A stretch of DNA of 33,928 bases, from assembly GCA_936931335.1 (NCBI GenBank), contig CAKZIH010000168.1, positions 1 through 33,928 on the forward strand, read 5' to 3'. A program made the position numbers and the translations under genes. The notes under the pieces are model-generated. The model did no database searches. It was not told the DNA's origin and worked only from the letters and a program-made list of their open reading frames with translations. The DNA comes from an uncultured Nostocoides sp. (GTDB taxonomy: Bacteria; Actinomycetota; Actinomycetes; Actinomycetales; Dermatophilaceae). How positions within the stretch are numbered: position 1 is the first letter of the stretch; the number at the start of each line of letters is the position of its first letter. Of the stretch, positions 1 to 33,928 are shown one piece after another.

Positions 1-1149
1 TTCGACCAGGCGGGAGATGCCCAGCGGGACGAGCACGGCGGCCAAGGAGGCCAGCCGAAAGCTCGCGCTGGCCCGGGAGTCCTCCCCGGTATGCCGTCGC
101 AACAGCGGCCGCAGCACGTCCTGGTCGATGACCCCGGCGACCGAGACCACCAGGCCCGAGGCCGTGGACAGGAAGGCCGCGAAGGCGCCACCGGTGAGGA
201 TCGCGGTGAGCACCGTCGCCACCGGGCCCTCGGTGAACAAATGCGGCAGGGCGAGCACGATCTCGTCGGCGCGCCGACCATCCGGGTCGGGCGCAACGGT
301 GCGGCCGAGGACGGCATACAGGGGTGGGAAAAGGTAGAAGACCCCGATGAGGCCGATGACCCCGACCGTGGTGCGGCGGGCCGCCCGGCCGTCGGGGTTG
401 GTGTAGAAGCGCACCAGCACATGCGGCAGGCCCATCGTCCCCAGGCAAAGCGCGAGCAGGGTGCTGTAGGTGGAATAGAGCGCGCTGGGGGAGGTGAGTG
501 TCGGCATCTCCCAAGCGCTCAGGTCCAACGGGCGCCGGTGCTCACCCGGCCACAGGGCGAGCAGCACGAAGGCGGGGACGGCGATCGCGGTCAGCTTGAT
601 CCAGTACTGCATGGCCTGGACCAGGGTGATCGACTGCATCCCGCCCACCGCCACCGCCGCGAGCACCACCAGCGCCACCAGCAACCCGCCGACCCAGGTC
701 GGCCAGCCGGTCGCCGCCCGCAGGGCGATCCCGGCGCCCTGGTACTGGGGGATCAGATAGAGCGCGCCGATGGCCACCGTGAGCAGCGAACAGACCAGCC
801 GCAGTCGGCGCGATTCCAGGCGCAGTTCGGCGAAATCGGGCAGCGTATAGGCGCCGGAGCGTCGCAGCGGGGCGGCCACCAGCACCAGCAGCACGAGATA
901 GCCGACCGTATAGCCGATGGGATACCAGAGCACGCTCGCGCCACCGGCATAGACCAGCCCGGCGACCCCGAGAAAGGATGCGGCAGAAAGATATTCGCCG
1001 CTGATCGCGCTGGCATTGCGTCGTGGGGTGATGGCGCGGCCGGCGACATAGAAGTCGGAGGTGGCCCGCGACATACGTAAGCCGAGGGCACCGACGACGA
1101 GGGTGGCGACGCAGATGCCGAGGATCGCGACCAGGCTGACCGGGTGCAT
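1..1149 (-). CDS. Sodium:solute symporter family, cation/acetate symporter (ActP-like); 3' end runs out of the window
   Basis: My translation from ATG 1149 reads MHPVSLVAILG...SRATSDFYVAGRAITPRRNASAISGEYLSAASFLGVAGL...PLRRSGAYTLPDFAE, which are SSS/ActP motifs. The start overlaps the upstream stop (TGATG). Confidence 0.9.
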   Translation of the reverse strand, partial: MHPVSLVAILGICVATLVVGALGLRMSRATSDFYVAGRAITPRRNASAISGEYLSAASFLGVAGLVYAGGASVLWYPIGYTVGYLVLLVLVAAPLRRSGAYTLPDFAELRLESRRLRLVCSLLTVAIGALYLIPQYQGAGIALRAATGWPTWVGGLLVALVVLAAVAVGGMQSITLVQAMQYWIKLTAIAVPAFVLLALWPGEHRRPLDLSAWEMPTLTSPSALYSTYSTLLALCLGTMGLPHVLVRFYTNPDGRAARRTTVGVIGLIGVFYLFPPLYAVLGRTVAPDPDGRRADEIVLALPHLFTEGPVATVLTAILTGGAFAAFLSTASGLVVSVAGVIDQDVLRPLLRRHTGEDSRASASFRLASLAAVLVPLGISRLVE

Positions 1150-1571
1150 CAGTCGCCGTTGACCAGGTCGACGAAGGCGGCTTCCAAGCGCTCGCTGGCC
1201 CGGACATAAAAACGGGCCAGGATCCAGGCCGCCGGATAGGCGGCCACCCCGAGCAGCACCCAGGGCAGCGGCACCGGGCCCAGGCGCACGGTTCCGGTCT
1301 CGGGGATGAGCAGGAAGAGCAGCGGCACCCCGGCCAGGGTGAGGGCGACCAGCAGCAGCAGGCTCGCGGACAGGCGCAGTTGGGCACGGATCAGTCCGCG
1401 GACATAGACCTCACCCAGGTCGGTCTCGTCGGAGAGTTCTTCGGCCACCGGCCGGGTGGTATGCCGGGCCGCCGAGCGCCGGGAGGCGCTCACCCGCACC
1501 CGTTGTGGGGCCGGCCCGGACGTCGGGCCCGAGGCTGACCCGGGGTGCGGCCCGGCGCTGTCGCTCTGCAT
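1149..1571 (-). CDS. Small membrane protein, DUF485-like partner of ActP-type symporters
   Basis: C-terminal part of ORF 1149..1871 from ATG 1571: ELSDETDLGEVYVRGLIRAQLRLS followed by 2 TM helices. It lies directly upstream of the symporter. Confidence 0.75.
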   Translation of the reverse strand: MQSDSAGPHPGSASGPTSGPAPQRVRVSASRRSAARHTTRPVAEELSDETDLGEVYVRGLIRAQLRLSASLLLLVALTLAGVPLLFLLIPETGTVRLGPVPLPWVLLGVAAYPAAWILARFYVRASERLEAAFVDLVNGD

Positions 1572-1578
1572 CGCCGGT

Positions 1579-2319
1579 CTAGAACTCACCGCGGCGCAGC
1601 AGATGCCGGCGCACATCGCGCAGATGCCGTCGACTGACCGGCAGGTCGATGGCGCCGACCCGGACCGTGCACTTGCCGTGGTCCATCCGGACCTCGCTGA
1701 CATGGCGCATGGAAACCAGGGTGCTGCGGTGGATGCGCACGAACCCCGCCGACGCCCATTTCTCCTCCAGCGTGGCCAGCGGGATGCGCACCAGATGCGA
1801 TTCGGCGTCCGTATGCAGGCGGGCATAGTCCCCGTGCGCCTGGACGTGGCGGATCTCGCTGCGCGCGACAAATCGGGTCACCCCGCCGAGCTCGACGGCG
1901 ATGGTCTCCTCGTCCTCTGCGCTGGCCGGGCTGGCGGGGGTCGCTGCGGCGACCACGCGCCGAACCGCCTCGGCCAGGCGCTCGGGGCGCACCGGCTTCA
2001 TCACATAGTCGACCGCGTCGATGGCGAAGGCGTCGACGGCATGGGAGTCGTAGGCGGTGACAAAAACCACCGCCGGCCGGTTGGCGAAGCGCGCGAGGAC
2101 CCGGCCCAACTCCATACCGTCCAGGCCGGGCATGGAGATATCGGAGAAGACCACGTCGACACGCTCGGCCTCCAGGACGCGCAGCGCGTCGGTGCCGGAG
2201 GCGGCAGACAGCACCCGGTCGATCCGGGGATCGCGCTCGAGCAGATAGCCCAGCTCCGAGCGCGCCGGGGCCTCGTCGTCGACGACCAGGGCGACCAAGC
2301 CGGCAGGTGCGCTACTCAT
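1579..2319 (-). CDS. LytR/AlgR (LytTR) family response regulator
   Basis: Receiver motifs VVDDE, DISMPGLDG, FVTAY and KP; LytTR motif FVRIHRSTLV. Confidence 0.95.
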   Translation of the reverse strand: MSSAPAGLVALVVDDEAPARSELGYLLERDPRIDRVLSAASGTDALRVLEAERVDVVFSDISMPGLDGMELGRVLARFANRPAVVFVTAYDSHAVDAFAIDAVDYVMKPVRPERLAEAVRRVVAAATPASPASAEDEETIAVELGGVTRFVARSEIRHVQAHGDYARLHTDAESHLVRIPLATLEEKWASAGFVRIHRSTLVSMRHVSEVRMDHGKCTVRVGAIDLPVSRRHLRDVRRHLLRRGEF

Positions 2320-3536
2320 GGGACTGTCAGCTTAGGGTCGGCGGCCAGCGCGGCGGCGCCGAGGAACTTCGGCGCGCGGAAGGAGACGCGCATACCGGCC
2401 CCGGGGGCGGTCTCCACGACCAGACCCATGTCGTCGCCGTAGATGGAACGCAGGCGAGCATCCACATTGGCCAGGCCGTGAGATTCGGTGGCGATGGTGC
2501 CGTCGAGGATGCCCTGGATGCGCTCGGGCTCGGCACCGGCCCCGTCGTCCTCTACCACGATCTCGGCGGCCGAACCGCGATCGCCGGCGGTAATCGCGAC
2601 GGTATGCACGCCCTCGAGGTTGGCCACGCCATGGCGGACCGCGTTCTCCACCAGCGGCTGAATGGCCAGATAGGGAACTGTGACCGCGAGCACCTCCGGG
2701 GCGATCAGCAGGCTGATCCGCAGCCGCTCGCCGTAGCGGGCCTGCTCCAGGGCGAGATAGCGCTCGACATTGCGCAGCTCGTCGGCCAGCGTGGTGAAGG
2801 CGCCGCCGCCGCGCAGGGCATACCGGGTGAAATCCGCGAACTCCAGCAGCAGGTCGCGGGCGCGGTCGGGATCGGTGCGCACAAAGGAGGCGATGGCGCC
2901 GAGGGAGTTGTAGATGAAGTGCGGGCTGATCTGGGCGCGCAGGGCCGCGAGCTCGGCCTCGCTGGCCCGGGCGCGTTCGCGGCCGAGTTCGGCGAGCTCG
3001 ACCTGGGTGGACACCCAGCCGGCCACCTTGGTCGCCGCCCGGACCAATCCGGCCGTCACATTGGGCCCGTATGCCGCCAGCGCCCCCACCACTCGACCCT
3101 CGGTGGTCACCGGCGCGATGACCGCGGCACGCAAGGGACACCCGGGATCGTCGCAGGTGACCTCGCCATGGTCGAGGACCGCGGTCTCCCCGGCGGTCAA
3201 GGTGGCGGCGGCCAGCCGCAGGGTATGGGCGGCGTGATGTGGCGCGGCGCCCTCCCAGGTCACCGCGCCGGTGGCATCGACCAGGGCCAGCGCGGGGGTG
3301 GCCAGCAGCGTCCGCAAATGGCGGGCGGCGCGGGCGCCACCGCTCGCCCCGAGCCCGCCGCCGAGGTGGCGGGCGGCCAGGGCCGCGGTATGCAGGGTCT
3401 GGTACGTAGCGCGCGCCGAATCGCTGAGGAAGCCCCGGCGGCGCCCGCGAATGGTGACCGCCAGCCATGCGCCCAGGCCGACCAGGGCGACCAGGGCGAG
3501 GGTGACCACGGCGGTCGGGAGGTGAAAACCCCGCAT
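2316..3536 (-). CDS. LytS/YehU-type sensor histidine kinase
   Basis: H-box AQISPHFIYNSL, QPLVENAVRHG and DDGAG. Start placed at ATG 3536, 6 nt after a TACCCT -10 (leaderless). One N-terminal TM helix. Confidence 0.92.
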   Translation of the reverse strand: MRGFHLPTAVVTLALVALVGLGAWLAVTIRGRRRGFLSDSARATYQTLHTAALAARHLGGGLGASGGARAARHLRTLLATPALALVDATGAVTWEGAAPHHAAHTLRLAAATLTAGETAVLDHGEVTCDDPGCPLRAAVIAPVTTEGRVVGALAAYGPNVTAGLVRAATKVAGWVSTQVELAELGRERARASEAELAALRAQISPHFIYNSLGAIASFVRTDPDRARDLLLEFADFTRYALRGGGAFTTLADELRNVERYLALEQARYGERLRISLLIAPEVLAVTVPYLAIQPLVENAVRHGVANLEGVHTVAITAGDRGSAAEIVVEDDGAGAEPERIQGILDGTIATESHGLANVDARLRSIYGDDMGLVVETAPGAGMRVSFRAPKFLGAAALAADPKLTVP

Positions 3537-3555
3537 CGCGCCAGGGTAGGCGAGG

Positions 3556-3666
3556 AAAAAAAGGATGCGGCCCCGGCTGGGGGGGGAACAGCCGGGGCCG
3601 CGACGCGTCGGCGCCCTCGGGGGGTGAGCGCCACGCGCGAGTCGCTCAACCCGAGGGGAGCGACTG
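3556..3666 (-). ncRNA. 6C RNA (actinobacterial sRNA, B11-like)
   Basis: On the minus strand, a hairpin with a CCCCCC loop (G6 at 3619-3624) is followed by the perfect 13-bp stem GCGGCCCCGGCUG-UUCCCCCCC-CAGCCGGGGCCGC and U7. It is intergenic and near the ssd/tad locus, where 6C normally lies. Confidence 0.85.
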
Positions 3667-3672
3667 GGATCA

Positions 3673-3701
3673 ATCGTCAGGCAATGCCTGCGATCCCGCA
3701 A
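3673..3701 (-). promoter_or_regulatory. Putative promoter of the 6C RNA
   Basis: Minus-strand TTGCGG-17 nt-GACGAT, ending 7 nt before the first hairpin. Confidence 0.5.
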
Positions 3702-3791
3702 CAGGAACGCACGGCACTCGCAAATTTGTTGACCCTGGCGTCCGCGACCTGGCACTCTGGCGTTGTCAGTGGCCAGCCCTAGCCTCGATGC

Positions 3792-5264
3792 ATGACCTCG
3801 ACCCCGCCGCTACCGAAGGATTCCGAGCCTGCGGCGTCTGTGGAGTCTGAATTAGCCGCGTCTGCGGCTGATCCGGGGGCGCCTCCTGGGGTGACGCACG
3901 AGGCGCACCTGCCCCCAGGAGTGGTGCGCGGACCGCATACCGTGCGGGCCTTTCGTATGGTGCTGCTCAACACCCTGGTGGCCAATGTCACCACAAGCTA
4001 TCTCTGGTACGCCCTGACCTTCTGGGCGTACCTGGAGACCAAGTCGGTGCTGGCCACTTCGATCATCGGCGGCAGCTACATGCTGCTGGTCGCGGTCTTC
4101 TCCACCCTTTTCGGCACCTTTGTGGACCGGCACCGCAAAAAATCCGCGATGCGCTTCTCCAGCGTGGTGACCCTGGTGACCTATGGGATCGCGGCGGTGC
4201 TCTATCTGATCTTCCCGGCCACCACGCTGGTGGACTGGAATGGGCCGTGGTTCTGGGTGTTCGCCGGGGTGATCCTGCTCGGTGGGGTCGTGGAGAGTAT
4301 GCGCAATATCGCGCTGTCCACGACCGTGACGCTGCTGGTGCCGGCCGACGACCGGGACAAGGCCAATGGGATGGTCGGCACCGTCCAGGGCATCGCCTTC
4401 ATGGTCACCAGCGTCTTCAGCGGCCTGTCCGTCGGCCTGCTCGGTATGGGGTGGACCGTCGCCATCGCGCTGACCTTTACGGCCCTGGCGCTGCTGCATT
4501 TGCTGACGATCGACATCCCGGAGCTCTCGCCGAGCGCCGACGGGGGACAGCGTCAGCCGTTGTTCGATTTCCGGGCCGCCTGGCAGGCGATCCGGGCGGT
4601 GCCCGGGCTGCTCGCGCTGGTGCTCTTCGCGACCTTCAACAATCTGGTCGGCGGGGTCTATATGGCGCTGATGGACCCCTATGGGTTGACGCTCTTCAGC
4701 GTCGAGACCTGGGGCGTGGTGCTCGGGATCACCAGTGTGGGCTTCATCGTGGGCGGCGCGCTGGTGGCCAAGCTGGGGCTCGGTCCGGCGCCGCTACGCA
4801 CGCTCATGCTGGTCAACCTGGGGATCGCGGCGATCGGGATGCTCTTCACGCTGCGCGAGTGGGCATGGCTCTATGTGGTGGGCATCTTTGTCTTCATGGC
4901 CGTGGTGCCGATGGCCGAGGCCGCCGAGCAGACGATCTTGCAACGGGTGGTGCCGTTCGCCACCCAGGGGCGGGTGTTCGGCTTCGCGCAGAGCATCGAG
5001 GCGGCCGCGTCGCCGATCTCTGCCTTCCTCATCGGGCCGATCGCGCAGTTCGGGCTGATCCCCTTTATGCACTCCGAGGCGGGGCGGGAACGCTTCGGGT
5101 CGCTGCTGGGGGATGGGCAGGCGCGCGGGATCGCGCTGGTCTTCCTCTTGGCCGGCGCGATCATGACGGTCACGGTGCTGCTGGCCATGGTGTCGCGGCC
5201 CTACCGACAGTTGTCCGCGGCCTATGCCCAGGCGGATCCGCCGCCGGTGCCGGCCGCCGCCTGA
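3792..5264 (+). CDS. MFS transporter
   Basis: About 12 hydrophobic segments, motif-A-like GTFVDRHRKK and QGRVFG. TAGCCT -10 lies 6 nt before the ATG. Confidence 0.9.
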   Translation: MTSTPPLPKDSEPAASVESELAASAADPGAPPGVTHEAHLPPGVVRGPHTVRAFRMVLLNTLVANVTTSYLWYALTFWAYLETKSVLATSIIGGSYMLLVAVFSTLFGTFVDRHRKKSAMRFSSVVTLVTYGIAAVLYLIFPATTLVDWNGPWFWVFAGVILLGGVVESMRNIALSTTVTLLVPADDRDKANGMVGTVQGIAFMVTSVFSGLSVGLLGMGWTVAIALTFTALALLHLLTIDIPELSPSADGGQRQPLFDFRAAWQAIRAVPGLLALVLFATFNNLVGGVYMALMDPYGLTLFSVETWGVVLGITSVGFIVGGALVAKLGLGPAPLRTLMLVNLGIAAIGMLFTLREWAWLYVVGIFVFMAVVPMAEAAEQTILQRVVPFATQGRVFGFAQSIEAAASPISAFLIGPIAQFGLIPFMHSEAGRERFGSLLGDGQARGIALVFLLAGAIMTVTVLLAMVSRPYRQLSAAYAQADPPPVPAAA

Positions 5265-5294
5265 GCCGTCGCGGGCGATTGTCCGCGGCCGGAA

Positions 5295-6146
5295 TCAGTT
5301 GCGGGCGGGTGGGTGCAGCCGCCCGGCAAGGACGGCGTCGGCGATGGCGACGCCTTCGGCTGCCCCGGCGGTGATCGCGACGGCGCAATGCTCGACCCAG
5401 ATGAGCAGCCCCTCCAGGGTTCCTTGGCCGTAGGCCTGCACGGCCCCGTGGTATGCCGCCAGCCCGCCCGCCCCGTGCCCGGCTTCGATCACGGTGACCC
5501 CGGTCGGGTCCAGGCCAGTGGCGGTGAGCAGGGCCCGGTCGAGTGCGCGGGCCACCAGCCCGTTGGCGCGCGCGAAGGGACGCAGGGCGGCCAGTTCACC
5601 ATGCGCCAGGGCGAGTACGAGCAGCGCCGGCAGGTCCTCGCTGGCGAGGATCGTGTCGAGCGCCGCCAAGCGAGGGGTGAGCTGCGCCGGGGCGGGGGCG
5701 GGCCCCATACCGGCGTACTCCGGCACGCTCGTGGTGGTGCGCGGGCGGCCTAGCTCGGGCGCGGGCAGTGCGCCCGCGGCCGCGGCCAGGTGCAGCCGGG
5801 CCAGGACGCGGCGCGGTGAGGTGCGCACGCTTGCGGCGAGTTCCTCGGTGAGCGCGGTGGCGGCAATCGCCCCGTGCACCACCAGTTCGGCCGGGTCCGG
5901 GTCGGTATGCCGGGGGCGTGCCCCCCGCATCAAGTCGCGGACGATCTCCACGCTGCCGCGAGCGCCATCGAGTTCGGCGCTGGCCCACGCCCCACGCACC
6001 CGAGACTCTGCCGCGCACTCCGGGATGCGCCGGCGCAGCGCCTGGTGCCAACGCAACTCGGTACACGCCTGCCGGGCGCGTTCGGAGGCCGCGGTGATCC
6101 GGGAATGCTCGGCCAGCGCGGCGAGTGCGGCTAGGGGATCGGGCAC
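5295..6146 (-). CDS. Fic-like protein with degenerate motif (Rv3662c-like)
   Basis: LRPFARANGLVARA versus the Fic consensus HPFxDGNGRxxR, plus GLDPTG. GTG start lies 7 nt after TACAGT. Typical neighbour of ssd. Confidence 0.75.
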   Translation of the reverse strand: MPDPLAALAALAEHSRITAASERARQACTELRWHQALRRRIPECAAESRVRGAWASAELDGARGSVEIVRDLMRGARPRHTDPDPAELVVHGAIAATALTEELAASVRTSPRRVLARLHLAAAAGALPAPELGRPRTTTSVPEYAGMGPAPAPAQLTPRLAALDTILASEDLPALLVLALAHGELAALRPFARANGLVARALDRALLTATGLDPTGVTVIEAGHGAGGLAAYHGAVQAYGQGTLEGLLIWVEHCAVAITAGAAEGVAIADAVLAGRLHPPARN

Positions 6147-6230
6147 CAGCCCAACTGTACGGCGGGCTGGGACGAGCGCCGCAGGATGCGGCACATGACG
6201 GGTGTCCCCAGGCGCGCTCCGCATACCGGG

Positions 6231-6240
6231 TTATCCACAG
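6231..6240 (+). promoter_or_regulatory. DnaA-box-like site upstream of the ssd-tad operon
   Basis: TTATCCACA(G) is a perfect DnaA box consensus in the Fic/ssd intergenic gap. Confidence 0.6.
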
Positions 6241-6292
6241 GGCGGGCGCAAGCCCTGGCCGGGGAAGGCCAGCCCCGCCACGCTTGACGGCT

Positions 6293-7012
6293 ATGACGAC
6301 TCTCGGCGTGGTGGCCGCCTCGGGTGGCGCGGGGTGCTCGACGCTGGCCGGCGCGCTGGGGATTCGGGCCGGCCAGTCGGGGGCCGCCGCGGTGGTGGTC
6401 GATGGCGACCCGCTCGGTGGGGGCATCCAGGTGACCATGGCCGCCGAACACCTGCCCGGGCATCGCTGGTCGGACCTGACCGAAGTGGACGGGACGGTGG
6501 CGGGGCAGCGGCTGCTTGAGCACCTGCCCCAGGTCGATGGCTGCCACGTGCTCTCCGGGGGTCGGGCTGCTCGGGCCCTGGACCGGGTGGTGCCCGAGGC
6601 GGTCGAGGATGCGGCTTTCGATGCGGTCGTCGACGCCCTGGAACGCGCCTGCGGCCTGGTGGTCCTGGATTGGGGACACCGGTGGCGGGCGGGTTTCGGC
6701 GCGAGCGTGCTGGTGGTGCCGGCCAGCGCACGCGGGCTCGCCGATGCCGAGGCCTGGATTGGCCGGTATGACAGTGCGGACCTGGCCGGGGTGGTCACCC
6801 GCAGCCGGCGCGGCGACTTTCGAGTGGCCAGCGCGCTCGCCCAGCAATTGGGTATGCCATTGCTCGGCGAGCTCACCGACGACCGCCGGGTGGTCGCCGC
6901 GGCTCGCGCCGGGGAACCGCCGGGGCTGTCCAAGCGTGGTCCGGTGGCCGCCTTGGCCGATGCGCTGGCCCGCTCCGCGCTGGCAGTCACCGGGGACGGG
7001 CTGGCGTCATGA
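6293..7012 (+). CDS. ssd: Septum site-determining protein Ssd / CpaE(TadZ)-like MinD-type ATPase, short form
   Basis: Deviant Walker A GVVAASGGAGCSTLA and VDGDPLGGG...RWSDL. First gene of the tad operon, coupled to tadA by ATGA. Confidence 0.8.
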   Translation: MTTLGVVAASGGAGCSTLAGALGIRAGQSGAAAVVVDGDPLGGGIQVTMAAEHLPGHRWSDLTEVDGTVAGQRLLEHLPQVDGCHVLSGGRAARALDRVVPEAVEDAAFDAVVDALERACGLVVLDWGHRWRAGFGASVLVVPASARGLADAEAWIGRYDSADLAGVVTRSRRGDFRVASALAQQLGMPLLGELTDDRRVVAAARAGEPPGLSKRGPVAALADALARSALAVTGDGLAS

Positions 7013-8034
7013 GATTCGACGACGGCATCACCGCGGCGGTGCGGGCCGGTCGCGGCCCGGACCCGCGCGCCATTCGGGATGTGGTGGACACGGCCGCCGA
7101 ACGCCTGGGCGAGCGCGGCGTCGCCCGCGCCGAGCACCGACTGCGGGCGGATCTGGCCGGTCTCGGGCCGCTGGCCGAGGTCGCCCGGTTGCCCGGCGTC
7201 ACCGACATCCTGGTCAACGGCGACGGGTTGACCTGGGCCGATCGGGGGCGCGGGGTGGAACGCATCCCGGTCCACGATTTCGCCTCCCCCGAGGAGGTGC
7301 GGCGGCTCGCCGTGCGCCTGGCCGGGGTGGCCGGCCGGCGCCTGGACGATGCTCAGCCGTATGTCGATGGCCTGCTCCCCGGGGCGGTGCGGCTGCATGC
7401 CATCCTGCCGCCACTGTCCGCGGGCGGCACCTGTCTGAGCCTGCGAATGCTGCGCACCGAGGCGGTGCATCTGAGTGACCTGGAGCGGGTCGATATGTGC
7501 ACCCCGGCCCAGGGCGAACGGCTGCGGCGGATGGTCGCCGAACGGGACGCCTTCGTGGTCACCGGGGGTACTGGGGCAGGGAAAACTACCCTGCTCGCGG
7601 CGCTGCTGGCCGAGATCGATCCCAGCGAGCGCATTCTCGTGGTCGAGGACGTGCTGGAGATCCCGGTGCATTCCGGGCATGTGGTGCGCCTGCAGGCCCG
7701 CCCGCCCAATGTCGAGGGCCACGGCCAGATCACCCTGGTGGACTTGGTGCGCCAGGCCCTGCGCATGCGACCTGACCGCCTCGTCGTCGGCGAGGTCCGC
7801 GGCCCCGAGGTCCGCGAACTCCTGCAGGCACTCAACACCGGCCATGAGGGCGGTTGCGCCACCCTGCACGCCAACAAGCCGGCCGATGTCCCCGCCCGGC
7901 TGGAGGCGCTGGGCGCCCTGGCCGGTATGTCGCCCCAGGCCGTCCGGGCGCAGGTCGCGACCGCCCTGAAGACCGTCGTCCATGTCGCCCGTACCCCGCT
8001 GGGGAGGCGGGTCACCTCGATCGAGGACCTGTGA
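7009..8034 (+). CDS. tadA: TadA/CpaF pilus assembly ATPase
   Basis: Walker A GGTGAGKTT, VEDVLE, ALRMRPDRLVVGEVRG and NTGHEG...TLHAN. Confidence 0.95.
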   Translation: MRFDDGITAAVRAGRGPDPRAIRDVVDTAAERLGERGVARAEHRLRADLAGLGPLAEVARLPGVTDILVNGDGLTWADRGRGVERIPVHDFASPEEVRRLAVRLAGVAGRRLDDAQPYVDGLLPGAVRLHAILPPLSAGGTCLSLRMLRTEAVHLSDLERVDMCTPAQGERLRRMVAERDAFVVTGGTGAGKTTLLAALLAEIDPSERILVVEDVLEIPVHSGHVVRLQARPPNVEGHGQITLVDLVRQALRMRPDRLVVGEVRGPEVRELLQALNTGHEGGCATLHANKPADVPARLEALGALAGMSPQAVRAQVATALKTVVHVARTPLGRRVTSIEDL

Positions 8035-9143
8035 GTATGGGGGCCGGTCAGATTCTCGGCGCCCTGCTCCTGCTGGGCATCGCCCTGGCCTGCTGGCCCC
8101 GGCGGCACGGCCCGCGCCGATCGGCGGGACTGGCACTGCCGATCGATCGCACCGACAGCCTCGCCGCGGCACTGGAATCGATTTCGCTGTGTCTGCAATC
8201 CGGGCTGACCCCGTTGCAGGCGGTGGAGATCACCGCGCGCCGACCGGGTCTGGACGAGGCGCTCGCCGCCGTCTTCGAGGAGGTGCGCCGGGCACTGGCA
8301 CGGGGCGAGCCGGGCGGGGTGGTCTGGTCACGACATACCGGCCAGATCCCGCAGCTGCGGGTGGTCGCCGGCTCGTGGACGCTGACCGAGGCGAGCGGGT
8401 CGGCGCTGGAACCGGCCGTCTCCTGGGCCGTCGGGCAATTGCGCGAGAAACGGGCCGCCCGAGAACGGCTGGATGCCGTCACCGCTGGCGCGAAGTCCTC
8501 AATGGGGCTGATGCTCCTGCTGCCGCTGGCCGGCATCCCGATCGGGCTGCTCGTCGGGGTGACGCCGCGGGAGTTGTACGGATCCGTGCCCGCGGCGCTG
8601 TCCTGCCTGGCCGGGCTGGCCTGCGCTGCCGGGGGTTTAGTGCTCGCCCGGCGGATGCTACGCCGGGCGCTACGGCCGCAAGAACTCACGCCGGTGCCAG
8701 GGCTGGCCGCTGCCACCACGGGGGATATCGCAGACGCGAGCTTGATGTTGCATCTCGCCCTGTCCTCCGGTGCGGGGATCATCGAGAGCCTCGCCGCGGT
8801 CGCCGAGCTTTCCCCGCCGCGGGTGCGGCTGGATCTGCGGCGGGTGGTGGCGGCATACCGCTGGGGGCTCGGGCATACCCGGGCCTGGTCGTATGCCGAT
8901 CCCGCCTGGGAACCTGTCGCCGCCGCTCTGGGGCTCGCCCTGGACCATGGCGCCGCCCCGGCGGCGAGTGTGCGCGCGGTCGGCTTGCGATTGTCAGCGT
9001 CCGAGCGCTCCCGTATGGAGGCCGCCGCCGGCCGAGCCGGCACCTTCTTGTTGGTGCCCCTGGCGGTGATGTTCATCCCGTCGTTCGCGCTGACCACCAT
9101 GATCCCGTTGGCCATCGCCCTGGTGCCGCGCGGGTCGTTCTGA
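8031..9143 (+). CDS. Fused TadB-TadC platform protein (two T2SS-F domains)
   Basis: Two repeats of the T2SS-F pattern: LESISLCLQSGLTP...WTLTEASGSAL + TMs, then LMLHLALSSGAG...ALDHGAAP...LVPLAVMFIPSF. GTGA overlap with tadA. Confidence 0.8.
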   Translation: MSMGAGQILGALLLLGIALACWPRRHGPRRSAGLALPIDRTDSLAAALESISLCLQSGLTPLQAVEITARRPGLDEALAAVFEEVRRALARGEPGGVVWSRHTGQIPQLRVVAGSWTLTEASGSALEPAVSWAVGQLREKRAARERLDAVTAGAKSSMGLMLLLPLAGIPIGLLVGVTPRELYGSVPAALSCLAGLACAAGGLVLARRMLRRALRPQELTPVPGLAAATTGDIADASLMLHLALSSGAGIIESLAAVAELSPPRVRLDLRRVVAAYRWGLGHTRAWSYADPAWEPVAAALGLALDHGAAPAASVRAVGLRLSASERSRMEAAAGRAGTFLLVPLAVMFIPSFALTTMIPLAIALVPRGSF

Positions 9144-9151
9144 TGGCGCGG

Positions 9152-9190
9152 ATGTCCACAGCCGGAATGCCGGATTCCCATGATCCACAG
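9152..9190 (+). promoter_or_regulatory. Pair of DnaA-box-like sites upstream of the pilin gene
   Basis: ATGTCCACAG (9152-9161) and TGATCCACAG (9181-9190), each 1 mismatch from TT(A/G)TCCACA. Confidence 0.5.
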
Positions 9191-9283
9191 GGATTTTCGG
9201 GGCACTGGCCGGGGCCGGGCGACGAGACGAGAGTGGAACTCGAGACCGGCACCGGGTCGGTCCACCAGGAAAGGGGTTCCACC

Positions 9284-9499
9284 ATGACGCACAAGCTCGC
9301 GGCCCGTTATACGGCCACCCGCGCCCGGCTCGGTGACGCGGCCCAGCGCAAGGCGGAGGAGGGCATGGCATCGGCGGAATGGGCGCTGGTCACGCTCTGC
9401 GTCTGTGCGTTCGCCGTCGTCGTGCTCGGCTCGTTGGGTACGTTCGCGAAGCCGCTCATCGAAGGCATCATCAGCAAGGCCCTCAGCGGCGGGAAGTGA
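9284..9499 (+). CDS. Flp-type major pilin (DUF4244 family)
   Basis: 71 aa with the prepilin site EEG|MASAEW followed by a hydrophobic helix. RBS GAAAGGGG. Confidence 0.85.
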   Translation: MTHKLAARYTATRARLGDAAQRKAEEGMASAEWALVTLCVCAFAVVVLGSLGTFAKPLIEGIISKALSGGK

Positions 9500-9501
9500 C
9501 G

Positions 9502-9903
9502 ATGGACCGGCTTTGTGTGCGCCCCCGGATCGGCGGGCGCGGCCGCCCTGGTGGCTCCCGCGAGGCCGGCATTGTCACGGCGGAGTTGACGTTGGGGATG
9601 ATCGCATTCGCATTCTTCTTCATCGTCTCGCTGACCGCGATCGGGACGGGCATCGATCACCTGCGATGCGCGGAGGCCAGCCGGGTCGGGGCCCGGCTGG
9701 CCGCCCGGTCGGAGTCAGCGGCCCAGGTGGTCGCCGGGGCCTTGACCACGGCGCCGAAGGGATCGACCGTGCGGCTATCGGCGAGCGGCTCCACCGTCCA
9801 AGTGACCGTCCGGGCGCCGGAGCGTGGCATCTTTGCCCAGCTCGGGTGGGATCTGGCCGCGGTGGGGACCTCCATCGCTCCGCGGGAGCACCGCGGTGGC
9901 TAA
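9502..9903 (+). CDS. TadE-like minor pilin
   Basis: REAG|IVTAEL + TM, then RCAEASRVGARLAAR. Confidence 0.85.
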   Translation: MDRLCVRPRIGGRGRPGGSREAGIVTAELTLGMIAFAFFFIVSLTAIGTGIDHLRCAEASRVGARLAARSESAAQVVAGALTTAPKGSTVRLSASGSTVQVTVRAPERGIFAQLGWDLAAVGTSIAPREHRGG

Positions 9904-10336
9904 GCAGCCGGCGATGGCCCGGCAGAGCCGGTCGGGGCCAGCGCTTCGCGAGGTGGCGAGGCAGCCGGCAGCAGCCCGGGAGAGCGGGTCGGGGACGGTG
10001 CTCACCCTGCTGCTCGTCGCTTGCCTGATCCTCTTGCTGCCGCTCGCCCTGACGGTGGTCACCGCAACTCAGGCGGCCCAGCGCGCGCGGGCCGCGGCCG
10101 ATCTCGGGGCGATCGCGGCCGCCTCCTCGTTCGCACGCGGTGTCGATGCCGCCACCGCGTGCGCGCGGGGAGCCGCGCTGGTCACGGCCAACCGCGCCGC
10201 CGCCGTCGGGTGCACCATTCGGGCCGATGGCCGCACCGAGCTGCGGGCCCGGGTCACGGTGCGGCTACCGGTTTTCGGGACCCGAGCGACCTCGGCATCG
10301 GCGGTGGCCGGGATCATCTTCGATGCGCATCGCTGA
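9896..10336 (+). CDS. TadE-like minor pilin (Rv3654c family); start uncertain
   Basis: RESG|SGTVL + TM, RARAAADLGAIAAA and a Cys pair (AC...GC). Confidence 0.8.
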   Translation: MAKQPAMARQSRSGPALREVARQPAAARESGSGTVLTLLLVACLILLLPLALTVVTATQAAQRARAAADLGAIAAASSFARGVDAATACARGAALVTANRAAAVGCTIRADGRTELRARVTVRLPVFGTRATSASAVAGIIFDAHR

Positions 10337-10566
10337 TCAGGGACGGGAACTGGCCCACCCACAACGGCGGCCGGTGTCCTTGCCGCACCTTGCCGGCTGC
10401 GTGTTGACCGGCGCGGCACACCGCAGGTTTGGTGGGGTGTCGGGGCCAGATAGGGAGTTCCCAGGAGGGTCTGCAGCGGGATGAGCGGTTAGCGTTGGGT
10501 GAACCCCCGCGCCGAGCGGCCGGGCCCGCCGGGCCTGGTCGCCCAACTCAAGGAGTCCCGGACCCC

Positions 10567-11019
10567 ATGATCGTGCTAGGCCTGCTCCTCATCCTGCTGA
10601 CGGCCGGTGCCGCCGTTTGGCTCTACCTCGCCCTGAGCGATCTGCCCAACGGCGGGCCGGTCAACGACCTGAGCGCCTTGGGCGTAACCGTCGGCCTCTC
10701 GCCGCTCGTGCTGCTGCTCACCGGCGTCGGTCTCACCCTGCTGCTGATGATTGGGCTCTCGCTCATTCGCGGCGGCATAGGGGCCAAGTCCCGCCAGCGC
10801 CGCGAGCGCAAGCAGCTCGAGCGGGACGCGGAGGAGAACCGTCGTGCCGCGGAAGCCGCCGCCCAGGAGCGCCTGCGTGCCGAGCGCGTGCACAACGACG
10901 AGGTCGCCGCGCGCGAGACCACTCGCCACAGCATCACCGAGCCGGTTCGCGACAGCAGCACCGGCTGGCGCACCGAGGACGGTGGGTCCACCGCCCCGCC
11001 GCCGCCGTCGCGCCGCTGA
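10567..11019 (+). CDS. Hypothetical 2-TM membrane protein with charged coiled-coil tail
   Basis: RBS AAGGAG, two hydrophobic helices, an R/E-rich tail and a downstream terminator. Confidence 0.75.
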   Translation: MIVLGLLLILLTAGAAVWLYLALSDLPNGGPVNDLSALGVTVGLSPLVLLLTGVGLTLLLMIGLSLIRGGIGAKSRQRRERKQLERDAEENRRAAEAAAQERLRAERVHNDEVAARETTRHSITEPVRDSSTGWRTEDGGSTAPPPPSRR

Positions 11020-11042
11020 CGTCCCGCGACCGGAACGTTACG

Positions 11043-11074
11043 AACCCCCGTTGCCCAGTGGGCAGCGGGGGTTT
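11043..11074. terminator. Bidirectional intrinsic terminator
   Basis: AACCCCCGTTGCCC-AGT-GGGCAGCGGGGGTTT between convergent genes. Confidence 0.8.
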
Positions 11075-11079
11075 GTGCG

Positions 11080-13452
11080 CTAGGCGCTCGCCCGAGTTGG
11101 TTCGCCTCGAACCGTGGCGGCGGGTGCCGGCACACCCAACAACTCAAGCACCAGCGTCAGCAGCCGCACTGCGCCGTCCTTGTCCAGCGGGTTGTTGCCA
11201 TTGCCACACTTCGGCGAGACCACGCACCAAGGGCAACCGGCCGGACACGGGCAGTCGCGTACCAGGTCGCGGGTCGCACCCAGCCAGTCGGCCAGCACGT
11301 CGTGACCGTGAGCGGCATAGCCCGCGCCGCCGGGGTAGCCGTCATACACCAGCACGGTCGGCAAGCCGGTCTGCGGATGCGCGGCGGTGGACACTCCGCC
11401 GATATCCCAGCGATCGCAACTGACGAAGAGCGGCAGCATGCCGATGGCCGCATGTTCGGCGGCATGCGCGGCACCGGGAATCCCCTCGGCCTCGATGCCC
11501 GCACGAGCGAGCACCTCCTGCGGCAGCGTCCACCACACACCTTCGGTCTCCAGCATCCGTTCCGGCAGGTCCAGGGCGTGCTGGCCGATCACCTCGCCCC
11601 CGGGTAGGCGGCGCAGGAACGAGCGCACCTGCGTCCGCACGGTCACCGGCCCGCGGTTGACCACGAGCGGCCCGAACGTCTGGGTGACCTGCGGTTCGGC
11701 GAGTTCGAACGCCGACTGACTCTGCGCCGTGGTCGACCACCCCGGGTCGCCCTTGACCACCGTGGCCGTGGCGGCTGCCAGGTCCAGGCCGGTGACCACA
11801 TACGTCGTGCCCTGGTGGACGTGCACCGCGCCCGGGTGCACCTGCACATGCGCGGCCGCCTCATCGACGGTCCCGATCACCCGCCCGCTCCCGGATTCCA
11901 CGATGGCGACCACCTCACCCGCGGTCCGCAGCGAACCCACCAGATCACCCGGGCGACGGTGTTCGGGCCAGTACCACCCCGTCGGGCGGCGCCGCAGCAG
12001 CCCTTCGGCCTCCAATTGCGCCAGCGCCTCGGCCAGCCCGGGGCCGAAATACGCCTCATCGGCAGCGGTCAGCGGCCTCTCGTAGGCCGCGGCCACCAGA
12101 TGCCGCGGCAGCAGCCGGGGGTTGCCCGGGTTGACCACGGTGTGCTCCACCGGCGTCCCAAAGATCGCCTCGGGATGGTTCATCACATAGGCATCCAGCG
12201 GATCGTCGGCGGCGACCAGCAGCGCCAACGCCGCCGAGCCACCCCGGCCCGCGCGGCCGGCCTGCTGCCATACGGACGCCAACCGGCCTGGCCAGCCGGC
12301 CATCACCACCGCATCCAAGCCGGAGATATCGATCCCCAACTCCAGCGCATTCGTCGCGGCCAACCCGCCCAGGGCACCGGTGCGCAGCTCCCGCTCCAGT
12401 TCACGACGCTCTTCGGGGAGGTAACCGCCGCGGTATGCCGCCACCCGCGCCCCACAGCCGCGCTGCTCCAGCATCCGCCCCGCAGCGGTGGCCACCGCTT
12501 CCACTCCGGCGCGCGAGCGAGCGAAGGCCAACGTCTGCACGCCCTCGCCGACCAGCCCCGCCAGCAGCCGAGCCGCCTCGGTGCCGGCCGCGGGCCGACG
12601 GGGCAGGCCATCGGAATCGGCATACTCCTGCGGCTCCCACAAGCCGAAGGTGAGCGGGCCGCGCGGGGCACCATCCGCGGTCACCGCGGAAACCGCCACC
12701 CCGGTCAGTTCGCTGGCGTGCTGCGCCGGATTGCCCACCGTCGCTGAGGCGAGCACGAAGGTCGGGGTGCTGCGATAGCGCTCGGCAACCCGCCGCAGCC
12801 GCCGCAGCACCAGCGCCACCCCGGAGCCGAAGATCCCCCGGTAGGCGTGGGCCTCATCGACCACGACGACCTGCAGCGCCCGCAGGAAGGACGCCCACTG
12901 GGCATGCCCGGGCAGCAGCGAGTGGTGCAGCAGATCGGGATTAGTGAGCACCACATTGGCGTGATCACGGATCCACCGGCGCTCATCCGGGCCGGTGTCC
13001 CCGTCATACGTCGCGCACCGGATCCCGGGCAGCCCCAAGGCCTCGATGTGCGCCGCCTGGTCGGCGGCCAGCGCCTTGGTCGGCGCGAGATAGAGCAGCG
13101 TGGCACCACGCCCATTCGGCGCCTGCGTGCCCTCGAGCACCGCGCTCAGCCCGGGCAGCAGGTACCCCAGGCTCTTGCCCGAGGCCGTCCCCGTCGCCAG
13201 CACGGTATGGCGCCCATCGCGCACCGCCTGAGCGGCCTGCGCCTGATGGGACCACAGCTGCTCGATCCCCTGGCCGACCAGCGCCGACGCTAGCCGCGGT
13301 TCGACCCAGTCCGGCATAGGCACCCGAGCCCCGGGCCGCGCTGGCACCTGTTCCACATGCCGCAGCGCCTCGATCTCGGACGCGCCGAGCAGGGACGCGA
13401 GGGTCGAGAACGTCCACTCGCGACCCTCGATTGCCGCCTGACCTGGGGGCAT
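11080..13452 (-). CDS. DEAH-box helicase with C-terminal DUF1998 (SftH/Hrq1-like); start uncertain (13452 or 13470)
   Basis: TGTASGKS, PTKALA, DEAH, SAT, QQAGRAGR and the Zn site CPCPAGCPWC...C. Confidence 0.92.
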   Translation of the reverse strand: MPPGQAAIEGREWTFSTLASLLGASEIEALRHVEQVPARPGARVPMPDWVEPRLASALVGQGIEQLWSHQAQAAQAVRDGRHTVLATGTASGKSLGYLLPGLSAVLEGTQAPNGRGATLLYLAPTKALAADQAAHIEALGLPGIRCATYDGDTGPDERRWIRDHANVVLTNPDLLHHSLLPGHAQWASFLRALQVVVVDEAHAYRGIFGSGVALVLRRLRRVAERYRSTPTFVLASATVGNPAQHASELTGVAVSAVTADGAPRGPLTFGLWEPQEYADSDGLPRRPAAGTEAARLLAGLVGEGVQTLAFARSRAGVEAVATAAGRMLEQRGCGARVAAYRGGYLPEERRELERELRTGALGGLAATNALELGIDISGLDAVVMAGWPGRLASVWQQAGRAGRGGSAALALLVAADDPLDAYVMNHPEAIFGTPVEHTVVNPGNPRLLPRHLVAAAYERPLTAADEAYFGPGLAEALAQLEAEGLLRRRPTGWYWPEHRRPGDLVGSLRTAGEVVAIVESGSGRVIGTVDEAAAHVQVHPGAVHVHQGTTYVVTGLDLAAATATVVKGDPGWSTTAQSQSAFELAEPQVTQTFGPLVVNRGPVTVRTQVRSFLRRLPGGEVIGQHALDLPERMLETEGVWWTLPQEVLARAGIEAEGIPGAAHAAEHAAIGMLPLFVSCDRWDIGGVSTAAHPQTGLPTVLVYDGYPGGAGYAAHGHDVLADWLGATRDLVRDCPCPAGCPWCVVSPKCGNGNNPLDKDGAVRLLTLVLELLGVPAPAATVRGEPTRASA

Positions 13453-13539
13453 GCATGGTGTGGATCGCATCCGTGGTCTACGGTATGCCCGGAGCGCGGC
13501 TACTCCCCCGCCGCCACGCTTGTCCGAAGGAGAACCTCG

Positions 13540-13899
13540 ATGCTCGCCGTTTCCACTGAGCGTCGCGATCACGTCGCTGTCGTTCACGCCAGCGGCGAGG
13601 TGGACGCGACGACCGCGCATACGCTGCGGTCGGCCCTGTCCAAGGCCATCTCCGAGGCGGGCGACAACCTCGTGGCCGATCTCACCGAGGTCACCTTCAT
13701 GGACTCCACCGGCTTGGGTGTGCTCGTCGGCCGGCTCAAGGAAGTCCGCACGCGCGGCGGCCAGTTGCACTGTGTGGTCACCACCGACCGGGTCCGGCGG
13801 GTCTTCATGGCTACCGGCCTGGACACCGTGCTGCAGTTGCACGACGACGTGGACAGCGCCGTCTCCGCGATCACCGCGACCAGCACCGCCCAAGCCTGA
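13540..13899 (+). CDS. STAS-domain anti-anti-sigma factor (BldG/RsbV-like)
   Basis: GEVDATTA and FMDSTGLGVLVG (phosphorylatable Ser); RBS AAGGAG. Position between the helicase and hppA matches the bldG locus. Confidence 0.9.
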   Translation: MLAVSTERRDHVAVVHASGEVDATTAHTLRSALSKAISEAGDNLVADLTEVTFMDSTGLGVLVGRLKEVRTRGGQLHCVVTTDRVRRVFMATGLDTVLQLHDDVDSAVSAITATSTAQA

Positions 13900-14053
13900 C
13901 GCGACACCCTCCTTGGCGCGCCCCCTACTGGACGGGTGCGGACTGCGGCGCGCAGGTATAGCCTGACGCGACGATCGCCTCGGTTGCCCCCTCGGCTACC
14001 TGGGCGATTGGCGCCTCACCGGCGTCCGACACTCACCATCAAGGAGGATGGCA

Positions 14054-16480
14054 GTGACCGGTCTATCCCTTCTGCCTGTCGCTGAGACGGCACTGGACCT
14101 GTCCGGGTCCAACCAGACCCTGACACTCGCGGTGGGGGTCATCGCGCTGACCGCCCTGGTGATGGGCTGGGTCTTCCGCTCCCAGGTGCTCGCCGCGGAC
14201 CCCGGCACCGACAATATGCAGACCATCGGTGCGGCGGTCGAGGAAGGCGCGCAGGCCTATCTGCGCCGCCAGTTCCGCACCCTGGGCATCTTCGTGGTCC
14301 TGGTCTTCGGGCTGCTGCTTCTGCTACCCGCCGACACCGCCGGCGTGCGCTGGGGACGCTCAGGATTCTTCATCCTCGGCGCGATCTTCTCCGCCGCCAT
14401 CGGCTATCTCGGGATGAGCCTCGCGGTGAAAGCCAATGTCCGGGTCGCCGAAGCGGCTCGGCGCGGCAGCCGCGACGAGGGGATGAAGGTCGCCTTCCGC
14501 ACCGGCGGCGTGGTCGGTATGGCGACCGTCGGCCTGGGTCTGCTCGGCGCCGCCAGCGTGGTCTTCCTCTATGAGGGCGACGCCCCCAAGGTCCTCGAAG
14601 GTTTTGGTTTCGGCGCCGCCCTGCTGGCGATGTTCATGCGTGTCGGCGGCGGCATCTTCACCAAGGCAGCGGACGTCGGCGCCGACCTGGTCGGCAAGGT
14701 GGAGGCCGGCATACCGGAGGACGACCCGCGCAATGCCGCCACCATCGCCGACAATGTCGGCGACAACGTCGGTGACTGCGCCGGTATGGCGGCCGACCTC
14801 TTCGAGTCGTATGCCGTGACCCTGGTCGCCGCGCTCATCCTCGGCTCGGTCGCCTTCGGCAGCTACGGCCTGGTCTTCCCGCTCATCGTGCCGGCCATCG
14901 GGGCCGTCACCGCGCTGCTCGGCGTCTTCATCACCAAGGCCCGGGCCGGGGAGAATGCGCTGCGCGCGATCAACCGCGGTTTCTATATCTCCGCCGCGGT
15001 GAGCGCCGTGCTGTCGGTGGTCGCGGCATACCTCTATCTGCCGGACACCTTCGCCGAACTCGGCTCCAGCGCCGAAGGCATCGCCGAGCTGGCCGGTGAC
15101 CCGCGGCGTACGGCCGTGCTCGCCGTGCTCATCGGCATCGTCCTGGCCGGGATCATCCTGTGGCTGACCGGGTATTTCACCGGCACCGAGACCCGGCCCA
15201 CCAATGACGTGGCCCGCACCTCGCTGACCGGGCCGGCGACCGTGGTCCTCTCGGGTATCGGGGTGGGGCTGGAGTCCGCGGTCTACACCACCGCGATCAT
15301 CGGCGGCGCCGTCTATCTCGCCTTCCTGCTCGGTGGCGGATCCACGGCGCTGGCGCTCTTCCTCATCGCCCTGGCCGGCTGCGGCCTGCTGACCACGGTC
15401 GGCGTCATCGTGGCCATGGACACCTTCGGCCCGGTCTCGGACAACGCCCAAGGCATTGCCGAGATGTCCGGCGATGTGGACGGCGAGGGCGCGCAGATCC
15501 TCACTGAACTGGACGCGGTCGGCAACACCACCAAGGCGATCACCAAGGGCATCGCCATCGCCACCGCGGTCCTCGCGGCGACGGCGCTCTTCGGCTCCTA
15601 TTCCGACGCCTGGCAGGGGCAGTTGCAGGCGATGCTTGCCGACGGCTCGCTGACGGACGAACCGAGCCAGCGCCTGCAGCAGATGTTCGACACTCAGATC
15701 GTCTCGCCCAACACCCTGGTGGGGCTGCTCATCGGGGCCGCGACCGTCTTCCTCTTTTCCGGTCTGGCCATCAACGCGGTCACCCGGGCGGCCGGCGCGA
15801 TCGTCTTCGAGGTCCGCCGCCAGTTCCGGGAGATCCCCGGGATCATGGAGGGCACTACCAAGCCCGAATACGGCCGGGTCGTCGACATCTGCACCCGCGA
15901 CTCGCTGCGCGAACTGGCCACCCCCGGCCTGCTCGCCGCGCTGATGCCGGTGGCCGTGGGATTCGGTCTGGGGATCGGCGCGCTCGCCGGCTTCCTCGCC
16001 GGGGCGATCGGCGCCGGCGCGCTGATGGCGGTCTTCCTCGCCAACGCCGGCGGGGCCTGGGATAACGCCAAGAAGATTGTCGAGGACGGCCGGTTCGGCG
16101 GCAAGGGAACCGACGCCCACGCGGCCACCGTCATCGGGGACACCGTCGGTGACCCTTTCAAGGACACCGCCGGCCCGGCGATCAACCCGTTGATCAAGGT
16201 GATGAACCTGGTCTCCGTCCTCATCGCCCCGGCGATCGTCAGCCTGACCCTCGGTGACTCCGCCAATAACGCTATCCGCTTCGGCATCGCCGGTCTGGCC
16301 CTGCTCGTGGTGATCGCCGCGGTCGCCATCTCCAAGCGGCGCGGCACCTCCATCGGCGGGGAGGAGACGCCCGCCGCCGGGGTGGCACCGGCGCCCGACC
16401 TGCCCACTGGCCGCACCGACGAACCGGCGCCGCAGGTCACCCATTCCGATGTGGTGCCCCCGAGTTATCCGGACCGCTGA
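14054..16480 (+). CDS. hppA: Membrane-bound pyrophosphatase proton pump, K+-insensitive type
   Basis: GGGIFTKAADVGADLVGKVE, DNVGDNVGD, GNTTKA (Lys = K+-independent) and GDTVGDPFKD. GTG 14054 is properly spaced from AAGGAGG. Confidence 0.95.
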   Translation: MTGLSLLPVAETALDLSGSNQTLTLAVGVIALTALVMGWVFRSQVLAADPGTDNMQTIGAAVEEGAQAYLRRQFRTLGIFVVLVFGLLLLLPADTAGVRWGRSGFFILGAIFSAAIGYLGMSLAVKANVRVAEAARRGSRDEGMKVAFRTGGVVGMATVGLGLLGAASVVFLYEGDAPKVLEGFGFGAALLAMFMRVGGGIFTKAADVGADLVGKVEAGIPEDDPRNAATIADNVGDNVGDCAGMAADLFESYAVTLVAALILGSVAFGSYGLVFPLIVPAIGAVTALLGVFITKARAGENALRAINRGFYISAAVSAVLSVVAAYLYLPDTFAELGSSAEGIAELAGDPRRTAVLAVLIGIVLAGIILWLTGYFTGTETRPTNDVARTSLTGPATVVLSGIGVGLESAVYTTAIIGGAVYLAFLLGGGSTALALFLIALAGCGLLTTVGVIVAMDTFGPVSDNAQGIAEMSGDVDGEGAQILTELDAVGNTTKAITKGIAIATAVLAATALFGSYSDAWQGQLQAMLADGSLTDEPSQRLQQMFDTQIVSPNTLVGLLIGAATVFLFSGLAINAVTRAAGAIVFEVRRQFREIPGIMEGTTKPEYGRVVDICTRDSLRELATPGLLAALMPVAVGFGLGIGALAGFLAGAIGAGALMAVFLANAGGAWDNAKKIVEDGRFGGKGTDAHAATVIGDTVGDPFKDTAGPAINPLIKVMNLVSVLIAPAIVSLTLGDSANNAIRFGIAGLALLVVIAAVAISKRRGTSIGGEETPAAGVAPAPDLPTGRTDEPAPQVTHSDVVPPSYPDR

Positions 16481-16514
16481 CCGGCGCGCAGGTCAGCATT
16501 CGATAACGAAACCG

Positions 16515-16560
16515 ATTGGTCCGGTGTGGGCCGCCCTCAGGCGGCCGACACCGGGCCAAT
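16515..16560 (+). terminator. Long hairpin after hppA, probable terminator
   Basis: ATTGGT CCGGTGT g GGCCGCC-ctca-GGCGGCC g ACACCGG GCCAAT. Confidence 0.6.
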
Positions 16561-16654
16561 TCTCGTGAGATATCCGGCCAACCGGATGGGTGCTTCATAC
16601 GTCATGAGGCATATCGGCTGCACCGGAGCAGCCACCGCGAGAAGGGGAAATCGC

Positions 16655-17656
16655 ATGGCACGCATCGTCGTTCTCAGCCGGGCCGGCCAGGACAGTCTGC
16701 CCGCCGCCGCCGTCAAGGCGTTGCAGGTGCAGCACGATGTGCGCTTCGTGCAATGCACCTTCGCCCCCGGTGCGGACGAGGCAGCCGAGCTGCTCGCCGA
16801 TGCCGACGTGCTCGCCTCGACCAATGTCACCCTTCCCGTGCTCGATGCGGCCTTGTTGGAGCGGCTGCCCCGGCTGCGGCAGGTGGTGCTCTACGCGACC
16901 GGCTACGAGCACTTGGACCTGAGCGCCCTGACCGCGGCCGGCGTCACCGTGACCACGCTGCCGGAGTATGCGACGAATGCCGTTGCCGAGCACGCCCTCG
17001 GCCTGATCTTCGCCTCGGCGACCCGGGTGCACCTGGCCAACGACAAGGCGCGCGGCCGCACGCCATACGAGGTTTCGCTGCGCGGGGTCGAGGTGACCAA
17101 GCGCACCCTGGCGATCGTGGGCACCGGACGCATCGGCCGTCGCCTGGCCGAGTTGGCCCGGGGCCTCGGTATGCGGGTCGTCGGCGTCGACATCGACCCC
17201 GCGGCGGCCGCTGCCGCTGCCGGCGAGGGCATCGTGATGATGAGCAAGGACGCGGCGTTGCGCGAGGCCGACCTGGTCGCCATCTGCGCCTCGACGATCG
17301 CCGGGACCTATCCGATCCTGGCCGCAGACGACCTGGCCGTGCTGCACCCGGATGTCTTCGTCGTCAACGTGGGCCGCCCGGTGCTGGTCGACCAGGACGA
17401 CGTACGCACCGCCCTGCTAGAGCGCGCGCTGCGCGGGTATGCCGTGGACGAGATCGCTTTCGACCCGTCGCAGCCACTGGACGCGCTGCTGCTGGAGGAA
17501 GGCCGGGTGCTGCAGACCGCGCACAGCGCCTGGTGGCGCGATGAGGTCCTGGCCCGCGGTGCGCAGATGTTCGCCACCGCGATCCAGTCCGCCGCGGACG
17601 GCGCGCCGATCGATGTGGTGGCTGCCCGGCACCCGAGTCTGGTTGCGGCATCGTGA
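16655..17656 (+). CDS. D-isomer-specific 2-hydroxyacid dehydrogenase family protein
   Basis: AVAEHA, GTGRIG (NAD binding), NVGR and TAHSAW. RBS GAAGGGG. Confidence 0.85.
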   Translation: MARIVVLSRAGQDSLPAAAVKALQVQHDVRFVQCTFAPGADEAAELLADADVLASTNVTLPVLDAALLERLPRLRQVVLYATGYEHLDLSALTAAGVTVTTLPEYATNAVAEHALGLIFASATRVHLANDKARGRTPYEVSLRGVEVTKRTLAIVGTGRIGRRLAELARGLGMRVVGVDIDPAAAAAAAGEGIVMMSKDAALREADLVAICASTIAGTYPILAADDLAVLHPDVFVVNVGRPVLVDQDDVRTALLERALRGYAVDEIAFDPSQPLDALLLEEGRVLQTAHSAWWRDEVLARGAQMFATAIQSAADGAPIDVVAARHPSLVAAS

Positions 17657-18546
17657 ATGCCATGCATCCCCTCATCGAGCGTGCCCGTACGCGTCTGCTG
17701 ATCGCGCTCGCCGCGGTGGTCGTGCTGGTGCCGGCTGCCCTGGCGGCCGCGCAATATCCGCGGTACTGGGAATGGATCGCCCCGGAACTGACCCCGATGA
17801 CCTGGGTGCAGACCGTGGTGCTGATGATCGCCGCCGCCGCGGCGGCCGCCTGCGCGGTGGCCGGTGCGGCGCGCGGTTGGGGTCGTAGCGAGCGGCTGCC
17901 CTATTGGGCGCTGACGTTCGGCTTCACCTATCTGGCCGTGGACGACCGCTTCGCCATCCACGAACGGATCCGCGACCGGATCCTCGCGCCGCGCAATGTC
18001 GGCATCCCGGGTCTGGACTTCTTGGCCCCGGGGGACATCCAGATGCTGCTGATGGGGGTTGCCGGCCTGATCGTGCTGCCCTTCGTGCTGCGGGCCTTGC
18101 GCCGCGACCGGCTGGCCTGCTGGCTCTTCGTCATCGGGGTTTTGGCCGCGGCTGGCAGCCTGGCGATGGATTCGGTGGACCCGGCGAGCATGCCGCTGGA
18201 TGTGGAACGCCTCTCCCAGACCCTGGAGGAGTGTGTGGAACTGCTCGCCGGCTGCTGCTTCCTCGGGGCGCTGGGCGTGCGCCTGCTCGGGCTGCTCAAT
18301 CCCGAGGCAAGCCCCGAGGCGAGGCCCGGGGCGACGGCGGCGCTCGCGCCGGAGGCGAGCACCCGGCATATCTCGGGCGCAACGGCGGTGCACCCTGCCG
18401 GAGCCGACCCGGACGCCGCACTCGGTGCGGACGTGCGCCCGACCGCCTGGCCGGACCTGGCCGGGCAGGCAGCGGACACCGGCCCCCTCCCGCAGCGCGG
18501 ACCCGAGGCACCCCCTACTGTCGAGCTTGATGTCGCTCGTCGTTGA
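17653..18546 (+). CDS. Multi-TM membrane protein of unknown function
   Basis: About 6 TMs with LAVDDRFAIHE and EECVELL; GTGA-coupled to the dehydrogenase. Its low-complexity tail overlaps the next gene. Confidence 0.7.
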   Translation: MNAMHPLIERARTRLLIALAAVVVLVPAALAAAQYPRYWEWIAPELTPMTWVQTVVLMIAAAAAAACAVAGAARGWGRSERLPYWALTFGFTYLAVDDRFAIHERIRDRILAPRNVGIPGLDFLAPGDIQMLLMGVAGLIVLPFVLRALRRDRLACWLFVIGVLAAAGSLAMDSVDPASMPLDVERLSQTLEECVELLAGCCFLGALGVRLLGLLNPEASPEARPGATAALAPEASTRHISGATAVHPAGADPDAALGADVRPTAWPDLAGQAADTGPLPQRGPEAPPTVELDVARR

Positions 18547-20020
18547 CCCAGATCTGATCGGTGCGCTGCGCGCCGATCTACAGGCCGCCCAGTTCACCGT
18601 CACCCACCTGAGCGAGCTGCTCGGCCCCGTCGCTGCCGGCGCGCTGCAGCGCGACCAGATGGTGCCGGCCGAACTGCATACCCGGGGCAATGCGGACCCG
18701 GCGGCGATCCTGCTACGCCTGTTCACCCTCGGCGACCCGGTCGACGAGCGCGAGGTCGCCGCGGCGCTGCCCCGGCTGGGTTCGGCCGGCGCCGCCGCCC
18801 TCGGGTTGGTGCGCGCCTCCGGCGACGCCCTGGTCGCGACCTGTGATCTGCGCCCTTATGGCGATGAGCAGCACGACTGGTGGGTCGCCTCGGACCTGTC
18901 GGAAGTGGCGACCCGGGCGCCGCTGCTGCCCGAGCACGTCCTCGGGATCGGCGGTGCGTCGACCACCCTGGCCGCGTGGACCCCGCGGCCGCGCGCCCGC
19001 CGGGCCCTGGATCTGGGAACCGGCTGCGGCGTCCAGGCGCTGCACCTCGGCGCCCACGTCGAGCACGTGGTGGCCACCGATATCTCCGCACCCGCCCTGG
19101 CGTATGCCGCCTTCAACGCCGCGCTCAACGAACAGGACTGGGAGCTGCGGGCGGGTTCGCTGCTGGAACCGGTGGCGGGGGAGCGCTTCGATCTGATCGT
19201 CAGCAACCCGCCCTTCGTGATCACGCCGCGGGTGGCCGAACTGCCGGTCTACGAATATCGCGACGCCGGCGCCCGGGGCGACGCCGTGGTCGAGCACTTG
19301 GTCACCACGCTGGGCGAGCATTTGGAACCCGGTGGCATCGCCCAACTGCTCGGCAACTGGGAGATCGCCGCGGGCGCGGACTGGCGCGATCGGGTCGGGG
19401 CCTGGGCCCGCGCCGCCGGCGTGGACGTCTGGGTCGTCCAGCGTGAGGTCCAGGACCCCGCGCAGTATGCCGAGACCTGGGCCCGCGACGGTGGCCACCG
19501 CAGCGGAACCGCTGAGTTCGCCCAGATGTATGCCGCGTGGCTGGCCGATTTTGCGGCCCGCGACGTGGCGGCGGTCGGTTTCGGCATCGTCACGCTGCAC
19601 CGGCCGGCCACGCAGCGCGAACCATTCATCGACCTCACGGAGGCCCGCGGGCCGGTGGCCACGCCGATGGGCCCGGCGATCCTGGCGGGCATCGAGGCAC
19701 GGGTGTGGCTGGCGGAGCACGGGGACGACGACGTACTGGCTACGGCGTGGTCGGTGGCGCCGGATATCACTGTGGCGCACCACTTCCGGGCGGGCGCCAG
19801 CGATCCCACGGTGATCCGGCTGACCCAGGGCGGCGGGCTGGGGCGGACCGAGGATCTGGACACCGCGAGCGCGGCCTATGTCTCGGTTGCCGACGGGGAA
19901 CTGACCGCCCGGGTGGCCTTGGCGGCGATCGCCGGCCTGCTCGACGTGGACCAGGACGCCCTCATCGCCGATCTGCTGCCGCGCCTGCGGCGCTGGATCG
20001 CCGACGGCATCCTGCGCTAG
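18530..20020 (+). CDS. Class I SAM-dependent methyltransferase (NPPF, HemK/MTS-like)
   Basis: LDLGTGCGVQALH and DLIVSNPPF. TACTGT -10 lies just upstream of ATG 18530. Confidence 0.88.
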   Translation: MSLVVDPDLIGALRADLQAAQFTVTHLSELLGPVAAGALQRDQMVPAELHTRGNADPAAILLRLFTLGDPVDEREVAAALPRLGSAGAAALGLVRASGDALVATCDLRPYGDEQHDWWVASDLSEVATRAPLLPEHVLGIGGASTTLAAWTPRPRARRALDLGTGCGVQALHLGAHVEHVVATDISAPALAYAAFNAALNEQDWELRAGSLLEPVAGERFDLIVSNPPFVITPRVAELPVYEYRDAGARGDAVVEHLVTTLGEHLEPGGIAQLLGNWEIAAGADWRDRVGAWARAAGVDVWVVQREVQDPAQYAETWARDGGHRSGTAEFAQMYAAWLADFAARDVAAVGFGIVTLHRPATQREPFIDLTEARGPVATPMGPAILAGIEARVWLAEHGDDDVLATAWSVAPDITVAHHFRAGASDPTVIRLTQGGGLGRTEDLDTASAAYVSVADGELTARVALAAIAGLLDVDQDALIADLLPRLRRWIADGILR

Positions 20021-20056
20021 CCGCCGGGGGGACGGCCTCGCTCGGGACGGGCCGGC

Positions 20057-20842
20057 TCAGGCGGCGAACTGCCAGGAGCGCTTGGACAGGCCGAACCAGA
20101 ATCCCTCCACCGCAGCGGTATTCGCGATGCCACCGTTGGCGTATGCCGCGCCCAGCGCGACATAGAGTGGCGCCCAGTGCTCGGTGCGCGGGTGCGCCTC
20201 GCCGGGGGCCGGGGCCCGATGCTCGAAGTCCAGCAGCGCGTCCAGATCCTGTGCGGCCATCGCCTCGGCAGCCCACTGGTCGAACTCGCTGGAGACCGGG
20301 GGAGGGGTGCTGTCCGCGCCGGCGCGGGGGTTGAACCAGCGCAGGTTGTGCGTGGTGAAACCGGAGCCGATGATCATCGTGCCGCTCTCCCGCAGAGCGC
20401 CGAGCCGTTCGCCCAGGGCGAAGAGTTCGCGCGGAGCCAGGGTCGGCAGGGACAACTGCAACACGGGGATATCGGCCTGGGGGAACATCTCCACCAGCGG
20501 GACATAGGCGCCGTGGTCCAGCCCCCGGGTCTCGTCGCGGTGGACCACCTGTGGCCCGCCCAGCAGGCGGGTGATGTCGTCGGCCAGATCCGGGGCGGTC
20601 GGTGCGTCATACCGGACGGCGTAGTACTTCTCAGGGAAGCCCCAGAAGTCATAGACCAGCGGCACCGGGCGCGCACTGGCGCTGACGGTGATGGGCGCCT
20701 GCTCCCAGTGCGCGGAGATCATCAGGATTCGCTCCGGTCGCGGCAGGGTCGCCGACCAGTCCCGCAACTGCCGCGTCCAGGTGGGGTCGTCGGCGAGCGG
20801 AGGGGCGCCGTGGCTGAGGAAGAGGACGGGAGCATCTGACAT
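20057..20842 (-). CDS. Extradiol ring-cleavage dioxygenase, class III (DODA/YgiD/LigB-like)
   Basis: LSHGAP, SAHW, LDHG, GSGFTTHNL and HPRTEHWAPL. Confidence 0.9.
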   Translation of the reverse strand: MSDAPVLFLSHGAPPLADDPTWTRQLRDWSATLPRPERILMISAHWEQAPITVSASARPVPLVYDFWGFPEKYYAVRYDAPTAPDLADDITRLLGGPQVVHRDETRGLDHGAYVPLVEMFPQADIPVLQLSLPTLAPRELFALGERLGALRESGTMIIGSGFTTHNLRWFNPRAGADSTPPPVSSEFDQWAAEAMAAQDLDALLDFEHRAPAPGEAHPRTEHWAPLYVALGAAYANGGIANTAAVEGFWFGLSKRSWQFAA

Positions 20843-20849
20843 ACGAGAT

Positions 20850-20878
20850 AGCCTACGGGAAACTTGTTTAGTTTTCAA
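20850..20878 (-). promoter_or_regulatory. SigA-type promoter of the leaderless dioxygenase gene
   Basis: TTGAAA-17 nt-TAGGCT-7 nt-ATG. Confidence 0.7.
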
Positions 20879-20978
20879 TCAAAGAGTAGATTGTGGCTGG
20901 GCGGGCGCAAGCCGCGGTATAGCGTGCTTCCGAACCCCGCACGCTCGTTCGGGGTGGATGGAAGGTGTGTGGTTGTCA

Positions 20979-23804
20979 GTGGCGGGGCGCAAGCTCGTCA
21001 TCGTGGAGTCCCCGGCGAAGATCAAGAGCATCTCCGCCTACCTGGGCCCGGAGTATGACGTCGAGGCATCGATCGGGCATATCCGCGACCTGCCCACCCC
21101 CTCCGAGCTGCCCGCGGACATGAAGAAGGGGCCCTTCGGCAAGTTCGGCGTCGACATCGACAACGACTTCGAGCCCTACTACATCGTCGACGCGGACAAA
21201 AAGAAGAAGGTCGCCGAGCTCAAGCGGCTGCTCAAGAACGCCGACGAGCTCTACCTGGCCACCGATGAAGACCGCGAGGGCGAGGCCATTGCCTGGCACC
21301 TGCGCGAGGCGCTGCAGCCCAAGGTGCCGGTCAAGCGCATGGTCTTCAACGAGATCACCCGCGAGGCCATTCAGCGCGCCGCCGCCAACACCCGCGATAT
21401 CGACGCGAACCTCGTCGACGCCCAGGAGACCCGGCGCATCCTCGATCGCCTCTATGGCTATGAGGTGTCCCCGGTCCTGTGGCGCAAGGTCCGCGCCGGC
21501 CTGTCCGCCGGCCGCGTGCAGAGCGTGGCCACCCGAATGGTCGTGGAGCGCGAGCGCGAGCGGATGGCCTTCCGCGCCGCCTCCTATTGGGATGTGGAAG
21601 GGGAGTTCGCCACCACTGCCCCCGCGCAATTCGTCGCTCGGCTGACCACTCTGGGCGGCCAGCGCGTGGCCACCGGCCGTGACTTCGACGACGCGGGCCA
21701 GTTGACCAGCAGCAAGGCCGTCCAGCTCGACGAGGCTGGCGCCCGCGCGGTGGCCGAAGGCCTGAGTGGTGGTCGGCTGCGCGTCGCGTCGGTCCAGGAG
21801 AAGCCGTATACCCGTCGGCCGTCGGCGCCTTTCATCACCTCCACGCTGCAACAGGAGGCCTCGCGCAAGCTGCGCCTATCCGCCAAGGATTCGATGCGGG
21901 TCGCCCAGCGGCTCTACGAAAACGGCTACATCACCTATATGCGTACCGACTCCACGGTGCTCTCGCAGTCGGCGCTCAACGCCGCCCGCTCGCAGGCCCG
22001 GGAGATGTATGGCGCCGACCACGTCCCCGATGCCCCGCGCCACTACAAGTCGAGTAACTCGGGTGCCCAGGAGGCGCACGAGGCGATCCGCCCCGCGGGG
22101 GACACCTTCCGCACCCCAGCACAGGTCGCCGGGGAACTGCGCGGCACCGAACTCGCGCTCTACGACCTGATCTGGAAACGCACCGTGGCCTCGCAGATGG
22201 CCGATGCCACCGGATCCACCGCAACCGTGCGTCTGACCGGCACGCTCCCGGACGGCCGGGAGGCGGAGTTCAGCGCCAGCGGCACGGTCATCACCTTCCG
22301 GGGCTTCCTCGCGGCATACGAGGAAGGGCGCGACGAAGAGGACACCCACCGCAAGAAGGAAGCCAAGCTCGCGGCGCAGGAAGAGCGTCGCCTGCCGAAG
22401 CTGATCGAGGGTGAAGAACTCGATGTCCTGCGCCTCGACGCGCAGGGCCACGAGACCAGCCCGCCGCCGCGCTATACCGAGGCAACCCTGGTAAAAGCCT
22501 TGGAGGAGAAGCGGATCGGGCGCCCCTCGACCTACGCCTCCACCCTCGGGACGATTCAGGACCGCGGCTATGTCAGCAGCCAGGGCAACGCCCTGGTGCC
22601 CTCCTGGCTGGCGTTCGCGGTCACCCGGCTGATGGAGGAGCACTTCGGCCGGCTCGTGGACTATGACTTCACCGCCGTGCTCGAAGCGGAGCTCGACGGC
22701 ATCGCCCGCGGCGACGCGCACCGGGTGGAATGGCTGCGCCGTTTTTACTTCGGCGACGAGGCCACCTCCGCCGAGGGTTTGCGCGACCTGGTTGAGGACC
22801 TCGGCGATATCGATGCCCGCGCGGTCTCCACCATCGAGATCGGTGACCGGCTCGCCGTGCGCGTCGGCCGCTATGGCCCCTATGTCGAGGAGACCGCCCC
22901 CGAGGGCGTCGACCCGACCACCGGCGAGATGCTCGAGGATGCGCAGACCGCGCCGCGGCGAGCCTCGCTGCCCGACGACATCGCGCCGGCCGATCTGACC
23001 GTCGAGCGCGCCCGCGAGTTGCTGGAGATGTCGGCCGACGACGGCCGCAGCCTGGGTGTGGACCCGGACAGCGGGCACGAGATCATCGCCAAGGCGGGGC
23101 GCTTTGGGCCCTATGTCACCGAGGTGCTGCCCGAGCCCAGTGAGGGGGCCAAGAAGGCCGCGCTGGTCAAGCCGCGTACGGCCTCGCTCTTCAAGGACAT
23201 GGACCTGGCCACGTTGGACCTGGAGACCGCGCTGCGGCTGCTGAGCCTGCCGCGGGTCGTCGGCGCGCACCCGGAGACCGGGGTGGAGATCACCGCGCAG
23301 AATGGCCGGTATGGGCCGTATCTGAAGATGGGCACCGATTCGCGCTCGTTGACCAGCGAGAGCGAGCTCTTCGACGTCACCCTCGAGCAGGCGCTGGCCA
23401 TCTATGCCGAGCCCAAGCAGCGCGGGCGGGCCGCGGCCAAGCCGCCGCTCAAGGAACTCGGCGCGGATCCGGTCAGCGGCAAGCCGGTCGTGGTGAAGGA
23501 CGGGCGCTTCGGGCCCTATGTCACCGACGGTGACACCAATGCCACGCTGCGTCGCGACGACGATCCGGAGTCGATCACGCCCGAGCGCGGGTTCGAGCTG
23601 CTGGCGGAGAAGCGGGCCAAGGGGCCGACTACCCGCAAAAAGTCCGCCGCGCGCAAGACCACGGCCAAGAAGTCGACGGCGAAGAAGGCCACCGCGACCA
23701 AGAGCACGGCGACAAAGACCACCGCCGCGAAGAAAACAGCGGCGGCGAAGACCACGGCGACGAAGACCGCGGCGGCGAAGACCGCCAAGCCGACTGCGGA
23801 CTGA
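20979..23804 (+). CDS. topA: DNA topoisomerase I with actinobacterial Lys/Ala/Thr-rich tail
   Basis: LVIVESPAK, ATDEDREGE, SAGRVQS, GYITYMRTD, repeated GRYGPY domains and AKK repeats. Confidence 0.97.
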   Translation: MAGRKLVIVESPAKIKSISAYLGPEYDVEASIGHIRDLPTPSELPADMKKGPFGKFGVDIDNDFEPYYIVDADKKKKVAELKRLLKNADELYLATDEDREGEAIAWHLREALQPKVPVKRMVFNEITREAIQRAAANTRDIDANLVDAQETRRILDRLYGYEVSPVLWRKVRAGLSAGRVQSVATRMVVERERERMAFRAASYWDVEGEFATTAPAQFVARLTTLGGQRVATGRDFDDAGQLTSSKAVQLDEAGARAVAEGLSGGRLRVASVQEKPYTRRPSAPFITSTLQQEASRKLRLSAKDSMRVAQRLYENGYITYMRTDSTVLSQSALNAARSQAREMYGADHVPDAPRHYKSSNSGAQEAHEAIRPAGDTFRTPAQVAGELRGTELALYDLIWKRTVASQMADATGSTATVRLTGTLPDGREAEFSASGTVITFRGFLAAYEEGRDEEDTHRKKEAKLAAQEERRLPKLIEGEELDVLRLDAQGHETSPPPRYTEATLVKALEEKRIGRPSTYASTLGTIQDRGYVSSQGNALVPSWLAFAVTRLMEEHFGRLVDYDFTAVLEAELDGIARGDAHRVEWLRRFYFGDEATSAEGLRDLVEDLGDIDARAVSTIEIGDRLAVRVGRYGPYVEETAPEGVDPTTGEMLEDAQTAPRRASLPDDIAPADLTVERARELLEMSADDGRSLGVDPDSGHEIIAKAGRFGPYVTEVLPEPSEGAKKAALVKPRTASLFKDMDLATLDLETALRLLSLPRVVGAHPETGVEITAQNGRYGPYLKMGTDSRSLTSESELFDVTLEQALAIYAEPKQRGRAAAKPPLKELGADPVSGKPVVVKDGRFGPYVTDGDTNATLRRDDDPESITPERGFELLAEKRAKGPTTRKKSAARKTTAKKSTAKKATATKSTATKTTAAKKTAAAKTTATKTAAAKTAKPTAD

Positions 23805-23847
23805 GTGGCGCGACCCCCTGTCGGTAGACCCGTCTAGGGTGCCAATC

Positions 23848-24477
23848 GTGACCACCGGGATCTTCCTCGCACTCGAGGGCGGCGACGGCGCGGGCAAGTC
23901 GACTCAGGCGCGGCTGCTCGCGGCGGCATACGAGCGCGTCGGGCGCCCGGTTGTGCGCACCCGGCAGCCGGGTGGCACGGCATTGGGCCAGGCGTTGCGC
24001 GATCTGGTGCTGCACGGGGATGCGATGGACCCCCGCGCCGAGGCGCTGATCTTCGCGGCCGACAAGGCCCAGCATGTGGCGCAGGTGGTGCGCCCGGCAC
24101 TGGCGGCGGGTTCGGTGGTGCTCACCGATCGGTATACGGACTCCGCGGTCGCCTATCAGGGGGCCGGTCGCGATCTGGGTGCGGCGGAGGTGCAGGCCCT
24201 GCAGATGTGGGCGGTCGGCGACTTGGTCCCCGACCTGACGATCGTGATCGACGTCCCCAGCGAGGAGGGCCGGCGCCGGCGGGGCGAGGTGCACGACCGG
24301 CTCGAGTCGGAGGCGGACGGCTATCACGCCGCTGTTCGGGCGCACTTCCTGGCCATGGCGCAGGGGGCGCCGGAGCGCTATCTCGTCGTGGATGGCACGG
24401 GGTCGCCGGAGCAGATCCATACGCAGATCTGTGGTCGCTTGCGCGCCGAGGGTTTGCTCCCGCCGGAGAGCCCATGA
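23848..24477 (+). CDS. tmk: Thymidylate kinase
   Basis: EGGDGAGKSTQ and DRYTDSAVAYQG. TAGGGT -10 lies 7 nt before the GTG. Confidence 0.95.
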   Translation: MTTGIFLALEGGDGAGKSTQARLLAAAYERVGRPVVRTRQPGGTALGQALRDLVLHGDAMDPRAEALIFAADKAQHVAQVVRPALAAGSVVLTDRYTDSAVAYQGAGRDLGAAEVQALQMWAVGDLVPDLTIVIDVPSEEGRRRRGEVHDRLESEADGYHAAVRAHFLAMAQGAPERYLVVDGTGSPEQIHTQICGRLRAEGLLPPESP

Positions 24478-25613
24478 GCGTCTGGCGTGATGTCGTCGGC
24501 CAAGAGCCGGCGTTGGCGATCTTGCGCCGGGCGGTTGCCGATCCGGCCGCGATGACCCATGCGTGGCTGTTCACCGGGCCGCCGGGATCGGGACGGTCGG
24601 TCGCGGCCCGCGCCTTCGCCGCCGCTTTGCTGTGTCCGCAGGGCGGGTGCGGCGAATGCCGCGAATGTCGCACCGCGCTCGACGGCTCGCATGCCGATGT
24701 GGACCTGGTGTCGACGGAGGGCCTGACCATCGGTGTGGAGCAGGCGCGCTCGCTGGTCCAGATCGCCGCTCGCCGGCCCTCGGTCGGCCGCTGGCGGATC
24801 CTGGTGATCGAGGACGCCGACCGGCTCACCGACAATTCCGGCAATGCCTTGCTCAAGGCCATCGAGGAGCCCGGCACTCGGACCATCTGGTTGCTCTGCG
24901 CACCCTCGGTCGAGGACGTACTCATTACCCTGCGCTCGCGCTCCCGGCAGGTTCGGCTGCGCACCCCGCCCGCCGAGGCCGTTGCCCAATTGCTTGTCGA
25001 CCGGGATGGCGTGGACCCGGCGCTGGCCATCCACTGCGCCCGCGCTGCGCAGAGCCATATCGGGATCGCCCGGCGGCTGGCTCGCGACGAGGGCGCCCGC
25101 ATCCGGCGCCGCCAGGTGGTCACGATGAGCGCCAAGATCACCGGGGTTGGCGACGCGATCGGGGCCGCCGCGGACCTGATGGCGATCGCCGAGGAGGAGC
25201 GCGATGCCGCGCTCGGTGAGCGCAATGCCGCCGAGCGCACCCGCCTGCTGGAAACCCTCGGCGCCGATCCGGGCGCGCGCACCCAGCCACCCCACATACG
25301 GGCTCAGTTCACTGCCCTGGAAAAGGATCAGAAAACCCGGGCTACGCGCTTCACCCGCGATGTCGTCGACCGGACGCTGATCGATCTGCTCTCGGTGTAC
25401 CGGGATGCGCTGGTGTTGCGGATGGGTGGCAGCGTCACCCTCGTCAACACCGACAACCAGGCGGTGGTCGGTCAGCTGGCTCGCGCGTTCTCGGCCGCCG
25501 GGCTGCTCGGGGCGATGGATGCGATCGGCCAGGCGCGGGAGCGAATTGGCGCGAATGTGCCGCCGCTGCTCGCGCTGGAGGCGATGGCGATCTCCCTGCA
25601 ACTGCCGCGCTGA
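24474..25613 (+). CDS. holB: DNA polymerase III subunit delta'
   Basis: HAWLFTGPPGSGRS, Zn Cys cluster, NALLKAIEEP and RSR; follows tmk. Confidence 0.95.
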   Translation: MSVWRDVVGQEPALAILRRAVADPAAMTHAWLFTGPPGSGRSVAARAFAAALLCPQGGCGECRECRTALDGSHADVDLVSTEGLTIGVEQARSLVQIAARRPSVGRWRILVIEDADRLTDNSGNALLKAIEEPGTRTIWLLCAPSVEDVLITLRSRSRQVRLRTPPAEAVAQLLVDRDGVDPALAIHCARAAQSHIGIARRLARDEGARIRRRQVVTMSAKITGVGDAIGAAADLMAIAEEERDAALGERNAAERTRLLETLGADPGARTQPPHIRAQFTALEKDQKTRATRFTRDVVDRTLIDLLSVYRDALVLRMGGSVTLVNTDNQAVVGQLARAFSAAGLLGAMDAIGQARERIGANVPPLLALEAMAISLQLPR

Positions 25614-25624
25614 GCCGCTCGAGT

Positions 25625-25657
25625 CACATCGTTATCTGCCCGGGACACATCGTTATC
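25625..25657 (+). promoter_or_regulatory. 12-bp direct repeat CACATCGTTATC x2 (21-bp period), putative operator
   Basis: Exact copies at 25625-25636 and 25646-25657, upstream of the hydrolase -10 TAGGTT (25700-25705). Confidence 0.55.
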
Positions 25658-25711
25658 GCACGGCGACCGGACGGTCAGCTTGCGCTTAGGGCCGCGGGCT
25701 AGGTTCTTGGT

Positions 25712-27277
25712 ATGTCCGTTGCCCGCCGCGTCCGCCGGCGTCGGCGAGCCACGATGTTCGCTGCCGCCACGCTCGTCTTGGCCGGTTGCACGGTCCCCAA
25801 TCCCTTCGACGACGATGAGAGTGCCGCGCCCAGTGCGACGCTGTCGGCGAGCGAACAGGTGCCCGCGGGGTCGGAGGCGTTGGCGCGCTTCTATACGCAG
25901 AAGCTGTCGTGGAACGAGTGCGGCGGGCCGAAGTGCGCCAAGCTCACCGTTCCCGTCGACTACGCCCAGCCGGACGGGGAGACCATCCAGCTCAGCGTGC
26001 TCAAGGTGGAGAAGCGCGGCGGTGGCACCCGGCTCGGTTCGTTGCTGGTCAACCCCGGCGGCCCGGGCGGCAGCGGAGTCGAATACGCCAAGTTCGCGGA
26101 CTTCGTCGTCGGCACGCCAGTACGCCGCTCGTATGACCTGGTTGGTTTCGACCCGCGCGGGGTGCAGTCGTCCGCGCCCATCGAATGCGTGCAGCCGGCG
26201 CAACTCGACGAGATGCTCGGTCAGGACCCGACCCCCGACGACGCGCAGGAACGCAGCCACGCGGAGAAGGTCGCCATTGATTTCGGCACGGCGTGCAAGG
26301 AGAATGCCGGGTCCCTGCTGGGGCATGTCTCCACCGTCGAGGCCGCCAAGGACATGGATGTCCTGCGTGCGGTGCTCGGCGACACGAAGATCAACTACCT
26401 CGGCAAGTCCTATGGGACCTTCCTCGGGGCTACCTATGCCGGGCTCTTCCCTGACCGGGTCGGCCGGATGGTGTTGGACGGTGCGCTCGCGCCCGACCTG
26501 AGCGCCGAGGAGGTGGCGCTGGGGCAGGCGCGCGGCTTCGAGACCGCGACCCGGGCGTGGGCCGCCGATTGCGTCGCCGGCGGTGACTGCCCGCTCGGCG
26601 ACAACACCGATGCGGTGATGAGCGGCATGGTCGATTTCTTCAAGCAGCTCGACGCCAACCCGGTGCCGATCAAGGGCGACCCGCGCATCACCGAGCTCAC
26701 GGAGGGCTGGGCGGCATACGGGGTGGCGGCGGCGATGTACGACCAGGGTCAGTGGGACACCCTGACCGACGCGCTGCGCAAGGTGGTGCGCGATCACGAC
26801 GGTACCGAGCTGATGGGGCTGGCGAATACCTATGCCGAGCGCACCGGCACCGGCAGCTACACCGGGAACATGATGCAGGTCATCAACGCGGTGAACTGCC
26901 TGGATGTCGCGGACAGCTCGGATCTGTCGGTCTATATGCAGCGGGCGCAGATGTTCTCGGCGCAGGCGCCGATCTTTGGGCGCTTCCTGGCGTGGGCAGG
27001 GCTGACCTGCGGATATTGGCCGATCCCGGCCACCGGTCACCCGGGCAAGATCACCGCCGCCGGCTCGGCGCCGATCGTCGTCGTCGGCACCACCCGCGAC
27101 CCGGCCACCCCGTATGACTGGGCCGTCCGCCTCGCCGACCAACTGCAGGCGGCGGTGCTGGTGACCATGGACGGGGACGGGCACACGGCATACATGCGGG
27201 CCAACTCGTGCATCGATGTGGCGATCAACGACTACTACGCCAAGGGCAAGGTCCCCGCCGACGGCCTGCGCTGCTGA
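25712..27277 (+). CDS. Lipoprotein alpha/beta hydrolase, TAP-like (Hip1/SlpD type)
   Basis: Arg-rich n-region and lipobox LAGC; NPGGPGGSG, FDPRGV, GKSYGT, DPATP and GHT catalytic motifs. Confidence 0.9.
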   Translation: MSVARRVRRRRRATMFAAATLVLAGCTVPNPFDDDESAAPSATLSASEQVPAGSEALARFYTQKLSWNECGGPKCAKLTVPVDYAQPDGETIQLSVLKVEKRGGGTRLGSLLVNPGGPGGSGVEYAKFADFVVGTPVRRSYDLVGFDPRGVQSSAPIECVQPAQLDEMLGQDPTPDDAQERSHAEKVAIDFGTACKENAGSLLGHVSTVEAAKDMDVLRAVLGDTKINYLGKSYGTFLGATYAGLFPDRVGRMVLDGALAPDLSAEEVALGQARGFETATRAWAADCVAGGDCPLGDNTDAVMSGMVDFFKQLDANPVPIKGDPRITELTEGWAAYGVAAAMYDQGQWDTLTDALRKVVRDHDGTELMGLANTYAERTGTGSYTGNMMQVINAVNCLDVADSSDLSVYMQRAQMFSAQAPIFGRFLAWAGLTCGYWPIPATGHPGKITAAGSAPIVVVGTTRDPATPYDWAVRLADQLQAAVLVTMDGDGHTAYMRANSCIDVAINDYYAKGKVPADGLRC

Positions 27278-27328
27278 TTGGGCGCCGCCCGGCCGGTTCC
27301 GTATACTGCTGGGGCGCCTCGGCGCAAC

Positions 27329-27405
27329 GCCGCTTTAGCTCAGTCGGCCAGAGCGATTCACTCGTAATGAATAGGTCATCGGTTCGATTCCGATAAGCGG
27401 CTCCA
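27329..27405 (+). tRNA. tRNA-Thr(CGT)
   Basis: Acceptor stem GCCGCTT/AAGCGGC, anticodon arm ATTCA-CTCGTAA-TGAAT, T-loop GGTTCGATTCC and encoded CCA. TATACT -10 at 27302-27307. Confidence 0.97.
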
Positions 27406-27411
27406 GATCAA

Positions 27412-27436
27412 GCCCTCCACTTCGGTGGAGGGCCTT
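27412..27436 (+). terminator. Hairpin/terminator after the tRNA
   Basis: GCCCTCCAC-TTCG-GTGGAGGGC (cUUCGg loop). Confidence 0.75.
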
Positions 27437-27564
27437 CCTGCTGGTGAAGGCCAGCGGGCGCGCCGTGTTCACTCGCTGTTCGGTCGGGTCAATGGGTGCA
27501 CCCCCGGTACGGGGGGCGCACAAGCTCCTAAACGTTGTCAGCTGCTCTGGATAGCTTGGGCACC

Positions 27565-28230
27565 ATGGTCTGGGGGCAGTCGAAGCGGACAGTGAAGAGA
27601 ACGTGTCGTTGGCTGGCACAGCCAGGGGACAGGTTTTACGTAATCTGGTTTGTTCTTCTGCTTCTTGTTGCGCAGTGGGGTGGGCCGCGGATCAGCGTGG
27701 CGGTGATGGTGGCTCCCGCCATCCTTGGGCTGATCGCAATGGGCATCGTGGGCTGGAGGCTGCCGCCGCCTCGTCCGCTTAGCGAGACGAGCGCCTTCGC
27801 CAGACGGATTGGCATGTTCGCCAGAGGGACCTGGCAAGGCGCTCTCTTCGCCTTCGCGGCGGTCCTGGGCGCCTGGGTGGCTATGCACCTTGGGCGCGTG
27901 GAAGCGGGCGATGAACTGATGCGACTCAGTTGGCAGTCGGTATTCCCGGTCGTTCTGGTCGCGACCCTCCTGGTGGGCTTCACGACCATGATGGGTCTGG
28001 CTGTTGACCTTTGGAGGAGCGGCTCCGCACGTCGCTCACAGACCATCTGGTCGTTGACCGCACCGTTGGCTCGCTATCCCATCGCCGGTCGGCTGCGCAA
28101 CTGGATCAATAGTTGCTTGGACTGGTTGACGACTCCCTTGAACTCTTTCTTGGCCGCGTACATGTCCCCGGCGGTGGTCGTTGCGATCTGGACCTATCGA
28201 CCGTCGATCGGACTTGTTGCTTGGGGATGA
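27565..28230 (+). CDS. Hypothetical ~5-TM membrane protein (islet cargo)
   Basis: 221-aa hydrophobic ORF with more A/T-ending codons than the backbone. TAGCTT -10 lies 7 nt before the ATG. Confidence 0.6.
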   Translation: MVWGQSKRTVKRTCRWLAQPGDRFYVIWFVLLLLVAQWGGPRISVAVMVAPAILGLIAMGIVGWRLPPPRPLSETSAFARRIGMFARGTWQGALFAFAAVLGAWVAMHLGRVEAGDELMRLSWQSVFPVVLVATLLVGFTTMMGLAVDLWRSGSARRSQTIWSLTAPLARYPIAGRLRNWINSCLDWLTTPLNSFLAAYMSPAVVVAIWTYRPSIGLVAWG

Positions 28231-28329
28231 CTGATTCGTTGATCCATAGGCCGTGATCGACGGGCTGCCGTGATCGCCGGTCTCGTGTCGAACGGCGACT
28301 CCGTCCGACGGCGGGCGATCGGGCAGACC

Positions 28330-28375
28330 CTGGTAGGGAATAGGAGGTCATCGGTTCGATTCCGGTAAGCGGCTC
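28330..28375 (+). repeat. Degenerate copy of the tRNA-Thr 3' half (attR-like)
   Basis: AGGTCATCGGTTCGATTCCGgTAAGCGGCTC (28345-28375) matches tRNA 27373-27403 at 30/31. 28330-28344 matches 27361-27375 at 12/15, with a 3-nt AGG duplication at the junction. Confidence 0.9.
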
Positions 28376-28392
28376 ACTCTCTACGCAGACCC

Positions 28393-28420
28393 AAGCCCCC
28401 GGGCCATCGCCTCGGGGCTT
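28393..28420 (+). terminator. Imperfect hairpin after the att-like repeat
   Basis: AAGCCCC...GGGGCTT stem. Confidence 0.55.
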
Positions 28421-28451
28421 CTGCGTGTCCCTGGTCTGAACTGTCGAGCTG

Positions 28452-28461
28452 TTATCCACAG
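28452..28461 (+). promoter_or_regulatory. DnaA-box-like site
   Basis: TTATCCACA(G), intergenic. Confidence 0.55.
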
Positions 28462-28624
28462 AACGGCTTAGATCACGGGCCGGGGGATCGATCGCCGGTG
28501 CAAACTCGTCGTGCTGGGTCCGATGTGGGGCCGGACGGGTCCCGATGCCGGACGGGGACGGCCGGTACACGTTTACTGCCTATAGCTGGACTTGAGCTGC
28601 GTAACAAGTTATCTTGGAGGCGGG

Positions 28625-28852
28625 TTGAACGATCTCATCATGGCTCATTCCGCCTTGAAGCACGGTTTGAGCGAGGAGCAGATCCGCCACGCCTACCGAA
28701 ACCCGATCCGGGCTTGGGATCTGGGGGACGGGTTCGCGATGCTCGTGGGCGCCACTCCGGCGGCCGTGCTCATCGAAGTTGGTTTCGTTCAGGGCGACAC
28801 CGCGATCGTCATTGTGCATGCGATGCGAGCCCGAGAGAGATTCCTGAGGTGA
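28625..28852 (+). CDS. Putative toxin (BrnT/RelE-fold-like small protein); start TTG 28625 or ATG 28640
   Basis: SALKHGLSEEQIRHAYRNP...MLVG...LIEVG...IVIVHAMRAR; GGAGG upstream. Paired with a small HTH gene. Confidence 0.65.
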   Translation: MNDLIMAHSALKHGLSEEQIRHAYRNPIRAWDLGDGFAMLVGATPAAVLIEVGFVQGDTAIVIVHAMRARERFLR

Positions 28853-28857
28853 GGCTC

Positions 28858-29133
28858 ATGCCACGGTCTGTCGACGACCTCCTCAAGCACGCCGACGAGT
28901 TGGCGGCTCGCTTCGAGGGGTACGAACCCGACCCCGCCGACGAGCTGGATGCCGCGGCGGTGGGGCGCCTGCGGCAAGCCGTCGTCCAGCGCTCCGAAGC
29001 CGAACGCGAGGTCATCGCCGCCGTTCGGGGCGCGAGAGAGGCCGGTCTGTCCTGGGCCGCGATTGGTGGTGTGGTCGGGACCACCGGGGAGGCCGCCCGC
29101 CAGCGCTATACCAGGCCGCCATCCGCCTCCTGA
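28858..29133 (+). CDS. Putative antitoxin with C-terminal HTH
   Basis: 91 aa with an acidic N-terminus and AREAGLSWAAIGGVVGTTGEAARQRY; RBS GAGGTGAGG. Confidence 0.65.
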   Translation: MPRSVDDLLKHADELAARFEGYEPDPADELDAAAVGRLRQAVVQRSEAEREVIAAVRGAREAGLSWAAIGGVVGTTGEAARQRYTRPPSAS

Positions 29134-29141
29134 GAACCCGA

Positions 29142-29169
29142 GGCGCCGGGTGCTCGCATACCCGGCGCC
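29142..29169. terminator. Hairpin between convergent genes
   Basis: GGCGCCGGG-10 nt-CCCGGCGCC. Confidence 0.6.
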
Positions 29170-29195
29170 CCGGTCTGCACTCTCGAGTTGTCGCC

Positions 29196-30281
29196 CTAAG
29201 AGCGGGCCGGCAGCAGCAGCGCGCTGTCACCGAACTCATGCCAGAGATAGCGCTCCGCGACGGCAGCGTCATACGCCTGCGGGGTGAGTTCACCGCCGGC
29301 GACGGCTTCCACGAGCAGCAGGTGGGAGGCCTGCGGATCGTGCCAGCCGGTGATCAGCCCGTCCACGATCGCGGGCGGCTGGCCGGGGGTGACAATCCGT
29401 TCGGTCCAGCCCGAGCGCGCCACGACCACCCCGCCCTCCACGGCGGACTCCACCGCCCGGGTCGCCGTGGTGCCGACTGCGACGATGCGCCCGCCGCCAG
29501 CCCGGACGGCGTTGAGTTGCCGCGCCGCCGCATCGCTCACCCGGAAGCGTTCGGCCTGCGGGCCCTCGCCGGCCTCCTGAGAAGACACCCCGGTATGCAG
29601 GGTTACCGGCACCACGGCCACCCCGCGAGACACCAGCCGGGTGACGATGTCGTGGGTGAATGGCCGTGCCGCAGAGGGCATCTCGGCGCTTCCGGGTTCG
29701 GCCGCGAAGACCGTCTGATAGGCCTCCAGGTCGTATGACCGGTCGAGATAGCCATACGAGATCGGTCGCCCGAGGCGCTGGGCCACCTCGGTGATCGGGC
29801 CGGTCACCTGGGCGCGCCAGAGCCGGTTGCCCTGGCCGGTGGGGGATGAGGTGAACGGGTAGGGCTCGACGAGCCGAAGTCGGACCTCGTCGAATCCGGC
29901 CCGGCCCGCCGGCACGCGAACCGCCTCGCCGACCTCGGAGTCCAGGATCGCCCGGGCAGCGTCCGGGGCGGTACGCAGTTCGATCACCCAGGTGCCATCG
30001 TCCAGTGGCGCCGCCAGGTGGACCACCACCGCCATACCGCCCCGCATTCGGATGCCGTCGAGTTGGCCAGCGACGGTCGCCGAGTTGTTCACCACCACCG
30101 CATCACCGGGCTCCAGGTGCTCGGGCAGATCGCGGAACCGCGCATGGGTGATGCCCTCGGGCCTAGCCACCAGCAAACGCACATCCTCGCGCGCCAACCC
30201 CCGGAACTCCGCGGGCTGCGGCGCGAATTGTGCTGCGGCGGCATCGAATCGGGTTGTCGGCTGCTCCAGCACCAGGCTCAT
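29196..30281 (-). CDS. QueA-like protein (SAM:tRNA ribosyltransferase-isomerase family), divergent
   Basis: VRLLV, LEPGDAVVVNNS, YQTVFA, VAVGTTATRAVES and FGDSALL; ATGA-coupled to the SDR. Confidence 0.85.
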   Translation of the reverse strand: MSLVLEQPTTRFDAAAAQFAPQPAEFRGLAREDVRLLVARPEGITHARFRDLPEHLEPGDAVVVNNSATVAGQLDGIRMRGGMAVVVHLAAPLDDGTWVIELRTAPDAARAILDSEVGEAVRVPAGRAGFDEVRLRLVEPYPFTSSPTGQGNRLWRAQVTGPITEVAQRLGRPISYGYLDRSYDLEAYQTVFAAEPGSAEMPSAARPFTHDIVTRLVSRGVAVVPVTLHTGVSSQEAGEGPQAERFRVSDAAARQLNAVRAGGGRIVAVGTTATRAVESAVEGGVVVARSGWTERIVTPGQPPAIVDGLITGWHDPQASHLLLVEAVAGGELTPQAYDAAVAERYLWHEFGDSALLLPARS

Positions 30282-31033
30282 CGCGTCTCCTCCTCACTCG
30301 TCGCGCCCACGATTTCGGGGGCGCGATAGCGCCCGGACGCGGGCCGCTGCGCGATTAGCGCAAGGAAACCGGGGACGGCGCTCTCCGGCTCTGGCCGGTC
30401 GCCGATGTCCTCACCGGGGAAGGCCGCCTGGTGCATCTCGGTGCGCAGGTCGCCGGGGTCGACGGCATACGCGCGGATGGCGGGGTTCTCCTCACCCAGG
30501 GTCAGGGTGAGGTGGTCGAGAGCGGCCTTGGACGCGCCATACGGGCCCCAGGTGGGGTAGTGCTCCACTCCGGCATCGGACGACACCGAGATGAGGACGC
30601 CACCCGAGCGCTCCAACTGGGGCAGCAGGCTGGCGGACAGGACCAGCGGGGCGATGGCGTTGGTGGTCAGCACCTCGGCGAGTTGCGCCTCGGTGGTCTC
30701 GGCGAGCGGGGCCAGGGATGGGTAGGCGTCCTGTGGCCCGAGGGCGCTGGCGTTGTTGATGAGTAGGTCCAGACGGCCGAGATCGGCCAGCGTGTCCTGA
30801 ATCGCCATGCGGTGCACCGGATCCGTGACATCACCCGGTATGGCGTGTAGTCGTCCCCGCTGCTCCTGCGGCAGCGCCGCGGCGAGTTCGTCTAGGCGGG
30901 AGGTGCGCCGGGCGTCCGTTACGACTGTCCAGCCGTCGGCGAGCAGGGCGTGGACCAGGACGCGGCCGAGGCCGGCGGAGCCGCCGGTGATCAGGGCGAC
31001 GCGGTCGGCAATGGCGGTTGTTGGATCGTTCAT
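30278..31033 (-). CDS. Short-chain dehydrogenase/reductase
   Basis: TGGSAGLG, NNAS and YGASK. Leaderless ATG 31033 lies 6 nt after the -10. Confidence 0.92.
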   Translation of the reverse strand: MNDPTTAIADRVALITGGSAGLGRVLVHALLADGWTVVTDARRTSRLDELAAALPQEQRGRLHAIPGDVTDPVHRMAIQDTLADLGRLDLLINNASALGPQDAYPSLAPLAETTEAQLAEVLTTNAIAPLVLSASLLPQLERSGGVLISVSSDAGVEHYPTWGPYGASKAALDHLTLTLGEENPAIRAYAVDPGDLRTEMHQAAFPGEDIGDRPEPESAVPGFLALIAQRPASGRYRAPEIVGATSEEETR

Positions 31034-31039
31034 GCGGCC

Positions 31040-31070
31040 AGCATTCAAGTTCAAGTAAACTTGAGGTCAA
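31040..31070 (-). promoter_or_regulatory. SoxR-activated promoter with sox box
   Basis: Minus strand TTGACC-19 nt-AATGCT containing CCTCAAGTTTACTTGAAC (31049-31066), versus the sox box CCTCAAGTTAACTTGAGG. The 19-bp spacer is typical of MerR-family promoters. Confidence 0.9.
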
Positions 31071-31146
31071 GCCCCGCAGTGGAGTTCTTGGGATTGGGAC
31101 TGAGCGAGGGTGAATGGAGCGATAGGGGCTGGAGCGATAGGAGGGG

Positions 31147-31207
31147 AGAGGTGGAGGTGAGCCGGTGGTCGTGAAGAGGTGGAGGTGAGCCGGTGGTCGT
31201 GAAGAGG
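31147..31207 (+). repeat. Exact 28-bp tandem duplication covering the soxR RBS and start
   Basis: AGAGGTGGAGGTGAGCCGGTGGTCGTGA at 31147-31174 and 31175-31202, followed by AGAGG. Confidence 0.95.
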
Positions 31208-31684
31208 GCTAGTGACCTCTTGCCGATCTCGGAGGTCGCCGAGCGCAGCGGATTCGCCGCAAGCGCCCTGCGTTTCTATGAGGCGGAGGGGCTGATTGCT
31301 GCGACGCGGACCCCGGGCGGGCGGCGGCAGTACCAACGCGCCGTCTTGCGGCGGCTCGCGTTCATCCGGGCCGCGGCCAATGTCGGTCTGAGCCTGGAGG
31401 AGATCCGCGCCGAACTCGACCGCCTCCCGGGCGGCCGCAATCCCACCAAGGCCGATTGGCAGCGCATTTCCCGGCACTGGGGTAGCCGCCTGGATGAGCA
31501 GATGGCGGCCTTGCGCAAGCTGCGCGACGGGCTGGACTCCTGCATCGGCTGCGGCTGCCTGTCGCTGCAGCGCTGCGGCATCGCCAATCCCGACGACATC
31601 GCCGCGGTCAGCGATGAGGCGCCCGGAGCGGCATACCTGCCCCGGTTGCTGCGGCGCAATCCGCCGCCGCGCACCGGCGCCTGA
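31193..31684 (+). CDS. soxR: Redox-sensitive transcriptional activator SoxR
   Basis: MerR HTH (ISEVAERSGFAASALRFYE) and the [2Fe-2S] motif CIGCGCLSLQRC. Confidence 0.96.
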   Translation: MVVKRASDLLPISEVAERSGFAASALRFYEAEGLIAATRTPGGRRQYQRAVLRRLAFIRAAANVGLSLEEIRAELDRLPGGRNPTKADWQRISRHWGSRLDEQMAALRKLRDGLDSCIGCGCLSLQRCGIANPDDIAAVSDEAPGAAYLPRLLRRNPPPRTGA

Positions 31685-31717
31685 CCGCCCCACAGACCAC
31701 AGCCGCCCCGGTCGGAC

Positions 31718-32494
31718 TCACTCCTGCCAGTCGATAGGCCCGCGGTGCAACTTGTGCTGGGCGGCCTGGGCCACCGGGCGGATGGTGAGGGAGTCGATAT
31801 TGACGTGTTGGGGCAGGCATACGGCGAACTCCACGCAGGCGGCGACGTCGTCGGCGACCAGGGGCCGGTCCACGCCCTGATAGACCGCGTCGGCCCGGTC
31901 CTGGTCGCCGCCGAAGCGGGTCAGCGAGAAGCCCTCGGTGTGTACCATGCCCGGACGGATGTCGATGACCCGGATGTGGGTGCCGGCCAGTTCCAGACGC
32001 AGGGTCTCGGAAAAAACGGAGGTGCCGTGCTTGGCCACTGCATACCCGGCGCCGCCCTCGTAGACGATCTGCGCGGCGGTCGATGACATGTCGACGATGG
32101 TGGCCCTCGGGGAGGTGCGCAGCAGGGGAAGCGCGGCCCGGGTGACATGCAGGCTGCCCATGACATTGCTCTCGAACATCGTGCGCCACTGCTCGGGGTC
32201 GGTATCCGCGATGGGCGCCATGCCCAGCGCACCGCCCGCATTGTTGACCAAGACGTCAAGCCGCTCGAGCCCGCCGATGACCTGTGCCACGGCGGCGGGA
32301 TCGGTGACGTCCATGACGGCAATGCGCGCGGCGGGACCGAGTTTCGCGGCCGTCTGCTCCAGCGGTTCCGGCCGCCGGCCGGTCAGCAGGACGGTAAAGC
32401 CTCGGTCGACCAGGCGGTGGGCGATCGCGGCACCGATCCCGGTCCCTCCGCCGGTGATGAGAGCGAGTGGGGCGTCGGCGGCGGGTTGCGGCAT
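31718..32494 (-). CDS. SDR oxidoreductase (YdfG-like)
   Basis: TGGGTGIG, NNAG, YAVAK and PQHVNI. TACCCT -10 lies 6 nt before the ATG. Confidence 0.92.
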   Translation of the reverse strand: MPQPAADAPLALITGGGTGIGAAIAHRLVDRGFTVLLTGRRPEPLEQTAAKLGPAARIAVMDVTDPAAVAQVIGGLERLDVLVNNAGGALGMAPIADTDPEQWRTMFESNVMGSLHVTRAALPLLRTSPRATIVDMSSTAAQIVYEGGAGYAVAKHGTSVFSETLRLELAGTHIRVIDIRPGMVHTEGFSLTRFGGDQDRADAVYQGVDRPLVADDVAACVEFAVCLPQHVNIDSLTIRPVAQAAQHKLHRGPIDWQE

Positions 32495-32612
32495 AGCCCC
32501 AGGGTAGTGATACGACGTCGTTGCCCCGTGGGAGCAGGAGGAATTGCGCAGGTTGTCCAGATACTGACGAAGCCCTGCGGCAACTCGCTAGAGAAGTGAC
32601 TAGAATTGTGGA

Positions 32613-32723
32613 CACCGCTGTCGTGTGGATCCCAGGTGGGAGCCAACCGCAAGGTTGTCCTGGGTGTCCCCCGGCGGTGAGGTGGGGGCCGTCGTTAGCG
32701 ATGGCCCCCACACCTGCGCTTTT
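32613..32723 (+). ncRNA. Candidate small structured RNA, family not recognised
   Basis: TAGAAT -10 at 32601-32606, an interrupted rod with a GCAA tetraloop (32613-32679), then a GC hairpin (32680-32715) and a U tract. Confidence 0.5.
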
Positions 32724-32749
32724 CCCGTCGGTTCGGCCACTCGGCGGAT

Positions 32750-32893
32750 TCGTTATCGGCTCGTTATCACCTCCGCCCGCCTCGCCCAGGAGTGCCCGTG
32801 ACGTGCGGAAAAACACCGGTGCTATTCGGACGCTCCCGGGCATCGGTGCACGTCAGCGGCCTAGACGACGGTGACGGAAGTGACTCGTGGGAC
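32750..32893 (+). promoter_or_regulatory. Direct-repeat operators upstream of the RipA-like gene
   Basis: TCGTTATC-n3-TCGTTATC (32750-32768) and GTGAC/GTGAC/GGGAC at a 9-bp period (32871-32893), before TACCCT (32904-32909). Confidence 0.5.
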
Positions 32894-32988
32894 TACTCCT
32901 CGCTACCCTGAATGGCCCCCGCGCTTCCCCCGGCGCCCGTCCCCCAGGAGTCCTCGCCAATGCCCGCACCGCGTGCGTTCGAGCCCGT

Positions 32989-33928
32989 ATGACGCCCACT
33001 CACGCCCTCGGCGGCGTCGCCGCCGCCAGTGTGCTGCTGCTCGGCTCCGCGCTGGGAGCCCACGCGGACGAGCGCTACCCGAGCCAGGCTGACGTCGACC
33101 GCTCCCGGGCCGCCGTCGCGGGGACCGGGCTACAGATCGCCGCGCTCGACGCGCGCTATGCCCAGGCCGCGGCTGAGGTGGCGAGCACTCAGGAGCGCGC
33201 CGCCCGGCTGGGCGAAGCGGCCAATGGTGCGGCATACGAACTCAAACAGGCGACCAAGGCCGCCGCCGAGGCGCGGCGCAAGGCGCAGGCGGCGCAGGCC
33301 GAGGCCAAGGACGCCCGCGCAGATCTACGCGACTACGCGGTGGCCGTGTACGAGCAAGGCGGCGCGTTCGACTCGCTCGGCCCCCTACTGGAGGCCGGCC
33401 ACCCCCAAGACTTCGTTGACCGGGCCGCCTCCCTGGAGATCGTCGGCGCCAACCAGGAGGCCGGTCTGCGCTCGGCCCTCGTGGTCAGCGCCACCGCGGA
33501 TGCCCTCGAGCGCGAGGCCGCCGCGGCCGAAGCCGCTCGCACCGAGGCCGCGCAGCAGGCGCAGCAGGCCGAGCGGATAGCACGGGACGAGCTGGCACTG
33601 GCCGGATCCCAGGCCTCACGACTGAGCCGCGAACGGTCGGATCTCGCGCTCCGGCTCGCCGACCTGCGCTCCACCACCGCCGATCTGGAACGGCGCCGCC
33701 TCGATGCCAGCAATCCCACCCAGTCCGGCAATCCCACGGCGCCACCCACCGTCACGACCACCTCGCGCCCACCGGCACCGACCACGCCGCGTCCCCCGGC
33801 GCCCACCAGCACCCGGCCGCCGACGAGCAATCCGACCACGCCGACGTCGACCACCACGACTCCCACGAGCACCACCACGACGCCAACGACGACCAGCACC
33901 ACGCCGCCGCCTGCGCCGCCCCCCACGT
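32989..33928 (+). CDS. Secreted coiled-coil protein with Pro/Thr linker, probably a RipA-like NlpC/P60 peptidoglycan hydrolase; 3' end outside the window
   Basis: My translation: MTPTHALGGVAAASVLLLGSALGAHA|DERYPSQADV...GEAANGA...YAVAVYEQGG..., then an Ala-rich coiled coil and a PTT-rich linker. The catalytic domain is not visible. Confidence 0.7.
   Translation, partial: MTPTHALGGVAAASVLLLGSALGAHADERYPSQADVDRSRAAVAGTGLQIAALDARYAQAAAEVASTQERAARLGEAANGAAYELKQATKAAAEARRKAQAAQAEAKDARADLRDYAVAVYEQGGAFDSLGPLLEAGHPQDFVDRAASLEIVGANQEAGLRSALVVSATADALEREAAAAEAARTEAAQQAQQAERIARDELALAGSQASRLSRERSDLALRLADLRSTTADLERRRLDASNPTQSGNPTAPPTVTTTSRPPAPTTPRPPAPTSTRPPTSNPTTPTSTTTTPTSTTTTPTTTSTTPPPAPPPT

Follow-up and report, generated by a model that had tools for sequence, protein, structure and literature searches.

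The locus studied here raises the question of whether a QueA-family protein encoded next to an SDR, and opposite soxR, still acts in queuosine synthesis, or whether the genes serve some other purpose in redox stress. It lies in a 33,928-nucleotide stretch of DNA from an uncultured Nostocoides sp. (contig CAKZIH010000168.1, assembly GCA_936931335.1), referred to below as the window. From ORF calls and the sequence itself, positions 29196–31684 hold soxR and a divergent two-gene SDR/QueA-family operon with a promoter between them (Table 1).

Layout of the locus

Table 1. Features of the soxR–SDR–QueA-like locus, in window positions.
Feature	Position	Strand	Description
GC-rich hairpin	29138–29173		14-bp stem with 1 mismatch, 8-nt loop; found by eye
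QueA-family paralogue	29196–30281	minus	361 aa; full Queuosine_synth domain
Classical SDR	30278–31033	minus	251 aa, counted from the ATG at 31033
MerR/SoxR-type promoter	31040–31070	minus	−35, 19-nt spacer with sox box, −10
sox box	31049–31066		18-bp imperfect palindrome; 15/18 against the soxS operator consensus
soxR	31193–31684	plus	[2Fe-2S] MerR-family redox sensor

The two genes of the operon had been described as coupled through an ATGA, and the SDR stop codon does overlap the ATG of the QueA-like gene at 30278–30281; an (A/G)TGA overlap of 4 nt is likewise present in 65 of 78 loci where the two genes occur together. At the other end of the operon, the hairpin lies past the 3′ end of the QueA-like gene, in the gap before a convergent ORF (28859–29133). 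It has no T-run and was not called in a terminator scan, and it likely marks the end of the operon.

Promoter, operator and SoxR

Read on the minus strand, the promoter consists of TTGACC (31070–31065), the 19-nt spacer and AATGCT (31045–31040), with a further 6 nt to the ATG, a distance that fits a leaderless SDR mRNA. The ORF listing gave a TTG start for the SDR at 31054, which is implausible as it falls within the operator. The sox box deviates from the E. coli soxS operator consensus at 3 of 18 positions; it is the sole match in the window at three mismatches or fewer, and none of 100 shuffles produced one. When an extended sox-box pattern was run over the whole genome, this box was the only site with zero mismatches. 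The near-consensus box, the 19-bp spacer and the divergent soxR of the preliminary description are therefore all present as proposed.

The encoded SoxR scores 174.6 bits on TIGR01950 (cut-off 116.9) and has the cluster motif CX2CXCX5C, which reads CIGCGCLSLQRC in the translation. Its start codon is uncertain owing to a 28-nt tandem duplication across the start. No other protein of this genome exceeds the family cut-off. With a single SoxR and a single perfect box in the genome, the operon appears to be SoxR's principal target there, perhaps its sole one.

Related loci were searched for the operator core TTGA-N4-AAGTnnACTT, which was found, in the promoter layout seen here, in 60 of 77 loci, and in 44 of the 45 with an adjacent soxR, against a background of 0 matches in 1.54 Mb. 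An ATG stands 6–7 nt past the −10 in 41 of the 60 operator-bearing loci. This core-motif count with its background control replaced a stricter one that required 7 or more paired positions out of 9 and, at 31 of 77, undercounted the operators. The remaining 17 loci lack the SoxR-type core; some of them have other palindromes, and no regulator was found in the searched neighbourhood of the loci with a different palindrome. A Streptomyces-like locus, unlike the window, has no sox box or other palindrome, and its leader carries a Shine-Dalgarno-like GGAGG. Conservation of the sox box, suggested earlier as a check, thus holds for most loci and fails for 17 of 77, and we infer that SoxR control of the operon is a conserved but not universal trait of the SDR/QueA-like pair.

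A QueA-family group of its own

Public records label the window protein S-adenosylmethionine:tRNA ribosyltransferase-isomerase. It could accordingly be an ordinary, merely divergent QueA converting preQ1-tRNA to epoxyqueuosine-tRNA, and apart from that name the reading has in its favour a full-length Pfam QueA domain (PF02547, 236.8 bits, model positions 6–322 of 322) and end-to-end alignment with QueA proteins of solved structure (1yy3, 1wdi and 1vky) at E-values from 6e-38 to 3e-34. The equivalog models do not agree with it, as the protein stays far under their NCBIfam cut-offs (173.2 against 324 for NF001140; 134.8 against 267.45 for TIGR00113); on NF002398 it scored 90.6 against a cut-off of 588. 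Nor does the phylogeny: a tree of 50 paralogue and 17 canonical rows splits the two with an SH-aLRT of 100 and a branch of 0.85 + 0.85 (the canonical rows all come from actinobacteria; L003, L032 and L034 were left out). The QueA-family tree that had been proposed as a check consequently gave no clustering with canonical QueA, and the earlier view of the protein as a non-canonical paralogue is upheld by both the scores and the separate clade.

Five motif departures had also been noted, and alignment with 1yy3, 1wdi and 1vky confirms each of them: canonical GEMPLPPYI is GRPISYGYL in the window protein, GSAAAPTAGLHFT is GSAEMPSAARPFT, LHVGLGTF is LHTGVSS, TNFHLP is TGWHDP, and YRFFSFGD is YLWHEFGD. 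The exchange extends to the paralogue clade, where all five canonical motifs (PLPPYI, AAPTAGLHFT, LHVG.GTF, TNFHLP and YRF.S.GD) are replaced by clade motifs: GRP..Y.Y, SAEM.SA.RP, LH.G.SS, TGWH.P.ASH and Y.WHEFGD. Since these are invariant in 20 and again in 29 paralogues, their conservation argues for an active enzyme.

Canonical QueA and the paralogue group have 34 positions that are identical and conserved in both, and the shared core motifs E.YQTV, GS, VGTT..R..E, T..H and FGD are kept by the paralogue. A further 13 positions are conserved within each group yet differ between them (T>S67, V>T69, P>Y176, A>E200, A>M201, T>S203, H>P207, T>S234, H>E239, N>G312, S>A318, F>W347 and S>E349), and the changed residues are interleaved with the shared core motifs. 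Canonical histidines are lost at three places: H>P207, H>E239 and the one at window position 242. The beta-barrel insert domain is retained, with H88, E101 and R103 invariant and D94, D95 and W98 nearly so.

Replacement of several canonical invariant residues is also what one would see if the protein were a QueA relic without catalytic activity, retained by the SDR as a subunit for binding or regulation. We find this scarcely credible: the protein is full length, its replacement residues are themselves polar and do not vary across 29 or more diverse orthologues, and the family turns up in at least 558 of the 600 pattern-matched stretches taken from the species-genome collection.

Queuosine genes in genomes with the paralogue

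The absence of tgt and que genes, noted before for the window, extends to the genome, which is 90.58% complete and gave no match to TGT, QueC or QueF; this too speaks against an ordinary QueA. The same pattern is found in other holders of the paralogue. TGT was matched in one of 16 holders in the order sample (15 without) and was missing from 67 of the 74 paralogue-only genomes in the phylum sample, where the other seven had a match. By these profile searches, preQ1-tRNA would not be available to the paralogue as a substrate in most of its holders.

Genomes with two hits are equally telling against an ordinary QueA: all five that were tested have a canonical queA in addition to the paralogue, which lies elsewhere in the genome, and in four of them, those for which a tgt position was listed, the canonical gene sits beside tgt. 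Because both are held by 5/5 of these genomes, a distinct function can be argued for the paralogue. Compared with QueA (1yy3, 1vky and 1wdi; TIGR00113 and NF001140), the paralogue is alike in its full-length domain and its 34 identical positions. It is unlike QueA in reaching roughly half the equivalog cut-offs, in its own clade, in the 13 switched positions, in genomes mostly without tgt and preQ1 genes, and in its setting, always with the SDR and never with tgt among the loci examined. The paralogue clade is a separate, widespread actinobacterial orthologous group and not the queuosine enzyme, and we regard the ordinary-QueA reading as very improbable.

The SDR partner

The SDR matches PF00106 with 133.5 bits. 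Across 29 orthologues T16, G17, G21, G23, S152, Y165 and K169 do not vary and N125 hardly does, so that the TGxxxGxG motif is conserved along with the positions that we take, on general SDR rules, to be the N-S-Y-K tetrad. The enzyme is probably NADPH-dependent. A PDB search with it returned generic relatives only, the best being 3m1a (93.6 bits), with sepiapterin reductases at about 57 bits.

That the two genes belong together had been proposed from their overlap, and the wider sample bears this out: the SDR gene is directly upstream of the QueA-like gene in 111 of 111 loci (16/16, 80/80, 10/10 and 5/5). Co-occurrence, which was to be compared between tgt and the SDR, thus favours the latter. 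Strains of Nocardioides, Flexivirga and Terrabacter are among the carriers of the cassette. Flanking-gene clustering over 80 loci found no other recurrent neighbour or conserved partner. Forms with SDR and QueA-like parts in a single polypeptide were also found, as singleton clusters that may be assembly frameshifts. One lineage carries the SDR as a fusion with a glyoxalase/VOC domain and has an additional, inserted VOC gene; the VOC domains gave weak matches only against the PDB. Fusion and insertion together are a hint that the substrate may be a small molecule.

The acceptor could alternatively be another nucleic-acid base, for instance an amine-bearing one in tRNA, rRNA or DNA, modified when stress induces the operon and with the added ring then tailored by the SDR. 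The QueA passages of a 2023 review on SAM chemistry name a tRNA base as the family's sole known substrate (PMC10491745). The retained beta-barrel insert domain, with invariant residues of its own, is in keeping with this, as is a pI that resembles that of canonical QueA: predicted pI and net charge, taken as a proxy for tRNA binding, did not separate the paralogue from the canonical enzymes. We nevertheless judge modification of such a base to be quite unlikely, as the genome profile search found no transglycosylase to install an aminomethyl-deazapurine. The obligatory partner, moreover, is an SDR, VOC-fused in some lineages, and both are typical small-molecule enzymes; the known SoxR targets outside the enterics are small-molecule redox enzymes and transporters.

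Proposed function

The best explanation for the locus is that soxR, the SDR gene and the QueA-like gene form a self-contained module in which SoxR drives a pair of enzymes for SAM chemistry on a non-tRNA acceptor during redox stress; taken as a whole, we see it as evenly balanced between right and wrong. SoxR would sit on the sox box, within a 19-bp spacer of more than usual length, and oxidation of its [2Fe-2S] cluster by redox-cycling compounds would activate a leaderless bicistronic mRNA, from which the SDR and, by translational coupling, the QueA-family enzyme would be made. The latter would still use SAM, losing adenine and methionine while the ribosyl carbon skeleton is transferred or rearranged. 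Its acceptor would not be preQ1-tRNA and would most likely be a small molecule, and the SDR would carry out an adjoining reduction or oxidation step. Under the stress that SoxR senses, the pair may serve to neutralise or otherwise modify a redox-active compound, or else to produce a protective metabolite. Transfer of the SAM ribosyl group to a non-canonical acceptor, in a detoxification role, had been put forward in the preliminary description, and we likewise treat it as a proposal.

SAM itself might also have been given up. The QueA-like protein would then bind or isomerise some other ribosyl or nucleoside compound, such as a SAM by-product or a damaged nucleoside, and the SDR would reduce the opened sugar, in salvage or repair. 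The three lost histidines, and the new acidic and histidine residues beside the shared motifs, could be read in this way; SDRs of the general type reduce carbonyls such as those of opened sugars and dicarbonyls, and VOC domains accompany the pair. We consider it rather unlikely all the same, given that a shared co-substrate more easily explains 34 positions, whole motifs included, identical with canonical QueA, and that no salvage genes recur nearby.

Returning to the SAM-dependent reading, one may ask which residues would serve which substrate. According to the review's account of QueA, its substrate-binding mode is still unknown and there is no substrate-bound structure (PMC10491745); for this reason, assigning SAM binding to the shared residues and acceptor binding to the switched ones is guesswork. 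With the canonical histidines lost, a change in the chemistry itself is also conceivable.

A more specific version, which we offer tentatively and on balance doubt, is that the paralogue is the first SAM ribosyltransferase-isomerase to act on a small molecule, attaching or cyclising the ribose-derived carbocycle of SAM on an endogenous amine or on a xenobiotic that is redox-active, with the SDR finishing the product. If true, this would be a new pathway of detoxification or of protective-metabolite synthesis, found widely across Actinomycetota, Streptomyces-like and Mycobacterium-labelled genomes among them. A possible analogy is offered by antibiotic-modifying group transferases such as the rifampicin ADP-ribosyltransferase Arr: an enzyme induced by stress would take a group derived from ribose out of a common cofactor and put it onto a toxic small molecule. 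The donor of Arr is NAD, whereas here it would be SAM, and no kinship in sequence or fold is expected.

Relation to known systems and significance

A search of titles and matched passages in the literature found no paper on the SDR/QueA-like pair or on the paralogue. The supplement to Dietrich et al. 2008 (Science 321:1203) reportedly lists sox-box-predicted genes across bacteria and may include the pair. The SoxR regulons of non-enteric bacteria (S. coelicolor ecaA-D, SCO2478 and SCO0320ext; Pseudomonas aeruginosa) form the natural comparison set, and the locus resembles them in its Cys-motif SoxR, 18-bp sox box, 19-bp spacer and redox-type target (PMC4146615). It is unlike the S. coelicolor regulon in having a QueA-family gene in the operon, none being reported in that paper's regulon passages, which give six SoxR targets by RNA-seq, without SCO1804 among them (PMC4146615). 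The ecaC gene (SCO1178) was considered as a counterpart of the SDR and rejected, its neighbour SCO1177 being a GntR regulator (PMC4146615).

SCO1804 is annotated as QueA in a table of tRNA-modification genes (PMC4932002). Among 10 sampled genomes of the family that appears to be Streptomyces (f25), none had a TGT match and eight had a paralogue-type match; the one Streptomyces-like QueA tested has 55% identity to the window protein and an SDR upstream. With its QueA annotation and a genus sample that lacks TGT, SCO1804 resembles the paralogue holders, and we infer that it belongs to the paralogue clade.

Ribosyl transfer by QueA is treated for queuosine only in the QueA passages of the 2023 review (PMC10491745). 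A second widespread QueA group that does not act on preQ1-tRNA means that there is a new reaction to discover, and it provides a natural comparison for work on the QueA active site. It also corrects an annotation, that of a tRNA-modification enzyme, which has spread through very many actinobacterial genomes. For SoxR, an operon with a QueA-family gene is a new kind of regulon target; and since the operon looks like the principal target in this genome, identifying its substrate may show the purpose of SoxR in bacteria of this kind.

Organization of the cassette and its promoter

The SDR gene and the QueA-like gene form a two-gene overlap on the minus strand (29196–31033, from the ORF list and the sequence), in which the four bases of an ATGA at 30278–30281 are common to the SDR stop codon and the QueA-like start codon. 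The translation of the divergent soxR contains the cluster-binding motif CIGCGCLSLQRC, and both the ATGA coupling and the divergent regulator gene claimed in the preliminary description are borne out. The intergenic region reads, on the minus strand, TTGACC, 19 nt, AATGCT, 6 nt, and ATG. The 19-nt spacer contains the sox box, scored against the E. coli soxS operator consensus; it is the sole match at three or fewer mismatches in the window, and 100 shuffles gave none, which upholds the near-consensus box described there. A TTG start for the SDR in the ORF list (31054) falls within the operator, is not credible, and was rejected.

Features of the cassette and the adjoining part of the window
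Feature	Position	Strand	Remarks
SDR, classical short-chain dehydrogenase/reductase	30278–31033	−	PF00106, 133.5 bits
QueA-family protein, 361 aa	29196–30281	−	PF02547, 236.8 bits, model positions 6–322 of 322
soxR	31193–31684	+	Divergent from the SDR/QueA-like pair; TIGR01950, 174.6 bits (cut-off 116.9)
Sox box, 18 bp	31049–31066		Within promoter spacer; 15/18 positions as in the E. coli soxS operator consensus
GC-rich hairpin	29138–29173		3′ of the QueA-like gene; spotted by eye, no call from the terminator scan
Perfect 28-nt tandem duplication	31147–31202		Across the predicted GTG start of soxR
Second SDR, YdfG-like	31718–32494	−	NF007829, 186 bits, under its cut-off; convergent with soxR
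Two small neighbouring ORFs, 86 and 91 aa	28592–29133	+	Between tRNA repeat and operon; no Pfam match
tRNA-Thr(CGT)	27329–27405		
Repeat of the last 31 nt of the tRNA	28345–28375		30/31 identical

The tandem duplication makes the true soxR start codon uncertain, and the YdfG-like SDR is not kept beside the cassette in other genomes. On the other flank, the roughly 940 nt between the tRNA and its repeat have a GC content of about 0.62 (vs. 0.70), and a 231-aa ORF that matches no Pfam family lies within them; the stretch 27329–28375 resembles what is left of an element that had inserted at the tRNA, and the QueA-like operon lies outside it. That the two small ORFs are a toxin–antitoxin-like pair is only a guess.

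Separation from canonical QueA

Against the NCBI QueA equivalog models the window protein reaches about half of the required score (173.2 vs. 324 and 134.8 vs. 267.45). Alignment to the solved QueA proteins 1yy3, 1wdi, and 1vky (E 6e-38 to 3e-34) shows that it retains E.YQTV, GS, VGTT..R..E, GWT, and FGD, and bears out the five departures from canonical motifs noted earlier. The corresponding clade motifs (GRP..Y.Y, SAEM.SA.RP, LH.G.SS, TGWH.P.ASH, and Y.WHEFGD) vary little or not at all in orthologue alignments of 20 and 29 sequences, 47–72% identical to the window protein, and the replacements are therefore not drift. When 50 paralogues were compared with 17 canonical QueA sequences, all actinobacterial, 34 positions were conserved identically in both groups and 13 were conserved in both with differing residues. 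These switched positions include lost conserved histidines (H>P207, H>E239) and gained acidic residues (E200, E239, E349), and they adjoin the shared motifs along the sequence, from which we infer that the active site may have been remodelled. A dead enzyme, to which the replaced residues might point, is highly improbable beside motifs this constant.

A maximum-likelihood tree of 67 rows, with the same actinobacterial canonical set and without three loci (L003, L032, L034) that have a stop or short coverage, separates the 50 paralogues from the 17 canonical sequences with an SH-aLRT of 100 and a branch of 0.85 + 0.85 changes per column, so that the window protein does not cluster with canonical QueA. 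Against this we weighed that pI does not tell the two groups apart; that the protein is a canonical QueA after all has, in our estimate, only the slightest chance. Branching inside the paralogue clade does not track taxonomy, which fits a patchy distribution. In one genome of the order (G087) the QueA-like gene is in two pieces (residues 7–127 and 136–359), probably a frameshifted copy.

Occurrence with and without the queuosine pathway

The window's own genome, 3.2 Mb in 408 contigs and 90.58% complete, has a single PF02547 match, the QueA-like gene, and none to TGT, QueC, or QueF, which extends to the whole assembly the earlier remark that tgt and other que genes are missing. With the window protein as query, 17 of 150 other genomes of the order gave matches; once a spurious one (G055, 19.6 bits) is discounted there are 16 holders, and the seven same-family genomes have none. 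TGT exceeded its cut-off in 46 genomes of this sample, with just one holder (G113) among them, so that 15/16 holders are without it; the other TGT-bearing genomes had no credible QueA-family match to this query, as is expected of direct queuine salvage.

In the phylum sample, PF02547 matched in 270 and TGT in 224 of 400 other genomes, and PF02547 scores were bimodal. Seventy-four paralogue-only genomes were picked by hand, with a sole match of the weaker type, its best E lying in the range 1e-30 to 1e-95, leaving out two matches that were too weak (G381, G412) and two from families otherwise with canonical matches (G365, G538); direct search confirmed the type in 10, all 46–56% identical to the window protein. 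TGT is absent from 67 of the 74 (62/69 without the five unpublished genomes G167, G268, G321, G384, and G413); the seven with a TGT match were weighed against our reading. All five two-hit genomes tested encode both types: a canonical queA (35–37% identical to the window protein), directly beside tgt in all four with a listed tgt position, and a paralogue (42–50%) elsewhere in the genome. The paralogue therefore forms a distinct orthologous group with a function of its own, independent of tgt, and very probably has no role in queuosine synthesis.

The SDR as partner

An SDR gene directly precedes the QueA-like gene in 16/16 order, 80/80 collection, 10/10 phylum, and 5/5 two-hit loci, sets that may have species in common. 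The QueA-like gene has the SDR as its obligatory partner, in a self-contained cassette: the stop–start overlap (A/G)TGA occurs in 65/78 loci, the two genes are no more than 20 nt apart in 75/78, and clustering all ORFs in 10-kb loci revealed no other recurrent neighbour besides soxR. Clade-specific peptides matched at least 600 stretches of the species-genome collection, and a relative is encoded in 558 of the 600 among the matches listed; among the named holders are Nocardioides, Flexivirga, Terrabacter, Kribbella, Amycolatopsis, Millisia, Pseudofrankia, and Mycobacterium-labelled MAGs.

Among longer proteins, SDR–QueA-like single polypeptides turned up, all singleton clusters of which some resemble frameshifted calls; one clean fusion of 814 aa combines a receiver domain with SDR and QueA-like domains. 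A glyoxalase/VOC domain (PF00903) is appended C-terminally to the SDR in one family of the phylum (L142 266–1417, L144 2705–3993), and at one locus of this lineage an additional free-standing VOC gene separates the SDR gene from the QueA-like gene. The SDR conserves the usual nucleotide-binding and catalytic positions; our search found no characterized specific relative.

Conservation of the SoxR-type operator

All 16 order loci have TTGAC and, after it, a sox-box-like palindrome; an ATG stands 6–7 nt past the predicted −10 in most of them. Among the 77 of 80 collection loci that include the 5′ end of the SDR and the DNA ahead of it, TTGA-N4-AAGTnnACTT (at most one mismatch, −200 to +30 of the SDR start) was found in 60, and the rest of these loci (1.54 Mb, both strands counted) gave no match. 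It is present in 44/45 loci with a divergent adjacent soxR vs. 16/32 without one; two genomes with the box but no adjacent gene encode SoxR elsewhere. The ATG 6–7 nt past the −10 recurs in 41 of the 60, a layout that agrees with the leaderless SDR proposed earlier and supports a conserved leaderless start. Judged from these sites, SoxR control of the cassette is conserved across many loci, though not all. One Streptomyces-like locus lacks the box, and its leader contains a Shine–Dalgarno-like GGAGG; S. coelicolor SCO1804 is listed as QueA (PMC4932002), and the passage of the RNA-seq study giving six SoxR targets does not name it among them (PMC4146615), which we weighed against our reading.

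Other palindromes, for example CCTCAACCTTGGTTGAGG and CCTCTAGCTAACTAGAGG, stand upstream of the SDR in 11 loci without adjacent soxR (L058, L067, L073, L091, L094, L099, L103, L107, L108, L112, L127), in the same TTGA, 19-bp-spacer layout, which points to another regulator of the MerR family, encoded elsewhere. No regulator gene was found beside them.

Since the window's own genome has one SoxR over cut-off and one perfect box, this operon looks like its principal SoxR target. A second MerR-type promoter, TTGA plus the palindrome CCTCAACTGCGCTTGAGG, lies in the same genome (L153, contig C408, ~1500–1525, minus strand) ahead of a gene of the ornithine cyclodeaminase/mu-crystallin family (PF02423, 101 bits), and its core is akin to the non-SoxR palindromes ahead of some SDR–QueA-like operons.

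Proposed function

SoxR, once oxidized, would switch on a leaderless bicistronic mRNA. Because whole motifs are common to the paralogue and QueA, SAM would be the common co-substrate; that the residues in common bind SAM is a guess, as no substrate-bound QueA structure exists according to section 2.5.2 of PMC10491745. A non-SAM role as ribosyl or nucleoside isomerase, set against those shared motifs and beside the switched residues, is rather unlikely. With SAM as donor, the ribosyl carbon skeleton would be transferred or rearranged onto an acceptor other than preQ1-tRNA, most likely a small molecule to judge by the constant SDR partner, the association with VOC domains, and the kinds of target known for SoxR, and the SDR would perform the adjoining redox step. 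Another nucleic-acid substrate would stay closer to QueA itself; given the same associations we consider it unlikely. The proposed chemistry is tentative, at somewhat below even chances, and the explanation as a whole stands at evens.

Public records name the protein simply as a tRNA enzyme, and literature listings and matched passages contain no description of the paralogue or its SoxR link. The cassette would represent a QueA-family enzyme that acts on a different substrate, as well as a novel kind of target for SoxR.
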